A stretch of DNA of 61,637 bases, the filler included, from Candidatus Woesearchaeota archaeon (GTDB taxonomy: Archaea; Nanobdellota; Nanobdellia; SCGC-AAA011-G17; CAYFGV01): the NCBI GenBank assembly GCA_964342845.1. It is 5 parts of 5 records of this genome, joined end to end, with 100 filler letters (N's around TTAATTAATTAA, not from the genome) between each part and the next. Parts side by side here need not be neighbours in the genome. Positions count along the whole stretch, not along the records: positions 14,157 to 27,614 come from CAYFGV010000017.1; 4 more parts are not named here. The stretch is one strand, 5' to 3'. Under the pieces are notes generated by a model that was not told where the DNA came from, searched no databases, and saw only the letters and a list, made by a program, of their open reading frames with translations. This document shows, piece by piece, positions 1 to 61,637 of the stretch. The translations under genes were made by a program, and so were the position numbers. The stretch's first letter is position 1; each line of letters starts with the position of its first letter.

Positions 1-906
1 ATCAGCCAAAAACATTATATGTCTAATATCAATATCTAAACCTTGTTTTTTAATTACAGCAAGAGACTCATTAATTATAGCTTGTCTTGCCGCTTCAATA
101 CCTAAAACTTTCTCAACTTCTAAAATATCATTAGTAGTTGTTTTCTTAGTATTAACTTCTTCTAACTCTAAAACTTCCTTCAAATTACTTCCAGCAGTCA
201 TTATAACTAAATCTCCATCTCTCTTAATCGGCACAACCTGAGTAATCCCCTTAACACCTCTTACAATTACATCTTTAGATTTCTCTTTCAAACGATATAA
301 ATCAATAAGACTTTCAACTTCTTTTGGAACCAAAACCATACCTTTCTTAATTTCTTTTATTTCTACTGTCTTAAAAGAAGTAACTAAAGCATTAAGAACC
401 TCTTCAACTTTCAAACCATATTCTCTCAATTTACTATGATTTAAAACAATCTCTACTTGTTTCTTCATCAAATTAATAGAAAACTCTTGAGCTACTTCAC
501 TTAAATAAATCTCTTTTATTTTACTTGCAACTTTCCTTATTGTTTTCTCATCTTTAGTATATTTGCTCTCTAAATAAATTTCCATACTTGGTGTCTTAGG
601 ATTAACTCTTGCATCAAAAATTTCAATTAATCTAGGCAACCCTTCTGTAACCTGCATCTCTGTAACACCAGCAAAGTGGAATACATTTAATGTCATCTGC
701 GTACCTGGTTCCCCAAAGCTTTCAGCAGTAACTAAACCAATAGACTCTCCGGGTTGAATCAGAGAATTAACATATTTCTCAGCTACAGTATCTAAAACAC
801 TCTTCACCTGATCATCATTTAATTTCTGCTTCTTACATTCATCTCTAATCTTATCTAAAATCATTCCAGGAATTTTTTCTTTATAATCATCTAATAAATT
901 TTTCAT
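1..906 (-). CDS. rpoA2: DNA-directed RNA polymerase subunit A'' (runs off the left edge)
   Basis: Manual translation from the ATG at 906, which overlaps the rpoA' stop (ATGA): ...GESIGLVTAESFGEPGTQMTLNVFHFAGV...GLPRLIEIFDA...; last gene of the rpoH-B''-B'-A' operon. Confidence 0.95.
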   Translation of the reverse strand, partial: MKNLLDDYKEKIPGMILDKIRDECKKQKLNDDQVKSVLDTVAEKYVNSLIQPGESIGLVTAESFGEPGTQMTLNVFHFAGVTEMQVTEGLPRLIEIFDARVNPKTPSMEIYLESKYTKDEKTIRKVASKIKEIYLSEVAQEFSINLMKKQVEIVLNHSKLREYGLKVEEVLNALVTSFKTVEIKEIKKGMVLVPKEVESLIDLYRLKEKSKDVIVRGVKGITQVVPIKRDGDLVIMTAGSNLKEVLELEEVNTKKTTTNDILEVEKVLGIEAARQAIINESLAVIKKQGLDIDIRHIMFLAD

Positions 907-3482
907 TTTCCAACCACACCCCTAACAACATCCCTAACATTTATAGAACCACCTTCACTCTTAGCAACATCCATACTATCATCACCATATTTGAATTGTA
1001 CAATGGCCCCGCTAGCATCTCTAACAGTTTTATCATATTCAACTCTCAAATCTTGCAGAGCATTAGCAAGCCTTCTATATAAATATCCTGACTTAGGTGT
1101 TCTTAAAGCAGTATCCATTAAAGAATCTCTTCCAGTCATAGCTCCAAAAAAATACTCAGAAGGATTCAATCCTTTCTTATAACCTTTATCAACAAATCCT
1201 CTTGCACCTGGCCTCAAATCTCCTTTCTTAAAAAAAGATAACGTTCTTCCCTTATACCCTCTAGAAATTCTTCTTCCACTCATAGATAATTGACCAACAC
1301 AAGAAGCCATTTGAGCAAGATTCAAAATACTACCTTTTGCCCCAGACCGAGCCATTACTAATGTATGATTAGTTTTATCATTAATTTCACTCAAAGACTT
1401 ACCAATAACATTTCTAACTTTATTTAAAACCTCTAAAATTTTAAGTTCTAAACTATCTTCAGCAGTTAATCCAACAATAACATCTAATTTTCCTTTCATA
1501 AATTGCTGAATTAAATTTTCAACATCTTCTCTTGCTACATTTAATAATTTATTATTTTTCTCAACCATGTTCTTAGATAAATCACTATCACCCACACCTG
1601 TTGTAAATCCTCTTCTTCTCAAAACCTCAATACCTAATTTAAACATCTCACTTAATAATTCAATACCAACTTGCTCACCATATTTAGCATATATTGCTCT
1701 TATCAAAGTTCCCCCATCTTCTCCTATTGTTGCAGCATCAATATAACCACTAACTAAATTTCCATTTTCAACAATAACTAAACCATCTTTATCTCCTTCA
1801 GAATATCCTTTAACTTGGCCAACAAAATTAAAATCTTTTGGCAACAAAACACTAAACATTTCTCTACCGGTAACTTTTTCTTTAAACTCTTTAAACCTCT
1901 TAGAATTATTAATACCTACAGTCAACAACAAACCTACAGCTTCTTCTTTAGTAAAAATCATTTCCTTTGTCAACAAATAATTACCAGCAATAGAATCTTC
2001 AATACATCCAATAATATTCATTCCATTCTTAGGACTAATAATATGATACTGAACACTCATTAACAATTCAGCCTCTGATCTCGCCTCTTCAGTTTGAGGA
2101 ATATGTAAATTCATCTCATCACCATCAAAATCAGCATTATAAGGAGTACATACAGCAGGATTTAATCTAAAACTTTTTCCAGGTAAAACTCTTATCTTAT
2201 GACACATAATACTCATCCTGTGTAATGAAGGCTGTCTATTAAAAATAGAAACATCAGCATCCATCAAATGTCTTTCCACAATATAACCAGGCTGCAACTC
2301 TTCTAATAGTTGGTCCAATATATCTTCAGTAATTCTTTTCTTCTTACCATCAGGCCTTATAACATAATTAGCACCAGGATAAATATAAGGTCCTTTTTTA
2401 ATAAACTCTTTCAACCATTCTTTATTCCATTCTGTAACTGTCTCCGGAATTGTTAACTCCATAGCAACACTTTTAGGCACCCCTACTTCATTAAATTTAA
2501 TCATAGGATCTGGACTAATAACACTTCTAGCAGAAAAATTAACTCTCTTACCAGCCAAGTTATATCTAAACCTTCCTTCTTTACTTTTTATTCTCTCAGT
2601 TAAAGTCTTCAAAGGTTGTCCGCTTCTATGTCTAGCAGGTAATACAGTACTCATACTATTATCAAAAAAAGTTGTAACATGATATTGTAATAAATCCCAT
2701 AAATCTTCTATAATAATCTCAGGAGCTCCTGCATTTATATTTTCAAATAACCTTTGATTAATTCTTATTATGTCTCCCAACTTATGAGTCAAATCATCCT
2801 CACTCCTCTCACCAGTATCCAAAGTAATACTCGGCCTAACTGTCACAGGAGGAACAGATAACAAATTCAAAACCATCCACTCTGGTCTTGCATATTCAAC
2901 ATTAAATCCCAACAACTTAGCATTTTCATCAGACACCTTTTCCAGTCTTGCTCTTATATCAATAGGATTTATTCTTTTTTCACCTTCTAAAAAAGTAGTT
3001 GCACTCTCTACTTTTACAGCAAGTTTCTTCTTACCACAATGAGGACATTTTTTAACCAATCTTGCTTTACTAACAAGTTCTTTAGATACTTCTCTTCTAG
3101 CATCTGAACTACTAAGAGATTCTAACTTCAAACTATATTCACTTAACTTATCTTCGGACACTAAAATCTTAGAACAATCATTACAAAGAGATTTCAAAGT
3201 ATTCAAAATAGGTTTAATAAATTTAACATGAATAACAGGTCTAGCTAATTCAACATAACCAAAATGACCTATACATTCCTTTAATTTCTTACCACATGTT
3301 TTACATCTTAATCCGGGATCAATAACACCCAATCTTATATCCATCAAACCACCATCAACAGGGTACCCTTCTTTATCATATAATTCATAAGTAACTATTT
3401 TAGCAGCCGCCATTTTCTTAATTAATTTAGGCGACAAAACACCAAATTCTATTGCCCCTACTCTTTTATATACATAGTCCAT
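903..3482 (-). CDS. rpoA1: DNA-directed RNA polymerase subunit A'
   Basis: Catalytic NADFDGD motif, N-terminal zinc motifs (CKTC...CIGH), operon context. Confidence 0.99.
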   Translation of the reverse strand: MDYVYKRVGAIEFGVLSPKLIKKMAAAKIVTYELYDKEGYPVDGGLMDIRLGVIDPGLRCKTCGKKLKECIGHFGYVELARPVIHVKFIKPILNTLKSLCNDCSKILVSEDKLSEYSLKLESLSSSDARREVSKELVSKARLVKKCPHCGKKKLAVKVESATTFLEGEKRINPIDIRARLEKVSDENAKLLGFNVEYARPEWMVLNLLSVPPVTVRPSITLDTGERSEDDLTHKLGDIIRINQRLFENINAGAPEIIIEDLWDLLQYHVTTFFDNSMSTVLPARHRSGQPLKTLTERIKSKEGRFRYNLAGKRVNFSARSVISPDPMIKFNEVGVPKSVAMELTIPETVTEWNKEWLKEFIKKGPYIYPGANYVIRPDGKKKRITEDILDQLLEELQPGYIVERHLMDADVSIFNRQPSLHRMSIMCHKIRVLPGKSFRLNPAVCTPYNADFDGDEMNLHIPQTEEARSEAELLMSVQYHIISPKNGMNIIGCIEDSIAGNYLLTKEMIFTKEEAVGLLLTVGINNSKRFKEFKEKVTGREMFSVLLPKDFNFVGQVKGYSEGDKDGLVIVENGNLVSGYIDAATIGEDGGTLIRAIYAKYGEQVGIELLSEMFKLGIEVLRRRGFTTGVGDSDLSKNMVEKNNKLLNVAREDVENLIQQFMKGKLDVIVGLTAEDSLELKILEVLNKVRNVIGKSLSEINDKTNHTLVMARSGAKGSILNLAQMASCVGQLSMSGRRISRGYKGRTLSFFKKGDLRPGARGFVDKGYKKGLNPSEYFFGAMTGRDSLMDTALRTPKSGYLYRRLANALQDLRVEYDKTVRDASGAIVQFKYGDDSMDVAKSEGGSINVRDVVRGVVGK

Positions 3483-3483
3483 T

Positions 3484-5295
3484 CTAATATTTATCCTCCA
3501 AATTCAACCTAGGGTAAATTAATAAAGACTTAAGCTCATCTAATAACAATTTAAAAGCATAACTAATTTCAACAGCATTAATATTTGAACTACTATTACA
3601 AGAAGTACAATAAGCAGTTTTCTTGAATGAATCATATAGAGCAACCAATCCACAACTCTCACAAATATAAACCAAAGTCTTATCAGAATCAAACCTTTCT
3701 TTCAATAATAAAGATGCCCCATGCGCTACTAAACAATCTTTCTCCATCTCTCCTAATCTTAATCCACCACCTTTTGCTCTACCTTCTATTGGTTGTCTTG
3801 TCAACAATTGTATTCTTCCTGAAGCTCTAGCATGTAACTTATTTGCAACCATATATTTTAATCTTAAATAATAAATATTACCAATAAAAATTCTAACCTT
3901 CATTTGTTCACCAGTTACACCATTATACATAATCTCAGTTCCATCTTCCCTAAATCCATTTTCCAACAACTCTCCTCTTAAATCTTGTTCAGAAGGAGTA
4001 TCAAAAGAAGTTGCATCAACACATTTCCCTCTTAAAGCCGCAGTCTTACCTGCCATTACTTCAATTAAATGAGAAATAGTCATCCTAGAAGGCAGACTAT
4101 GCGGGGAAAAAATCACATCAGGAACAATACCTGAAGCAGTAAAAGGCATATCTTCTTTAGGCAATATTAAACCAAGAACCCCTTTTTGTCCATGTCTTGA
4201 AGCAAACTTATCACCAAACTCAGGTATTCTTTGATCTCTTAACCTAACTTGAACCATCCTATTTCCTTCTTCATTTTCTGTAATAAAGACCATATCAACT
4301 TTACCTTTCTCACCTTGTTTAATAACAGTAGATGATTCCCTTCTAGTATTAGCGGATATGCTCATCTCCTCTAAATCTCCTAAGAATCTAGGTGGGCTTG
4401 TTTTACCAATAACAACATCATCAGCATCCAACACAGCCTCAGCATAAACTATTCCATCCTCTTCTAAGAACCTATAATCTTTCTCACTTCTATACGCCTT
4501 AACCTCTTTGTCAGGCACAGCTATTTCATCAGTCAATCCACCAGAATATCTCTTCTCCTCACTTGTATAAGGTTTAAAATAAGTACTTCTCATAAAACCC
4601 ATATCAATAGAACCACCATTAAATATAACAGAGTCCTGCATGTTATACGCATTATAACTCATCACAGCAATAACAACATTTTGTCCAGATGGTCTCGCAT
4701 CAAAATTAAAAACATCATGCATAAAGGATTTAACTAAAGGTCTTTGAGGATAATGCAATACATTAGCATCTGTATCAACTCTAACAGGATAGTTCATAGC
4801 ATAAAGCCCTAAAGCTTGTTTCTGAATCTTACTCCCTCTAATTAGTCTTGAGCTACTTCCAAAATTTGAATATGGCACTAATGATGTACATAAACCCAAC
4901 ATTAAAATAGGACTAATTTCCAAATGAGTATGTTCTTTTGTTAAATCTTTCTCATACAAAGCACTTAAAACATCTTCTTCTTCAGCAGCATCTAAATATT
5001 CTACTACTCCTTTGTTAACTAAATCGTCCCAACTTATCTCTCCTTTAGCTAAGCTTTCTTGAAGCTCTTTAGTAAATTTAGAAACACCATCTTCTACAAC
5101 AATTAAAGGCCTTCGAGATCTACCAGGAGAAGTCTCAATAACAATTTCATTAAAATCAGCATCATATCTTAAATTGACAATTTTTGGTAATTTGCCTTCT
5201 CTCCTCAACAATCTTACATCACTTAAAAATTTATCACGACTAGATACAGTCCCAACAAACTTCTCATTTAAAAAAACATCAACCATTTTAATCAA
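3484..5295 (-). CDS. rpoB1: DNA-directed RNA polymerase subunit B' (start may be ATG 5286)
   Basis: GDKFASRHGQKG, RLGEMEKD, C-terminal zinc ribbon. Confidence 0.98.
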   Translation of the reverse strand: MIKMVDVFLNEKFVGTVSSRDKFLSDVRLLRREGKLPKIVNLRYDADFNEIVIETSPGRSRRPLIVVEDGVSKFTKELQESLAKGEISWDDLVNKGVVEYLDAAEEEDVLSALYEKDLTKEHTHLEISPILMLGLCTSLVPYSNFGSSSRLIRGSKIQKQALGLYAMNYPVRVDTDANVLHYPQRPLVKSFMHDVFNFDARPSGQNVVIAVMSYNAYNMQDSVIFNGGSIDMGFMRSTYFKPYTSEEKRYSGGLTDEIAVPDKEVKAYRSEKDYRFLEEDGIVYAEAVLDADDVVIGKTSPPRFLGDLEEMSISANTRRESSTVIKQGEKGKVDMVFITENEEGNRMVQVRLRDQRIPEFGDKFASRHGQKGVLGLILPKEDMPFTASGIVPDVIFSPHSLPSRMTISHLIEVMAGKTAALRGKCVDATSFDTPSEQDLRGELLENGFREDGTEIMYNGVTGEQMKVRIFIGNIYYLRLKYMVANKLHARASGRIQLLTRQPIEGRAKGGGLRLGEMEKDCLVAHGASLLLKERFDSDKTLVYICESCGLVALYDSFKKTAYCTSCNSSSNINAVEISYAFKLLLDELKSLLIYPRLNLEDKY

Positions 5296-6779
5296 GCAGA
5301 CTTCAAACCTACCCCCTCTAATATTTTTTTCAACTTTTCATCCGAGTAACTACCACTACTTACTTCAGACATCAAACTCATATTTTTTCTTAAACCGATA
5401 GGAGTTCCTTCAGGAGTTTCAACAGGACACAACCTACCATAATGAGTAGCATGCAATGCTCTTGCCTCAAAGTTTTCTTGTGTAGCTGTTAATAAACTAA
5501 CAACTCTTTGTAAATGTGACAAAGTAGCTAAAGAATTTGTTCTATCAATATTCTGACTTATCCCACTTCTACCACCTGGCCAATTCCCAGTAGCTACAGC
5601 ACTTTTAATTCTTGCAGCAATTAATTGATCTCTTATTATAATCTTTATAGATTGGAACTTGCCTCTCTTTACTAATCTTTGGAAATTATAAAGCATATCT
5701 TGAACAGAACTTCTTAAATTAACTCTAAATAAATCAGCCATTAAGTTTCCACTAAGCTTCAACCTTTTATTCATATAATGATCTTTATCAAAAGTTTCTA
5801 TGCCTTCTTTAGAAACCATCAAATACTTCTTAATAATTTTACACAGATTATAAGCTTTATATGCTCTATCCTTAGGCTCTATTCCTAAATGTGGTAAAAA
5901 ATACCTATCTAATTGTTCTTTAACTTTCTGAGATTTCTGCTCCTTTAAATGACTAAAACCCATAAGTCTAGCCAAATCTTCTAAAGCATCTTTATCAGTC
6001 TTCAAATTAGCACTATTATACAAATTAAGAAAAACATCATCATATTCTTTATCTTCAGAAACATATTTCATTATTTCATCATCTCTAACAAACCCAAGAC
6101 CTTTTAACAAAAGTACAAAAGGAATTCTTTTAAACCTACTAAAACTAAGATATATAATTCCATCTTTCAATTGTTCTATAGTATGAGGAACTCTATAATA
6201 ACCAGACTCAGAAAATAATTTACCAACAAATTTACTAGGCCCTATCTTTACTTCATTAACAAACAATTTACTCGAAGCTAAATCTTCAACAGTTATCAAA
6301 ACTCTTTCATTACCATTTAAAATAAAATAACCACCAAAATCTTTTGGATCTTCATAACGTTCTACCAAAGCTTCATCTTTCAAACCATGTAAATGACAAA
6401 ACTTAGATTTAACCATAATTGGTATTTTACCTATAGTCGCTGTAAACGCTTCTCTTTGAACATTATCCATTAAAGAAAATACCTCTACATTTATCGGAGA
6501 AGAATAAGTCAACCCTCTTAATCTTGCTTCAACAGGAAAAATATCTCTTTTCGAACCATCAGCTTCAACCATCAATGGCTTTTCAATACTTACTTTACCA
6601 AATTTAATCTTAAAATTTTCCACTTCTTGCGGAATGATTGTAGGAATAATATCTCCAACCTCATTTACAATTTGTTGCATACCTTTTTCAATAAATTCAT
6701 TAAAAGACTTTATATTAGACTCTACAAAAGAATGATTCTTATAATAATCTTTAATTAAATTTTTATAATTATTAACCAT
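5292..6779 (-). CDS. rpoB2: DNA-directed RNA polymerase subunit B''
   Basis: EARLRGLTYSSP, GGYFILNGNERV, GRLCPVETPEG motifs. Confidence 0.98.
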   Translation of the reverse strand: MVNNYKNLIKDYYKNHSFVESNIKSFNEFIEKGMQQIVNEVGDIIPTIIPQEVENFKIKFGKVSIEKPLMVEADGSKRDIFPVEARLRGLTYSSPINVEVFSLMDNVQREAFTATIGKIPIMVKSKFCHLHGLKDEALVERYEDPKDFGGYFILNGNERVLITVEDLASSKLFVNEVKIGPSKFVGKLFSESGYYRVPHTIEQLKDGIIYLSFSRFKRIPFVLLLKGLGFVRDDEIMKYVSEDKEYDDVFLNLYNSANLKTDKDALEDLARLMGFSHLKEQKSQKVKEQLDRYFLPHLGIEPKDRAYKAYNLCKIIKKYLMVSKEGIETFDKDHYMNKRLKLSGNLMADLFRVNLRSSVQDMLYNFQRLVKRGKFQSIKIIIRDQLIAARIKSAVATGNWPGGRSGISQNIDRTNSLATLSHLQRVVSLLTATQENFEARALHATHYGRLCPVETPEGTPIGLRKNMSLMSEVSSGSYSDEKLKKILEGVGLKSA

Positions 6780-7008
6780 TTACAACCACCCTATAATAAA
6801 TTGTATCTTTTACAGTAGGACTTTTTCTGGCAACCTTTATAATATCTCCTACATTAACATTCATTCCTTCTAAAACTTTATCTTTTACTTTAATTTTTGG
6901 TAATTGATTCAAACTCAAATTGAATTTTTTTAAGAATTCTTGTTTTTCTACATCTGTCATTAGTTCATGCTTCGGCACTAAATTATGTTTTGTTATATCC
7001 ACTTGCAT
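6772..7008 (-). CDS. rpoH: DNA-directed RNA polymerase subunit H (Rpo5)
   Basis: HNLVPKHELM...LPKI...GDIIKVARKSPT...YYRVV; first gene of the operon. Confidence 0.97.
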   Translation of the reverse strand: MQVDITKHNLVPKHELMTDVEKQEFLKKFNLSLNQLPKIKVKDKVLEGMNVNVGDIIKVARKSPTVKDTIYYRVVVNG

Positions 7009-7020
7009 TATCTCCTTTAG

Positions 7021-7111
7021 CGGGCCGGACGGGATTTGAACCCGCGACCACCTGATTTCTTACTCAGTTCAGTTAAAAGTCAGGTGCTCTACCAAACTGA
7101 GCTACCAGCCC
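7021..7111 (-). tRNA. tRNA-Lys(UUU) with a 17-nt intron (7057-7073) at 37/38
   Basis: Reverse complement GGGCTGGTAGCTCAGTTTGGTAGAGCA-CCTGA-CTTTTA[ACTGAACTGAGTAAGAA]A-TCAGG-TGGTCGCGGGTTCAAATCCCGTCCGGCCCG folds as a cloverleaf with a relaxed bulge-helix-bulge. Confidence 0.95.
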
Positions 7112-7274
7112 ATATAGTTCTCACTATAATCTATAAGCACAATGAAAGATTATATGACCCATTTTTAAACCAAATCAAATTTTTTAGATTAACAGACCAT
7201 ATATAAAACTTTCTATTTCCGATATAATACAAAAACATTTAAATACTACCAGTTAATAACAATAATTCTTCAAA

Positions 7275-9128
7275 ATGATTAATAAAATTTTAGAATTAGT
7301 AAAAGAATACAACCCAAAAGCAGATCTAGAGTTAATAAAAAGAGCATATCATTTTGCAGATAATGCTCACAAAAATCAAAAAAGACTTTCTGGAGAACAA
7401 TACATAATCCACCCATTAAAAGTTACTCTAACAGTAGCAAACCTAAAAGGTGACACTGCAAGTATCTGTGCCTCCTTACTTCATGATACATTAGAGGACT
7501 GCAACATAAAACCAAAAGAATTAGAAAAAGAATTTAATAAAGAAATATTATTACTAGTAGAAGGCCTAACCAAAATTAGAAACATACCTATAGAAATTAA
7601 AACTGCATCCTACATAAGAAAAGTACTTCTAGCAACAACAAAAGATATCAGAATTATAATAATAAAATTAGCAGATAAACTAGACAACATGAGAACTCTG
7701 AAATATCATAAACCAGAAAAAAGAAAAAAAATAGCAGAAGAAACTTTAAACATATACGCACCAGTTGCACAAAAACTTGGCATGTATGAACTAAAAGGGG
7801 AATTAGAAGATTTATCTCTAAAACATTTAAAACCAGAAATATATCAACACTTAAAACAAAAAGTAAACCAAACAAGAGAAGAAAGAGAAGAAAGAATAAA
7901 AACTACAATCAAAGAAATAAAAGAACTTCTAAAAGAAATAAATGTAAACATAAAAGGAAGAGCAAAATATTTCTATTCAATTTACAAAAGCATGAAAAAG
8001 AAACACAAAGAATTTAGCGAAATATACGACTTAACAGCATTAAGAATAATAACAAATACAACACCAGACTGTTATCTTGTTTTAGGAAAACTTCACGAAA
8101 AATACAAACCCTTATCAAATAAGTTTAAAGACTATATAGCTGTTCCTAAAAAAAATGGTTATCAGTCTCTACATACAACAGTTATAACAAAAAAAGGTAG
8201 CATTTTAGAAATACAAATAAGAACAAAACAAATGCACACCCAAGCAGAAGAAGGTGTAGCTTCACACTGGATTTACAAAGGAACAGAAAGAGATAAACAA
8301 TTTGATCAGAGAATAGCCTGGTTAAAAGAACTTTTAGAATGGAAAACATCTGAAAAAGCTTTTGTCGAAAACTTAAAATTTGATTTATTTGAAAAAGAAA
8401 TTATTGTATTCACACCAAAAGGAGATCCTATTATTTTGCCAGAAAACTCAACTCCTATTGATTTTGCGTATGAAGTACATTCTAATATAGGTAACAACTG
8501 TTCAAAGGCAGAAGTCAATAGTAAAATAGTTCCATTAGATTATATCCTAAAAAGCGGAGAAGTGGTTAATATTATGACAAAAAAAGATGCAAGACCCTCA
8601 AGACAATGGTTAAAATTTGTAAAAACAAGCAAAGCAAGAACAAAAATATCACAAGCCCTAAATATAAAATCTATTGATTTCACAAAACAAGAATCTAAAA
8701 AAGAAAACATAATTAAAGAAATAATTTGTGATTCAAAAAAACAATTAAAACTATCTAAATGTTGTAGTCCTAAATCCAATGATTTAATTAAAGGCTTTCT
8801 AACAAAAGATGGAAAGATTACAATCCATAAAGCAGATTGTATTAACTGTAAAACTCTAAAAAAAGAAATAAAAGTTAGTTGGGAAGAAAAAAAAGAACCA
8901 ATAAAAATAAGAATCTTAGTTGAAAATAGAACAGGTATGTTAGCAGACTTATTAAGTATAATAACGTCTAAAGAAATAAATATCCAAGCTATAAACTCTA
9001 GAAACAGAAAAGATAAAGTAATAATAACAATGTCATTTGAAAAAAAAGATGAAAATATAGTAGACCAATTAATAAACAACTTCAAACTTATTCAAGGAGT
9101 TTTAGAAATAGAGAAGGTTAAAGAATGA
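7275..9128 (+). CDS. rel: Long RelA/SpoT homolog ((p)ppGpp synthetase/hydrolase; HD, SYNTH, TGS, ZFD and ACT domains)
   Basis: LLHDTLED, KLADKLDNMRTL, GRAKYFYSI, KFKDYIAVPKKNGYQSLHT, EIQIRT, TGS (VFTPKGD...DFAYEVH), SKCCSP...IHKADC, ACT (NRTGMLADL). Confidence 0.95.
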   Translation: MINKILELVKEYNPKADLELIKRAYHFADNAHKNQKRLSGEQYIIHPLKVTLTVANLKGDTASICASLLHDTLEDCNIKPKELEKEFNKEILLLVEGLTKIRNIPIEIKTASYIRKVLLATTKDIRIIIIKLADKLDNMRTLKYHKPEKRKKIAEETLNIYAPVAQKLGMYELKGELEDLSLKHLKPEIYQHLKQKVNQTREEREERIKTTIKEIKELLKEINVNIKGRAKYFYSIYKSMKKKHKEFSEIYDLTALRIITNTTPDCYLVLGKLHEKYKPLSNKFKDYIAVPKKNGYQSLHTTVITKKGSILEIQIRTKQMHTQAEEGVASHWIYKGTERDKQFDQRIAWLKELLEWKTSEKAFVENLKFDLFEKEIIVFTPKGDPIILPENSTPIDFAYEVHSNIGNNCSKAEVNSKIVPLDYILKSGEVVNIMTKKDARPSRQWLKFVKTSKARTKISQALNIKSIDFTKQESKKENIIKEIICDSKKQLKLSKCCSPKSNDLIKGFLTKDGKITIHKADCINCKTLKKEIKVSWEEKKEPIKIRILVENRTGMLADLLSIITSKEINIQAINSRNRKDKVIITMSFEKKDENIVDQLINNFKLIQGVLEIEKVKE

Positions 9129-9922
9129 TAATCAAAGAAATAACCTCAAAATCCTGCTTAACTAAAAGTAAGTTAACAGATTATGTAATAAACCCATACA
9201 CAGGTTGCCAACACGGATGTAAATACTGTTACGCAACATTCATAAAAAGATTTCAAAACATAAAAGAACCATGGGGAGAATTTATTCATATTAAGAAAAA
9301 CTGCATAGAACTTCTAGAAAAAGAACTTAAAAAAAATAAGCCAGGACATATATGGCTTAGCTCAGTAACAGACGCTTACCAACCCATAGAAAATAGAACC
9401 AAACTAACAAGAGAGATACTAAAAACAATCCTACCTCACAAAAATAAATTTACAGTAGAAATTCTAACAAAATCTTCTTTAGTAAAAAGAGACTTTGGCA
9501 TAATAAAAAAACTAAATTCAGAAATAGGCTTATCAATAAATACTTTAGACAAAAATGTCACAAAGATAATTGAACCTTTAGCATCTAAACCTCTAGAAAG
9601 AATAAAAACCTTAAAACAAGCTGAAAAAGAAAACATAAAAGTTTATGGATTCATCTCTCCTTTGCTTCCAGGAATAACAAACCTAGAAGAATTATTCAAA
9701 GAATTAAACTTTTGTAACCACGTCTACATTGAACTATTAAACACCAGAAAACCCATATTAAATAGACTAATGCCAGTAATAAAAAAACATTTCCCAGAAA
9801 AAATAAAAGATTTTGAATTTGCAATTAACAACCCAGAACAACACTTCAAAGAAATAGAAAAACAAGCAAAAGTTCTTAGTAAAAAATACAACCTAAAAAT
9901 AAAATTAATTATCAAGCACTAA
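9125..9922 (+). CDS. Radical SAM protein (SplB/Rv2578c-like family)
   Basis: INPYTGCQHGCKYCYA CxxxCxxC motif, SSVTDAYQPIE. Confidence 0.85.
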   Translation: MIIKEITSKSCLTKSKLTDYVINPYTGCQHGCKYCYATFIKRFQNIKEPWGEFIHIKKNCIELLEKELKKNKPGHIWLSSVTDAYQPIENRTKLTREILKTILPHKNKFTVEILTKSSLVKRDFGIIKKLNSEIGLSINTLDKNVTKIIEPLASKPLERIKTLKQAEKENIKVYGFISPLLPGITNLEELFKELNFCNHVYIELLNTRKPILNRLMPVIKKHFPEKIKDFEFAINNPEQHFKEIEKQAKVLSKKYNLKIKLIIKH

Positions 9923-9923
9923 A

Positions 9924-10397
9924 ATGAATTATTACGATAAAATCTCAAAAGGCTACAACGAACTCTACAAAGAAGAACAACTAGAAAAAATAAAAAAACT
10001 AATTAAAATCATAGACAAAACTAAAAAAACTTTAGATGTCGGATGTGGAACAGCTTTTTATCATACCTTCTTCAAAAACTATACAGGAATAGACAACTCA
10101 AAAGAAATGTTAAAACAATCAAAAGCAAATATAAAATATTCACAAGCAGAAAACATCCCTTTCAAAGACAACTCTTTTGAACAAGTAATCTCTATTTCAG
10201 CTTTTCACAATTTCAAAGACCACAAAAAAGCTCTAAAAGAAATAGAAAGAATCTCAAAAAACACAATAGCAATAACAATAATAAAAAGAACACCAAAACT
10301 CAAATACTACAAAAACCTCTTAAAAGATTTCAAACAAATAGATTTAGGAAAAGATATACTATTTCTCAAAAAAACAAAAACTATAAAAACACAATAA
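9924..10397 (+). CDS. Class I SAM-dependent methyltransferase
   Basis: LDVGCGT motif I, GIDNSKEML, AENIPFKDNSF. Confidence 0.85.
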   Translation: MNYYDKISKGYNELYKEEQLEKIKKLIKIIDKTKKTLDVGCGTAFYHTFFKNYTGIDNSKEMLKQSKANIKYSQAENIPFKDNSFEQVISISAFHNFKDHKKALKEIERISKNTIAITIIKRTPKLKYYKNLLKDFKQIDLGKDILFLKKTKTIKTQ

Positions 10398-10413
10398 ACC
10401 TAAATAAATTAAA

Positions 10414-10686
10414 ATGACAGAAAGAACAGAAGCCTTAATGAGGATTCTAGTGGCAATTGTTTCTGGAATAATCCTAAGTATCTGGAAGGTTTTAATACAA
10501 ATTCTTGCAGTAATCCATTGGGTTATTACAATAGTTATAGGAAAAAGAAACAAAGACTTAGCAGATTTCAGCGAAATTTGGAACACTCAAGTTTACATCT
10601 TTTTAAGATATATAACATTTGTTTCAAATAAAAGACCATTTCCTTTCAAACCACTAGAAAAGAATATATCAAAATTCAAAAAATAA
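10414..10686 (+). CDS. Membrane protein, DUF4389-like
   Basis: Two hydrophobic helices, C-terminal RYITFVSNKRPFPF. Confidence 0.7.
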   Translation: MTERTEALMRILVAIVSGIILSIWKVLIQILAVIHWVITIVIGKRNKDLADFSEIWNTQVYIFLRYITFVSNKRPFPFKPLEKNISKFKK

Positions 10687-10699
10687 TTTTTTATTTTAT

Positions 10700-11005
10700 T
10701 TATTTTTTTAAACTCTTAACATCCTCCTTAATTTCTCTAAAATCTCTTTTTATATGATCAAAAGATTGTCTTATACTTTTCTTAAACTCGTTATTTTCAC
10801 CAATGAATTTTCCTAAAACAAACTCATAACGAAAACTATTAAGTATTAAACCAATAACAATAGTAATCATAATTGCTTCAAACACAGGGCTATGACCTGT
10901 TACCTTCAACAAAAGAAAATATATAACAATTATTAAAACCAAATAAAGAATTACGTTAACTAATGATAAAAACGGATCTTTTTTAAAATTTATTCCGCCA
11001 ACCAT
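10700..11005 (-). CDS. Hypothetical membrane protein (two TM helices, C-terminal coiled coil)
   Basis: ORF track; ATG at 11005 overlaps the upstream stop (TGATG). Confidence 0.7.
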   Translation of the reverse strand: MVGGINFKKDPFLSLVNVILYLVLIIVIYFLLLKVTGHSPVFEAIMITIVIGLILNSFRYEFVLGKFIGENNEFKKSIRQSFDHIKRDFREIKEDVKSLKK

Positions 11006-11103
11006 CAAAAACCACCTTTAAATAACCAAATAACCAACAATATTAAAATTATAAACAGTAAAACAAGTAAGAACGGATCCAAAACAATTATTCTTTTTTC
11101 CAT
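11005..11103 (-). CDS. 32-aa single-TM peptide (not in the ORF track)
   Basis: MEKRIIVLDPFLLVLLFIILILLVIWLFKGGF*; GAGGT RBS upstream; fills the gap between two co-oriented genes and its stop overlaps the next start. Confidence 0.6.
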   Translation of the reverse strand: MEKRIIVLDPFLLVLLFIILILLVIWLFKGGF

Positions 11104-11118
11104 ATCACAACCTCAAAC

Positions 11119-12954
11119 CTAATCAAACATAGTAAACAAACTACCTTCATCTTTCTTCTCTTCTTCTTCAACATCAAAATTCAACTCTTCAACTTTATCT
11201 TCCTCTTCAGGAGGAAAAGATTTATCTTGATTCTCTTCTTCTATAGTAAAAGACTCTTTCTTTTCTTCAGGAGGAAAAGGTTTATCAAAATCATCTTTCA
11301 TAGGATTAACAAAACCTTCATCTCTTTTAGCCATTAAATTTACAAAAGCACTACCCTCATCTCTTGCAACAGGAGCTCTATCAGATTTCCTTTGTTCTTC
11401 TTTCTTCAAAAAACTTTTCATATAATCTCCTTTTCTATCATCCTTCTCTGCTTCTTCTTTCTCTCTTATGTCTTTTAGAATCCTTTCTTTAAAGTGACTA
11501 ACATCAGACTCAGAAGCCTTCCCAAACTTAAACTTAGGAGCTTTATCCTTCAACTTAACCAACCTAGTTCTCAGTTTCTGTCCTTTCTTCTTCTCATGAG
11601 CAAATACTCTCTTTTTACTATTAGTCAAATTAACTCTTAATTTATTTGAGTAAAATATCAAACCCAAGAAAACAATAACAAATAAAACAAAAGGTAAATT
11701 AGAAGTAGAACTTCCAGGACTAGCTACAACATTTCCAGTCAAACTAGTAACACCTTCTCCAACCTTAGTAATTAAACTCCTAGTATCAGTTAAATACACA
11801 TCACTAAATATTTCATCTAAAACAAAAATACTATAGACCCCTTCATCTAAACTATTCAACAAATCAATAGAAACACTCTCACCTGGATTCAATCCAGTCC
11901 TTTTAATAATTTCAAACTCTTTACCTTCATTATTCCGAGCAAGAATCTTAATATCCGAAGCATAATCTACATTTCCATTATTAGTTAAAACTAATTCATT
12001 TTCACTAAGCAAAACTTCCAGACTCACCACCTCACTAACAGTAAATCCACCAACATCATCTAAGTATGCACTAATAACATAAATTTCCCAGGTTCCAGGT
12101 TTCATAGAACTCGGAAGAATATAATTATATTCTTTACCAGAAACAAAATCATCACTAAAAAACTCATCACCAAAAGGATCATATAAAACAAAATCTAATT
12201 CAGAATCAATTAACTCTCCAGCTTGATCAATCAAATCAGCTTTAATCTCTAACTCATCTCCAGGAATTAAATCAGAAACAAAAACATCTAAAATCAAATC
12301 TTCCTCCTTAGGAATGACCTCAAAACTTAAAACTTCATCTTTATAATTTCCATTCTCATCTTTTACAGTGATATAAAGAGTATGCTCTCCAGACTCAATA
12401 TTATCCTTTAAAACTTCTTTAATACTAAAACTACCTCTTGAAAAAACATCTGTAAACTCTTCTTCGTCAAACTTAACAATTACTTCTCCTTTAATATTAT
12501 CTTCATTAACATCTTGAACTACACCTTCAACAACCAAAGAATCACCTGGATCCAATTCATTATCTTTTAAACTAATTTCAGTAACTAGATTAGTTAAGAT
12601 ATCTAAAGATCTTACATTATCATAAAGACTTTCATGCCCAAAACCGTCTTTAATCAAAACATTAACAACATAAGCACCTGAAGGAATACTATCTTCTGTT
12701 TCGTGCAATAGTATTTTACCTGCTATACTAAATTTACCCTCTTCAATAACAGAAGAAAATTCTCTAATAGTATCACCATTTTCTATATAAACAATAACAA
12801 AGCCCTCATCTAAAGTAGTATAACCTTCTGCTGTAAACTCATCACCAAGTTGGACTTCCAAAGGATCAAGAATAAAATTGTTTAAATCAATAGTTTGTGC
12901 ACTTGCTAAAGGAATTAATAACAAAACCAGTAATAATAACCCTCTTTTTTCCAT
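11119..12954 (-). CDS. Large acidic cell-surface protein (signal peptide, Ig-like beta domains, TM helix, charged cytoplasmic tail)
   Basis: N-terminal signal LLLLVLLLIPLASA, repeated PGD/GTW beta-sandwich patterns, TM helix near residue 425. Confidence 0.7.
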   Translation of the reverse strand: MEKRGLLLLVLLLIPLASAQTIDLNNFILDPLEVQLGDEFTAEGYTTLDEGFVIVYIENGDTIREFSSVIEEGKFSIAGKILLHETEDSIPSGAYVVNVLIKDGFGHESLYDNVRSLDILTNLVTEISLKDNELDPGDSLVVEGVVQDVNEDNIKGEVIVKFDEEEFTDVFSRGSFSIKEVLKDNIESGEHTLYITVKDENGNYKDEVLSFEVIPKEEDLILDVFVSDLIPGDELEIKADLIDQAGELIDSELDFVLYDPFGDEFFSDDFVSGKEYNYILPSSMKPGTWEIYVISAYLDDVGGFTVSEVVSLEVLLSENELVLTNNGNVDYASDIKILARNNEGKEFEIIKRTGLNPGESVSIDLLNSLDEGVYSIFVLDEIFSDVYLTDTRSLITKVGEGVTSLTGNVVASPGSSTSNLPFVLFVIVFLGLIFYSNKLRVNLTNSKKRVFAHEKKKGQKLRTRLVKLKDKAPKFKFGKASESDVSHFKERILKDIREKEEAEKDDRKGDYMKSFLKKEEQRKSDRAPVARDEGSAFVNLMAKRDEGFVNPMKDDFDKPFPPEEKKESFTIEEENQDKSFPPEEEDKVEELNFDVEEEEKKDEGSLFTMFD

Positions 12955-13069
12955 TATTAATTATTTTAAAGCATAAGTTATTTATAAATGTTTTTATACT
13001 AAAATTTAACAAGATTATATTTTACTACCTAATAGTAAAGCTTATAAAGGAAGATTACATAAAAAAACA

Positions 13070-13447
13070 ATGATAAATCAAGAAGAATTTAACGATATGG
13101 ACTTCATAGGTTTTACACTAAGAGAACTCTCTAAAAGAAGAAAAGAAATAATTAATAGGCTTCTACATGATGAAGAACAGAGCAAAAGTCTTGTTAACGG
13201 AGACGAAGCCATACTTACAGAATTAATAACTAATGTAAATTCAAGAGTAAATAGAGATGGTATGAATCATTTTTTCAGAAAGAGTTATCTTGTAAATGAA
13301 AAAGCTTGTAGCCTAGGAATAGAAAGCTCTAAAAAGACCCTTCACCAACTAAACGAAATGTACCAAAACAAACAATTCAGAGAAAATATTATGGGTATTT
13401 ATTGTTACTTAATAGATAGTTACTTAGCTTCTGTAAGAACCTTATGA
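13070..13447 (+). CDS. Hypothetical protein
   Basis: 125-aa ORF with an upstream TATA-like element (CTTATAAA near 13041). Confidence 0.6.
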   Translation: MINQEEFNDMDFIGFTLRELSKRRKEIINRLLHDEEQSKSLVNGDEAILTELITNVNSRVNRDGMNHFFRKSYLVNEKACSLGIESSKKTLHQLNEMYQNKQFRENIMGIYCYLIDSYLASVRTL

Positions 13448-14056
13448 GCCTCTTGTGTAAATTCAAAGGCATCTTCAACAAAATCAGGTCTACCAAATGC
13501 CCTATAGATAGGCATGTATATCGCCCTATTCCTATAATAATCAAGCATTAAATTATACTGTTCCAATACCGGTATTTCCTTTGCATTCCCTACAGATTTT
13601 TCAAGATCAACTAACAAAGGTGATATCTTAACCCTATTAAACGCATCAACTTCGTCTAAAGACATTTTACCAGAATATGCGCCTTCAGCAACTTTATCAA
13701 CCTTACTAATAAACTCATCTAACAAGTTTTTATCATAACCAAGACTTATCAACTCTGTTCTTGTTGGAAAATGCGCAAGATCATGAATATCTAAAGAAGA
13801 CACAGGTATATGTACATTTCCCCTTAAAACAGATTTAACAGTAGAGGGGTTAATATATTTTATAGAACCAAGAGCACCAGGAAGCAAAGCCAACCCAAAC
13901 ATCTTCCAACTAGTTTCTCCTTTAAGGAATTCAATAGAAGTTGCAGGAATATCAACTATGTCATAAAATCTCCAAGGTTCTGATTGTCCAAGATTATAAG
14001 ACCATTGCCTAGCTGCCTTAGAAGGATGACCTTGAAAAAACAAACTAATAGGTGAA
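13420..14056 (-). CDS. C-terminal part of the RHS-core protein whose N-terminus is at 51749-52354
   Basis: 14002-14056 is identical to 51749-51803 (55 bp); both translate as ...FFQGHPSKAARQW...; joined ORF is 1188 nt, 395 aa. Confidence 0.85.
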
Positions 14057-14156
14057 NNNNNNNNNNNNNNNNNNNNNNNNNNNNNNNNNNNNNNNNNNNN
14101 TTAATTAATTAANNNNNNNNNNNNNNNNNNNNNNNNNNNNNNNNNNNNNNNNNNNN
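14057..14156. other. Artificial contig linker
   Basis: N-run/TTAATTAATTAA/N-run, 100 nt, identical at four positions. Confidence 0.98.
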
Positions 14157-14296
14157 AACTCAACTTTCCTAGGATTCTTAGAAACAAACTCTGAAAACTT
14201 TCGAAGATACAACAGGTACATGTCAACAGTGTGGGGACTCTTTCCTTCGACTTTCAAACGAGTTTCAACCCTTTCCAATGCCTGGTCCCATCTCAT
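14157..14296 (-). CDS. xerA: N-terminal part of the XerA-like tyrosine recombinase (continues at 40242-39561)
   Basis: SAM-like N-terminal domain (GKSPHTVDMYLLYLRKF); 14157-14211 is identical to 40243-40297. Confidence 0.85.
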
Positions 14297-14317
14297 ATAA
14301 TATGCATTATGTAATAT
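14290..14317. other. dif-like Xer recombination site (11-6-11)
   Basis: ATCTCATATAA-TATGCA-TTATGTAATAT has the ATAA-N6-TTAT core of dif sites; it overlaps the xerA ATG (14296-14294). Confidence 0.65.
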
Positions 14318-14318
14318 C

Positions 14319-14326
14319 TTTATAAA
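14319..14326 (-). promoter_or_regulatory. TATA box of xerA (probably leaderless transcript)
   Basis: TTTATAAA about 23 nt upstream of the ATG. Confidence 0.55.
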
Positions 14327-14498
14327 TCTTATGAATTATGGCTTAATTCGCTAGAATTAGGAAATTAGGGTTTTTATATAGGATTTAGGTGAAAAAGGTT
14401 GGGATCTAGAGGGAAATGTAGGGTTTTGTGAATGGGTAGAAAAGTTTATATATTGGTTGTTATTATATAATAGTGAAGAAAGTAAGGAGGAAAGAAAG

Positions 14499-14744
14499 AT
14501 GTCAAAGATATACGACTGTAGAGCATTTTGTACGAATATGTATAAAAGTAGCATTAAAAAACAAATGCCAGAAAGCGGTTATACTAACGATGCAAATGGC
14601 TATTTTTGCGGTTTAACTAATAATAGGTGTGTTGGTACTAAAGAAGGATTGACCATATTTTCGGACGACAGGTTAAATGTGGAAATTGTTGAAAGATGCC
14701 CGAGTAGAAAAACGATTGATAGTTTGATGGAATCTAGAAAATAA
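14499..14744 (+). CDS. Small Cys-containing hypothetical protein
   Basis: AAGGAGG RBS before ATG 14499; five cysteines. Confidence 0.6.
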   Translation: MSKIYDCRAFCTNMYKSSIKKQMPESGYTNDANGYFCGLTNNRCVGTKEGLTIFSDDRLNVEIVERCPSRKTIDSLMESRK

Positions 14745-14802
14745 TTTTTTTATCAAAGCTTAAAGGTTTTAATCTTTTTTTGTTTATTATGTGTTAGTAG
14801 TT

Positions 14803-14825
14803 AAAATAGAAAGGTTTATAAAGGG
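14803..14825 (+). promoter_or_regulatory. BRE/TATA promoter; same 23-mer at 30235 and a near copy at 32714
   Basis: AAAATAGAAAGGTTTATAAAGGG. Confidence 0.6.
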
Positions 14826-14851
14826 CGGATTAATAGGAATTGGAAGTTAAA

Positions 14852-15274
14852 ATGGTAACAATTTTTGAAAGAAAAAGAGATATGGAAATGTTAGGTAAGA
14901 GGCGTAGAAAGTTTAAAAGTAAGAATATGATTTCTGGACTTAGAACTGCTTTAAAAGTAGGAATACCTACTCTTTGTCTTTGTGGATTAGTATGGGCAGC
15001 TAAGCCTAGTAGGGAATTTATTAGTGAAGCTGTGGCAGATACGACTAATATGTTTGATTTGTATTATCTTAGGGATCGTGTTGAATATACTGTAAAAAAA
15101 GGAGATACTTTATTTAATATTTGGAAAACAGACTATAGTGGTGATGAATGGGATAATTTTAAGGGTTCTGTTGAACGTTTTAATTACTTAAATCCTGAAT
15201 ATAGGGGGGAATTTAATCCAGATAATATAGAATATGGGAAGAGTTTAAGGTTGCCTATGTCTAAAACGTATTAG
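14852..15274 (+). CDS. Membrane-anchored LysM-domain protein
   Basis: Hydrophobic segment, then YTVKKGDTLFNIW...NPDNIEYGKSLRLP. Confidence 0.75.
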   Translation: MVTIFERKRDMEMLGKRRRKFKSKNMISGLRTALKVGIPTLCLCGLVWAAKPSREFISEAVADTTNMFDLYYLRDRVEYTVKKGDTLFNIWKTDYSGDEWDNFKGSVERFNYLNPEYRGEFNPDNIEYGKSLRLPMSKTY

Positions 15275-15314
15275 ATTTAATTTTTTAGAATTGATTAAAA
15301 GTTATTAGCAGAAT

Positions 15315-15878
15315 TTAGAGTTTAATATGATACCATGTGACACCTGTTTTGCTATATGAATCTTCTATATTTAGTTTGGTTTTTTCTTTTATTTCATTCA
15401 TATGTTGAATTATTTCTTTTTCAGGTAATCTAAAATACAAAGCTAATAAGTTAGAATCAGCCACTAATGGCTGTTTTTTTGTGAAAATGTAGTAAATGAT
15501 TGATCTTTGGATTCTAGGGAGGTGTGTAAAATCACCATAATTAGGGATTCTCTTATCTTTTATTTGCACATATTTTATATTATTCTTTTTACAGAGCTTT
15601 TCTACATCCTTTTTTGTATCTAAACAGACTAGAAACAGTCTCATTTTTGCTTCTGGTAAAATAAGTTGTATATTTTCTTTATAAGATAATACTTGTTTAA
15701 TGGACGGTTGATCTGCTACTATTTTTATTTCTATTGCTGTAAGTTTTCCGAATTTGTCTTTACATAATAAATCAATCCTTCTTCCTATTGGAAACTGTCT
15801 TTTTATTAGAGATAGACCTGATTCTATTAAGTCTAGGTTTTCAGTTAAAAAATCTTCCAAAAGTTGTTCAGAGATCAT
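15315..15878 (-). CDS. PD-(D/E)XK endonuclease (NucS/EndoMS C-terminal-like) with a probable C-terminal HTH
   Basis: SEQLLEDFL...RQFPI-GRRIDLLCKD...AIEIK...QVLSY. Confidence 0.75.
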   Translation of the reverse strand: MISEQLLEDFLTENLDLIESGLSLIKRQFPIGRRIDLLCKDKFGKLTAIEIKIVADQPSIKQVLSYKENIQLILPEAKMRLFLVCLDTKKDVEKLCKKNNIKYVQIKDKRIPNYGDFTHLPRIQRSIIYYIFTKKQPLVADSNLLALYFRLPEKEIIQHMNEIKEKTKLNIEDSYSKTGVTWYHIKL

Positions 15879-15886
15879 TTTAATGT

Positions 15887-16576
15887 TTAATTTTTAACTT
15901 TCTTTCGTTTTCTTCCAGATATAAATTTAACTTGCCCTTCTCTTAGAAATATAATAAATTTCTCTAATTCTTTTCCTTTTGGCATATGTTTAAGTGCCTT
16001 TTTTGTTAGAGAAATACAAGTTTGACGGCCTCTTCTCTTTTTCATAAGAAAGCCCAAATCCATTAAATTGTCCGTATAACTTGAAATTAACGACCTTACT
16101 TCAGAATAATCTCTATTTGGATTAACTTCATTTGCTAGTCCTTTTAAAGTAATCCATTGGCGAGACCCTTCTTTTGATAGTTTAGTAGTACATATTAATA
16201 AAATTTGTTGTAAAGGCGTTAAATGACTCCATACAGGGTCAGCACCTTTTGCGATTTCTTCTTCTAAAGGGTCATCGTATATTTCTTCTTCTGTTTCTTC
16301 TTGTTCTGATTCTATTTCTTTTATCTTTATTTTTTTAGGCTTTATCTTTTCAGGTTCCTCATTATCTTTGAATCTTAGGATATTTTCGATCATACCCTCT
16401 ATCTTATCCATTCGTCTATGGGCTTGTTTTAATTCTGTTGAAAAATCTTCTTTTGAATTAACAATTTTTGCGTATATGTCTGAGATATCTTGCTTAATAT
16501 TACCAAAAGAATTAGATAGAGAAAGATGCAAGTGATTCCATTTGTGATCATCCTTTTTTTTGAATATACCAAACAT
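15887..16576 (-). CDS. Coiled-coil/linker/winged-helix DNA-binding protein (second of pair)
   Basis: N-terminal amphipathic helix, acidic linker, C-terminal LTPLQQILL...ITLKGLANEV...ISSYTDNLMDLGFLMKKRRGRQTCISLT. Confidence 0.7.
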   Translation of the reverse strand: MFGIFKKKDDHKWNHLHLSLSNSFGNIKQDISDIYAKIVNSKEDFSTELKQAHRRMDKIEGMIENILRFKDNEEPEKIKPKKIKIKEIESEQEETEEEIYDDPLEEEIAKGADPVWSHLTPLQQILLICTTKLSKEGSRQWITLKGLANEVNPNRDYSEVRSLISSYTDNLMDLGFLMKKRRGRQTCISLTKKALKHMPKGKELEKFIIFLREGQVKFISGRKRKKVKN

Positions 16577-16614
16577 AGTTTATTTTTAGATTTGCTTGTT
16601 TATATAATTTTTGG

Positions 16615-16803
16615 ATGTTAAGTTGACGTAAAGTTAAACGTAAATAGATATTCCATAGGCGCATGTGAACGTATAGGTTATGTAAAGTTTGCGCATAGTT
16701 TACTAATTGTTAACAATTATATTGGATGAAATAAGGGGTTTTAGACTATTTTAAGGCTGTTTAGATGGTTCACTGGACAATATGAATGTTAAGTGAACGA
16801 TTA
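16615..16803 (+). repeat. Degenerate direct-repeat array (consensus about GTKWACGYAWA), partly 11-bp phased, with a perfect 16-bp palindrome
   Basis: Units at 16622, 16634, 16665, 16676, 16687, 16698, 16709 and 16793; TAATTGTTAACAATTA at 16704-16719. Confidence 0.65.
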
Positions 16804-16857
16804 TTTTGAAGTTTTAAATAAAGTTATAATATGAGAGTTAATTTTGTCTAATTCTAT

Positions 16858-17651
16858 TGTCGAAGTGTCGAAAGATTGTCGAAAAGATAGCTAAATCTAT
16901 TGAATGTTAGCTGAAGTGAGAGTAAATTATAGATCAAAAAGTGTGGATTGTTTTGTAGGAGTAGGGTATCTTATGCGTAAAAGCTTGTCCATGAGCTCTA
17001 AATCCCTTAATTCTGGCTTAATAGTGAGATAAACTCGCCTATTTGTCGAGATTTCCTTGGAAATGGGGAGGTTTTTGAGTAAAATCTCTGAAATATGGTC
17101 TCTGATGGAGCTTTGTGAGAGTTTGAGTTTAGCTGCTATGTCGGAATATGTGATTGGACGCTGTAATTCTTCCTCTAGATGGTAAATTGCCATAAAAACC
17201 ATGAATTCTTTGTCTGTAAGGCTTCTAAATCGGTTGATAAAGTCTGTTTTTAGGTCTTCGAGTGAGTGTATTTGATTGTCTGGTTGTCGAAAGGTTGTCG
17301 ATTGTCTGTCGAGTGTCTGTCGAAAGACCCCTTTATTTCCAGTGGAAAATATTTTTTTATTGTTGGAATTCTTAGTAATTTGAGGTTTTTGAGGCTCAGA
17401 AACTGGTTTTTCTATGTCGGAAGGCTTCTCAAGTGTCGAAAGAAGCTTGTCGATTTTAGCTTTTAAAGCTTGAATTTCAGCATTTTGGACCTTAATTTGG
17501 GTTTCTAAGCTATCTATATGGGCTCTAGACCTAGAAAAAGAGAGTTTAACGTTTTCTTTAAAGATATCTTCTGTCATGGTTGTCGGAAGAGGGATAGAAA
17601 TATAAAGATTTATGTTGTCGGGTTGTCGGAAGAGTTAGAAACTGTTGTCGA
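16858..17651 (+). repeat. Iteron-like array: 16 co-oriented TGTCGR hexamers
   Basis: Starts at 16858, 16866, 16877, 17044, 17139, 17285, 17296, 17307, 17318, 17415, 17434, 17448, 17581, 17616, 17624 and 17646; none seen on the opposite strand in this span. Confidence 0.9.
16927..17577 (-). CDS. Coiled-coil/linker/winged-helix DNA-binding protein (first of pair; candidate initiator)
   Basis: N-terminal coiled coil, low-complexity linker encoded by the repeats, C-terminal LTDKEFMVFMAIY...ITYSDIAAKLKLSQSSIRDHISEI wHTH. Confidence 0.75.
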   Translation of the reverse strand: MTEDIFKENVKLSFSRSRAHIDSLETQIKVQNAEIQALKAKIDKLLSTLEKPSDIEKPVSEPQKPQITKNSNNKKIFSTGNKGVFRQTLDRQSTTFRQPDNQIHSLEDLKTDFINRFRSLTDKEFMVFMAIYHLEEELQRPITYSDIAAKLKLSQSSIRDHISEILLKNLPISKEISTNRRVYLTIKPELRDLELMDKLLRIRYPTPTKQSTLFDL

Positions 17652-17675
17652 AGGTGAGAATAGGTTAGTTAGGCA

Positions 17676-18197
17676 CTAAGAATTATTAAGAACATTCTTA
17701 GGAATTAAGCCTGGATATAGTTTATTAAACAGCAATAAGAAGGTTTGACTACCTATATCTAAACCTGCTGAAACTAATGCATCTGCCAGGTGTTTTGAGA
17801 CTTCTTTTCTGCTACCTTGGATTTGTTTGTAGTTAAGGATTTGATTTAATGTGTGGTAGTTAAGGAAGCCTTGATTTAGTTCAATAGATACTTGATTTTG
17901 CTTTGAATTTAAGACTGCTAAGGTATTTAGGTCTACTGAGAGATCTTGACTTTTAAAGGTGTTTTTTGTTTGTTTAAAGCCCAGGTTTTTTAGTTCTAAA
18001 GTTATTAAGGTTTTAATTATGTTTTTGTTTGTTTTAGAATTATTTTTGAATGTTTGGTTGTCTAATTTAGGGAGTTTGTATACTCTTCCTAAGTATTTTT
18101 TTGTTTTTTGTTTGATCTTTTTATTTCTTTTATTTAGTTTGTTTTCTACTAAGTAGGCGTATTCATTGTTTTTGATTTTTTTAGTTCTAATAAACAT
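17676..18197 (-). CDS. Basic hypothetical protein
   Basis: MFIRTKKIKNNEYAYLVEN...YLGRV beta-hairpin-like N-terminus; no DDE domain. Confidence 0.7.
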   Translation of the reverse strand: MFIRTKKIKNNEYAYLVENKLNKRNKKIKQKTKKYLGRVYKLPKLDNQTFKNNSKTNKNIIKTLITLELKNLGFKQTKNTFKSQDLSVDLNTLAVLNSKQNQVSIELNQGFLNYHTLNQILNYKQIQGSRKEVSKHLADALVSAGLDIGSQTFLLLFNKLYPGLIPKNVLNNS

Positions 18198-18346
18198 GAA
18201 TTTGATTAAATTAAAGGGGATTTAAAAAGGTTTAGTTGTAACTTTTTGTTGAGAACTTAGAGTTTAACTTTATGGGTGTATCGGGATTGAAAATATATTA
18301 CAAAATCTGTGAATGTTTATATAGTAGCTTTTTCTATTTGATGATT

Positions 18347-18454
18347 ATGGAAAAAGAGGTTGATATTTTAAAGATTATGAAGAAGGAGAAGTGTTCCTGG
18401 GAAGAGGCTTCTAAAAGGCAAGAAGAAAGGAAAGATCTGAATAAGTTTTTTTAG
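18347..18454 (+). CDS. Possible small protein
   Basis: MEKEVDILKIMKKEKCSWEEA...; TTTATATA upstream. Confidence 0.35.
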   Translation: MEKEVDILKIMKKEKCSWEEASKRQEERKDLNKFF

Positions 18455-18489
18455 AAGGAGTTTTGGGTTTTAAATTAAAGAAAAAGAAA

Positions 18490-18897
18490 TTATTTTTTTG
18501 GTTGTAATTTAGGTAGACTGATATGCGGAGGTAGATTTACCTCTTGCGACAATGTTAATGCTTTAATGTTACACTTTGCTAATATTGTGTTGAAAATTAA
18601 AGGCATTATTTCGTTTGGTAGTTTTTGGTCTTTTTTCCATTCTTTTAGGATGTTATCTTTTTCTTTTTTTTCTGCTAAATAAAGAATATGTCCTTTTATT
18701 GAGATATTTCCTAATTTAGGTTCGTAGTCTATTTTGTATTTGAAATTTAATTTTAGAACGTCCTGTTCAGAACCAAAGGTTATTTTTTCTGTTTCTATGT
18801 CTGTTATTCCTAAGTCGTTTTTAATTTGTATTTTTCCTTTTATTGCGCTTGTTTTTTCAACATTTATTTTATCTAGATTAAATCCTATTATTGGCAT
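18490..18897 (-). CDS. Hypothetical protein
   Basis: 135-aa ORF co-oriented with argS; GGTGA RBS. Confidence 0.75.
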   Translation of the reverse strand: MPIIGFNLDKINVEKTSAIKGKIQIKNDLGITDIETEKITFGSEQDVLKLNFKYKIDYEPKLGNISIKGHILYLAEKKEKDNILKEWKKDQKLPNEIMPLIFNTILAKCNIKALTLSQEVNLPPHISLPKLQPKK

Positions 18898-18942
18898 TTT
18901 TGAATCACCAAAAATATGGAAATAGAAGTGATATATAAAGCT

Positions 18943-20595
18943 TTACATTTCTTCTGGGGCTTGGATTGCTAGAAGGCTTAATCCTTGAGATATGATTTCT
19001 TTTGTTTTATTGACTAGAAGGAGTCTTGCTTTTTGAAGTTCTTTGTCTTCTGATATACAAGGACAGGAATGGTAGAAATCATTGAATATATGGGATAGTT
19101 CTAAGAGGTAGTGAGCTAATAAGCTCGGTTTGTATTGTTCTGCTGAAGCTTCTATTGTTTCTGGGAATTTTGAAATTTTCGAGATTAGGTTAGATTCTTT
19201 TATATTTGATAATAAGTTGTAGTTTATTTTATCTGTTATTTTTGTTTTTGCTTTTTTTAAGATTGAGGAAGCTCTTGCATGTGTATATTGTATATAGGGT
19301 CCTGTGTCTCCTTCGAATGATATTGCTTTGTTTATATCGAAGATTATTTCTTTGTTTGGGTCTTGTAGAAGCATGTCGAATTTAATTGCTGCTGAGAAGA
19401 TTGCTTGTTGTGCTTTTAATTTTCTTTGTTTAGACCATTCCTTATGTCTTTTATTTATTTCTTTGTCAATTATTTTAATTAGATTTCTTTTGATTTCATT
19501 GTAAAGTATTATTTTTCCTTTTCTAGAAGACATTCTTCCTTCTGGAAGGTGGACTAATCCATAAGATAGATGGAAGCATTTTTTTGCTTGTTTGTAACCT
19601 GTTAGTTCTAATAACTTGAATAACTGTTTAAAATGAAGATTTTGTTCTGAGCCTACTACATATATAGATCTGTCTAAGTTATATTCTTTTATTCTTTGTG
19701 TTGCCATTGAGAGGTCTTTTGTTATGTACATTGCTGTTTTATCTGTTCTTAGGAGAACTAAAGTGTTTAAATTATATTTTTCTAGGTCTGCTATTATTGC
19801 TCCTTCTGATTCTTCTGCTATTTTTAATTTTAAGAGTTTGTTTACTATTTCTTTTCCTGTTTTTGTGAATTTAGAATCGTAGTAGATTTTTTTAAATTTT
19901 ACCTGTAAGTCTTTGTATATTTTGTTAAAGTGGTCTTCTGAGTGTTTTAAATTTTGTTTGTAGATGTTTAAATATTTTTTATCTTTATTTTCTAGTTTTT
20001 TGTGTATTTCTGATGCTTGTTGTTGAAATGTTTTATTGTCTAGTATTTTTTTTGATGCTTCTGCATAGGTGTTTCCTAGTTGCTCTCCTTTGTCTTCTAA
20101 TTCTTTTGTTTTTAGATTTTCTATACCCCATATACAAGTTGCTACATGTTTTCCTGTGTCATTGTAGTAGTTAACTGGAACTGTTTTGTATCCTTGTTGA
20201 GTTAGTAGTCTATTTATTGATTCTCCTAAGACTGTGTTTCTTAAATGACCTACGTGAAATGCTTTGAAAGGGTTTGGATTTGAGAATTCGATCATTATTT
20301 TTTCTTTTTTTCTTTTTTGTTTTTGTTTTTGGGTTAAGATATATTCTTTTTTAATGTAAAAGTTTAGATAGGGTCCTGTTGCTTGGATTTTTTCTATTTG
20401 TGATGGTTTTGGTAGTTTTGCTAGTTGTTTTGCTATTTCTACTGGTGGTTTTTTTAGGGTTTTTGCTAAGATGAAGCAAGGGAAAGCATAGTCTCCTAAG
20501 TTTTGTGGTGGTGTTTCTATTAGATTAGATAGTTTTTCTTTTTTTAATTTAGTGTGTTTGTTTAGTAAGTTTATTATTTGTTGTTTTGGAGACAT
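18943..20595 (-). CDS. argS: Arginine--tRNA ligase
   Basis: GDYAFPCF, NPFKAFHVGHLRN (HIGH), RMSSRKG (KMSKS), GDTGPYIQYTHAR. Confidence 0.97.
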   Translation of the reverse strand: MSPKQQIINLLNKHTKLKKEKLSNLIETPPQNLGDYAFPCFILAKTLKKPPVEIAKQLAKLPKPSQIEKIQATGPYLNFYIKKEYILTQKQKQKRKKEKIMIEFSNPNPFKAFHVGHLRNTVLGESINRLLTQQGYKTVPVNYYNDTGKHVATCIWGIENLKTKELEDKGEQLGNTYAEASKKILDNKTFQQQASEIHKKLENKDKKYLNIYKQNLKHSEDHFNKIYKDLQVKFKKIYYDSKFTKTGKEIVNKLLKLKIAEESEGAIIADLEKYNLNTLVLLRTDKTAMYITKDLSMATQRIKEYNLDRSIYVVGSEQNLHFKQLFKLLELTGYKQAKKCFHLSYGLVHLPEGRMSSRKGKIILYNEIKRNLIKIIDKEINKRHKEWSKQRKLKAQQAIFSAAIKFDMLLQDPNKEIIFDINKAISFEGDTGPYIQYTHARASSILKKAKTKITDKINYNLLSNIKESNLISKISKFPETIEASAEQYKPSLLAHYLLELSHIFNDFYHSCPCISEDKELQKARLLLVNKTKEIISQGLSLLAIQAPEEM

Positions 20596-20667
20596 ATTCT
20601 GTTATTGGTTTTGTTTTATTATAAAGGTTTTGGAAAGGTTTAAAAGAGTTTATAGTTTTATTTTTTT

Positions 20668-21639
20668 ATGGGAAAATTACCTTTTGAGAAGAGAAAGCCT
20701 AAAGTTTTGGTTAAAAGAGAAGCTGAGACTAATTGGGATTACGGATGTAAACCTGAAGATAGGAGTGTTGAAGAATTGGTTAGATTTGGGATTGTAAATG
20801 TAAATAAATTAGCTGGTCCTTCTTCACATGAAGTCTCTTCTTTTGTAAAGAAGATTTTGAAGGTAAATAAAGCTGGACACTCTGGGACTTTGGATCCTGG
20901 TGTAACTGGTGTTTTACCTGTGGCTACTGAGAAGGCTACTAGGATAGTTCAGACTTTGTTGAAAGCTGGTAAAGAATATATTTGTTTGATGCATTTGCAT
21001 AAGGATGTTTCTGAGGAAGAGATTAGAGAAACTTGTGGAAGTTTTGTTGGGAAGATAAGGCAACTTCCTCCTGTTAAAAGTGCTGTTAAAAGGCAGGAAA
21101 GAGAAAGAGAAATTTATTATTTAGATATTTTGGAAATTAAGGGTAAAGATGTTTTGTTTAAGGTTGGTTGTGAGGCAGGCACATATATTCGAAAACTTGT
21201 TCATGATGTTGGTGAAGAGTTAGATTGTGGGGCTCATATGGCTGAGTTAATTCGTACTAAGGCTGGACCTTTTAATTATCATGACTGGGTTAGTTTGTAT
21301 GAGTTAAAGGATGCTTATGAAGCTAAGGATGAAAAAGAGATAAGAAGGATTGTTGGTGTTGTTGAGAAAGGTGTTGAGCACTTGAAAAAAATTTGGATTT
21401 TAGATGGAGCAGTAGATACTTTGTGTCATGGAGCTAATTTAGGTGTTCCTGGTGTTAGTAAGTTAGATGATGATATTTCTAGAGGTGATTTAGTTGCTGT
21501 TTTGACTTTGAAAGGAGAGTTGGTTTGTTTAGGAGAGGCTTTTATGGATTCTAGGAGTATAATGGATAAGTCTAGAGGTTTGTGTGTTAATGTTAAGAAG
21601 GTCTTTATGGATAGAAAAGTTTATTTGAAATATTCTTGA
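20668..21639 (+). CDS. cbf5: RNA-guided pseudouridine synthase Cbf5 (TruB family, PUA domain)
   Basis: GPSSHEV, KAGHSGTLDPGVTGVLP, GCEAGTYIRKL. Confidence 0.96.
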   Translation: MGKLPFEKRKPKVLVKREAETNWDYGCKPEDRSVEELVRFGIVNVNKLAGPSSHEVSSFVKKILKVNKAGHSGTLDPGVTGVLPVATEKATRIVQTLLKAGKEYICLMHLHKDVSEEEIRETCGSFVGKIRQLPPVKSAVKRQEREREIYYLDILEIKGKDVLFKVGCEAGTYIRKLVHDVGEELDCGAHMAELIRTKAGPFNYHDWVSLYELKDAYEAKDEKEIRRIVGVVEKGVEHLKKIWILDGAVDTLCHGANLGVPGVSKLDDDISRGDLVAVLTLKGELVCLGEAFMDSRSIMDKSRGLCVNVKKVFMDRKVYLKYS

Positions 21640-21699
21640 ACTAGGTAAAATATAGAATATATAGATTAAGTATTTATTATTATATATGCACATATATTT

Positions 21700-22023
21700 A
21701 TGGTAGAAAGTACTCTTAGAGAACACTGGGAGAAATGTGTAAATAATCTTGAAAAACATTTACCTAATTTAGAAGGTTCTAAAGAAGATATAGGTGAATT
21801 ACGGATCGAATATCAGCGTCTTAATCAACTTGTTAACCTTATGTTGTTAGGAGAAAATGGATTTAAGAAATTTGGTGTTGAGGTTAATAATTATTTTACA
21901 GGGGAGTGGTTTGAAGAGTTGGGTGTTGAAGTTGATGATTATTTAATTGAGATTTTAGAAAAATATAGAGGTATACAGAGATTAGAAAAATATTTAGAAA
22001 GGTATAAGAATTTAATTAATTAA
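21700..22023 (+). CDS. Hypothetical protein
   Basis: 107-aa ORF with ATG start. Confidence 0.55.
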   Translation: MVESTLREHWEKCVNNLEKHLPNLEGSKEDIGELRIEYQRLNQLVNLMLLGENGFKKFGVEVNNYFTGEWFEELGVEVDDYLIEILEKYRGIQRLEKYLERYKNLIN

Positions 22024-23955
22024 TTGATAAATAACTAAGAAGCATTCTTTGAAGTTTGTTATGTTTATGAAGTTTTTAAGTATATTATTGAAGTATTCTG
22101 TTGTATTTTTTTCTGGGAATTTTTTGTCAAAGTTTATGGAGAGATAGTTTACTTTTTCATAGCAAGAATATTCTTGTAGGTTTGATAATAGTTTGTAATT
22201 TGGAGAAAGACTGAATTTATCTTGGTTTTGTTGAAGTATTTGTTTTTTTGTTAGATTTTTTACTATATCATAGATTTCTGAGAATTGTAGTTGTGAATCT
22301 GAAAATAATTGCGAGGGTGTGAATGTTTTAAGGTTTAAGGCTGATTTTAAAACTTTTAATTCTGATTGGCTTACTTGTAGTTCTGGAAGTTTTACTCCTC
22401 TTGAGGTTTCTATGTCTGTTATTATTTCTGAAGTTGATTTATTAATTAAGAAATTGTGGTCTTTTGTAGAATATAAGATGCAAGGGACTAGGCCTGTTTT
22501 TATTTGTGCGTCTGGGTGGATTAGTTTTAGGTCTTTTATGGAGGTCTTTTGTTGGATTATTGGGAGTAAGTCTTCTTGGGTTTTTTCTTCTGATATTATT
22601 GTTGTTGCTTCTCCTCCGTGTTTTGTTCTTCTTGGTCTTACTTTTACGAATATCGGAAGGTCTACTACTCCTGTGATCATTGCTGTTCCTATTGGGATGT
22701 TTCTGATTTCTTTTTCTGTTTCTAATGTTATTCCTTCTACTGAATTTGAGATTGATTTTATGTCATTAGGGTTTGTTACTTTTAGAATTATTTGTGTTGT
22801 TGCTTGTGATAATGCTGATTTGTCTACTCTTGAAGGTCTTTGTGTGATTAAGGCAACACCTAAACCGAATTTTCTACCTTCTGCAAATACTTGTCTTATT
22901 ATTGGTGAAGATTTTGCTTCTTTAAAGTTTCTTTCTGGTACATAGTTGTGTGCTTCTTCTAATACTAAAAAGAAAGGAGGTATGTTTCCTAGTTTTCTTT
23001 CTCTAAATAAGTCTGATAAGAGTTTGTAGACTATAACTTCTTGGAATTCTTGGGGTGTTCCTTTTAGGTTTATGATTGTTAGTTGATTTGATTTTATTAG
23101 GTCTTGTAATGGTGTTGCGTAGTCTGAAAACATGTTTGATGATTTAAGGTGTTCTAGAATTGAGATTAAAGTCCATTTTGCTGGATTTTCTATTGTTTGA
23201 AGTTCTAGGATTAGATTGTCTAGATTTAGGATTGAGGTGTTTCTTAGTGTTGAGTATAAGGCTGCTAGTTGAGAATTTGATAGTTTAGCTGGTAAGAGAT
23301 GTGTTAGTTCTGAAGTTTGAGTGTTGTTTAAGGAGAGTTTTAAAGGTATTGCATCTGTGTTGTATTCTGGTGTTGGTGTGTATTCTTGGATTTGGTCTGC
23401 GTATGCTTTTGGTTTTATATTGAAAGTTTGCATTGCTTCTTTGTCTTTTGGGTTTGGAGATTTTAAAGAAGAATATTCTCCGTGTGGATCTATTATTAGA
23501 ACTGGTACTTTTTTTTCTAAGAGTTCTTCTAAGATTGTTGATACACAGTATGTTTTTCCTGAACCTGATTTTGCTAAGATTGCCAAGTGTTTGGTTATTA
23601 TATTGTTTAAGTCTAGGTGAACTTTTATGTTGTAGTTGTCTAGTAATCCTATGTAGCCTGAAGTTTTTTGTTGTAAACCTAGTGTTTGTTTTATGAAGTC
23701 TGGTTCTGCTAAGAGAATTTCTGTGTTTGGTTTTAATGGTTTTAATGGTTTTCTTAGGATGTTTTTTTCTCTGTAGCCTAGTACAATACAATGTGCTGTG
23801 GTGTCTTGTTCTCTTTCTAGTTCTGTTATTTGTGCTAAGAGGTATTTGTTGTCTTCTGATAGTGCTTGAATATATTGAAATTTTTTAGCATCACCATTTA
23901 CTAAGAATTTGAAAGTCAGGGTTGTTGTTTTTCCTATTATTTTTCCTAAGATCAT
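22012..23955 (-). CDS. HerA/FtsK-superfamily ATPase (DUF87) with a C-terminal wHTH-like extension
   Basis: HAS-barrel-like N-terminus, AKSGSGKT, IDPHGEY, LEEAHNY, EGRKFG...TQRP. Confidence 0.88.
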   Translation of the reverse strand: MILGKIIGKTTTLTFKFLVNGDAKKFQYIQALSEDNKYLLAQITELEREQDTTAHCIVLGYREKNILRKPLKPLKPNTEILLAEPDFIKQTLGLQQKTSGYIGLLDNYNIKVHLDLNNIITKHLAILAKSGSGKTYCVSTILEELLEKKVPVLIIDPHGEYSSLKSPNPKDKEAMQTFNIKPKAYADQIQEYTPTPEYNTDAIPLKLSLNNTQTSELTHLLPAKLSNSQLAALYSTLRNTSILNLDNLILELQTIENPAKWTLISILEHLKSSNMFSDYATPLQDLIKSNQLTIINLKGTPQEFQEVIVYKLLSDLFRERKLGNIPPFFLVLEEAHNYVPERNFKEAKSSPIIRQVFAEGRKFGLGVALITQRPSRVDKSALSQATTQIILKVTNPNDIKSISNSVEGITLETEKEIRNIPIGTAMITGVVDLPIFVKVRPRRTKHGGEATTIISEEKTQEDLLPIIQQKTSIKDLKLIHPDAQIKTGLVPCILYSTKDHNFLINKSTSEIITDIETSRGVKLPELQVSQSELKVLKSALNLKTFTPSQLFSDSQLQFSEIYDIVKNLTKKQILQQNQDKFSLSPNYKLLSNLQEYSCYEKVNYLSINFDKKFPEKNTTEYFNNILKNFINITNFKECFLVIYQLIN

Positions 23956-23989
23956 TTAGGTGGGTTTTTGTTAGAGTTTATTAATGTTT

Positions 23990-25438
23990 TTAGATTAGAA
24001 CTATTTCTTCTCTTTCTAAAGGTGTTTCACAATAATGACATCTTACTTTTAATGGTTCTTTATTTTCTACATAGAAGATAGATTGTGCGAATTCTAAGTG
24101 TTCTGGTCTTGAGATACAGTTTGGATTTTGGCATTGGATGAAATTTTTGATTATATTTGGAAGGTTTACTTTTCCTTTTTTAACTACTTTGTTGTCTCTG
24201 ATTATGTTTACTGTTGCTCTTTCAGAGACTAGTGCTAGCCTGCTTAGTTCTTGTTCTGTTAATTCTTTATCTTTTATTCCTATAACATCTTTTGTTTCGA
24301 ATCTACTTGAATACATGTTTTTAGCATGGATCATTGCTGTTTCTTTGTAGTGTTGTAAGCCTAAGGCTTTTGTTACTTGGAATCCTTTTCCTGATTTTAT
24401 ATGATCTATTAGGGTTCCGTTTTTTAGTTTGTAAAGGAAGTTTTTTCCAATTTTTTGTCCGTTTTTTATTGGAAGATCTATCCAGAGGTTTTCTTGTTTT
24501 TGTTTTTGAGGTTGTTTTCCTTTTAGTTCTTTGTTTAAGATTTTTAATAGGATTGCTTGACGCATGTACATGCCGTTTTTGGCTTGTTCAAAGTATTTTG
24601 CGTGGTTTGTTTGATCTACTTCTGGGTGGATTTCTATATCATGTTTACATCTTGGTAGAGGGTGTAGTATAATTAGGTCTTTTTTTGCTTGAGTTAAGAT
24701 TTCTTTTGTTATTTTGTAGATTCCTGAGACTTTTTTGTATTCTAGTTCTCCTTCTGGGCCTTTTGGAAATCTTTCTCTTTGGATTCTTGTCATGTAGAGA
24801 ACGTCGACTTGTTTTATTGTTTTTTTTAGATCTTGTGTGGTTATTATGTTTTTTTTGAAGTCTTTTATTCTCCATTGTGGCATTTTTAGATTTTCTGGGG
24901 AGACTAGGTATACTTCTATATTATAGTGTTTGAAAGATTGTAGTAAAGAATGAGTTGTTCTTCCGTATCTTAGGTCTCCTACTAATGCTATTTTTAAGTT
25001 GTCTAAGGAGTGTTTGATTTCTTTAATTGTCATTAAATCTAAAAGTGTTTGAGTTGGGTGGGAGTTTGATCCGTCTCCTCCGTTTATGATTGGGATATCA
25101 GAGTTATCTGCTGCGAATCTAGCTGATCCTTCTAAGTTGTGTCTCATTATTATTGCTTTATAGTCGTAGGCTTGAAACATTTTTATTGTATCTTTAAAGG
25201 GTTCGCCTTTTTTAACTGAGGTTCCTTCTGCTCCTGAGAATCCGTTTATGTAGCAGTTTAGGTTTTGAGCTGCTGTTTCAGAGCTTACTCTTGTTCTTGT
25301 TGAATTTTCAAAAAATAAAGAAGCTATTTTTTTGTTTAGATTATGTTGTTTGTTTGTGTTCTTAATTTCTAAAGCTAGGTTGATTAAATCGTCTATATCT
25401 TGTTTTGAGAAATCTTTTATTGAAATAATGTGTTTCAT
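23990..25438 (-). CDS. pyrBI: Aspartate carbamoyltransferase, fused catalytic (PyrB) and regulatory (PyrI) chains
   Basis: FFENSTRT, HPTQTLLD, HPLPR, then GTLIDHI and zinc ligands CQNPNC...CHYC in one frame. Confidence 0.93.
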   Translation of the reverse strand: MKHIISIKDFSKQDIDDLINLALEIKNTNKQHNLNKKIASLFFENSTRTRVSSETAAQNLNCYINGFSGAEGTSVKKGEPFKDTIKMFQAYDYKAIIMRHNLEGSARFAADNSDIPIINGGDGSNSHPTQTLLDLMTIKEIKHSLDNLKIALVGDLRYGRTTHSLLQSFKHYNIEVYLVSPENLKMPQWRIKDFKKNIITTQDLKKTIKQVDVLYMTRIQRERFPKGPEGELEYKKVSGIYKITKEILTQAKKDLIILHPLPRCKHDIEIHPEVDQTNHAKYFEQAKNGMYMRQAILLKILNKELKGKQPQKQKQENLWIDLPIKNGQKIGKNFLYKLKNGTLIDHIKSGKGFQVTKALGLQHYKETAMIHAKNMYSSRFETKDVIGIKDKELTEQELSRLALVSERATVNIIRDNKVVKKGKVNLPNIIKNFIQCQNPNCISRPEHLEFAQSIFYVENKEPLKVRCHYCETPLEREEIVLI

Positions 25439-25494
25439 CAAAAATAAGTTTGGGTTGTAAAGGTTTATAAAGATGGTTGTAGTGTGAAATATTT

Positions 25495-26487
25495 ATGGAA
25501 ATAGTTAGGATTGGGAAGCAGGTTCCTTTAATTGGATGTATTGGTTTTGGGGTTATTGATAGAGGGACGAATTTGCTACAAGTCAGGGCTAGTTCTGCTT
25601 GTAATTTGAAATGTCCTTTTTGTAGTACAAACGCAGGCAATGAAGATGTTCATCCTGTAAATTATATAGTTGATAAAGATCATATGGTTAATTGGGTTAA
25701 GAGAGTTGTTGAATATAAGGGTGTGGATGATGTTGAAGTTAATTTTGATACTGTTGGTGAAGCTTTGACTTATCCTGATTTTGTTGATTTAGTTAAAGAA
25801 GTTTCTAAGATTAAAGGAGTTTATAGAATTTCTATGCAGACTAATGGGGTGTTATTGACTACTGGTTTGTTTAAAAAGTTAGAGAAGTACTTGACTAGAA
25901 TTAATTTGTCACTTCATTCGTTGGATTTTGATAAGGCTAGGGAGTTAAGTGGTTGTAGAAGTTATGATTTAGATAAGATTTTGAATTTGATTAAGTTGAT
26001 TTCTGAGAGTAAAGTTGAATTGTTAATTGCTCCTGTTTGGATGAAAGGTGTTAATGATGAAGATATTAAAGAGTTGATTAAGTTTTCTAAAGAAACTAAG
26101 AGTAGAATTGGTGTTCAGAACTATGAAAAGTATAAGTATGGTCGAAGAATGAAAGGTATTAAATTAATTAATTTTTGGAAGTTTTATAGAGAGTTAGAGG
26201 GTTTGGAGAAAGAGTTTGGTGTTAAATTGAAGTTGAATAGTGGTGATTTTAAGTTTAGGAAGGTTAAGAGGGTTCCTAGGAGTTTTTCTAAAGGAGATGT
26301 GGTTAGAGGCGAGGTTGTTTTTAGTGGTTGGCTTAAGGGTCAAAAAGTTATAAAAGTTGTTGATAAAGGGGATTGGTTTGATTCTAGGGTTGTTAGTGTG
26401 ATTGATTGTTCTGCTGAAGTTGGCGAGTTGATTAGGGTTAAAATATTAGAAAATAAGAACGAAATTTATGTTGGAAAGAAGGTTTAA
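25495..26487 (+). CDS. Archaeal radical SAM protein with a C-terminal TRAM-like domain
   Basis: FGVIDRGTNLLQVR, CNLKCPFC, SMQTNG. Confidence 0.85.
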   Translation: MEIVRIGKQVPLIGCIGFGVIDRGTNLLQVRASSACNLKCPFCSTNAGNEDVHPVNYIVDKDHMVNWVKRVVEYKGVDDVEVNFDTVGEALTYPDFVDLVKEVSKIKGVYRISMQTNGVLLTTGLFKKLEKYLTRINLSLHSLDFDKARELSGCRSYDLDKILNLIKLISESKVELLIAPVWMKGVNDEDIKELIKFSKETKSRIGVQNYEKYKYGRRMKGIKLINFWKFYRELEGLEKEFGVKLKLNSGDFKFRKVKRVPRSFSKGDVVRGEVVFSGWLKGQKVIKVVDKGDWFDSRVVSVIDCSAEVGELIRVKILENKNEIYVGKKV

Positions 26488-26578
26488 TTATTTTCGGGTG
26501 GTTTCAAAAGCTTTAAATAAATTAATTGTTGAATATGTGTTAAGAGATAATGTTCTCTAAAAGATAAAAGGAGGTTGG

Positions 26579-26914
26579 ATGATGATGGCTAAAAAAGGTA
26601 TGGAGAAATACGGTGCATGGGCATTTCTAGTTGGTGTTGTTTTGGCAGTGTTATTTGCTTTTGTTTCAGCAAGTTGGTTGCCATGGGTTTTAGCAGTGAT
26701 TGGTATTGTGATTGGATTGTTTAATATACAAGAGAAAGAAGTGAGTTCGTTTTTGCTAGCTGGTGCTGTGTTAGTAGTTGTAAGTAGCTTTGGCGGAGAA
26801 GTATTTGGTGGAATTAGCTTTTTGAGCGATATTCTAAGTAATATGTTAATGCTATTTGTGCCTGCTACTGTAGTTGTTGCTTTGAAATCAGTATTTGGAA
26901 TGGCTAAAAGATAA
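26579..26914 (+). CDS. Small multi-pass membrane protein
   Basis: Four hydrophobic segments; GGAGG RBS; T-rich terminator-like tract follows. Confidence 0.75.
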   Translation: MMMAKKGMEKYGAWAFLVGVVLAVLFAFVSASWLPWVLAVIGIVIGLFNIQEKEVSSFLLAGAVLVVVSSFGGEVFGGISFLSDILSNMLMLFVPATVVVALKSVFGMAKR

Positions 26915-26970
26915 ATTATTTTTTTCTTTTTTTTAATTAGTTTTTTAAAGGGGTGTGTTTTCTTTATTTT

Positions 26971-27614
26971 ATGGATTTAATGTCTGAATGTTATAAAGGT
27001 GTGGAAGAGATTAGTTTAGATGAAATTAGAGAGGTTTTGAAAGTTAAAGGTTCTAAAGGTGATGGTTTTGTTAGGTTTGAAAGTGATAAAGCTGAAGGTT
27101 TGAAAACTGTTTTGAATATTTTTGAGGTTTTAGGTGAGTTTAAATTTTCTAGTTTTGAAGATTTGGTTTCTAAGGTTTTATCTTTAGATTTTAGTTTTTT
27201 GAAAAATGATTTTTTTGTTTCTGTTAAAAGAGAGGGTTCTCATGATTTTAATTCACAGGATGTTCGTTTGGAGTTGTTTAGGAAGTTATCTGAGAAGTAT
27301 GGTAAGAGGGCTGTTTTTAAAGGATATAAGCAGTGTTTTTATGTTTTGATTAAAGATTCTAGATGTTATGTTGGTAAGTTTGTTTTTGAAGATTTATGTA
27401 AGAGAGGTTACAAGGTTAGAACTTCTAGGGAATCTATTAATGCTTGTGTTGCTAATGTTTTGTTGAGGTTTTCTGGGTATTCTTTGGATGGTTTAGTTGA
27501 TTATTTTTGTAAGGATGGTGTGATTTTGATTGAGGCTGGTGGAGGGTATGCTTTTGATTATCGGGAATGTAATGTTTATTCTACTAAGATAAATGCTAAG
27601 CTTGCTAAGGTTAA
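26971..27614 (+). CDS. THUMP-domain RNA methyltransferase-like protein (truncated by contig end; degenerate motif I)
   Basis: VKREGSHDFNSQD (THUMP), DLCKRGYKV, DYFCKDGVILIEA. Confidence 0.7.
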
Positions 27615-27714
27615 NNNNNNNNNNNNNNNNNNNNNNNNNNNNNNNNNNNNNNNNNNNNTTAATTAATTAANNNNNNNNNNNNNNNNNNNNNNNNNNNNNN
27701 NNNNNNNNNNNNNN
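27615..27714. other. Artificial contig linker
   Basis: N-run/TTAATTAATTAA/N-run. Confidence 0.98.
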
Positions 27715-27749
27715 AGATTGTGGAATTTACAAAAAGGCGGATATATAAA

Positions 27750-28466
27750 GTGAAGTTAGACCAACATTTCTTAATAGATGAAAAGGTAGTTAATAAAATC
27801 ATAGAAGTTTCTGAGTTGAAAAAGGATGATTTTGTTTTAGAGATTGGTGCAGGAAAGGGAGCTTTAACTAAAAAATTAAAGTGTAAGTTTGTTGCTGTTG
27901 AGATTGATAAAAGTTTTAAAGAAGATTTGAAGAGTTTTAATGTTATTTATGATGATGTTTTGAAAGTTATTGATAAATTAGAGTTTAATAAAATTATTGG
28001 GAGTATTCCTTATTATATTTCTGAGCCTTTGTTTAAGAAAATGCTTAAATTAGATTTTGAGCTAGCTGTTTTGCTAGTTGGAAAGAATTTTTATGATGTT
28101 CTTTTAGATAAGAGTAGTAAATGGAATTTGGTTTGTGGTTTGTTTTTTGATGTTAAGAAAATTTTAGATGTTCCTAAAGAAGCTTTTGATCCTAAACCTA
28201 GAACAGAATCTGTTGTTTTAAAGTTTAAGAAGAGAGATAAAAAATTAAGTAAAGAAGAAGAGATAATTAAGGAGTTTGTGCTGCAGGATGATAAAAAGGT
28301 TAAGAATGCTTTGGTGTATTCTTTAGTTAGGGTTAAAGGATTAACTAAGAAAGAAGCTAAGGATATAGTTTACAAATTAGTTCCTTTGAACTTATTAGAG
28401 AAAAATGTAGATTATTTGTCCAATAAGCAGTTTATAAGGGTAGTGGAAAAGATTTATAAAAAATAA
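27750..28466 (+). CDS. rsmA: 16S rRNA adenine dimethyltransferase (KsgA/Dim1)
   Basis: DQHFLID, LEIGAGKGALT, SIPYYIS, FDPKPRTES; the GTG start overlaps the stop of an upstream partial gene. Confidence 0.9.
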   Translation: MKLDQHFLIDEKVVNKIIEVSELKKDDFVLEIGAGKGALTKKLKCKFVAVEIDKSFKEDLKSFNVIYDDVLKVIDKLEFNKIIGSIPYYISEPLFKKMLKLDFELAVLLVGKNFYDVLLDKSSKWNLVCGLFFDVKKILDVPKEAFDPKPRTESVVLKFKKRDKKLSKEEEIIKEFVLQDDKKVKNALVYSLVRVKGLTKKEAKDIVYKLVPLNLLEKNVDYLSNKQFIRVVEKIYKK

Positions 28467-28481
28467 GAGATTCTCTTTTTT

Positions 28482-29699
28482 ATGGCATTTTTTGATTTTT
28501 TGAAGAAAAAGAAAGAAATTGAGAAGATTGGTTTTGAAGATTTAGCTAGCTGGACAGAGAATTATATTAAAGAGAAGGGATTTGAGAAGAAAATTGTTTT
28601 TTTAAAGAAAGAAATTGAAAGGAAAATTAATGATATTAGAGATTCTTTAGACAGGTTAGAAAATGCTAAACTAAGGAATGAAAATATTCCAGAGAGAGCT
28701 AAACATGTTATGGAAGGAAATAGACAGAGTTATATTCAGAAAGTTAACAGATTCTTAGATGATGTTGAAATTCCTGAAGATTATTTTAAAGTTAAAGAGT
28801 TTTCTGCAAGCTTAAGTGAGAAGATAAATCTATTTAGTGAGGAAACTAAGAGAAGTTATTTTGTTTTAAAAGAATTTTTGAGAGATTCTGTTATTGAGGT
28901 TTCTGTTAAGATAAGAGATTTAGAGTCAATTAGTTTTAAATTTAGAGATGAATTAAATAATAAAGGTTTAGGAAAAATTGAAGAAATAAAAAAATTATAT
29001 AATGATTTTAAAAATTCTGAAGTTTTGATTTTGGAACTAAAGGAAGAAGAGAGGCTAAAAGAGAAAGAGTTTGAAACTGCTAAATTAGAAGAAGAGAGAA
29101 AAATTAAAAGATTAAATGATTTAAAAGAAAGTAGAGCTTCTAAAGAATATGAAGATTTAAAAGAAAAGCTGGAAAATATTAAGAAAGATTTTAATAATAA
29201 AAGAGGGGAGATTGTTAAGTGTTTTTCTGTTTTGGAAAAAAGTCTTAAGAAATATAAAAGAGGTAGTTTTGATGAAGAGTTAATAGATAAGTATCTTGAA
29301 GATCCTGTTTTAGGTTTAATTGATGATGCTGAACTTAAACTAATTGGTGTTTTAGGTAAATTGGAAAAAGGTATTTCTACATTGGGTTTGAAAGATAAAA
29401 AAGAAGAGAAAACTAGAGAAGTTATAACTAAATTAAATAAAGAGTTTTTGAGCAATAAAAGATTAGAGATTGAAAGTTTTAATGTTAAGAAAGAAGGGGT
29501 TGAAAAGAATTTGAAAAATAATTTAATTGTGTCTGATATTCTAGATCATGAGAGTTTATTAAAAAGAGCTCGAGAAAATGTTGAGGAAAAAGAAAGAGGT
29601 ATTGAAGAGGCTAAAAATAAGATTAGTAGAGTTAAACCTGAAGTGATTAAAAAAGATATTAAAGAATTATTGGATGAGTTAGATGTTGTATTAGAATAG
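28482..29699 (+). CDS. Coiled-coil hypothetical protein
   Basis: 405-aa K/E-rich ORF with heptad character. Confidence 0.75.
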   Translation: MAFFDFLKKKKEIEKIGFEDLASWTENYIKEKGFEKKIVFLKKEIERKINDIRDSLDRLENAKLRNENIPERAKHVMEGNRQSYIQKVNRFLDDVEIPEDYFKVKEFSASLSEKINLFSEETKRSYFVLKEFLRDSVIEVSVKIRDLESISFKFRDELNNKGLGKIEEIKKLYNDFKNSEVLILELKEEERLKEKEFETAKLEEERKIKRLNDLKESRASKEYEDLKEKLENIKKDFNNKRGEIVKCFSVLEKSLKKYKRGSFDEELIDKYLEDPVLGLIDDAELKLIGVLGKLEKGISTLGLKDKKEEKTREVITKLNKEFLSNKRLEIESFNVKKEGVEKNLKNNLIVSDILDHESLLKRARENVEEKERGIEEAKNKISRVKPEVIKKDIKELLDELDVVLE

Positions 29700-29748
29700 A
29701 AAAATAAAAAAAAAGATTTCTAGAAAAAAAATAAGAATGATCTTACGT

Positions 29749-29946
29749 TTACTCTATTTTTTCGATTTCTTCTGCTTTTGGGCCTCTATCGCCTTCTACA
29801 GCTTTAAAAGATACTCTATCACCTTCTTTGATTGTAATTCCTTCTTTTAGTCCACTTGTGTGTACAAAGTATTCTTTTCCGTCATCTCCAGTGATGAATC
29901 CAAAATTTTTCATTGTGTTGAAAAACCTTACTGTTCCTTCTACCAT
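29749..29946 (-). CDS. cspA: Cold-shock domain protein
   Basis: GTVRFFN..KNFGFI (RNP1), YFVHTS (RNP2), GDRGPKA; GGAGG RBS. Confidence 0.93.
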   Translation of the reverse strand: MVEGTVRFFNTMKNFGFITGDDGKEYFVHTSGLKEGITIKEGDRVSFKAVEGDRGPKAEEIEKIE

Positions 29947-29993
29947 TATAGCATAACCTCCTATGATTGATTATGTTTTGGAGATTGTGGTAG

Positions 29994-30149
29994 TTATAAA
30001 GCTTTGGTTTTTGGTAGAATCTTATAAGCTATAAAAGCTATTGCAGCAATTAATATCCAGAAAGCTAATGGGTCTAAAATGCCTGTTACGAATAGGACTA
30101 AGTTTAGTGTTAATATTATTATTAGTATAATTGAGATTATTTTTTTCAT
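29994..30149 (-). CDS. 51-aa two-TM peptide (not in the ORF track)
   Basis: MKKIISIILIIILTLNLVLFVTGILDPLAFWILIAAIAFIAYKILPKTKAL*. Confidence 0.55.
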   Translation of the reverse strand: MKKIISIILIIILTLNLVLFVTGILDPLAFWILIAAIAFIAYKILPKTKAL

Positions 30150-30276
30150 TGTGGTTTTTATGATACTTGTCTTAGTATTTAAAGATATTTTTTTAGGGTT
30201 TGAGAAAGTTGTTTAATACTACTTTTAAGTAACGAAAATAGAAAGGTTTATAAAGGGGTTTGGTGTTCTTTTTCTT

Positions 30277-30996
30277 ATGAAATCATTTAGACATTTAAAG
30301 GAAATTGCATTTAGTCCAGAAACTAAGCGTGTTAAAAATACTGAATATGGTTTGTTTGTTGATGAAAATAGTTTGGACCACATGATTACAAAACTGCAAA
30401 GACATTTAGTAATGGGTCATGATACTAGAGAAGAATTAAGAGAGGATATTAAAGAAGAATTAATGTGGAATAATAAATATTATTTTTGTGAAAATGGCTC
30501 TTGTTCAGCTGGATATCTTATACCTGGTGAGACAAGCTCTAGACTTCCGTTAAGTAAAGGAGAGTTATATCCTTGCCAAAATGTTATTCTCAAAAATGAT
30601 CCTCGATTTAATAATGAATCTCCAATTGAAATAATTGATGATAAAGGACTTTTTGCTTTATTTGACGTAAAAAGAAACGAGTATAAAGTAGAAAATCATG
30701 CTTTTGATAAGTTTGTTGAAAGATTAGATGAATCTAAAAGGATGAAAGAACAATTAGGATTTAAATTTCCTATTGATTTAAGAGATAAATTAAGTTTGTT
30801 ATACAAATTTTTTAAACCTTCTTCAGAAGTAGAAAGGGATTTTGATATTTTACGAACAATGAAATATGGTTTTGAGGAAGGAGACTACAGATCAAACGAG
30901 GGTTGGATTTTTGTAATAGCAAGAGGTAATAGGTTAAGAACTTGTTATGATGTTGGTGATATTTCTAAATATGGTTTTAGTAGAATAAAGAGATAG
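30277..30996 (+). CDS. Hypothetical protein, possible C-terminal RelE/BECR-like domain
   Basis: HAFDKFVER...WIFVIARGNRLRTCY pattern; strong promoter upstream. Confidence 0.6.
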   Translation: MKSFRHLKEIAFSPETKRVKNTEYGLFVDENSLDHMITKLQRHLVMGHDTREELREDIKEELMWNNKYYFCENGSCSAGYLIPGETSSRLPLSKGELYPCQNVILKNDPRFNNESPIEIIDDKGLFALFDVKRNEYKVENHAFDKFVERLDESKRMKEQLGFKFPIDLRDKLSLLYKFFKPSSEVERDFDILRTMKYGFEEGDYRSNEGWIFVIARGNRLRTCYDVGDISKYGFSRIKR

Positions 30997-31034
30997 AAAC
31001 GTTTTAGAGCTTAAGATTTATATATTATAAATGA

Positions 31035-31217
31035 TTAAACTTTTTTTATTTTTTTAATAAATGTTTCATTTTCTAAGTTTTCTATTTCTTCTTTTGTTAG
31101 ATATGCTCTGGATTCTGTGGGATTTAGTTGTTCTAATTCTTTGTTTAATCCATCTAACATGTAATTTATATGGTTGAGGTTTACTACTGATTCTATGATT
31201 ACTTTGTACTTTTCCAT
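31035..31217 (-). CDS. Small hypothetical protein
   Basis: 60-aa ORF with upstream TTTAAATA. Confidence 0.5.
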   Translation of the reverse strand: MEKYKVIIESVVNLNHINYMLDGLNKELEQLNPTESRAYLTKEEIENLENETFIKKIKKV

Positions 31218-31292
31218 AAGGTTTTTTGGGTTTTTAAAGAGTATTTAAATGTTAGGGCTTAGATTTAAATAAGAGAATAGAATCCTTTATTT

Positions 31293-31850
31293 ATGAATCT
31301 AGAACAGACTTTAATGGAAAACGGTTTTCTTAGAAAAGAGAATGGTAAGAAGATTTTAGTAAATAAAGAAAAAGCTCGTGATATTTATTTTGAATATGTT
31401 AATAATACTGGTTTTTTGAATAGGTGGGTTATTAAAGGATATAATTTTTTAAAAGATAAAACTGAAGGACGTTGTTTTTTTGATTATGGTATTGACCCTT
31501 TTTTTAAAATTTATCTTGGTGGCTCTATGACTAGAAGAGATCAAGAGGCTTTTGCTTTAATTTCTGAGAAAGAACCTTGGAAGTTGACTGTTTATAATTC
31601 TTTGTTGACTATATGTCTTTCCTTTCAATTTGGAGTTTATATAAAGGCTGTTGATGTTGTTTCTAATTGTTTTGATTCTGATATTAATTCCTTTAAAGCT
31701 GGTGCCTGGATTGCTGGAGGATTAGCTGTTGTAAATGCTGGCAGAATGGGTTTAGCTTATTCTAAGAAAAGGGCTTATGGGGCAGCTAGTTTGAAAGGTG
31801 TTATTGGGAATTTGCCAACTTATGTTAAAATAAGTAGAGAGAAGTTTTAG
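31293..31850 (+). CDS. Hypothetical membrane protein
   Basis: 185-aa ORF with two hydrophobic segments. Confidence 0.6.
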   Translation: MNLEQTLMENGFLRKENGKKILVNKEKARDIYFEYVNNTGFLNRWVIKGYNFLKDKTEGRCFFDYGIDPFFKIYLGGSMTRRDQEAFALISEKEPWKLTVYNSLLTICLSFQFGVYIKAVDVVSNCFDSDINSFKAGAWIAGGLAVVNAGRMGLAYSKKRAYGAASLKGVIGNLPTYVKISREKF

Positions 31851-31885
31851 AAAGATATTTAAAGTTGTAGTACTTCTACTTTTTT

Positions 31886-32113
31886 ATGATTGAATATGAA
31901 GTAATATGGCACGATTGCCAAGACGATAGGACTGGAAATCCTTTTAAAGTAAAAGCTTCTAATCCTGTAGATGCTTATTCTATGGCAGAAGAAAAAATTA
32001 AAGGATATTCAACTTATTTACGGGACCACTTTTCCCCCATAGATATAGAATGTTTAGTTGATGGGGAAGGAAATTATCATCGTCCAGATATATTTTTAGA
32101 AAAAGATAACTAA
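31886..32113 (+). CDS. Small hypothetical protein
   Basis: 75-aa ORF with a TATA-like element upstream. Confidence 0.5.
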   Translation: MIEYEVIWHDCQDDRTGNPFKVKASNPVDAYSMAEEKIKGYSTYLRDHFSPIDIECLVDGEGNYHRPDIFLEKDN

Positions 32114-32583
32114 GCTAAAGTTGCTATCCAACCACCTAAGATGTGAGTTACTGATATAACTAAGATTGTTATGATTAAGTGTTCTATAATTACCTTGTAG
32201 GGTTTTATTTTTTGTTGTTTTGCTAAGTAATAGCTGAAGAGAGTTATTAGAGATAATCCCCACAAAATACTTACTATAATTGCTGTTTGAAGTTCTAAGA
32301 GTAATATTGGAATTAAGAATGATAGTGCGAATATAAATTTTGATAGAAATGTGCTTATTGTTGATTCCCATATTGTTTTTGCTTTGTGTTTTAGTTCTGC
32401 TTCTTCAGAAATATGTACTGAAAAAGAATCTGATAAAGCATCTGCTACTGCAATTATTAGTATTCCACCTAAAATAACTGTTTGTGAGTGTGTGGTAGAG
32501 TTTAAACCAACTATGATACCTAATGTTGTTATGATTGCTGAAGTTAATCCAAAACTAAATCCTTTTTTTATTGAAGTTTTCAT
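32110..32583 (-). CDS. VIT1/CCC1-like membrane protein
   Basis: FGLTSAIITTLGII...AVADALSD...HISEEAE, five TM helices. Confidence 0.8.
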   Translation of the reverse strand: MKTSIKKGFSFGLTSAIITTLGIIVGLNSTTHSQTVILGGILIIAVADALSDSFSVHISEEAELKHKAKTIWESTISTFLSKFIFALSFLIPILLLELQTAIIVSILWGLSLITLFSYYLAKQQKIKPYKVIIEHLIITILVISVTHILGGWIATLA

Positions 32584-32754
32584 TTAGTGTATTTTTATTT
32601 AGTTTTATTTAAATGTTTTTATAATTTTTTTAATTTGGTTATTTTTGAAACTAATCTATGAATGTAAGATTTAATTGGTTTAGGTAATAACTATTAACAA
32701 CTAGATAATAGTAAAAATAGAAAGGTTTAAAAAGAGGTATTTTCTCTTATTTTT

Positions 32755-34029
32755 ATGGCAATTATTAATGGAAAGTATAAAGAGTATAAGTTAGAAAATG
32801 GTTTAGTTGTAGCATTGCAAAATACACCTACGCAAACTGTTGCTGCTAAATTAAGAATTAATTTTGGTTCTTCACATGAAAAAGAAGGTGAAGAAGGTTT
32901 AGCACATTATTTAGAACATTGTTTAGTTACAGGCGGAAGTAAAAAATATGATCCTAATCTAGCTGATGAAATTAGATGTTCATTTGGATATTTTAATGCA
33001 GCTACAAATATTGGTAGAACTTTTTTTATTGGTCAAATGCTATCTGAAGACTTAGTATCTTGGATGGATTACGTATCTGACCATGTATTAAGACCTAGAT
33101 TTGATTTAGAAAGGATTAATGGTGAGCGTGGAAGAGTTTTAAGAGAAATTTCTGATGAAAAAAGCAGCCCTATGTATCAAGGAGGATTATTATTTGATAA
33201 ATTGTTTTACAGAGGCCATCCAAAAGAGGGAAATAACATAGGAAAAGAAGATGTTGTAAGTAATGCTAGTCAAGAGGTGATGAGTAAGTTTCATAGTGTT
33301 GGTTATCATCCAAATAATATGGATTTGATAATTGTTGGTGGATTGCCTGGAAATGTTGAAGACATAGTTAAGAATTATTTTGGAGAGGCATCAAGTGGAA
33401 GAAACACAAGAATAATTTTTCCTGAGCTTGGACCATTAACTAGTAAAGATGTTTTGAGAATACATGCACCAGAAATGTTGAATAGAGATAGCCCCGATGA
33501 GAGTTCTGCACATGTTTTTTTATACTTTTCTGGCCCTGCTAATGGAGATGAAGACGAGTATGCAACAAAAATTATGAATCACGTACTTGGTGGGGATACT
33601 AACTCATTTTTATTCCAAAATGTTGGGTTAAAAAAAGGATTGGCATATCGTACAGGAAGTACATCTAACGGTGATTACAATTGTGGAGAGATAGGAATAC
33701 AAGCAACAGTTCATTCTAGAAAGATTGATGAGTCAATTGAAACAATTTTTGAAGAGATTGATAGAATGAAAACACAAAAATTAACTGATGAAAGAATAAA
33801 TAGAGTAAAAAAGATGATTAAGTATAGTTTTGCCAAAACGTTTGAGTCTAATGATGGACATATTTCTGCTATTGAAGCAAAATTAGATGAAGGATTAGTG
33901 CCTAGTGAAATCATAGCACATTATAATGAAGTTACACCAGAAAGCGTTATGGAAGCTGCAAACAAATATTTGCCAGATAAAGAAGACGGAAAGTATGTTC
34001 TTTATATTAGAAGTCCTTTTGAGGAATAA
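32755..34029 (+). CDS. M16 family (insulinase/pitrilysin) zinc peptidase
   Basis: GLAHYLEH (HxxEH), NAAT, KKGLAY. Confidence 0.92.
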   Translation: MAIINGKYKEYKLENGLVVALQNTPTQTVAAKLRINFGSSHEKEGEEGLAHYLEHCLVTGGSKKYDPNLADEIRCSFGYFNAATNIGRTFFIGQMLSEDLVSWMDYVSDHVLRPRFDLERINGERGRVLREISDEKSSPMYQGGLLFDKLFYRGHPKEGNNIGKEDVVSNASQEVMSKFHSVGYHPNNMDLIIVGGLPGNVEDIVKNYFGEASSGRNTRIIFPELGPLTSKDVLRIHAPEMLNRDSPDESSAHVFLYFSGPANGDEDEYATKIMNHVLGGDTNSFLFQNVGLKKGLAYRTGSTSNGDYNCGEIGIQATVHSRKIDESIETIFEEIDRMKTQKLTDERINRVKKMIKYSFAKTFESNDGHISAIEAKLDEGLVPSEIIAHYNEVTPESVMEAANKYLPDKEDGKYVLYIRSPFEE

Positions 34030-34098
34030 CTAATCACATTTGAACATATATGTAGAAAAAACAACAAGTCTTTTAAACCCTAAAACTAAATTTATTTT

Positions 34099-34346
34099 AT
34101 GTTAAGGGAAAAGGCTAAAAAATTAGAAAGAGAATTTAAAAAAAATATAACTACTGCTATTTTAGCTGCTTTTGCTTTTATTATAGCTTTAGTTTGGAGA
34201 GATGCTATTCAAGAAACAGTAGATAAGATAATAAGTCTGTTGAATTTAACTGAGTCTTATACCTCTATAAGATTATTGTGGCTTTATTAGTAACTATTAT
34301 TTGTGTTATGGGTATTTTAGTCTTTAGTAGATATAGTAAAGAGTAA
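34099..34346 (+). pseudogene. DUF5654-like membrane protein with an apparent frameshift near 34260 (pseudogene or sequencing error)
   Basis: AAFAFIIALVWRDAI...; the second TM helix YLYKIIVALLVTIICVMGILVFSRYSKE* is in a shifted frame. Confidence 0.6.
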
Positions 34347-34395
34347 ACTTTTTAAATTGGAAATGTTTTTAAAATCTAAAAGGAGGTGAATTGAT

Positions 34396-34590
34396 ATGGT
34401 TAAAAAGAAAAAAGAAGTAGCTTGTGAGCATCCTTGTTGTAGTAAAGGTGCCATGACAGTAAAAGCTGTAGTTGCTATTTTACTTGGTTTAGTGTTATGG
34501 TTTGGATATCTAGAATTATCCCAGGTTTTTGCTTTGGTTTTAGTGTTGGTGGGTCTTAAACTTTTATTCTACCACTGCTGCAAAAAATAA
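34396..34590 (+). CDS. Small Cys-containing membrane protein
   Basis: GGAGGTGA RBS, two TM helices. Confidence 0.7.
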   Translation: MVKKKKEVACEHPCCSKGAMTVKAVVAILLGLVLWFGYLELSQVFALVLVLVGLKLLFYHCCKK

Positions 34591-34652
34591 AATTCTTTTA
34601 CTTTTTCTTTAAAATAGTTACCTTTTTATACTCGAACACTTTATCTTAGAAC

Positions 34653-34799
34653 ATGGTAAAAGGTTATTGTATGAAATGTAAGGATAAATGTGAAATGAAA
34701 GATGCTGTGGCTGATAAAATGGCTAATGGCAGAGATTGTGTTAAAGGAAAATGTTCTGTTTGTGGTACCAGCATGTTTAAGATTGGTAAAATGGAATAA
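34653..34799 (+). CDS. 48-aa zinc-ribbon protein, DUF5679-like (not in the ORF track)
   Basis: MVKGYCMKCKDKCEMKDAVADKMANGRDCVKGKCSVCGTSMFKIGKME*. Confidence 0.8.
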   Translation: MVKGYCMKCKDKCEMKDAVADKMANGRDCVKGKCSVCGTSMFKIGKME

Positions 34800-34838
34800 T
34801 AGAAAGTCTTTTATATTCGTATTTCCAAAAATACATTT

Positions 34839-35048
34839 ATGGCATTGGAATCAATTATTTGGTATTTGTTTCTTATAGATAGTTTAGGTGCAGTTATATT
34901 ATCTTTTTGCTGTGCTGGATGGTATAAGAAAAACTACAAAGGGATTTACAAACATTTCCCTGCGACTAAAGGCTGGTGTTTAGCTTATTTTGTCTTAGTG
35001 TTGTGGGTAGGATCTGCTTTGTATAGGCTAGGTATGTTACCTTATTAA
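34839..35048 (+). CDS. Small membrane protein
   Basis: Two hydrophobic helices. Confidence 0.65.
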   Translation: MALESIIWYLFLIDSLGAVILSFCCAGWYKKNYKGIYKHFPATKGWCLAYFVLVLWVGSALYRLGMLPY

Positions 35049-35072
35049 AAATACTAAAAAGGAGGTGAAAAA

Positions 35073-35465
35073 ATGAATGCATTAGAAATAATTGCGTTAA
35101 TCTTTGCAATTTCAGTTATAGTTAAGTTATTTATGTTTTTGTTTGCTAGGGATTATATGAAGAAATGGATGGACTGTTTTGTTGAAAGAACTGATTTGTT
35201 GATGGTTCTATATGCTGTGATGGTTGTGATTGTAGGTTATTTTGTGTTGTTTAATGAAGCTACAAGGATGACAGTTATACAGGTTGTATCTGCTTCTACT
35301 TTTGCTCTAGGCGTGATTGGTTTGACTTTGATATCAGCTAGCAAGAGCGGACTTAAGAAAATGGGTAAAGATATGATGTCTAAACCAGGATTGCAAAAAA
35401 CAGCAGTAGGATGGATAATCTGGGTTGGATTAGCTCTTTGGGTTTTATATGTTTTATTTCTTTAA
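35073..35465 (+). CDS. Membrane protein (four TM helices)
   Basis: GGAGGTGA RBS, hydrophobic profile. Confidence 0.75.
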   Translation: MNALEIIALIFAISVIVKLFMFLFARDYMKKWMDCFVERTDLLMVLYAVMVVIVGYFVLFNEATRMTVIQVVSASTFALGVIGLTLISASKSGLKKMGKDMMSKPGLQKTAVGWIIWVGLALWVLYVLFL

Positions 35466-35583
35466 AAATTTCTTTTATTTTTTTTGAAAAGCTTTAAATA
35501 TAGCTTATTTGTTGAGATTTGGCATGAATAAAAACACATATTTTTATTATTTATTCTTATTTTATAAGGACGGTGGAGTTGAT

Positions 35584-35838
35584 ATGATAGATAGGAGTTC
35601 TATAGCTTATGTTAAAGGCGATGTTTATAAAAGAAAAGGTTTGGAGAACGTTGAAGAGTTATTAGAGATATTAACAAGTGGAGCAGAACTTGAGATTATG
35701 GATGGGAACAGTTATCCTGAGGATGTGTGTAAAAAAATATCTGGAGAGGATATTAGAACAGCAAAAGGGATATATTTTAAATTAAGCCATTCTTTTGATC
35801 CTGTTGAAGAGCTTGTGAGTTTGGATGAATTTCTTTGA
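35584..35838 (+). CDS. Hypothetical protein
   Basis: GGAG RBS before ATG 35584. Confidence 0.5.
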   Translation: MIDRSSIAYVKGDVYKRKGLENVEELLEILTSGAELEIMDGNSYPEDVCKKISGEDIRTAKGIYFKLSHSFDPVEELVSLDEFL

Positions 35839-36069
35839 AGGTGTCTAAATCTATGGGTTTTCTTAGTTCTTTTGTATTATTTTGTTGTAATAGTTTGAAT
35901 TTGTTTTCTAGTTGTTTGTGGATTTTTAGTATTTTCTTCATTGATTATTTTTGGATGTATTCAAAGGTTATCATTTTATTTGGGGTAGTTTATTTAGAGT
36001 ATAAATGTTTCTAATTTTTATTTTATACCATCTTTAGATATCTTTCTATGGGTTAATTAGAGCTTCCAT

Positions 36070-37113
36070 TTACTTCCTTTTTATAATTAGAATTTTTGGG
36101 TTTAATCCTCCGTAATTTATTCTGAATTCTTTTTCTATGTTTAAGTTATATTTAAAGGCCATGTTTTTAATCTTTCTTATATTTGTACTTAGAAAAATTA
36201 TCTTTCCTTCATGGTGAAGGATTCTAGAACATTCTTTAAATAATCTATCATATAAATCTATGTTTAGTTTAGCAGAACCAACCCTTTTTCCAAAAGGAAG
36301 ATTGGAAATAATTATGTTAACACTCTTTTCTTTAAATCTGGTATCAGTTCCGTCCCCTTCTATGAACTCTACTTTTCTACTAACGTTTGCTTTTTTAGCA
36401 TTAATTTTTGCTCCTTTGATAAATTTTGATGAGATATCGTATCCTACAATTCTTTTTGCGTTTATTGGGTAAAGCGCCCTCTCTATCAAGATTGTGCCCG
36501 AACCACACATAGGATCTAAAACTGTTTGGTCTTGTTTGGGTTTTGAAAGTAAAACAAGCCCATAAGCAATATTAGAATTTAATAATGCAGGATGAAAAAA
36601 ATCTAAGTATTTTCTATCTCTCAAGGTAGTCTTTGTGATTTTTCCAGCTACAATACATTTGTTGTCATTAACTTCTATATAAATTTCATAGTCATAATTC
36701 TTCAAATCGTATATCGGTTTATATTTAGAATAAATTTCTTCTGCTACGGCCTTCTCTATTTCCGGTGAAGTAAATGGTTGTTTTTTACCTATTCTTTTTG
36801 CTGATATTCTATAAGTTTTTTTTCTTTTTTTATCAATATAACTAAAAAGCTTTAAGAAATCCGTTTTATTAATATTTTTTAATATTTTTTCGAATGCGTC
36901 TTGCTTTATCCCTACGTCTTTTTTAGATAAAAGTAAGTAGATATGGCTTACTGAGCGTAATTTTAAAATTTCGTTTAATTTTTTATTTGATTCGAAGAAT
37001 ACCTTTCCTTGTTTAAAAGTTATATCCGAATCTACTATTTTACAATTTTGATTCTTTAAATCTTCTTTAACTATTTCTTCCATTCCTTGTATGCATGTAG
37101 CAAAAAACTTCAT
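36070..37113 (-). CDS. THUMP-domain RNA m2G methyltransferase (Trm14/TrmN/RlmL-like)
   Basis: FFATCIQGMEEIV, LDPMCGSGTILIE, SNLPFG. Confidence 0.88.
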   Translation of the reverse strand: MKFFATCIQGMEEIVKEDLKNQNCKIVDSDITFKQGKVFFESNKKLNEILKLRSVSHIYLLLSKKDVGIKQDAFEKILKNINKTDFLKLFSYIDKKRKKTYRISAKRIGKKQPFTSPEIEKAVAEEIYSKYKPIYDLKNYDYEIYIEVNDNKCIVAGKITKTTLRDRKYLDFFHPALLNSNIAYGLVLLSKPKQDQTVLDPMCGSGTILIERALYPINAKRIVGYDISSKFIKGAKINAKKANVSRKVEFIEGDGTDTRFKEKSVNIIISNLPFGKRVGSAKLNIDLYDRLFKECSRILHHEGKIIFLSTNIRKIKNMAFKYNLNIEKEFRINYGGLNPKILIIKRK

Positions 37114-37114
37114 T

Positions 37115-37618
37115 TTAACTTTTTAATATCTTTATTGCTTTACTAACTCCTTCTTTAGCAGATTTTACAAATATAATTTTTGTTTTCTTTTTTTCGTCTA
37201 AATTAAAGTATTTTAATTTATCCGACCATCCTCCTGTCCCCTTAATGAGTATTACAGATTTTTTATACATATCTCCTAATGCAATTTCAGATAATGTTCC
37301 AGAACCTCCTGCTATTCCTATTAAAACATCTGCAGAATGGACTATGATATTATTCCTTATACCATAACTCATTCCTGTTTTGATTTTAATATCAACAAAT
37401 TTATTCGCTAATTTCTCATCATAAAACGGGAGGATTCCCACAGTTATACCCCCTCCTTTTTTGGCTCCTTCACAGGCATATTTCATTATGCCATTACAAC
37501 CTCCGGTAATCACAATTATTCCATTTTTAGCAAGATCGTAGCCAACTTCAAAAGCAATCTTTTTAGCCTTCTCACTTAAATGAGTTTCTGTTCCTCCTCC
37601 TATGATTCCGATTTGCAT
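37115..37618 (-). CDS. TIGR00725/LOG-like Rossmann-fold protein
   Basis: ITGGCNGIM...GGITVGILP, RNNIIVHSAD, GGSGTLSEI. Confidence 0.85.
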   Translation of the reverse strand: MQIGIIGGGTETHLSEKAKKIAFEVGYDLAKNGIIVITGGCNGIMKYACEGAKKGGGITVGILPFYDEKLANKFVDIKIKTGMSYGIRNNIIVHSADVLIGIAGGSGTLSEIALGDMYKKSVILIKGTGGWSDKLKYFNLDEKKKTKIIFVKSAKEGVSKAIKILKS

Positions 37619-37619
37619 T

Positions 37620-37862
37620 TTACATATAACAGCTTAATAAACAATCACTACATTTTTTTTCTTTTAATACTTTTCTAAATGATTTTATTCTTTCTGATTC
37701 CCAAATTTCACTAAATTTCTTTTCGTTAATATTCCCGAAATTGTAGTTTGATTTTCCCCAAAGAATAATAGCTAATAATTCATCTGTGCCTAAAGTTTCA
37801 ACCCCTTTTTCTTTTAGTTTACCTGCAGGTCTTGTGTACCAAGGCATATCTGTTATTCTCAT
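37620..37862 (-). pseudogene. Chimeric remnant: RadC N-terminus fused to the SPASM tail of a radical SAM protein
   Basis: MRITDMPWYTRP..KLKEKGVETLGTDELLAIIL (RadC-like) joined to FGNINEKKFSEIWES...CSDCLLSC (SPASM-like). Confidence 0.7.
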
Positions 37863-37930
37863 ATAAGGAATTTTAAGATAAAGAAGTTTTTAAAAATTTG
37901 TATATTAAAGAAATTAATTATAAAAAAACA

Positions 37931-38332
37931 TTAAAATTGAAAACCACATAATCTATCTTTAAGTGTATCTAAATCTATTTTTTGTGTAAGATTTGTATAA
38001 ACCTCATCACAACCCTTACATTCCTTCCTAAGGTTTATAGCAAGGCTAGTTAAATACCTTTTCTCACGTTCTGTTATTAAAGTACGAGGATACACTTTAA
38101 TTACTAAATCTCTTCTTTTATCTGCCATTTCATTTGTTACTTCTACACCCAAACTTAACCAAGCCCTAGGGTTAAGGTTTTCATCACGAACATCTCCAGC
38201 CCATAAGTAATTTCTATCAGAAAAAACTTCACTACCTTCAAATCGAGGTTCAAATTTATATTCTTCTACTAAAAGATTATTTAGTGTATCTAAATTAAAT
38301 TTATTAATCCTTTTTAATTCTATAGACCTCAT
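37931..38332 (-). CDS. Hypothetical protein
   Basis: ORF track; likely ATG at 38332. Confidence 0.55.
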   Translation of the reverse strand: MRSIELKRINKFNLDTLNNLLVEEYKFEPRFEGSEVFSDRNYLWAGDVRDENLNPRAWLSLGVEVTNEMADKRRDLVIKVYPRTLITEREKRYLTSLAINLRKECKGCDEVYTNLTQKIDLDTLKDRLCGFQF

Positions 38333-38417
38333 AAAAAGAGGAAATAAGGATAATATATAAAATTTTTGATTTCCAAAAACCAAAAACTATATAAACTCAA
38401 GTTAACATCAATTAACT

Positions 38418-38960
38418 ATGGTAAATATATGTAAACTCAAGTTAACTAGTCTCCAACAAGAGATTTTAAGGCTACTTTTCATAAAAACGGGAATTAAGTT
38501 AAATCAAAGACAGATAGCAAATTATCTAAAAGTTTCTCAACCAGCTGTAATGAAGGCTTTACCGGGCTTAGAAGACTTAATTAAAATAAAACAAAGTAAA
38601 GAAACAAAAAGATGGTCAATAAAATTAAATAGAGATGATCACAAAACAACTCAACTAAAAAGGGTAGATAATCTAAAACTAATTTATGAAACAGGATTAG
38701 CAGATTTCTTAGAAAAAGAGTTTGCTGGAGCAACAATAATCTTATTTGGGAGCTATTCTAGAGGAGAAGATTTAATTAATTCAGATATAGATGTTGCAGT
38801 AATAGGAAGAAAAGAGAAAAAAATAGAACTAACAAATTATGAAAAAGAGCTTGAAAGACAGATAAATATCAACTTTTATGATTCATTTAAGAAAATCCAT
38901 AAAAATTTAAAAGAAAATTTATGTAATGGTATTGTTCTTGTAGGAGGTTTTGAGCTGTGA
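38418..38960 (+). CDS. HTH plus minimal nucleotidyltransferase (MNT) antitoxin-like protein
   Basis: LNQRQIANYLKVSQPAV HTH; LFGSYSRGED...SDIDVAV. Confidence 0.85.
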   Translation: MVNICKLKLTSLQQEILRLLFIKTGIKLNQRQIANYLKVSQPAVMKALPGLEDLIKIKQSKETKRWSIKLNRDDHKTTQLKRVDNLKLIYETGLADFLEKEFAGATIILFGSYSRGEDLINSDIDVAVIGRKEKKIELTNYEKELERQININFYDSFKKIHKNLKENLCNGIVLVGGFEL

Positions 38961-39400
38961 GAGGAATAAGGAGTTTTGATGAATTTGTAAAAGAAAATAT
39001 TGTTAAAAAACAAAAGATAGACAGATCAAGAGCAGAATTTTTAATTAAAGAATCTGAAAATAGTTATAATAATTTATTAAATATCATAAAAAAGATCAGA
39101 TTAGAAGATAATAATGCAAATATGTTTGTAAAGTTATCTTATGATATTTTAATGGAATGTATAAGAGCAAAAATGCTTTTAAAAGGATATAATGCTTCTG
39201 GTTTTGGAGCTCATGAGTCTGAAGTGGCTTATATGAGGGTTTTGGGTTTTAGTGAAAAAGATGTACAATTTGCTAACCAAATAAGGTACTTTAGAAATGG
39301 TATGCTCTATTATGGTACTGCACTTGATAAAGACTATGCAGAAGAAGTTATTAGGTTTACAAAAAGAGTCTATCAAAAGTTAAAATCTTTGGTTAAATAA
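38957..39400 (+). CDS. HEPN-domain protein (toxin-like partner of the MNT)
   Basis: Overlaps the MNT stop (GTGA); helical, with HESEVAY and RYFRNGMLYYG. Confidence 0.75.
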   Translation: MRGIRSFDEFVKENIVKKQKIDRSRAEFLIKESENSYNNLLNIIKKIRLEDNNANMFVKLSYDILMECIRAKMLLKGYNASGFGAHESEVAYMRVLGFSEKDVQFANQIRYFRNGMLYYGTALDKDYAEEVIRFTKRVYQKLKSLVK

Positions 39401-39424
39401 AAACCTAAATATTTTAATCATCTC

Positions 39425-39543
39425 TTAAAACTTTTAAGCACTTACTCTCACAACACAAATTAACGATGGTTAATAATACTCCTAAAACTTATAAGCAATT
39501 CTAATAACTTATGATATATTTATAGCTAATAACTTATAAGCAA
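39425..39543 (+). repeat. Direct repeats CTAA(T)AACTTATAAGCAA just beyond the xerA 3' end
   Basis: TTAAAACTTTTAAGCAC (39425), CTAAAACTTATAAGCAA (39482), CTAATAACTTATGATA (39501), CTAATAACTTATAAGCAA (39526). Confidence 0.6.
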
Positions 39544-39560
39544 AGATAAGAGGTTTTATT

Positions 39561-40297
39561 CTAAATCTCAACTGTTATATTTTTTAATTCTTTTGTACTA
39601 ACCTTGGTGTAAATTTCGGTCGTACTGATCGAGCTGTGTCCGAGTAGAGCCTGGATATATCGTATATCTACGCCTGATTCAAGCAAATGGGTAGCATATG
39701 AGTGTCTTAAAGTATGGCAAGAAACATCTTTAATGATCCTTGCTTTTTCTGTAGCTTGTTTAAACAAAAAATGAACATGTCTTGTACACAAAGGTTTCCC
39801 ATTAGAAGCAACAAACAGATAATCCTTAATCCTAGAATCTAGTATAAAATCTTTTAATTCCTCTAAAAACCTAGGAGATAAGTAAACAATCCTATCCTTC
39901 CGACCTTTTCCAGCTTTAATATGAAAGGCATTATTGTCAAAATCTAAGTCTTTTAAACGAGCATTTACAGCTTCACTTAACCTTAAGCCACCAGAATATA
40001 TGAATTTGAAGATCATTTTATCTCTTAAAGAACAAACAGAGAAAATATCGTTAATTTCTTTTTTACTTAGAACAACAGGTATTTTTTTGTCTATTTTTAT
40101 AACTAATTTAGTTTTTTCAGAAGTATCAACTATTGGTTTATCTAAGATTTTATTATACAGGTATTTTATTGCTGCTTTTGTCAAAGTTTTTGTTGAGTTT
40201 GAAACATTAGTTAAAGAAGCAAAATATTTTTCAACATCGTAGAACTCAACTTTCCTAGGATTCTTAGAAACAAACTCTGAAAACTTTCGAAGATACA
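39561..40297 (-). CDS. xerA: Tyrosine recombinase XerA-like, catalytic part (N-terminus at 14157-14296; full length 273 aa)
   Basis: GLRLSE (R), GKGRKDR (K), HTLRHSYATH (HxxR), LLGH, TTEIY (Y): all catalytic residues present. Confidence 0.93.
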
Positions 40298-40397
40298 NNN
40301 NNNNNNNNNNNNNNNNNNNNNNNNNNNNNNNNNNNNNNNNNTTAATTAATTAANNNNNNNNNNNNNNNNNNNNNNNNNNNNNNNNNNNNNNNNNNNN
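40298..40397. other. Artificial contig linker
   Basis: N-run/TTAATTAATTAA/N-run. Confidence 0.98.
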
Positions 40398-40525
40398 ATG
40401 TGAACCATTCCTTCTTTTCTTTCATATTCATCTAGAATCACAAAAACAGAATGATATAGAATCTTCTTAACAGTGCAAAGTACAATTTCTTCCTTTTCTG
40501 GAAATCCTTTTTTCTTATAAAACAT
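40398..40525 (-). CDS. eif2a: Translation initiation factor aIF-2 alpha (N-terminal fragment at contig end)
   Basis: MFYKKKGFPEKEEIVLCTVKKILYHSVFVILDEYEKKEGMVH (S1 domain); follows S27e as expected. Confidence 0.88.
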
Positions 40526-40526
40526 T

Positions 40527-40706
40527 TTAACTTAAAATCTCAAGAATATTTGCATTTATCTTTGCTTTTCCGCCCGTACTTTCTGCTAATACTTCTTCAC
40601 AAACTAAACACTTAACTTTAGTAGAGGCTTTTTCAAATATAATCTGCTCATTCTTACATTTACTACATCTAACTTTCAAAAATCTACTTTTAGGTTCTTT
40701 TAACAT
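40527..40706 (-). CDS. rps27e: 30S ribosomal protein S27e (not in the ORF track)
   Basis: [20 protein letters not shown]...VKCLVC...STGGKA. Confidence 0.95.
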
Positions 40707-40708
40707 TT

Positions 40709-41017
40709 TTATTCTAACTCCAATTTTTTAGCTCTCTTTAAAACCATTATTTGGCTTTTCTTACATTCACCACAAGTTAATTTTAAAGCATGCTTTTTAC
40801 TAGTTTTAGCACCATATCTTTTTCCCATACCTGCAGGCTTAGAATATCTGCCTTTATTACCAAAACCAGCCTTTCCTAAACCTCTTTTTTCTAATCTTTG
40901 TATAGATCCCTTTTTAAGAGTCCCTCTCTTAATTCCTGTTTTAACCAATGTAATCTTTAATTCTTTATGGGCTTTACAATACTTACAATATCCTTTTTTT
41001 GATTTTTTGAATTTCAT
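40709..41017 (-). CDS. rpl44e: 50S ribosomal protein L44e
   Basis: YCKYCKAH...[15 protein letters not shown]; conserved cluster. Confidence 0.92.
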
Positions 41018-41625
41018 ATCTTTTCTACCTTTCCTTTCTTTATAAGTACTCCGACAACCTCTTCTTGGAGGTTAGCCACATCTTCTTTTTCAAAAGGCCC
41101 GTAAACCTTCAAATCAGTACTTATGAACTTTGGTACCGGCTGTAAAAACCTTACCAACTGATTTTTTGGATTATTCTCTTTTTTTAATCCTTTCGGTTTC
41201 TCCAAAATCGGCAATTTTCCATCAATTAACCTATTTTGTATAGAATTTCTATATCTGCTAAAAACATCTATTAACTCATTATAAAGCTCTTTCTCTTCTT
41301 TTAATAAGCTAATTTGATTATTCTCGGGATTTGTTCTAGAAGCTATCAAAGCCAAATTTATTATTTTACTCTCCCTTTTCTCATACAAATCCTTCAAAAT
41401 TTTAGTTATATTCTCTAACTGCTTTCTAGTCTTCTTTACCTCAATATCCGCAAAAATACTCTTTTTAGACTCTTGAGACTCTAAAATAGCTTTTTTCTCT
41501 TTTAAATATTTTATAACATCAAAATAAAAACTTTCACTCAACTGCTGAATATCAGGTCTATTCTTCTCTAATCTAAGCAATTCATACAAAGTCTCAAAAG
41601 TTATTATAACCTCTTTCTCCTCCAT
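41014..41625 (-). CDS. gins15: GINS complex subunit (Gins15-like)
   Basis: Helical A domain (LYEKRESKII...EEKELY) and beta B domain (VRFLQPVPKF...YGPF); upstream of L44e-S27e-aIF2alpha. Confidence 0.85.
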   Translation of the reverse strand: MEEKEVIITFETLYELLRLEKNRPDIQQLSESFYFDVIKYLKEKKAILESQESKKSIFADIEVKKTRKQLENITKILKDLYEKRESKIINLALIASRTNPENNQISLLKEEKELYNELIDVFSRYRNSIQNRLIDGKLPILEKPKGLKKENNPKNQLVRFLQPVPKFISTDLKVYGPFEKEDVANLQEEVVGVLIKKGKVEKI

Positions 41626-41727
41626 AAAAAATGGAATCTTTAAGATTTTAAATAGATTTATGTGTTTGTTCTAAATAAATACTTATAAACCCCTAATTCT
41701 AAGACTTAAAAAAGAGGATAAAATAAA

Positions 41728-42252
41728 ATGCCAAAGACAACAAACATCTCCCCAAAAAATAAAGAATATTTTAAAAAATTGATTCCTTTTGCTCAAAAGA
41801 TAATTGCAATTTGTAAAGAAAATAAAAGTGAACCAATAATCTATGGAAGTTTTTCACATTTTTTTCATACAAAAGATAAAAACATGAAAGTAAACGATAT
41901 TGATATAATCCTCCCTAAGAAAGCGTTTAAGAAAATTTTAAATTCATTAAAGAAAAACAATATTAACTTCAAATATTACCCAGAATGGCAAACAATTATA
42001 ATAAAAAAAGGAAAATTAAGAGTCGAAATTGATGGAGTTGGTTCAGGATACAAAAGCATTTCAGAACAGTCACTATCTAAAAACATTTTTAAAAAGATTG
42101 ATTTTTATGGAACAGAAGTAAAAATAATAACTTTGAAACAATTAGAGGAAATATACTCTGTTGCATATAGTCGCTCAAAAGAAGATAAAACTAAAATAAT
42201 GGAAAAAATTAAACAATTAGAAAAATATTTAGACAGAAAAATTAAAATCTAA
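41728..42252 (+). CDS. Nucleotidyltransferase-superfamily protein
   Basis: IYGS...NDIDII...VEID. Confidence 0.65.
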   Translation: MPKTTNISPKNKEYFKKLIPFAQKIIAICKENKSEPIIYGSFSHFFHTKDKNMKVNDIDIILPKKAFKKILNSLKKNNINFKYYPEWQTIIIKKGKLRVEIDGVGSGYKSISEQSLSKNIFKKIDFYGTEVKIITLKQLEEIYSVAYSRSKEDKTKIMEKIKQLEKYLDRKIKI

Positions 42253-42265
42253 AAAGGAGGATAAA

Positions 42266-42790
42266 ATGCCAAAAACAATAGAAAATTTAAAAACTGCTTT
42301 CGCAGGAGAATCCCAAGCAAGAAACAAATACGATTACTTCGCAAAACAAGCAAGAAAAGAAGGTTACCATTACATAGCAAATATATTCGAAGAAACAGCA
42401 TTAAATGAACATCAACACGCAAAAGAGGAATTTAAATTATTAAAAGGAATAAACAAAACAAAAGAAAACTTAAAAGAAGCAATTAAGGGAGAACACTATG
42501 AAAACTCAGAAATGTACCCAGAAATGCAAAAACAAGCAGAACAAGAAAACAATAAACCAGCAGCTAAATTATTCAAAGAAATAGCAGAAGTAGAAAAACA
42601 CCACGAACAAAGATACAGAAAACTCTTAGAAATGCTAGAAAATAACACAGTATACAAAAGAAAAACAGAAATAAACTGGAAATGTCTCAAGTGCGGATAC
42701 ATACATAAAGACAAAGAACCACCTAAAGAATGTCCTGCTTGCAAACATGAAAAAGAATACTTCGAACCAGAAGACATCTGTAGTTTGTAA
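42266..42790 (+). CDS. rbr: Rubrerythrin
   Basis: AFAGESQARNKY, EHQH, EKHH, rubredoxin-like CLKCG...CPAC. Confidence 0.93.
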   Translation: MPKTIENLKTAFAGESQARNKYDYFAKQARKEGYHYIANIFEETALNEHQHAKEEFKLLKGINKTKENLKEAIKGEHYENSEMYPEMQKQAEQENNKPAAKLFKEIAEVEKHHEQRYRKLLEMLENNTVYKRKTEINWKCLKCGYIHKDKEPPKECPACKHEKEYFEPEDICSL

Positions 42791-42825
42791 TAAAATTTAT
42801 TAACTACAACTTATTCTTTTTTATT

Positions 42826-43038
42826 ATGGAAAATAAAAGACTAGAAGAAATTAAAGAACAAATGGGTCATGAACTATACAAAACAGCTTTAGACATATGG
42901 GCAGAAAATATAGAAAGCTGGTTTACTACTAAAAACAAATATTACGGAAACAAAAGCCCAGAAGACTTATGTAGAGAAAAAAAACAAGAAAAATTAGAAG
43001 AATACCTTGGCCGTTCAGAACACGGTATTCATCTTTAA
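42826..43038 (+). CDS. Stand-alone MbcA/ParS/Xre antitoxin C-terminal-like domain
   Basis: SWFTTKNKYYGNKSPEDLC matches the W..PN..L.G..P..L pattern. Confidence 0.55.
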   Translation: MENKRLEEIKEQMGHELYKTALDIWAENIESWFTTKNKYYGNKSPEDLCREKKQEKLEEYLGRSEHGIHL

Positions 43039-43045
43039 AACAAAC

Positions 43046-43897
43046 ATGTATATCATAAAACAAAAACCAGAAGACTTCATCGTAGAAGAAATACCTATCA
43101 AATTCTTAAAAAAAGGAAAATACAAAATTTACGAACTAAAAAAAATAAATCAAACAACACAACAAGCAATTAAAGACCTAAAAGTAAAAAACATCAAATA
43201 CGCAGGAAACAAAGACAAAGTAGCAGTAACAACACAACACATTTCCTCAACCAAACCACTACCTCTTCCATTAAAAGGCTACCTAGACAAACCTCTTTCA
43301 CTAGGAGACCTAAAAGCAAACAAGTTCACAATAAAAGTAAGAAACACAAAAGAAAAACAAAAAATCAAATTCCTAGAAAATTATTTTGACGACCAAAGAT
43401 TCTCAAAAAACAACAAAGAAGTAGGAAAATTAATAGTAAAAAAACAATATAAAGAAGCTTGTAGAATTCTAAACATACCTCAAGATAACCCAATACAATC
43501 CCTAAGAAAAGAACCATTAAGATTCTACATTCACGCTTATCAATCTTATCTATTCAACGAGGCATTAAAAGAATATACAAATAAAGATATAAAAGTAAAA
43601 TATTCACAAGGATATCTATATTTCTCTAAAACAAAAATAAAAAACATAAAAATACCTTTATTCAATTTCGAAACAAAACATAAATTATATAATAAAATAA
43701 TAAAAAAAGAAAAAATAACAAAAGAAGATTTTATCTTCAGATCCCTGCCAGAATTAATTTCAGACCAAGTCTACAGAGATGCTATAATAACCCCTAAGTT
43801 CATCTCATCATCATACAAAAACAAAACACAAACAATAAAATTCATCTTGCCAAAAGGATCATATGCAACAATGTTAATAAAAAAAATGTTTAACTAA
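43046..43897 (+). CDS. truD: tRNA pseudouridine(13) synthase, compact form
   Basis: KQKPEDFIVEE, YAGNKDKVAVTTQ, NYFDDQRF, HAYQSYLFN, FILPKGSYAT. Confidence 0.92.
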   Translation: MYIIKQKPEDFIVEEIPIKFLKKGKYKIYELKKINQTTQQAIKDLKVKNIKYAGNKDKVAVTTQHISSTKPLPLPLKGYLDKPLSLGDLKANKFTIKVRNTKEKQKIKFLENYFDDQRFSKNNKEVGKLIVKKQYKEACRILNIPQDNPIQSLRKEPLRFYIHAYQSYLFNEALKEYTNKDIKVKYSQGYLYFSKTKIKNIKIPLFNFETKHKLYNKIIKKEKITKEDFIFRSLPELISDQVYRDAIITPKFISSSYKNKTQTIKFILPKGSYATMLIKKMFN

Positions 43898-44141
43898 CTC
43901 TAGATTTTCTTAAATTAGAAATACCTTGTAAAATAACTAATATGCTTAGAATTACAACAACTATAACTACAATTATATTAATTATAGGAATTTTGGAAAA
44001 AATATCTTGATGTTCTTCAGGAATATTATCTATAGTACTATCAACTATATCATTTACAAGAAAAATACTATAGACTCCTCCGATAATTAGAATAATAGCA
44101 ATAAAAATCTGCACAAAACCTATAACATCTTTAAGTTCCAT
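43890..44141 (-). CDS. Small membrane protein
   Basis: Two TM helices. Confidence 0.6.
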   Translation of the reverse strand: MELKDVIGFVQIFIAIILIIGGVYSIFLVNDIVDSTIDNIPEEHQDIFSKIPIINIIVVIVVVILSILVILQGISNLRKSRVS

Positions 44142-44176
44142 AACTAGGATTAGCAAATCTCTTTTAATAAATCTTT

Positions 44177-45397
44177 CTATCTTTCATAAATTTCACTCCA
44201 CTTCTTTTCAAACATATCATAAAACCTATCACTTGACACCTGTTGAAAAGCTAATTTCATTTGTGGTGGTCTGATTCCTCCGTTAAGAAAAGATTCAGCA
44301 AAAACATTATGACTTTCCAAAGCACACAAACCAGTTTCAGGATCAATTTGTAAAAATCTTCTTTGAGAACTTGAAGGATAATCCTTCTTCACAGATGCAT
44401 CGGCACTTGACGCAAGATAAATAATTTCCATAACATCTTCATCAGTACAAGGAAAAGTTCCCTCGCCATAAATATTCTCATACTTTGGTTTTATATCTCG
44501 AGCTATGTTTTCATCTTGTCCACCATAATATATTTTCGGTGCAGATTTATCCCATGAGTCAATAAAATCAATACTTATAAACCCTAAGGCGGCAGATTTA
44601 CCAAATTTTAAATACGTTCCAATATAACCAGCATCATCACTCAAACCAAAACCTTCACTCAGCTCAAGAAAACCATTTACATAACCATTTTTATATGTTT
44701 CAAAAAAACTATCCGTAATAATTCTTGCCTCAGAAAGTTTTTCAATATTTATTTCTTCGTTAGAACTCAGTCTAGAAAGATCATCAAGACTCAATCCATT
44801 TTCTTTTAATCTTTCAAAATGAACAGGCCTACAAATTCCTTGATGTATCTTAACGCCATATTTTTTTTCAGTCCTAGCCCTCCATTCAGCAGAATCAAAA
44901 CAACCACCAATATAAGCACCTATCAAAAATTCAATAGGATTATGAATAAGCATCCATTGAAAAGGCAAAACTCCGCCAATAGGTTTTCCATTTAAATTAA
45001 CTGGTTTAATAGAGTGTTTTTTAGAACAATTTCCATTTTTATTTTTTCTAACATCATCAAACAACGAAAGAATATAACGCTTTTTATCATCAATTATATC
45101 TTGACGTTTTACTTGTACTTCATGAACATCCTCTCCTAACGCTTCAAAAACATTTTCAAGTATAGTATTACGGTAACATACTCTTTCAAAAGATTGTTGT
45201 GTTTTAGGATCCCAAAAACCCTCCATCATTCGTCCATGAACACTCTGCATTAATATAAGTCTCCTTACATCTTCAGTTAAAGCAAGATTAACTGTTTCAA
45301 GAAGATACTCGTAAGTAGAGTTAACAGCTCCAACAAAAAATTCATCAGGCTCTGTTCTTACTTTTGGCACCCCAAAAAAAGCAGATTTATCCATCAT
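44177..45397 (-). CDS. Hypothetical protein (about 406 aa)
   Basis: GGAGGTG RBS before ATG 45397; no family recognised. Confidence 0.7.
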   Translation of the reverse strand: MMDKSAFFGVPKVRTEPDEFFVGAVNSTYEYLLETVNLALTEDVRRLILMQSVHGRMMEGFWDPKTQQSFERVCYRNTILENVFEALGEDVHEVQVKRQDIIDDKKRYILSLFDDVRKNKNGNCSKKHSIKPVNLNGKPIGGVLPFQWMLIHNPIEFLIGAYIGGCFDSAEWRARTEKKYGVKIHQGICRPVHFERLKENGLSLDDLSRLSSNEEINIEKLSEARIITDSFFETYKNGYVNGFLELSEGFGLSDDAGYIGTYLKFGKSAALGFISIDFIDSWDKSAPKIYYGGQDENIARDIKPKYENIYGEGTFPCTDEDVMEIIYLASSADASVKKDYPSSSQRRFLQIDPETGLCALESHNVFAESFLNGGIRPPQMKLAFQQVSSDRFYDMFEKKWSEIYER

Positions 45398-45500
45398 CTT
45401 AAAAAGCACCTCCACATATTTATAAAAATATTCATAGTAAAACAATAGCAATCCAGTATAAAACAAAAACCTTTTTAAACAAAAACAAAAAAAACAATCT

Positions 45501-46337
45501 ATGAAATACAAACAAATACTATTAAGCAGCATTAAAACACCAATAAAACAACCACTACTTTTCTTTCCAAGTATAGCACTCTTCCTAACAAATACAATCC
45601 TTATATTACTCTTTTTATCAGTTACTGGACTATTGCCTCTATTGACGCAAAATCCAGCAATTATCTTTGAACAAGACCTTCAAACAATCATAAACTATCT
45701 TCAGCTTAATTTTGAAAGCAATTTACTAAATATACTAATAACTTTCATAGGGTTTGTAGTAATTAATTTCTTAGTAGGTTCAGGTTTGTTAGCCATGAAA
45801 TTCGGCTTAATAAAAGAAGTAGCAAAAAAAAGAAAAATAACATTAAGAAAAGCAGTACAATCAGGGAAAAAATACACATTTAGAATTATAAAACTAAAAG
45901 TCTTTGTCTTTGTATGCATGGCATTACTAATATTAATACTTAACTCTATATTTCCTCGTCTTTTATCAATTTCAAATAGTATTATTTTCGTAACTTTAAC
46001 TTATTTCATGATAAAGGTCTCCTACCAAATTATAAATTTCATATTGTTATTCCGTTATCCTATTCTATTAACAAAAAACAAAGGAGTATTCTTCACAATT
46101 AAAGAAACATTTAGATTTTTCAAATCAAAAACAAAATTTGTAATAGCAACTTGGATAATAATCTTCATCATAACAACCATAACTACTTTGTTCCTATTAT
46201 TCTTAAACACAAGCTTAACAGCAACATTAACTTACGGATTAGTAATATTCTTAATAATAAAAAGCCTAACAGATATAATTATTTCTTTGTGGCAGGACAT
46301 CTTCTTATTTTTCGTATACTTTTTTAAAGAGAAATAG
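45501..46337 (+). CDS. Multi-pass membrane protein
   Basis: About six TM helices. Confidence 0.7.
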   Translation: MKYKQILLSSIKTPIKQPLLFFPSIALFLTNTILILLFLSVTGLLPLLTQNPAIIFEQDLQTIINYLQLNFESNLLNILITFIGFVVINFLVGSGLLAMKFGLIKEVAKKRKITLRKAVQSGKKYTFRIIKLKVFVFVCMALLILILNSIFPRLLSISNSIIFVTLTYFMIKVSYQIINFILLFRYPILLTKNKGVFFTIKETFRFFKSKTKFVIATWIIIFIITTITTLFLLFLNTSLTATLTYGLVIFLIIKSLTDIIISLWQDIFLFFVYFFKEK

Positions 46338-47208
46338 CTTCTAATTCCTTAGCACAAAAACTATTCTTAAATACTTTTCTAGCCTCTTTTTCAAAAACCC
46401 TTAAATCTTTATACCTTTGGGAAAAATGTGTTAACACTAATTTCTTTACCTTTGCTTTTTCAGCAATCATCGCAGCCTGCCTAGAAGTTAAATGTTTATA
46501 ATCTCTAGCCTTGCTTTTATCTTCATCTAAGAAAGTACTCTCACAAACCAATAAATCAGCACATTCAGCTAACTCAACACATTTCTTATTAAATAAAGTA
46601 TCCAACACAAAACTAACCTTTCTGCCCTTAACCAACTTAGTCCCTTTCTCAACAGTAATCTTCTTCCCTTTATACACAATGTCCTTACCTTTCTGCAAAT
46701 TACCTAACAAAGGATCTTTGCTCAATCCAAACTTTTTAACATAACTAAGATTTATCTTCCTTCTATCTTTTTCAACAAAAGAATAACCTAAACATTCTGT
46801 ACTGTGGTCTAATTTCTTAGCTTCAATAAAATATTTTTTACCTTCAAAAAAAACCCTTTTTTTAACATCATTAAATTCAACAAAATCCAAATTAACAAAC
46901 CTTTTCAAAGTCTCTTTTAAAACCCTTTTACTTCCTCTAGGCCCGTAAACCTCTATTTTTTTACTAACTCCACTAGCCTTTATACTCTGCAATAACCCAA
47001 ACAAACCCCACAAATGGTCCCCATGCAAATGAGTTATCAAAATCTTATCAATACTAGACGGATAAAACTTAATTCTCATTAACTGCTGCTGAATCCCTTC
47101 TCCAGCATCCACTAATATATTCTCCCCTTCAGAGCTAATTAAAGCACCAAATGCGTTCCTTTTTGAAGTAGGAGCCATACAAGCATTGCCTAAAACATAA
47201 ACTTTCAT
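46324..47208 (-). CDS. rnz: Ribonuclease Z
   Basis: VDAGEG, THLHGDH, exosite arm, HLTS, LTHFSQRY. Confidence 0.95.
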   Translation of the reverse strand: MKVYVLGNACMAPTSKRNAFGALISSEGENILVDAGEGIQQQLMRIKFYPSSIDKILITHLHGDHLWGLFGLLQSIKASGVSKKIEVYGPRGSKRVLKETLKRFVNLDFVEFNDVKKRVFFEGKKYFIEAKKLDHSTECLGYSFVEKDRRKINLSYVKKFGLSKDPLLGNLQKGKDIVYKGKKITVEKGTKLVKGRKVSFVLDTLFNKKCVELAECADLLVCESTFLDEDKSKARDYKHLTSRQAAMIAEKAKVKKLVLTHFSQRYKDLRVFEKEARKVFKNSFCAKELEAISL

Positions 47209-47259
47209 AGAAACTAATAAACAAAAGTTTTTTAAATAATTTACGCTTTTTTAAAAAAC

Positions 47260-47790
47260 ATGGAAAAAGACAAAATAACAGCAAAATTCATTGACGGAAA
47301 AGTTACAGCAGAAAAAGATAGCATAAGCTCTTCATTATATGATAAAAGCAGATTCGGAGAACCTAAAAAAGATAAATATCATTATTCATTAGTTGAAGCT
47401 CTATACCTGCTAGAAACAGGAAAAGCAACAATCCTAAACAAAGCAGGAAGAGAAGTATTATTCGATAGATTTGTAAAACAAGCTGTAAAATACGAACCTG
47501 GCTTCTGGATAAGATACTGTGTCTTCAAAGACATGAGATCTAGAGGTTATATAGTTAAAACTGCCTTAAAATTTGGAGCAGATTTCCGTGTTTATGACAG
47601 AGGAGTTAGACCTGGAGAAGATCACGCTAAATGGATTCTTTTCCCAGTACATGAAGGAGAAACAATGAGCTGGTATAAATTCAGTGCCATGAACAGAGTT
47701 GCTCATTCTACAAGAAAGAAATTACTAGTTGGCTGTGTAGATGATGAAGATGACGTAACATATTGGATTATTTCTTGGACCAAACCATAA
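47260..47790 (+). CDS. endA: tRNA splicing endonuclease (single-unit form)
   Basis: SLVEALYL, RGYIVKTALKFGADFRVY, HA.W, RVAHSTRKKL. Confidence 0.95.
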   Translation: MEKDKITAKFIDGKVTAEKDSISSSLYDKSRFGEPKKDKYHYSLVEALYLLETGKATILNKAGREVLFDRFVKQAVKYEPGFWIRYCVFKDMRSRGYIVKTALKFGADFRVYDRGVRPGEDHAKWILFPVHEGETMSWYKFSAMNRVAHSTRKKLLVGCVDDEDDVTYWIISWTKP

Positions 47791-47820
47791 CTTTAAATAA
47801 ATCCCTAACATACCCCTTCT

Positions 47821-48669
47821 ATGACTGACCAAAAAAAAGAAATCCTAATTTTCCTAAGAGCATACGGCCCTATTTTACCTGCACAAGTAGCTAAAAAAAT
47901 AAACACAAATATACTTTTCGCCTCAGCAATACTCTCAGACTTAGTCTCAAGAAAAGAAGTAAAAATCACCAAAGTTAAAACTGGTTCAAGCCCTTTCTAT
48001 TATCTACAAGGCCAAGAAACAAAACTCCAAGAACTTTCAAAACACCTACATCCAAAAGAAAAAGAAGCTTATGAACTATTAAAAAAAGAATTAGTTATAA
48101 GAGACAAAACAGCAGAAACTTGGCAAAAAGTAGCTCTAAGAGAAATAAAAGATTACGCCAACCCGATAAATGTCAAAATAAAAGACCAAGTAGAATTATT
48201 CTGGAAATGGTATCTAACTCCAAAAGAAGACTTAAAAACATTAATTGAAAAAAAGATAGCTCCACCCAAGCAAGAAACATTAACACCAGTAACTAAAGAA
48301 GAACCAATAAAAGAAGAAATTATAAAACCAAAAAAACAAGAACCATTAAAAGAAAAACCAAAAAAAACTTCTTCTGATTTCAAACAACAGGTAACAGATT
48401 ATATAAACAATAAAAACATAAAAAACATAGAAACTAAACTAGAAAAAGCAAGAGAACTAAACTTCTTAGTACAAATCCCTTCAAACATAGGAAGTCTAAC
48501 ATACTTCTTAAAAGCAAAAAATAAAAAATCAATAAATGAATCAGATTTAATCATAGCACTAAACCAATCAAACTCTTTACCTGTCCTATTCATAACTCCT
48601 GGAAAATTAACAAAAAAAGCAGAAGCATTTCTAATAAAAAATTCTTCAATAATTTTTAAAAAACTTTAA
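47821..48669 (+). CDS. Hypothetical protein with an N-terminal winged helix
   Basis: GPILPAQVAKKINTNILFASAILSDL; C-terminal alpha/beta domain. Confidence 0.7.
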   Translation: MTDQKKEILIFLRAYGPILPAQVAKKINTNILFASAILSDLVSRKEVKITKVKTGSSPFYYLQGQETKLQELSKHLHPKEKEAYELLKKELVIRDKTAETWQKVALREIKDYANPINVKIKDQVELFWKWYLTPKEDLKTLIEKKIAPPKQETLTPVTKEEPIKEEIIKPKKQEPLKEKPKKTSSDFKQQVTDYINNKNIKNIETKLEKARELNFLVQIPSNIGSLTYFLKAKNKKSINESDLIIALNQSNSLPVLFITPGKLTKKAEAFLIKNSSIIFKKL

Positions 48670-48694
48670 ATACTTAAAGATATTCTAACCGACA

Positions 48695-49753
48695 ATGAGA
48701 GACTATATGTTTATCCTGGACAAAGAAAATCCAAAGTTATCTATCATAGAACTCTTCAGCTATTTTGAATCTAGAAATATAACTTACAAACTCTTATCTA
48801 ATTCAAACCAAGCAGCAGTATTTAGATTATCAAACCTAGACCAAAATGATTTCATCTTAACCATAGCATCCACAATAAAATTCGGAGAAATTGTCTCAAA
48901 GAAATCAACATTATATCAGGGCATTAAAAAAGAATTTAATTATTACATAACATCTTACTCAGGAAACAAAGATAAACAATTTGAGAAGTTCTTAAAACAA
49001 AAATTCAAAAAAGCAACCCACGAAAAAACACAAGATGCAATAGAATTCTTAACTTACGATAAATATGTAGCTAGAAAAATTTCAAACATAAGCCAAAAAG
49101 AATTCGAAATAAGAGACAAGAAAAAACCAAAGAAAAAAATGAAAAGACCTATAGCTTCAAAATTAGCAAAAATAATGGTTAACCTATCAAAAGCAAAACA
49201 AGGAGACACATTAGCAGATCCATTTGCAGGAACAGGAACAATCCTACAAGAAGCACTACTAAGCAACTGCGACGTAATTGGTATAGACATAAGCAGAACA
49301 ATGACAGCATCTACATTAAAAAACCTAAAATGGCTTTACAATCAATATGACTTAACCCAAAACTTTGAAATGATAAGGGGAGACTCAACTTCTATCTCAA
49401 AATACCTTACAATAGACGAAGTAGATGCAATAGTAACAGAACCATTTATCCCTGTGTTTAAATTAATGCTTCCATCATTCGAAAAAGCAAAAAAAATAAT
49501 AAGAGATCTAGAAAAATTATACTTCTTATTCTTAATGAATGCAAAAAAAGCATTAAAAGAAAATGGAAGAGTAGTTATTATAGTTCCAGTAATCATAACA
49601 AAAGAAGGCAAAAAAATCACAATGAATTTCTTTAAAATAGCTTCAAGAGCAAACTTTAAAGTAATTGAATATCCAGAAGAATTCTCTCTACCTATAAGCT
49701 ATAAAAAAGACATTAAAAAAGGATTTATCAGAGAAATTTATATTTTAGAATAA
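48695..49753 (+). CDS. tRNA m2G10 methyltransferase-like (Trm11/TrmG10)
   Basis: KLAKIMVNL, ADPFAGTGTILQEA, IVTEP. Confidence 0.82.
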   Translation: MRDYMFILDKENPKLSIIELFSYFESRNITYKLLSNSNQAAVFRLSNLDQNDFILTIASTIKFGEIVSKKSTLYQGIKKEFNYYITSYSGNKDKQFEKFLKQKFKKATHEKTQDAIEFLTYDKYVARKISNISQKEFEIRDKKKPKKKMKRPIASKLAKIMVNLSKAKQGDTLADPFAGTGTILQEALLSNCDVIGIDISRTMTASTLKNLKWLYNQYDLTQNFEMIRGDSTSISKYLTIDEVDAIVTEPFIPVFKLMLPSFEKAKKIIRDLEKLYFLFLMNAKKALKENGRVVIIVPVIITKEGKKITMNFFKIASRANFKVIEYPEEFSLPISYKKDIKKGFIREIYILE

Positions 49754-49755
49754 GC

Positions 49756-49947
49756 TTATACAGTCTTTTCTAAATCCCCTTCCATGTATGATTCATATTT
49801 CTCATTAGGCTGCATCCTTTCTCGAACATTAACAGGTAAGTCTGAAGGAAGTTCAAAATAATCTATTTCCCTTTTCATATTTCCTTCTTCTTCGTGAAAT
49901 TCTTCATGAAACAAGCCATGCATTCTTTTACTTATGTAATTTTCCAT
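49756..49947 (-). CDS. Small hypothetical protein
   Basis: Short ORF between two genes. Confidence 0.4.
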   Translation of the reverse strand: MENYISKRMHGLFHEEFHEEEGNMKREIDYFELPSDLPVNVRERMQPNEKYESYMEGDLEKTV

Positions 49948-49972
49948 ATCAAAACAACAAAACAACTTATAT

Positions 49973-50494
49973 TTAAATCTTCCTCAAAATCCTTTTAAAA
50001 TCCCTCTCTAAATAACTTTTCTTATACTTTTTAACTTCTTCACGCAAATCAACCTTAAACCTCAATTCCAAAAAAGCACAAAACTGACTAACATTTTTAG
50101 GCTTGTCAGTATAATAACACCTCTCAAAATCAATCATTATAACATTATCACCAACAAAAACATGTTTCAAAGGCCTAGTAAATTCTAATTTATTAATTCC
50201 AATCTTATCCAGCACTCTACACTGCCTCAAAATCTCCAAAACAATAGGTTTAACCTCAGAAATATCCTTTCCCTTAATAAAATCTTTAAAAGCCACACCT
50301 TCAACAAACTCATAAACAACATAATCTTTTTTAACAAAATATACTTTAGGCCCAACTCCATACTTATTCAAAATCTTCAAAAACTTATACTCATTATCAA
50401 CAACCTTCTTAGCACCCTTCTTAACAGCAACTAACTTACCCTTATAAAAGTCCTTAAAAACTTCAGATCTCCTTCCTCTAGCAAAAAACTCCAT
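49973..50494 (-). CDS. Small RIO/Bud32-like Ser/Thr kinase
   Basis: ARGRRSEVF, VAVK, GVGPKVY, IDFE. Confidence 0.8.
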   Translation of the reverse strand: MEFFARGRRSEVFKDFYKGKLVAVKKGAKKVVDNEYKFLKILNKYGVGPKVYFVKKDYVVYEFVEGVAFKDFIKGKDISEVKPIVLEILRQCRVLDKIGINKLEFTRPLKHVFVGDNVIMIDFERCYYTDKPKNVSQFCAFLELRFKVDLREEVKKYKKSYLERDFKRILRKI

Positions 50495-50557
50495 AAAATT
50501 AAAAAAAGAAAGGTTTTTAAATAAATTACTATAATTAAAATATAAAGAGGTACCTAA

Positions 50558-51648
50558 ATGAAAAAATTAATACTAATCTTATTATTAATAATTTTAATTC
50601 CCCAAGCCTATGCAGCCTCTGATTTTAGCATAACTGGTTCTTTAGAATGGCTTAACGACGAATTAAACAAAACAGAGCTAACTTATAGATCCACTACAGA
50701 CCTAGCAATCTCAGCTCTAGCCTTAGGACAAAACAACTATCCTGTAACTGATATCTTAGAAGAACTAGAATTAAGAGAGCAAGTAGACCATTGGGGTTCA
50801 TTAGAAGATACAATATACGCAACATTAGCCTTCTACTATTTCAACTATGACGTCACAGACGAAATAAATTATATTAAACAACAAGCAACTCAAGGAATTT
50901 CTCCAGAAAACTTCCGTTTAACAATAGCATCTTCAACAAATCCAGAACAAACAGGTTCATGTGATCTTAAAACAGACACAGAAACAGTAACAGTTACCAT
51001 AGATGGAACAACCCACACTTGTAATGACGGCGCACCAAACGATTATATACAACTTTCAACTTGTTTAACTCTAGACAACTACGAAGAAATTGAAGTACAA
51101 TGCCTACTTTATTCTGCCACCTCAAGAACACTATCCTATGTAACAGGTTCAGATTATTATCTCTTACAAAAAGACTCACCTGTTTATATAAAAAATTATA
51201 ATTATGGGAGCATAGAAATATCTGGATTAGTAGCATGGGCATTAAATCACTACATGACAGATGACGCATACACATCTTCTTACATTGAAGTAGGATTTGA
51301 TAAAAACGATCCATTAGAATATGCATATGCTTATCTTGTTTCAGAAGAATCTAAAACAGCATACTCTGTATGGCTAAAAGAAAACCAACATGAACTAGGT
51401 TTTTGGGATAATGTTTATACAACAGCCACAGTATATGATTTACTCCAATCAGCACCTTCAACAGAAACTCAATCAGCAAAATCATGGCTAGAACAAGCAG
51501 CAAACGATGATGGCTCATGGGAACAAAGCATTTTCCAAACAGCTTACGTAATCTTTACAGCCTTTACACCAACAAAAGGAATCGTTGCTCCAGACTCAAT
51601 CACAGAAGTATGTGGAGATTCCATCTGTTCAACAGAAGAAACTCTAGA
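50558..51648 (+). CDS. Secreted acidic protein with prenyltransferase/squalene-cyclase-like helical repeats (truncated by contig end)
   Basis: Signal peptide; WLKENQHELGFW and WLEQAANDDGSW repeats; VCGDSICS surface-protein motif. Confidence 0.65.
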
Positions 51649-51748
51649 NNNNNNNNNNNNNNNNNNNNNNNNNNNNNNNNNNNNNNNNNNNNTTAATTAA
51701 TTAANNNNNNNNNNNNNNNNNNNNNNNNNNNNNNNNNNNNNNNNNNNN
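51649..51748. other. Artificial contig linker
   Basis: N-run/TTAATTAATTAA/N-run. Confidence 0.98.
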
Positions 51749-52354
51749 CCATTGCCTAGCTGCCTTAGAAGGATGACCTTGAAAAAACAAACTAATAGGT
51801 GAAGCATAATTTTGAGATGGGTCACTTAAACCAGGAAAATAACCTTCAGAATAACCAGGATCAACAGGTTCCCACTCCATACCACTAGGATCTATATACT
51901 TCATAGGATTATCTCTAACATAAACATAAGAAGAAAATAATAAATCAGGTACAGGATCTACAGATATAAACCTACCTAATGAAGCATCATAATACCTAGC
52001 TCCATAATAATATAAACCAGAAGAATCTAACTCTTTACCAGTATAAGTATATCTTTCTTCTCCCTCTGAATTATAACTTTCTCCAAAAGGATAGTAATCA
52101 GAAGAATATTCTATTTCACCCTCAGAATCACTAACTAAACTATTACTACCTAAATGATCTTTATGATAATAACTAACTTCTGAACCTTGTTGTTTACTAA
52201 CTACACCAGTAGGGCCGTAAGAATATACTACCACATTATCTGGTAATATAGTGGGAGCTTGTCTTATTGTATCTTCTGTATAATAAGCGTAAGAAAAAAC
52301 AGCTATTATTAATAATAAAATTAAAACTATAGGAATCACTTCTTTTTTATTCAT
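51749..52354 (-). CDS. RHS-repeat-associated core protein with an N-terminal signal anchor (continues at 14001-13420)
   Basis: YYHKDHLGS, YYPFGE, YTGKELD, YYYGARYYD..LGRFISVDP, NPMKYIDPSG. Confidence 0.92.
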
Positions 52355-52457
52355 AGATTATTTTAAAAGTTCTATGGTTTAAAAAGTTAACGGAAAAAAT
52401 AAATTCAACCCAACAGACCCCAAACATTTATAAATATGTGTAACTAATTACTCTAAA

Positions 52458-54170
52458 ATGAACCTAGAAACACTAAGACATTCAGCATCACACTTATTAG
52501 CCCATGCAATTAAAGAACTTTACCCTAAAGTTAAACTTGGCATAGGCCCTGCAATAGAAAATGGATTCTATTATGATTTTGATAATCTAAAAATCACAGA
52601 GGAAGATTTAAAAAAAATAGAAAGTAAAATGCACCAAATAGCTGAAGAAGACCTAAAAATAAAAAAAATAACAAAAACCAAAGCAGAAGCAAAAAAACTC
52701 CTAAAAAATGAAAAATACAAATTAGAACTCTTAGAAGAGTTAGAAACAAAACCAACATTCTATCAACAAGGAGATTTCATAGACCTATGTAAAGGCCCTC
52801 ATGTAAAATCCACTAAAGAACTTAAAAATTTCAAACTTCAGAAAATAGCAGGAGCATATTGGAGAGGAAATGAAAAAAATAAAATGCTCACTAGGATTTA
52901 TGGAACTATATTTCCAAAAAAAGAAGAATTAAAAGAATATTTACATATGTTAGTAGAAGCAGAAAAAAGAGACCATAACAAATTAGGAAAAGAACTAGAT
53001 CTATTCATGTTCAGCGAAACAGTTGGAAAAGGATTACCTTTACTCACACCAAAAGGAGCCACCCTAAAGACAATCATTAGAAGATTCATAGAAGACGAAG
53101 AAACAAAAAGAGGATATCTTCATACAATAACCCCAATAATAGCAAAATCAGATTTATACAAAATCTCAGGACATTACGACCATTACAAAGAAAGCATGTT
53201 CATAATAAAAGAAGGAAAAATGGAATTAGCATTAAGACCAATGACTTGTCCACACCAATTTATGTTATATAAAAGAAAACTATGGAGCTACAAAGAACTA
53301 CCAGTAAGATACGCAGAAATAGCAGAACTATTCAGAAAAGAACAAACAGGGGAACTCCACGGTCTAATAAGAATTTGGCAGTTCACTCTAGCAGATGCAC
53401 ACATAATCTGTGCACCAGAACAACTAGAAAAAGAATTCAAAGAAGTCTTAAAACTAGTCCAATACATTCTAAAAACATTAGGATTAAAAGATTTCTGGTA
53501 TAGATTCTCCAAAGGCGACCCAAAAAAGAAAGGAAAATATATAGATAATCCAAAAGCCTGGAAAGAATCTCAAGCAACCCTAAAAAAAATATTAAACAAT
53601 TTAAAACTAAAATATGAGGAAGCTGAAGATGAAGCAGCATTCTACGGCCCAAAATTAGATGTACAAATGAAAAACGTTTATGGAAAAGAAGATACAATTA
53701 TTACTCTACAAATAGACTTTGCACTTCCAGAAAGGTTTGACTTAGAATACACTGACAAAAAAGGAAACAGAACAAGACCAATGATTATCCACAGATCCTC
53801 TGTAGGTTGCCTAGAAAGAACAATAGCCATACTTATCGAACATTATGCAGGTAAATTCCCTTTATGGTTATCTCCAATCCAAGTAAAAATCGTAACAGTT
53901 ACAGATAAAAATTTAAAGTTTGCAAAAGAAATAGAAAAACAACTAAGAAAAAGCGAAATAAGAACAGAACTAGATACAAGATCAGAATCCATAGGTAGAA
54001 AAGTAAGAGACGCAATTAAAGAAAGGGTTCCGTATGTAATCACCATGGGTGAAAAAGAACAAAAAAACAAAACTCTAGCAATAAGATCAAGAGATAACAA
54101 AGTAAGATTTAGTGTAAAACCAGAAAAATTCATAAAAGAACTTCTAAAAGAGATTAAAGATAAATGTTAA
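52458..54170 (+). CDS. thrS: Threonine--tRNA ligase, bacterial type (N2 editing domain, no TGS domain)
   Basis: RHSASHLL, DLCKGPH, RDHNKLG, RPMTCP, AFYGPKLD, IHRS. Confidence 0.97.
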   Translation: MNLETLRHSASHLLAHAIKELYPKVKLGIGPAIENGFYYDFDNLKITEEDLKKIESKMHQIAEEDLKIKKITKTKAEAKKLLKNEKYKLELLEELETKPTFYQQGDFIDLCKGPHVKSTKELKNFKLQKIAGAYWRGNEKNKMLTRIYGTIFPKKEELKEYLHMLVEAEKRDHNKLGKELDLFMFSETVGKGLPLLTPKGATLKTIIRRFIEDEETKRGYLHTITPIIAKSDLYKISGHYDHYKESMFIIKEGKMELALRPMTCPHQFMLYKRKLWSYKELPVRYAEIAELFRKEQTGELHGLIRIWQFTLADAHIICAPEQLEKEFKEVLKLVQYILKTLGLKDFWYRFSKGDPKKKGKYIDNPKAWKESQATLKKILNNLKLKYEEAEDEAAFYGPKLDVQMKNVYGKEDTIITLQIDFALPERFDLEYTDKKGNRTRPMIIHRSSVGCLERTIAILIEHYAGKFPLWLSPIQVKIVTVTDKNLKFAKEIEKQLRKSEIRTELDTRSESIGRKVRDAIKERVPYVITMGEKEQKNKTLAIRSRDNKVRFSVKPEKFIKELLKEIKDKC

Positions 54171-54640
54171 CTAAAATTAAAGAACTTCTAGAAAAGATTG
54201 AAAACTCAGAAGATTTTAAAGAATTTAAACAAAAACAACCAGAATCTTATTTATCTAGTATTTTTATCTCAGATGAAATTCAATTCCACTACTACAATCC
54301 CAGCACAAACAAAATATCAACTTTCTCAGAAGAAAAATCTTCTACAGACTTAGAAATCTTCAAAAAACCAGAAGCTAAAATAAAACCTTTAGATTTAGAA
54401 AACATAAAAATTTCTTTTGAAGAAATAGAAAAAACAATAGCAAAAAAATTACAAGAAAAAGCAACAAAAAAAATAATAATCCTACAAACATTAGACTCTA
54501 AAACAATATATAATATAACAATAATAACAACTACCTTCAATGTTTTCAACCTAAAATTAGATGCTACAACAGGAGAAATAATACATGAATCTTTAACACC
54601 TGTTTTTGAATTTAAAGAATCTCCAAAACCTTCTTCCTAG
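54164..54640 (+). CDS. Hypothetical protein (PepSY-like C-terminus)
   Basis: Overlaps the thrS stop; LKLDATTGEII. Confidence 0.7.
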   Translation: MLTKIKELLEKIENSEDFKEFKQKQPESYLSSIFISDEIQFHYYNPSTNKISTFSEEKSSTDLEIFKKPEAKIKPLDLENIKISFEEIEKTIAKKLQEKATKKIIILQTLDSKTIYNITIITTTFNVFNLKLDATTGEIIHESLTPVFEFKESPKPSS

Positions 54641-54812
54641 ACTTAAACCCAGACACCATCCTAACATCTTTCTTAAGCTTTTTCTTAAATAATTTAATCA
54701 ACTCTAAATTAGCTTTACCGTCTTCAGCCCTAGACTTAACACTAACATAATAAACTCCATCTTCAAACTTAATCTCAGATTTTTTTGAACCAGGTTTCAC
54801 AATAACTTTCAT
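54612..54812 (-). CDS. DUF167 (YggU-like) protein
   Basis: VKPGSKK...AEDGKANLELI...SGFKSRKK. Confidence 0.88.
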   Translation of the reverse strand: MKVIVKPGSKKSEIKFEDGVYYVSVKSRAEDGKANLELIKLFKKKLKKDVRMVSGFKSRKKVLEIL

Positions 54813-54845
54813 AAAAATAAAAAAGAATTAAAAATTTAAAAAACT

Positions 54846-55049
54846 TTACTTTCTTCTTGCTTTAGGTTCACATCCACCACAACCACCTCTTCTAGCTCTA
54901 GAAGTAGTTCTTTTAGCAGTTGCTCTAGCCCTTGTAGCAGTTCTTTTTGCTGTAGCTCTAGAAGCAGTCCTCTTAGCAGTTGCTCTTGCAACAGTTTTTC
55001 TAACAGTAACTCTCCTTCCAGAAGCAGCTTTTTTTCTTGCAGCAGCCAT
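54846..55049 (-). CDS. Small very basic Ala/Arg/Thr-rich repeat protein
   Basis: GAGGTGA RBS; three RATAKRT units; C-terminal GCGGC. Confidence 0.75.
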   Translation of the reverse strand: MAAARKKAASGRRVTVRKTVARATAKRTASRATAKRTATRARATAKRTTSRARRGGCGGCEPKARRK

Positions 55050-55142
55050 TTTTTTTAATCACCTCTTTTTTCCCTCTTTTTTAAAGATTTTATCAATTTA
55101 TAGATTAACCCATTTATAAACTTATCTACAAAAAAAGAACTT

Positions 55143-55859
55143 TTATTTATTTTTCTTCCAAAATTCTCTCAAAACATCTTCTTCCATAAAATGCATCTTA
55201 CCAGGAACAATCAAACACTGTGGAAACTTAGAACTCTTAAACTTAACCAACTCTTTCAACTTTCCAACTTTAATTTCAAAATCTTTAAAACCTAAACGAA
55301 CACAACCAACAGCTAAACTATCTTTAGAAACTTTATTACTAACTAAATATTTGCAAGCCTCTGAAATACTCAAAAACTTCCCACCAGAAGGATCTAAATC
55401 TAACAAAAACAAAGTATGTAAACCATTCTTAAAATTTTTCTTAAAAACATCAACAGGACTCTTAACTTTCAAATCAAAAGGAATAGAAACAACAGCTCCA
55501 AATTTATACAAACTCAAACCAGTAACACCAACAGCAGTTAAAATAGAAGGACCATGGATAAATTCAACCTTTTTAGCCCTCATTAACAAATCAACATGAG
55601 TAGTAGCAGAAAAAATATCTCCAAAAACCAAAAAACAAACTTTAGAACTTCTAGCCTTAGAAACAATCTCATCAGTCCCTTCAACTAAATTCCTATCAGC
55701 TAAAATAATCTTCTTTCCATAAAACTTCTCTAATTTCTTAACATCACAACCAACAGAAGTATAACTATCTAAATAAACATAGTCACTCTCTCGAATAACC
55801 TTTAACCCTCTAACTGAAACATCTTTCTCATCAAATCCAATTCCTATGAAATATAACAT
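55143..55859 (-). CDS. dph5: Diphthine synthase
   Basis: MLYFIGIG, YLDSYTS, GDIFSATTH, YKFG, HTLFLLD, MHFME. Confidence 0.93.
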   Translation of the reverse strand: MLYFIGIGFDEKDVSVRGLKVIRESDYVYLDSYTSVGCDVKKLEKFYGKKIILADRNLVEGTDEIVSKARSSKVCFLVFGDIFSATTHVDLLMRAKKVEFIHGPSILTAVGVTGLSLYKFGAVVSIPFDLKVKSPVDVFKKNFKNGLHTLFLLDLDPSGGKFLSISEACKYLVSNKVSKDSLAVGCVRLGFKDFEIKVGKLKELVKFKSSKFPQCLIVPGKMHFMEEDVLREFWKKNK

Positions 55860-55873
55860 ATAAAAAATAACAT

Positions 55874-56359
55874 TTAACTCTTTTTAATATTTTCCCATTT
55901 AGCTAAAAATATAAAAAACAAAGCTCCAGCAGCAAAACCACTTAAATACTCAAACTCAAACCCTAAAAACACTAAAGGAATCAAAAACCAAACTAATTGT
56001 AAAAACAAAGGAAAAACAACCTTACGATAGTCCTTCCAATATTTCTTAGAACTCAAAGTCCCATACACCAAACCAAAAACAAATATCAAAGACATCATCC
56101 AAAAATTAGCCAAAGCAACCAACCCAAGACCTAAATAAAAATAACTCTTCCTAAAGTATAAAGCAACTATAAATCCTAAACCAAAAAACACAGCAGAAAA
56201 AAAACTTCTAGAATAATACAACAAACTAACAACCATTAAAAATAAAACAACTCTTCTAATAATTTCAAAATACTTTTTACCAGGTTTATATTCTTCTTTA
56301 GTTAAAAAACCTAATAAAACTCCAAAAACTAAACCCAAAAAACTTAACCAATATTCCAT
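55874..56359 (-). CDS. Multi-pass membrane protein
   Basis: Hydrophobic ORF. Confidence 0.65.
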   Translation of the reverse strand: MEYWLSFLGLVFGVLLGFLTKEEYKPGKKYFEIIRRVVLFLMVVSLLYYSRSFFSAVFFGLGFIVALYFRKSYFYLGLGLVALANFWMMSLIFVFGLVYGTLSSKKYWKDYRKVVFPLFLQLVWFLIPLVFLGFEFEYLSGFAAGALFFIFLAKWENIKKS

Positions 56360-56398
56360 ACAAGAAACTATATAAACCAACTTAAATAACTTACTATA

Positions 56399-57127
56399 AT
56401 GGAATACGAAATCATAATCTCAAAATCTAACCCAGCGTCTCAAAACATAAAACAATTCTTAAAAACCTACAAAGAAACAAACAAAGAACTAATCTACGCA
56501 GACACTAAAACAACTAAAGATATAATAATCTTCGCTTGCACACACAAAAGCATAACAGAAAAACCCTGCTTCTGTATCCATTATCCTGGAAACTTCAACA
56601 AAGCAGAACTAGGAGGAAAAGAAAAAACCCTAAACATAGCAGCATCTAGATTGTTAAGACCATTATATCAAGAACTAAAAAAACAAAACACTCTAAATTT
56701 CGAGATAGCAATAGAAGCAGACCACCATGGACCTAATTGTAATAAACCCTGTCTTTTCATAGAAATAGGATCATCAGAAAAACAATGGAACAACAAACAA
56801 GCAGGAAAAATAATAGCAACAACAATACAAAACACAATTAAAAAAGAATTAAAAAAAGAAAAAACAATTATAATCTTTGGAGGAACCCATTACAATCAAC
56901 TAGCAATCAAAGCCTTAGAAAACACAAATTACAATATAGGACATATTTGCTCAAAATACAACTTACCATACCTAACTAAAAACACTCTAAAACAAGCATT
57001 AGAAAAAAACCAAGATAAAATTGAATTCGCTTACTTAGACAAAAAAATCAAATCAGAACCTAGAAAAAAATTAATAAAACTTCTAGAAGAATTAAACATT
57101 GAATACAAAACTACACTAAAAACATAG
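56399..57127 (+). CDS. dtdA: D-aminoacyl-tRNA deacylase (archaeal DTD2)
   Basis: HYPGNF..AELGG, EADHHGP, FIEIGS, FGGTHY. Confidence 0.9.
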   Translation: MEYEIIISKSNPASQNIKQFLKTYKETNKELIYADTKTTKDIIIFACTHKSITEKPCFCIHYPGNFNKAELGGKEKTLNIAASRLLRPLYQELKKQNTLNFEIAIEADHHGPNCNKPCLFIEIGSSEKQWNNKQAGKIIATTIQNTIKKELKKEKTIIIFGGTHYNQLAIKALENTNYNIGHICSKYNLPYLTKNTLKQALEKNQDKIEFAYLDKKIKSEPRKKLIKLLEELNIEYKTTLKT

Positions 57128-57157
57128 ATTTATTAAGCACATAAAATCCCCAAAAAC

Positions 57158-57472
57158 ATGGCTGAATTAGATAACGAAAACATTTATTTCGAAGAAATAA
57201 CACTTAACGGAAAAGAACCTGCTAAAAGCATAACAGACTTTTTTGAAGATGAGGAAAATACAATAATCTGGCCAAAAAACAATCATCTTAAATATGTAAC
57301 ATTTTTACCCCACTTATATGCAACATCTGCATGCGAAGACCATTTCCCTTTAGTATACAGTATAATAATAGATAAAGAAAAAATCATTCTAAGAGAAATC
57401 ATAGATCCAGAAACAGCCAGATACATAGCAGAAGACATAAACAGAGAACTAAACCGTAATCCACCACATTAA
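57158..57472 (+). CDS. Hypothetical protein
   Basis: 104-aa ORF. Confidence 0.55.
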   Translation: MAELDNENIYFEEITLNGKEPAKSITDFFEDEENTIIWPKNNHLKYVTFLPHLYATSACEDHFPLVYSIIIDKEKIILREIIDPETARYIAEDINRELNRNPPH

Positions 57473-58062
57473 ATTTTCACAGCAACAGTCCCAGGACTCT
57501 TACGTCCAACTACAGGTCCATCAATTACACTAAAGCCGACCTTAACTAAATTCTTTCTAACAATAGAAGCACAAGAATAAGTAGTTAATCTACCTCCAAT
57601 CTTAAGCAACTTATAAATATCTTTAAAAAACTCCACACTCCACATCTCAGGACATTTCCTAGGAGAAAAAGGATCAAACAAAACAGCATCAAACCCAAAA
57701 CCTAACTTCTTAACAACATCCCTAGCATCACCAACATACAACTTCAACCTAGAATTTTCACTACCTTTAGCAACCTTTTTAATAATCTCATACTCACCAC
57801 CCAAATCAACTTTAGAAACCATATCTAAAACTTCTTTACTCTTCTCAATCCCAATAACATTAGCCCCTTCTTTCAAAGCAAAATAAGAGTTATATCCTAA
57901 ACCAAAACAAACATCCAAAACCAAAGTTCCTTTAAACAACCTAGCAGGCTCAACATACTTCTTATAAGCCTCTTCCAAAGCACCAGATAAAGAATGACAA
58001 CATTCTCCAACAGAAGAACAATACAAAGTAAAACTACCATCCTTAGTTTTAACAAATTTCAT
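57469..58062 (-). CDS. MnmC/MnmD-like SAM-dependent methyltransferase
   Basis: TKDGSFTL, GALEEA, DVCFGLGYN, FDPFSPRKCPEMW, TTYS. Confidence 0.88.
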   Translation of the reverse strand: MKFVKTKDGSFTLYCSSVGECCHSLSGALEEAYKKYVEPARLFKGTLVLDVCFGLGYNSYFALKEGANVIGIEKSKEVLDMVSKVDLGGEYEIIKKVAKGSENSRLKLYVGDARDVVKKLGFGFDAVLFDPFSPRKCPEMWSVEFFKDIYKLLKIGGRLTTYSCASIVRKNLVKVGFSVIDGPVVGRKSPGTVAVKI

Positions 58063-58096
58063 AAAAAAAGAAAAACTAGAAAATTTAAAAAGTTAA

Positions 58097-58456
58097 CTAA
58101 TAAACAGGATTAAACTTTTCACCAGGCAACACAGCTCTTTTAGGATAAAAAGTATTACCTTCCTTAACACCATAAAATTCAACACCATAAAAAACTTCAC
58201 TCGGATCAAAGCTAGACTCAAAGAACTCTTTATTATCTTTTAAATTTACCCAAATCATTTCATCCCCAACACCATAATAACCACCAACACAAAAACCAGG
58301 AACTTCAGGACAAAAAATCCCTCCGCTCAACGTATCAGCAGCTACTTTCTTTGACAAAGGAGACGCTTCACCAGTCTTAGCCAAATCACAACCAGTCGTA
58401 GTAGATTGTAAAAGAGCAACCAAACCTACACCTAAACTTTTCAAATTTAATTTCAT
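58097..58456 (-). CDS. Hypothetical secreted or lipoprotein-like protein
   Basis: N-terminal hydrophobic stretch followed by ...TTGC. Confidence 0.55.
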   Translation of the reverse strand: MKLNLKSLGVGLVALLQSTTTGCDLAKTGEASPLSKKVAADTLSGGIFCPEVPGFCVGGYYGVGDEMIWVNLKDNKEFFESSFDPSEVFYGVEFYGVKEGNTFYPKRAVLPGEKFNPVY

Positions 58457-58631
58457 TTTTAACTATCCAAAGACAACACCATCTTATTTAAATATCTTTC
58501 TATTTTAACTACTAATAGGTAAAAAACAAATCTAGTCTTCCTTCTTTTTCTTCTTTTAAACATACACTATTTTTGATTTACAAGTATATAAATAGACATG
58601 TAAAATTAATTCAAAAAACTACATACCAAAA

Positions 58632-59897
58632 CTACTTTCTAACAGTTTTTACCAAAGTAGACAAATTAACAAACTTTTCTTTCCCTGTAACCATATCTCT
58701 TAATTTCAACTTACCTTTTTTCAATTCTTCAGCCCCAACAAAAACAACAAACTTAATGCCTAACTTATCAGCATAATCCAAATTCTTGCTAATACCACGA
58801 CCAATCAGATCAATGTCAGCTTTAACACCTTTAGCCCTCAATTCAGAAACAATCTTAAAACTCTCTTTAACAGTCTTAATAGGAATAACATAAACATCAG
58901 CTAAAGATCTCTTACTCTCAAAACCTTCTAGTTTCATAGCTTCAACAATAACATCCAAACCAAAACTTATACCAACAGCAGGATAATCTCCTCTGCCCAA
59001 ATACATTCCAATCATATCATCAAATCTTCCACCACCACAAATAGAGCTCTTAATTTTACTATCATATAAAAACCCTTCAAAAACAGTTCCAGTATAATAA
59101 CCTAATCCTCTTGCCAAACTTAAATTTAAAACAACATTTTCTTTCTTACCAAAATACTTAAACAACTCTTTTAGTTCTTCCAAACCTTCAACACCTAATG
59201 AATTATTAACTTCAACATCTTTCAAATTCTTAACACTAAAAACTTTAACTATTTCTTTAATAACATCATCAGTAACACCTTTAGCTTTTAACTCTTCTTT
59301 AACACCACTAACCCCTATTTTCTTCAACTTATCAACAGTAATTATAACCCTATCTAAGTTCTTCTTACTAACACCACAATCCAACAACAAACCTTGTAAC
59401 AACTTCCTATTATTAACTTCTATATAAGCATCAAATTTCATTTTAGAAAAAAAATCTAAAGATAATTTAATTAATTCAACATCAGCCAACATATTTTTAG
59501 TTCCAACAACATCAACATCACACTGAACAAACTCTCTAAATCTCCCCAACTTTATAGGACCATCCCGATAAACCTCTCCAATCTGATATCTTTTAAAAGG
59601 CATTTTCAACTGAGGATTCATTCCAACAAATCTTGCAAAAGGCACAGTTAAATCAAACCTTAAACCTAAATCTCTTTTACCTTGATCTTTAAGCTTAAAA
59701 ACTTCTTTCATAACATCAGAACCCTGTCCAGCAGCAAACTTAGCTCCTAGAACATCAAAACTCTCTACTAAAGGAGTCTGCAAAGGAGCATAACCATACA
59801 GCTCAAAAACTTTAATTAATTCCTTAACTACCTTATCTCTCAATAACTTCTCTTCAGGACCTAAATCCCTCATCCCTCTTGGTGTTTTAAGTTCCAT
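58632..59897 (-). CDS. hisS: Histidine--tRNA ligase
   Basis: PRGMRD, LRFDLTVP, GRFREFVQCDVD, ARGLGYYTG, GGGRFD. Confidence 0.98.
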   Translation of the reverse strand: MELKTPRGMRDLGPEEKLLRDKVVKELIKVFELYGYAPLQTPLVESFDVLGAKFAAGQGSDVMKEVFKLKDQGKRDLGLRFDLTVPFARFVGMNPQLKMPFKRYQIGEVYRDGPIKLGRFREFVQCDVDVVGTKNMLADVELIKLSLDFFSKMKFDAYIEVNNRKLLQGLLLDCGVSKKNLDRVIITVDKLKKIGVSGVKEELKAKGVTDDVIKEIVKVFSVKNLKDVEVNNSLGVEGLEELKELFKYFGKKENVVLNLSLARGLGYYTGTVFEGFLYDSKIKSSICGGGRFDDMIGMYLGRGDYPAVGISFGLDVIVEAMKLEGFESKRSLADVYVIPIKTVKESFKIVSELRAKGVKADIDLIGRGISKNLDYADKLGIKFVVFVGAEELKKGKLKLRDMVTGKEKFVNLSTLVKTVRK

Positions 59898-59907
59898 TTT
59901 TAAAAAG

Positions 59908-59983
59908 GGTAGACGGCGGGATTTGAACCCGCGATCTCAAGCTCCACAGGCTTGCATGTTAACCAGGCTACACAACGCCTACC
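59908..59983 (-). tRNA. tRNA-His(GUG) with encoded G-1 and C73
   Basis: Reverse complement G-GTAGGCG TTGTGTAGCCTGGTTAACATG CAAGC-CTGTGGA-GCTTG AGATC GCGGG TTCAAAT CCCGC CGTCTAC-C. Confidence 0.95.
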
Positions 59984-60150
59984 ATTAAAGATAAATCTAT
60001 CTACCTCCTTTATATTATTTTTGATAGAGTTTAAACTAGAAAAAGCTTTCCTAACAATGAATACAACCACCACTTGTTATCGATTTCATCTTAAAATTAA
60101 GTTAATTTAAGCATTTAAAAAGGTTTCGATATAACAAAAAAAATAATAAA

Positions 60151-61637
60151 CTAAACTTCCTCTAAAATATTATCATTCATCTTATCTCCATCAGAAGTCA
60201 AACATAAACTACTATAATCTGAATTACACTTGTTATCACAAGCAGTAGAAGTAATAAGACTACTATCCACTAAAAAACCATAATTACTTTGAGCAATAAT
60301 CTTCCAGTCACTACATCTTTTATCTACATCTTCATCATACAAACAATATCCATAATTATTAGAACTATCATCCTTAACACCACATAAGAAATATTTTCCA
60401 GACGCAACCTTTTCTTCAGTATTACTAATAGAATATGTCTCACTAAAAGAACTATATCCACTAACTTCCGGAACAACCTCAACAATTAATTCTTCACCCT
60501 CTCCAAAAACATTAACAAAACTATCACTATTAGTCTTACATTTAACACCTTCAATTTCAAATTCAACATCATAACCGTCAACAACACAATCACTTAACTC
60601 TTGATCAAACTCCAACTCAACAGCATACAAACCACCTGTTTCAACTTCCAAATCATCAAAAGAGTCATAAGTTTCACTCCCTAAAACAAGACTAACTAAA
60701 TTCAACTTTTTTTTCTCTTCACCACAAACACTAGTATCATCAAAATTACCAGGCTCACAATCAACACCTTCAAAAACTTTAGTACCTACAGGAATACTTT
60801 CCCAAGCATAAACACAATCATCATCTTCAATCTCCTCACCACTACAAACGTCACTATATTCACCACCATCACAAAAAACATAACAAGTATCTTCATCACC
60901 ATAATTATCACCAACTAACTCAGAAGCAGTATCACCTGACCCAAAAACATGAGAACTCTCTAAAATATCATCTCCTCCGGTATCCATAGTACCACTAGTA
61001 TCACCACTCTTCCTCTCATCAGCAGCCTCCTTAGCTTCATCCTCATATTCTTTAACAATTTCATCACAATAACTATCTAAAACACTTAACTTACTCTGAT
61101 CAAACTCAAAACTTTTCAAAGGAGTGTCACTAGGCAAGGCAGGATTACTACCAAATTTATATTCTAAAGCATTACAAAACAAATCTCCATCACTATCTTC
61201 AGAAGCACCGTCATCATAAACACCATAAGTCTTCTCCCAGGAATCACTAAGACCATTTTCATTAACATCATCAAAAGTTGATATAGCACCAAAAGGATCA
61301 TAACCATCTAAATTAGGTTGCAAAGGACTCAACCCATCTATATTTGAACAATAAGTCCTTCCTCTAAAAGTCAAACATTGCGTATCAGCATTACAATCAC
61401 TTACCTCATAAACATTATTTTGAACCATTTCACCTTCAGCAACAGAACCACTAGCAATCCTAGCAATACAATCTTGACCATAATTAACATTATCTTTTTC
61501 ACCAGCCCAAACACCAGTCAAATAAATACTATAACTACTCGTACCATAACTTTCACCAGTTCCAGCATAAATCTGATAAAAAACATCATAAGAATAACTC
61601 TTAACTATTTTCTCATCACCATCCCAATCATAATCAT
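60151..61637 (-). CDS. Large acidic Cys-rich surface protein with TSP3-like Ca-binding motifs (5' part beyond the window)
   Basis: Frame is open to the window edge; DVNENGLSDSWE...DSDGDLFCNALEYKFGSNP; many cysteines. Confidence 0.7.
   Translation of the reverse strand, partial: DYDWDGDEKIVKSYSYDVFYQIYAGTGESYGTSSYSIYLTGVWAGEKDNVNYGQDCIARIASGSVAEGEMVQNNVYEVSDCNADTQCLTFRGRTYCSNIDGLSPLQPNLDGYDPFGAISTFDDVNENGLSDSWEKTYGVYDDGASEDSDGDLFCNALEYKFGSNPALPSDTPLKSFEFDQSKLSVLDSYCDEIVKEYEDEAKEAADERKSGDTSGTMDTGGDDILESSHVFGSGDTASELVGDNYGDEDTCYVFCDGGEYSDVCSGEEIEDDDCVYAWESIPVGTKVFEGVDCEPGNFDDTSVCGEEKKKLNLVSLVLGSETYDSFDDLEVETGGLYAVELEFDQELSDCVVDGYDVEFEIEGVKCKTNSDSFVNVFGEGEELIVEVVPEVSGYSSFSETYSISNTEEKVASGKYFLCGVKDDSSNNYGYCLYDEDVDKRCSDWKIIAQSNYGFLVDSSLITSTACDNKCNSDYSSLCLTSDGDKMNDNILEEV

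Follow-up and report, generated by a model that had tools for sequence, protein, structure and literature searches.

The genome of a Woesearchaeota archaeon holds a cluster in which the recombinase gene xerA lies beside two winged-helix (wHTH) genes, w1 and w2, phased direct repeats and an AT-rich tract, and the question it raises is whether this is a Cdc6-independent origin of replication, as the original prediction proposed, or some other kind of chromosome element. The window, meaning the whole 61,637-nucleotide stretch that was analysed, comprises five separate contigs of a 28-contig, 573-kb MAG (G000) with N spacers between them, and the locus occupies the start of contig C17 (14157-27614). 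The features referred to below are as follows.

18490-18897, minus strand: p135, upstream neighbour of w1 (family search, relatives' loci)
17676-18197, minus strand: p173, lysine-rich, occasional neighbour of w1 (family search, relatives' loci)
17581-17651, plus strand: promoter array, four TGTCGR copies around the TATA-like box and start codon of w1 (sequence)
16927-17577, minus strand: w1, a protein with a long helix at the N-terminus, then a disordered linker, and a wHTH at the C-terminus (AF2 model, family searches)
17326-17349, minus strand: canonical ORB core plus G-string, a predicted Orc1/Cdc6 box (sequence)
17285-17323, plus strand: intragenic iteron array, four TGTCGA copies in w1 at exact 11-bp spacing
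16858-16882, plus strand: three TGTCGA iterons shortly past the stop codon of w1 (sequence)
16801-16857, no strand: AT-rich tract, 84% AT, in the top 1.8% of 57-bp windows
16626-16800, plus strand: Array 2, ACGT-type units directly upstream of the w2 TATA-like box (sequence)
15887-16576, minus strand: w2, with a coiled coil, acidic linker and C-terminal wHTH (hhalign against w1, survey of relatives)
15315-15878, minus strand: NucS C-terminal-like PD-(D/E)XK nuclease-domain protein, in the variable segment (Pfam NucS_C, E 1.2e-13)
14290-14317, no strand: candidate dif, an imperfect palindrome (11-6-11) that overlaps the start codon of xerA (by position)
14157-14296, minus strand: N-terminal 46 codons of xerA (Pfam Phage_int_SAM_4, E 3.8e-5)
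39561-40297, minus strand: catalytic part of xerA, at the end of contig C18 (Phage_integrase, E 6e-42)

Canonical archaeal origins consist of inverted ORBs around an AT-rich DUE, next to orc1/cdc6. Such an origin is found on contig C13 of G000, where orc1/cdc6 is followed by the PolD genes and preceded by an AT-rich region flanked by ORB-like boxes. This cdc6-linked origin, together with an ORB embedded in the locus itself, speaks against the proposal of a Cdc6-independent origin. In G000, cdc6 and w1 are on different contigs (C13 and C17), and no contig-end overlap linking the two was found. A conventional ORB/Cdc6 origin that fully accounted for skew and coverage had been named as what would refute the proposal; such an origin exists, but the skew is not fully explained by it. 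On the plus strand, G exceeds C and T exceeds A on either side of the rebuilt join, with the same sign on both sides, as had been noticed by eye. A flip at oriC is absent in G001, G002, G020 and G032, and no flip is seen at the w1 locus in these four genomes or in G000. Skew is uniform along one closed genome and flips weakly in a second, so that replication may, but need not, be unidirectional. The suggestion that origin and dif are adjacent fits the relatives, in which dif-like sites lie 10-20 kb from oriC with no flip. The sense strand of w1 is the C-rich strand at 15/15 short loci and in 18/20 longer regions; strand skew carries nothing specific about the w1 locus.

The box that had been overlooked, when the locus was said to have no ORBs, is a canonical ORB with its G-string inside the coding sequence of w1. 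The sequence TCCAGTGGAAA occurs once in the 573 kb, at this position, where it directly adjoins the intragenic TGTCGA array, and no inverted partner accompanies this single ORB at the w1 locus. A recognisable ORB was found in w1 of 22 of the 25 genomes examined, the exceptions being G002, G035 and G009. The box encodes the w1 motif S-T-G-N-K-G-V with fixed codons: serine is TCC in 18/18 sequences and glycine is GGG in 18/18, codons with genome-wide shares in G000 of 3.7% and 10.9%, respectively, and valine is GTC (share 5.3%) in 11/18. Furthermore, in G021 and G025 the box is retained in another reading frame, where it specifies a different peptide. Because the codons are fixed and the box survives a change of frame, the constraint is placed at the DNA level, which indicates that the ORB in w1 is kept by selection on DNA and not on the peptide. 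Across 18 regions, each 12-34 kb long, the ORB with its G-string is nearly confined to oriC and the interior of w1. A 21-nt ORB pattern has at least 122 loci in GTDB genomes, all but one of them archaeal, and is seen in cdc6-adjacent DNA across archaeal phyla; of the 80 such loci that were retrieved, cdc6 lies no more than 900 bp away in 22 and w1 is present in 11. The w1 ORB is thus the same sequence, G-string included, as at a canonical oriC, whereas the w1 locus is without an inverted partner, a strong DUE or an adjacent cdc6. A comparable arrangement is described for the Thermococcales gene dp1, in which Pyrococcus Cdc6 binds an intragenic ORB cluster (PMC1904270). As that report presents it, the ORB/mini-ORB cluster of dp1 resembles the w1 box in that its initiator sites are set within coding sequence lying a few kb away from oriC and are conserved across an order (PMC1904270). 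Unlike the dp1 cluster as described there, w1 has a single full ORB, its gene encodes a DNA-binding protein, and phased repeats of its own, which turn over between lineages, adjoin the box (PMC1904270).

The repeats are concentrated at the locus. The window contains TTGTCGR 13 times, where 3.4 +/- 1.9 matches would be expected, and 16857-17651 accounts for 10 of these, all on the plus strand; the shorter TGTCGR has 94 copies genome-wide, 16 of them in about 0.8-1 kb here, all on one strand. The intragenic TGTCGA copies start at 17285, 17296, 17307 and 17318, exactly 11 bp apart; they occupy all three reading frames of w1, and the array lies within DNA coding for the disordered linker of the protein. 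Relatives carry lineage-specific arrays at the equivalent position, as well as 2-5 hexamer copies at -100 to -35 of w1. Array 2 consists of two tandem ACGT-type units 11 bp apart and two dispersed copies, and at 7/13 relatives' loci the corresponding spacer has arrays of 4-8 copies that are specific to the lineage. Two arrays with 11-bp phasing had been claimed; the first holds up, with four exactly spaced and enriched copies, but the second is weaker, with only two tandem units. The AT-rich tract between them is likewise present but modest, at 84% in a genome of 69.5% AT, below the level of the true oriC, which sustains 84-88% over about 150 bp, and 16801-16857 shows no sign of an unwinding element. 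The layout of repeats is common to relatives, but the hexamers differ: a recognition helix of the SQSSIRDH type pairs with TCGACA in G000, G031, G029 and G039, and SEGCIRTY pairs with ATTCAT in G001, G008, G021, G025 and G010. Even within a single family, that of G000 and G001, the two genomes have different helices and different hexamers. Across lineages, the recognition helix of w1 changes together with the repeats.

The AF2 model of w1 has a helix at residues 2-49, a disordered stretch at 54-99 and a wHTH at 106-203. Its family numbers 1009 representatives (E<=1e-3), and none of the curated families scores above cut-off. The wHTH resembles MarR/ArsR regulators (E about 1e-3), a PDB profile search returned no significant matches, the TrmB family gave no match and no Rep family reached cut-off; sub-threshold matches are to the winged helices DnaD_N, HTH_36 and RPA_C, and the weak family matches are to regulator HTH families. 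The G000 sequences of w1 and w2 alone give no alignment of note (BLASTP E 2.8), and their family profiles align at an hhalign probability of 96.6% (E 5e-10). With the AF2 model of w1, this profile match bears out the claim of two proteins of the same architecture, and the two are distant paralogs. w2 is present in 39/61 relatives; no more than 1.5 kb separates it from w1 in 36/38 of those with a match.

As for distribution, w1 is found in 53/61 relatives and in 37/39 high-quality genomes, mostly as a single copy, in 37/37 same-order genomes of a second sample, and in 150/201 genomes of a phylum sample. Among the 49 genomes with both w1 and Cdc6_C, the two share a contig in 29, at 4.5-23.5 kb in all 29, on contigs of up to 737 kb. 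The order cdc6, oriC, lonB, argS, p135, w1, w2 ... xerA recurs in 20 regions from 19 families; the co-orientation of the genes near argS and cbf5 was also confirmed. p135 is close upstream of w1 in 18/20 relatives' loci, directly or past one or two small genes, and p173 adjoins it in 3/20; family searches found no family for either protein. By sequence comparison, p135-w1-w2-(variable genes)-dif-xerA constitutes a single-copy core synteny, a module evidently conserved in Woese-/Pacearchaeota-type (Nanobdellota) archaea, of which G000 holds one copy. Because w1 is mostly single-copy and its synteny fixed, the locus is chromosomal, repeat-associated and of the maintenance type, and not mobile. 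No description of the w1 locus was found in the curated families and literature searched, so the claim of an undescribed replicon-maintenance locus is supported: it is a real, undescribed chromosome element.

Contig C18 ends with the same 55 nt with which C17 begins, and reading through this overlap completes xerA, which encodes a 273-aa XerA, with the SAM-like N-terminal portion of a tyrosine recombinase in 14157-14296 and a C-terminal portion that is the sole Phage_integrase match in G000; its reported presence at the locus is confirmed. In relatives, xerA is inside the fetched region in 14/20 cases with strong dif-like palindromes beside it at the same position, from which dif and XerA appear to belong to the neighbourhood of the module. 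The dif-like site reported beside xerA in G000 is indeed a palindrome, with 8/11 arm positions pairing, but it differs from the relatives' dif consensus at 5 positions, and well over 100 other places in the genome come as close; its assignment is a candidate by position, not statistically distinguishable. The segment between w2 and xerA varies among genomes. It holds the nuclease, whose PD-(D/E)XK domain was correctly recognised but scores far below cut-off against NCBIfam NucS; no homolog occurs at any of 20 relatives' loci, which places it outside the conserved module as far as these loci indicate.

The reading we favour, and hold at about even confidence, is that Orc1/Cdc6 and w1 form an origin-accessory complex that also autoregulates w1. 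In such a scheme w1 would be a coiled-coil dimer whose C-terminus is a winged helix, most likely binding its own lineage-specific hexamer repeats (TGTCGR in G000), and the four copies around its TATA-like box and start codon would confer autorepression. Orc1/Cdc6 and a helically phased w1 oligomer would assemble side by side into a nucleoprotein complex that could tune w1/w2 expression and could influence, where origin and dif meet, either the supply of Orc1 or the movement of helicase and forks. The conservation, synteny, DNA-level constraint and covariation of helix with repeats are observed directly; we infer which proteins bind and what the complex puts out. UBP at Sulfolobus oriC1 is similarly described as a non-initiator DNA-binding protein with a defined motif, ucm, beside ORBs, but it binds hundreds of sites and its motif is inside the origin (PMC12141716).

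Alternatively, though this is unlikely, the locus forms a complex at the origin-dif junction that acts like a centromere, positions SMC or traps forks; in it, oriented w1/w2 arrays would build a stiff protein-DNA block that labels the chromosome for segregation, stalls Smc-ScpAB or stops a fork by dif, the ORB being secondary. The ParR/parC, omega and TubR/tubC centromeres are characterised by direct repeats in phase, a small dimer that binds them, autoregulation and a binding specificity that changes quickly. The w1 locus has or would have all of these, and its phased repeats with a small dimeric binder of fast-changing specificity match the anatomy of the ParR/parC type; it is also origin-proximal and close to dif/XerA, w1 has a fixed orientation with a C-rich sense strand (in the proportions given above), and Smc is present. 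In contrast to those centromeres, it has an embedded ORB, repeats inside a CDS and no motor gene found: no partner NTPase is among the neighbours in G000, and the BLAST labels of the conserved block show none. Nor does the oriC-w1 interval have the reversed skew expected of a short-fork trap. A precedent comes from T. kodakarensis, in which the wHTH protein TrmBL2 is reported to make the DNA flanking dif a boundary for Smc, XerA being dispensable (PMC11840125). This, too, is a wHTH protein at DNA adjoining dif, but TrmBL2 belongs to another family, to which w1 has no match, and acts as a nucleoid protein over the whole genome, and the Thermococcus site as described lies in a 1.9-kb intergenic region with no nearby origin (PMC11840125).

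Because the wHTH of w1 is generic and MarR/ArsR-like, a plain autoregulated pair of transcription factors fits much of the anatomy, with operators that extend into the CDS and an ORB-like box serving Orc1-dependent transcriptional control only. In w1 and w2 alike, repeats flank the TATA-like box and the start codon, and the weak family matches point the same way. This reading is nevertheless quite improbable, as it leaves unexplained the origin-proximal position in 29/29 same-contig cases, the intragenic array that always adjoins the ORB, an orientation that follows strand skew, and the linkage to dif/xerA.

The origin of lambda lies inside gene O, and iteron plasmids place a host-initiator box beside their iterons. 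The w1 locus has the same direct repeats of about one helical turn in the linker-coding part of the binder's gene, a host-initiator site adjoining them and putative autoregulatory promoter copies, and a second, iteron-type origin, with w1 as a Rep/lambda-O-like initiator on the intragenic repeats and Orc1 helping at the ORB, would draw on this layout, the ORB and the sub-threshold winged-helix matches. Unlike those systems, the locus is chromosomal, core and syntenic, with no Rep/O family match at cut-off and no sign of firing, and we regard a second origin here as very doubtful: a cdc6-linked ORB/AT-rich origin already exists, the single ORB has no inverted pair or strong DUE (only the modest AT tract), skew does not flip at the locus in the five genomes named above, and a built-in ORB argues against Cdc6 independence.

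It is barely credible that the locus is what remains of an integrated plasmid or virus that brought along an integrase, a Rep and a nuclease, for although an integrase, a nuclease and a HEPN/MNT-like pair are nearby, the w2-xerA segment differs among genomes and C18 is largely absent from the equivalent place in G001, this accessory look is confined to the inserted segment, w1, w2, p135, argS and xerA keep a single copy and a common synteny throughout the order, and the recombinase is the genome's only one. Parts of w1, 17054-17478 and 17275-17528, are represented by identical contigs from other samples.

The sole genome copy of TCCAGTGGAAA lies inside w1 (16927..17577, minus strand; a gene for a coiled-coil, linker and C-terminal winged-helix protein), at 17338-17348. 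It is followed by a G-string, and the full box at 17326-17349 corresponds to the consensus of the Orc1/Cdc6 binding box (ORB; TTCC...GAA core) with its G-string; its core motifs agree with the ORB description in PMC1904270. Within w1 the box translates to S-x-G-N-x-G-V, a motif that hardly varies in the w1 family. Across the 18 genomes with the motif, its codons are almost fixed (TCC and GGG in 18/18, GGA and AAT in 17/18), against a background in the source genome where TCC makes up 3.7% of Ser codons and GGG 10.9% of Gly codons. Two relatives carry the ORB and G-string in another reading frame (L073:8280 in G021 and L077:8240 in G025), with S-x-G-N-x-G-V replaced, for instance by P-Q-E-T-R-G-S. 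Because both genomes keep the box with a different peptide, this frame-shifted box is a clean natural test, and it argues that the DNA and not the protein is conserved; w1 is a clear example of a 'conserved protein motif' that owes its form to selection on the DNA. The box is found in w1 of 22 of 25 genomes, G002, G035 and G009 being those without it. Within relatives' regions of 12-34 kb the ORB pattern occurs almost solely in w1 and at oriC, the cdc6-linked, AT-rich origin, and the 21-nt form of the pattern is found in archaeal DNA of many phyla, often next to cdc6.

The box is accompanied by direct repeats of the hexamer TGTCGR, of which 16 of the 94 sites in the source genome fall in the w1 kilobase. 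The window has 13 copies of the longer form TTGTCGR, against 3.4 +/- 1.9 expected, and 10 of these lie within 16857-17651, all on the plus strand. The TGTCGR sites form three groups:

16858-16882: three copies, 3' of the w1 stop codon
17285-17323: four copies at exactly 11-bp spacing, within w1
17581-17651: four copies, around the w1 TATA-like box and start codon

The four intragenic copies occupy all three reading frames, and are therefore a feature of the DNA rather than a repeat in the peptide. The w1 repeat sequence recurs without any difference in contigs from other samples. The 11-bp-phased direct repeats of the original prediction are thus real, with four copies at exactly 11 bp and flanking groups of three and four, and they have the arrangement that marks iteron replicons, at least three direct repeats phased at about 11 or 22 bp. 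Two arrays with an AT-rich tract between them had been proposed; the array in and around w1 stands, the second (16626-16800) is weak in the source genome, and the AT-rich tract (16801-16857) exists but is modest, at 57 bp and 84% AT. A separate element, CTCACTT (AAGTGAG on the other strand), is present in many relatives in 3-9 copies at irregular spacing of 60-120 bp, in the 3' half of w1 and the spacer between w1 and its neighbor w2 (15887..16576, minus strand, of the same architecture). Examples are:

L065:8958-10137: CTCACTT copies at a relative's locus
w1-w2 spacers of L066, L067 and L077: CTCACTT copies at three further relatives' loci
16911-16917: CTCACTT in the window

In contrast to the iterons, CTCACTT is common to several lineages, and in G009 it is itself the w1 iteron, in about 20 copies.

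Each lineage has its own hexamer at the same two places, the w1 promoter and just 3' of the ORB. The recognition helix in the winged-helix domain of w1 varies with the hexamer, one helix class corresponding to one hexamer across different families, and the source genome and its only same-family relative, G001, differ in both. That helix and hexamer change together is the main support for the proposal that w1 binds its own repeats. Furthermore, the sharing of classes by distant families, when the source genome and G001 differ, suggests either that the module has been exchanged or that its specificity has switched repeatedly. The w1/w2 module is best read as a predicted origin-accessory complex, a putative assembly of Orc1/Cdc6 and w1 with autoregulation. 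To our knowledge, little is known about how replication of DPANN chromosomes starts, in which direction it runs and how it finishes, and the w1 locus offers a concrete, conserved handle on this process in three parts: an initiator box embedded in protein-coding sequence, a box-adjacent DNA-binding protein whose docking repeats co-change with its recognition helix, and a constant location, with the origin on one side and the dimer-resolution site on the other. It also supplies putative pairs that can be tested, w1 with its own repeats and Orc1/Cdc6 with the box.

Homologs of w1 are present in 53 of 61 relatives, mostly as a single copy, and in a second sample all 37 genomes of the same order had one, as did 112 of the 163 from other orders, where the matches mostly cover the winged-helix part alone. 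A locus search of the genome collection with the single w1 protein confirmed no relative, and a DNA pattern was used in its place. A w2 match was found in 39/61 genomes, and of the 38 relatives with a match, 36 have it at most 1.5 kb from w1. The order in 20 fetched regions is cdc6, oriC, a small gene, lonB, argS, p135 (18490..18897, minus strand, in the window), w1, w2, a variable stretch of 1-6 kb and xerA, the last falling within the fetched region in 14 of the 20. A reading of w1 and w2 as a mobile element is ruled out, as the block is core, mostly single-copy and syntenic. The checks proposed by the original prediction, on homologs, single-copy status, synteny with xerA and local repeats, show a core block, repeats peculiar to each lineage and a syntenic xerA. 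The block also differs from two known systems. Iteron replicons of the Rep or lambda O type are extrachromosomal or mobile, whereas the w1/w2 block is core and has chromosomal synteny; plasmid-type partition centromeres (ParR/parC, omega, TubR/tubC) have an NTPase in the same block, whereas none was found here. No ParA, ParM or TubZ domain is encoded among ten neighbors in the source genome, and none was recognised in the relatives' blocks with BLAST labels as the sole basis. The w1/w2 block is a real module for which no printed description was found: no paper in the literature searched mentions both DPANN and 'origin recognition box', and searches on DPANN GC skew or unidirectional replication, and on Woesearchaeota with origin, Orc1, iteron or winged-helix, returned no description of it.

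The proposal that the locus is a Cdc6-independent chromosomal origin has to be abandoned. The source genome has orc1/cdc6 on contig C13, followed by two PolD genes, and upstream of cdc6 is a 456-bp spacer in which two direct ORB-like boxes and one inverted box surround 150 bp of 84-88% AT, the inverted ORBs around an AT-rich tract that characterize an origin. Genes for w1 and Cdc6_C are both present in 49 genomes; in 29 of these they share a contig, always at a distance of 4.5-23.5 kb, and in the other 20, the source genome included, they lie on separate contigs. The C13 origin and the proximity of w1 to cdc6 in relatives therefore remove the Cdc6-independent reading. Moreover, the w1 locus departs from a canonical archaeal origin in three respects: it has one box and not two or more inverted ORBs flanking an AT-rich element, its AT tract lies across the gene from the box and not between ORBs, and cdc6 is not adjacent but on another contig, or 4.5-23.5 kb away in relatives. 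Three genes of C13, outside the window, stand out in the source genome:

G000:C13:1323-6737, 8130-10436 and 12085-17013: cdc6, LonB and PolD genes

The cdc6 ORF has 768 aa against 401-412 aa in relatives, the PolD large subunit 1642 aa against 1164-1183 aa, and LonB is matched in separate pieces. These three genes, of replication or housekeeping function, may carry intein-type insertions.

The genome behind the window is a metagenome-assembled one of 573 kb in 28 contigs, 84.8% complete, from which contigs C15, C17, C18, C19 and C21 were joined through these spacers:

14057-14156: N-TTAATTAATTAA-N spacer
27615-27714: N-TTAATTAATTAA-N spacer
40298-40397: N-TTAATTAATTAA-N spacer
51649-51748: N-TTAATTAATTAA-N spacer

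The w1/w2 locus occupies the beginning of C17. C18 ends in the same 55 nt with which C17 begins, and xerA runs across the join as a frame of 273 aa, so that the rebuilt join of C18 to C17 in the original prediction is right. The reverse complement of C3 joins C18 by a like overlap, giving a 72-kb scaffold around the w1 locus, and because further exact 55-mer end overlaps exist (C15 to C21; C22, C23 and C15 in a chain; and others besides), larger scaffolds can be built. Between C13, with cdc6, and C17, with w1, there is no 55-mer end overlap, and synteny in G001 and G002 is not decisive. The corresponding position in G001 lacks most of C18, which therefore resembles an accessory insertion separating xerA from C3-type genes. 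A gene pair adjoining xerA on C18 (38418-39400) appears HTH-nucleotidyltransferase-like and HEPN-like from its translations.

The xerA product is a tyrosine recombinase that combines a SAM-like N-terminal domain with a catalytic domain, and is the only one found in the source genome. A separate check of four genomes places its gene 1.3 kb (G035), 8 kb (G223), 10 kb (G002) and, in another order, 3 kb (G069) from w1. Its dif target, as defined in PMC2958812, is a 28-bp site of 11-bp imperfect inverted repeats and a 6-bp spacer. In the source genome, 14290-14317 is a candidate by position alone; 8 of its 11 arm positions pair, and the relatives' consensus does not distinguish it from background. 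Many relatives have near-perfect 11-6-11 palindromes beside xerA or w2, with the dif-like site 10-20 kb from oriC. In G002, the sole site with at most 2 mismatches in 737 kb adjoins w2, at 0.5 kb.

Four-fold-site GC skew in the source genome is very strong (0.5-0.8) and constant within nearly every contig or scaffold regardless of gene strand; only C8 and S_E, with mixed skew, and C13, where it fades to zero, depart from this. No flip of sign was seen at the w1 locus, and several relatives also have no flip at their true oriC. A simple short-fork trap is rejected, since the interval from oriC to w1 keeps the genome's skew sign.

We know of no process that explains a uniform chromosome-wide strand bias except effectively one-way replication. 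Many DPANN relatives might replicate in effectively one direction, with origin and terminus adjacent and the oriented ORB-iteron w1/w2 block, always located between oriC and dif, as a polar element that sets the direction or stops the returning fork, an attractive proposal but one we consider improbable. Consistent with it, neutral-site skew has one sign throughout the closed, single-contig 737-kb genome of G002, whose best dif-like site is that next to w2. Skew sign is also unchanged across oriC in a 120-kb contig of G001 and constant within +/-40 kb of oriC in G020 and G032, and the orientation of w1 follows the skew, its sense strand being the C-rich strand in 15/15 short loci and 18 of 20 longer regions. 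Skew is mostly of one sign in G029 and G035, and ambiguous in G059. However, a second closed genome, G223 (C1 1-800000), has a weak skew with its turning point at oriC, gene orientation in G002 diverges around oriC, and the reversed skew is absent between oriC and w1. If true, one-way replication with a polar w1/w2 would be a plasmid-like design that is undescribed for a cellular chromosome. Together, the module and the odd strand asymmetry make replication direction directly testable by marker-frequency analysis of closed genomes.

As to the proteins of the w1/w2 locus, w1 (216 aa) is predicted to begin with a long helix and to end in a winged helix, with a disordered linker between the two, and w2 is its distant paralog. 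Foldseek against the PDB returned for w1 only generic MarR/ArsR winged helices (E about 1e-3), and a PDB profile search gave no significant match. No NCBIfam or Pfam family scored above cut-off for w1, w2, p135 or p173 (17676..18197, minus strand). Membership of w1 in the Rep, O or DnaD families is sub-threshold only (DnaD_N at 17.8 bits against a cut-off of 27, HTH_36 below 25), as are TIGR04548 (21.8 against 100) and RPA_C, and TrmB is absent from the Pfam matches of w1, w2 and 16 family members. The w1 family numbers 1009 representatives at E<=1e-3, labelled 'hypothetical' and mostly from Nanobdellota. The PD-(D/E)XK nuclease that had been counted with the locus (15315-15878) does have the NucS C-terminal nuclease domain (residues 4-107), with its N-terminal DNA-binding domain unmatched, but it is no part of the conserved block, being found in 0/20 of the relatives' regions; at 39.7 bits against an NCBIfam NucS cut-off of 216, it was also rejected as a NucS ortholog. 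In 18 of the 20 loci from relatives, the gene for the 135-aa p135 is found a short way upstream of w1, and it may be part of the w1 module.

Follow-up and report, generated by a model that had tools for sequence, protein, structure and literature searches.

The window analysed here is a stretch of 61,637 nucleotides from a genome of Candidatus Woesearchaeota archaeon (assembly GCA_964342845.1), in which separate contigs are joined by N spacers. The locus described below is on contig C17 of this source genome (G000) and is centred on a gene encoding a 216-residue winged-helix protein. Its features, in window coordinates, are the following:

14157..14296, minus strand: 5' end of a xerA-type recombinase gene, the rest of which is on contig C18 (window about 39561-40297, with a 55-base overlap)
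14290..14317, no strand: weak dif-like site of 11-6-11 type, in overlap with the start of xerA
15887..16576, minus strand: distant paralog of 229 aa, coiled coil plus winged helix, directly downstream of the 216-aa gene
16845..16882, minus strand: downstream copies, three TGTCGR and one GACA
16916, 17024 and 17262 (span 16916..17266), minus strand: second polar motif, of CTCACTT type, lineage-invariant
16927..17577, minus strand: 216-aa winged-helix gene (ORF; AlphaFold model with pLDDT 83)
16930..16962, minus strand: C-terminal PIP-like tail, residues 206-216, with predicted PCNA docking
17044, 17139, 17415, 17434 and 17448 (span 17044..17453), minus strand: five scattered in-gene copies
17077..17115, minus strand: recognition-helix codons, residues 155-167, of which 156, 157, 160 and 161 change in step with the repeat unit
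17277..17323, minus strand: core array abutting the ORB G-string, four CGACA 11 bp apart with interleaved GACA units
17327..17346, minus strand: full origin recognition box (ORB) with G-string, in frame as STGNKGV, 0 mismatches to the DoriC common ORB
17578..17651, minus strand: upstream copies, likely an operator, four TGTCGR including an exact 14-mer pair

The motif TGTCGR occurs 21 times in the window, where dinucleotide shuffles give an expectation of 8.5 +/- 3.1, and 16 of these copies lie within 16858-17651, throughout on the plus strand as the motif is counted. This co-oriented cluster had been reported in an earlier, sequence-only reading, and a recount agrees with it in number and coordinates. 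The whole genome (573,122 bases) holds 94 copies and its runner-up 800-bp stretch only three, so that the cluster is unique in the genome. Four copies are upstream of the gene, including the 14-mer at 17578 and 17621, whose two occurrences are identical; three are downstream, and the remaining nine are within the gene, in all three reading frames. The proposed 11-bp phasing holds exactly for the core at 17285, 17296, 17307 and 17318 (frames 2, 0, 1 and 2) and for one downstream pair (16866/16877), but not for the other gaps, which range from 8 to 167 bp. The copy at 17415 is not retained in the gene for a protein of 98% identity, which has SEV in place of SDI.

The heptapeptide STGNKGV, previously taken for a protein motif, is instead the translation of the ORB. 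Its codons, TCCACTGGAAATAAAGGGGT, match at 20 of 20 positions the common archaeal ORB (Orc1/Cdc6 box) of DoriC, TCCA[CG]T[TG]GAAA[TC][GA]AAGGGGT (PMC4164010 Table 1). It is the sole 0-mismatch ORB of the genome, and the second best has 3 mismatches. Among 100 distinct strong-match loci, 97 show an in-gene ORB on the sense strand (at most 4 mismatches), 95 of them in the same frame. Codon choice within the box is nearly fixed: its Ser codon is TCC in 95/95 (12.6% elsewhere in the same genes), and its two Gly codons are GGA in 90/90 (33% elsewhere) and GGG in 91/92 (19% elsewhere). Furthermore, the ORB is inverted in L030 and in another frame in L019 and L137, where the DNA is kept and the peptide is lost. 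The frozen synonymous sites and the retention of the DNA where the peptide changes show the ORB to be a DNA-level element; the array is one too, and the DNA-level selection suspected at the linker is supported. The genome encodes cdc6, and the box is a predicted site for Orc1/Cdc6.

Two inverted ORBs around an AT-rich element, as in a canonical origin, were not found here: a second antisense ORB near the first was detected in only 2 of the 100 loci (L173 and L180), besides which there are only weak and unconserved ORB-like sites. Candidates for a second inverted ORB in the window, at 17053 (6 mismatches) or 16721 (7 mismatches), were rejected as unconserved. In family f42, which we infer to be Pacearchaeales, the loci L173, L180, L167, L175 and L177 have a further ORB, placed 56-58 bp beyond the first so that the array is enclosed; two of these five have it inverted, the other three direct. 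With 85% AT, the tract at 16801-16840 was considered as an unwinding element, a role that was rejected because no AT excess above +0.04, whether next to the ORB or on the downstream side of the gene, is conserved in the 97 homologs. Being inside a gene, with one ORB and with a separate cdc6 that has its own ORB pair, the locus is not a stand-alone canonical oriC.

In the homologous loci the array starts immediately after the ORB G-string and, across 95 loci, shows a 4-nt period with a near-constant CA (NNCA) and a unit that varies by lineage. Outside f42, 54 of 65 loci repeat 7-mers of the array in the DNA upstream of the same gene; none of the 30 f42 loci does so. The second motif, CTCACTT, is present in 91 of the 100 loci, exclusively on the sense strand (255 observed and 3.4 expected), and the paralog is the foremost candidate for its binder.

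Co-variation between the repeat unit and the protein was analysed in 94 labelled loci, since three of the 97 have no clear unit, on a tree from which linker and helix had been left out, and 134 alignment columns were ranked for changes shared with the repeat. Positions 160, 156, 161 and 157 rank first to fourth, and repeat changes accompany 79% of the changes at 160 and 76% of those at 156, the median column being 37%; the co-variation of repeat and recognition helix expected by the sequence-only reading was thus recovered by homolog alignment, with 160 and 156 as the top two columns. The residue after the invariant Arg159 predicts the repeat unit: D160 pairs with GACA in 31/39 loci and A160 with AGCA in 3/4, while GCxRT helices pair with TTCA units in 10/12 and ISxRD helices with ACCA units in 4/4. 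Independent-pair tests were underpowered and gave only one or two supported pairs, kinship being only partly controlled, and a repeat label taken from upstream DNA alone equals the in-gene label in only 24/61 loci. Because the unit changes between lineages together with residues 160 and 156, and because it recurs upstream of the gene, the protein probably binds its own repeats, as had been suggested.

The AlphaFold model shows an N-terminal coiled coil (residues 3-50), a disordered linker (about 51-105), a winged helix (106-203) and the PIP-like tail. At E<=0.001 the search retrieved 640 representative homologous proteins. No Pfam family matched above cut-off, with DnaD-N weak and below it; the NCBIfam scan of 89 aligned members gave nothing above cut-off, nor did the PDB sequence search (best E 0.18). 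The top Foldseek matches are generic winged-helix regulators, whereas VIA-align places ORC/Cdc6 winged helices first (Z 10.9, 10.4 and 10.3; range 9.7-10.9), a weak ranking with ArsR-type and Rio2 domains within about 1 Z. WhiP is not listed in the Pfam, NCBIfam, PDB-sequence or fold results, and Tus and RTP are not among the top fold or sequence matches.

The gene is found in 53 of 61 relatives of the same order, presumably SCGC-AAA011-G17, essentially single-copy and chromosomal, and in 30 of 31 f42 genomes; a profile search matched 342 of 401 genomes of the class, many of them weakly through shorter homologs. Of 31 titled homologous loci, 25 belong to Candidatus Woesearchaeota or Nanoarchaeia and the other six are weak bacterial matches. 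A study of 208 complete Nanobdellota genomes includes a single-copy winged-helix marker, OG0000296, which may be the same family; the terms 'ORB', 'XerA' and 'unidirectional' have no occurrence in the available part of its text (bioRxiv 10.64898/2026.05.13.725050). In family f7, the gene, cdc6 and the ORB pattern are missing together from all three near-complete genomes (G007, G034 and G053). Five genomes have weak homologs only, with no ORB within 4 mismatches inside them and at 31-815 kb from the closest cdc6 match. One of these short ORB-less homologs, in G160, has xerA and dif at a distance of 4 kb and cdc6 at about 400 kb. L152 (G160:C1:711317-711781) is a longer homolog in a genome without in-gene ORB; an 11-bp repeat of its own is present in its linker and once more downstream. 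L149/L153 (G335:C1:363957-365242) are tandem homologs in which an ORB-like stretch opens the second frame and GTCGAC-type repeats are in the first.

A strict PIP motif (Qxx[LIM]xx-hydrophobic) ends the protein in 33 of 70 loci outside f42 and in 0 of 30 within it, the genome-wide background being 9/560 and 18/703 ORFs, the 18 including FEN1 and PolB. The tail (residues 206-215) modelled with the PCNA of G001, as no clamp was found in G000 (85% complete), reached a score of 0.61 with a best control of 0.02, a run agreement of at least 97% and a partner pLDDT of at least 56. The docking mark is reached by 51 of 78 solved pairs and 2 of 108 mismatched pairs. The tail is thus predicted to dock on PCNA, the score expressing likeness only, as PIP-PCNA is a textbook pair.

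A canonical oriC is located at G000:C13:7722-8069, with opposed ORB-like boxes round an AT-rich stretch, ahead of cdc6, DP1 and DP2; these ORBs are weaker than the in-gene one (3-6 mismatches). The region (G000:C13:7722-17013) is outside the window, and after oriC it encodes a Cdc6 of 768 aa with an intein-like insertion, DP1 and a DP2 of 1642 aa. Both cdc6 and the winged-helix gene were located in 79 genomes and share a contig in 55, and in 55/55 of these cdc6 is upstream of the winged-helix gene, at 2.3-23.8 kb, divergent in 53; in G002 the two are co-directional. The link of the locus to replication that had been proposed is also supported. G-strings face outwards at the origins of G000 and f42, and the in-gene ORB has the orientation of the gene-proximal ORB of oriC.

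Directly downstream, the paralog is related to the 216-aa protein by profile-profile comparison (probability 96.7, E 3.3e-10), pairwise BLASTP being not significant. No internal repeats were found in its gene, and it is placed at most 1.5 kb downstream of the winged-helix gene in 37 of 39 genomes with a match. A ParA-type gene was not found above cut-off within 40 kb or on the locus contig in five genomes, where the PF13614 matches that pass the cut-off are either 40 kb or more away or located on a different contig; the partition complex suggested before is therefore not supported. Other neighbours were recorded. A 135-aa gene at 18490-18897 (minus strand) has no Pfam match, and similar-looking genes are present in the oriC-gene interval of six other genomes, mostly beside oriC, possibly encoding an origin-associated protein. 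A small gene (89-102 aa) is directly upstream of the homolog in G001 (L272, G001:C3:51842-52111) and in G299, and is missing there in G000. Genes for a NucS-like endonuclease (15315-15878, minus strand) and a LysM protein (14840-15274, plus strand) lie between the paralog and xerA.

Of 14 long downstream flanks, 11 contain a xerA gene at up to about 15 kb, and of nine full-length upstream flanks none does, and the G002 homolog scores above the NF040815 archaeal XerA cut-off. The dif of archaeal XerA is an 11-6-11 imperfect inverted repeat (Cortez et al. 2010, PMC2958812). When 16 downstream regions were searched without bias for 11-6-11 inverted repeats that they have in common, one non-AT-rich family emerged, in six genomes, and it fits that definition. 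In G002, with its own seed omitted, the site is the best on the 737-kb contig (23.6 and 15.0 bits for the best and the next), 1.2 kb from the winged-helix gene and 18 kb from oriC. The family presumably resembles bacterial dif. As a whole-genome pattern it matched 14 of 61 and 7 of 31 genomes, with 8 and 2 for the reversed control. Among 18 genomes with both gene and match, the site is 1.2-5.6 kb downstream in 17, and in 13 of 14 non-seed genomes, a count that includes G157, whose site was known before the pattern was written. The candidate of G000 is weak, outside the top profile matches of its genome, and the site at 14290..14317 may instead be an autoregulatory site of xerA. Two dif-like sites 4 kb apart were seen in G007 (family f7), and five in G059 (C6:94399-103720 and C3:17540-19282), which suggests dif-flanked modules.

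Strand composition was measured as keto skew at fourfold-degenerate sites, with plus and minus genes kept separate, so as to be free of the influence of gene orientation that is discussed in bioRxiv 10.1101/2023.11.15.567178. Skew was taken from the full contig in G002 and from sampled windows or 20-kb flanks in the other genomes, among which there is no two-arm reference chromosome. The gene-sense values, upstream/downstream, are:

G002: -0.22/-0.17
G035: -0.16/+0.01
G299: -0.11/-0.03
G270: -0.21/-0.07
G215: -0.13/0.00
G208: -0.13/-0.01
G029: -0.17/-0.17
G119: -0.08/-0.14
G211: -0.11/-0.15
G001: -0.32 (upstream value only)
G136 (exception): 0/0
G193 (exception, weakly positive beyond oriC): +0.03/0
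G157 (exception, weakly positive beyond oriC): +0.09/-0.04
G252 (exception, opposite sign, unbroken): +0.68/+0.50

The clear negative-to-positive flip of a two-way origin is seen in none of the 14 genomes, four of which (G136, G193, G157 and G252) are exceptions to the general pattern; G035 and G299 are near zero across most of the downstream arm and so not one-way throughout. In G002 a single sign holds in 37 of 37 windows on either side of oriC, over a 737-kb sequence that terminates in Ns and was taken as a contig, not as a closed circle. All 21 contigs of G000 above 9 kb are skewed (magnitude 0.13-0.61), C13 on both sides of oriC. The interval between oriC and the gene keeps the upstream sign, -0.24 over 32 long-term resident genes; it is unreversed in G001 (-0.34), G002 (-0.28), G299, G211, G119 and G029, and positive in G215 only, on four genes. 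Furthermore, Lon and cdc6 have opposite compositions that are exchanged between two genomes, with Lon C/A-rich and cdc6 G/T-rich in G001 and the converse in G000, which indicates that the Lon-oriC-cdc6 block was inverted and re-equilibrated while the winged-helix gene kept its strand; the sense strand of the latter stays C/A-rich despite the inversion. At L240/L241 (G252:C4), T exceeds A at fourfold sites to an extreme degree (+0.63 to +0.78), unbroken across oriC, and G007 shows little skew in seven 10-kb windows, which are too noisy to carry weight.

Fork direction was assigned on the assumption of a G/T-rich leading strand; in haloarchaea the leading-strand skew is inverted (PMC1868953). 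Orientations of rRNA, S8 and ribosomal-protein genes gave a mixed guide to the leading strand, and 16S rRNA was not found in the G000 assembly (85% complete).

The explanation that we favour, with somewhat less than even confidence, is that the winged-helix locus is a module joining the start and the finish of replication, which makes replication one-way or lopsided. In two DPANN orders the main chromosome may then be copied with essentially one fork, whose start and finish adjoin at the winged-helix gene, a picture we hold tentatively. The DNA of the gene would combine an initiator box, an array for its own product and a fork stop beside dif, encoded with an uncharacterised protein family; this too seems to us quite possible, if short of probable. 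The recognition helix would bind the NNCA repeats both in its own promoter, in autoregulation, and beside the ORB. The in-gene ORB would be occupied by Orc1/Cdc6, and a helicase loaded at this box would move in the direction of oriC and continue round the chromosome. The fork going the other way would be restrained by the array with its protein coat, by the paralog and by the CTCACTT sites. These would also take in the returning replisome, by way of the PIP tail and beside dif, at which dimers would be resolved by XerA. In genomes with little downstream skew the second fork would often escape. Each ORB of Sulfolobus recruits one MCM hexamer, on the side that faces the unwinding element (PMC12141716). 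The in-gene ORB is oriented like the gene-proximal ORB of oriC, so that a helicase loaded on it would travel towards oriC, in agreement with a G/T-rich leading strand.

This arrangement of start and finish at one gene is supported by the frozen ORB, the helix co-variation, cdc6 upstream, xerA and dif downstream, the one-signed skew, the unreversed interval between oriC and the gene, the strand kept by the gene when the oriC block was inverted, the joint loss in f7 and the predicted PCNA docking. Its main weakness is that neither a conserved AT-rich element nor a partner ORB accompanies the in-gene ORB, and the need of Sulfolobus oriC1 for both of its ORBs (PMC12141716) counts against it. So do the four skew exceptions among 14 genomes, the leading-strand assumption, a dif pattern found in few genomes and also matched by controls, and f42 without PIP tail and upstream repeats; moreover, relatives are non-independent samples.

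An origin-adjacent fork trap, in which oriC fires both ways, the fork bound for the gene is arrested after 2-24 kb and the other ends near dif, draws on the same layout and skew. It appears unlikely to us. In its favour, the unwinding element is at oriC rather than at the gene, the protein has a PIP-like tail, and polar sites are in the gene and promoter of the protein itself, as for tus and rtp (PMC10331603). The skew between oriC and the gene should then be reversed, which is not seen in G001, G002, G299, G211, G119 or G029, and the best ORB of the genome inside the trap would be left unexplained.

Coiled-coil and winged-helix paralogs that coat arrays and tether the origin, dif, and the division or condensin machinery would make the locus a chromosome organiser or centromere-like site, with the skew caused otherwise. 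MatP-matS and parS offer analogies for such paralogs. We consider this improbable: the coiled coil joined to a DNA-binding domain, the conserved paralog and the fixed place between oriC and the dif-like site agree with it, and the ORB-less homolog by xerA and dif in G160 would allow that the family may be terminus-linked by ancestry, but no ParA-type partner was found near the locus in the five genomes, and the frozen ORB, the PIP-like tail and a skew polarity that follows the gene are not accounted for.

The in-gene ORB could also be a satellite Orc1/Cdc6 site that titrates the initiator or loops to oriC, the protein being an autoregulated repressor. Operator-like upstream copies and best Foldseek matches to ordinary regulators point in this direction, and Cdc6-bound ORBs within a gene about 1.5 kb from oriC are a precedent (PMC1904270). 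Such a regulatory circuit nevertheless gives no reason for a skew that is unbroken, for dif and xerA next to the locus or for CTCACTT sites on one strand only, and we judge it a distinctly poor candidate.

Bacteriophage lambda O has its iterons inside its own gene. A lambda-O- or WhiP-like initiator with a stand-alone origin, perhaps from an integrated element, is very unlikely at this locus and the proposal to that effect was not supported, since the phased in-gene repeats that co-vary with the helix, the sub-threshold DnaD-N matches and a winged helix nearest the ORC/Cdc6 type (Z 9.7-10.9) are outweighed by vertical, single-copy chromosomal presence in two orders, a host ORB at its centre, a separate oriC, an unconserved AT-rich tract and, in f7, loss of the gene along with cdc6 rather than its substitution. 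The facing of the in-gene ORB together with the skew is what favours a joint start and finish at the gene over a trap, an organiser, a sink or an iteron origin.

The module bears on how archaeal replication ends and on one-way copying of archaeal main chromosomes. If correct, it explains the strong skew without a flip at oriC in these genomes, and origins called from skew, like growth rates estimated from peak-to-trough ratios, may be misleading in such organisms; it would also be an archaeal system of replication polarity and termination with a readable helix-to-repeat code. In the co-variation of helix and repeat over about 90 genes there is a natural recognition code, and a DNA signal has clearly shaped protein sequence in the linker. 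Protein, sites, initiator box and dif site can be tested with purified components, although the organisms are uncultured.

We know of no archaeal fork-trap protein, and none for these lineages was found in the literature searched. The winged-helix locus is not described in the available parts of that literature, including PMC7111523, PMC5333045 and PMC1868953. Origin-adjacent traps are terRL/terRR (terL/terR) of plasmid R1, tus by oriC2 on chromosome II of Pseudoalteromonas and RTP-ter of B. subtilis (PMC10331603). Fork traps share with our locus polar sites by the origin and in the control region of the terminator gene, one-signed skew and a link to one-way replication (PMC10331603), which for our locus is a proposed one, and the polar sites of Tus/RTP-type systems have their counterpart here in one-strand sites, upstream copies and a downstream dif-like site. 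Those traps are on bacterial plasmids or chromids; here an initiator box and a PIP-like tail belong to the module, and the interval skew does not fit a simple trap.

In Sulfolobus, WhiP at oriC3 is likewise a winged-helix protein that binds repeats at its own gene and is tied to replication (PMC5333045), as we propose here. Unlike WhiP or lambda O, the present protein would depend on the host ORB and is lost with Orc1/Cdc6 in f7, so that it is not a substitute for it. Phased repeats co-varying with the gene, as in an iteron replicon, were found; its mobile context and patchy spread were not, the gene being present in 53/61 genomes of the order and 30/31 of f42, fixed near cdc6.

As for XerA and dif, the candidate site here, strong in G002 and weak in G000, resembles that of other archaea in its 11-6-11 imperfect inverted repeat and in being accompanied by a XerA-family recombinase (PMC2958812). 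In Thermococcales, dif is 120-142 degrees from oriC and is not marked by the position of xerA (PMC2958812), whereas the dif-like site here is about 5-30 kb from oriC.

The canonical archaeal oriC has an ORB-DUE-ORB order before orc1/cdc6 (PMC4164010, PMC12141716). The locus shares the identical ORB with its G-string, and differs in having one ORB, intragenic, and no conserved unwinding element. Finally, dp1 of Thermococcales, the gene for the small subunit of PolD, likewise has ORB and mini-ORB sites in coding sequence near oriC, order-wide, and lies on the same side of oriC as cdc6 (Matsunaga et al. 2007, PMC1904270); at the present locus, by comparison, one full ORB, fused to an array that differs by lineage and co-varies with the encoded protein, is carried by an uncharacterised gene for a DNA-binding protein on the opposite side of oriC, with dif nearby.
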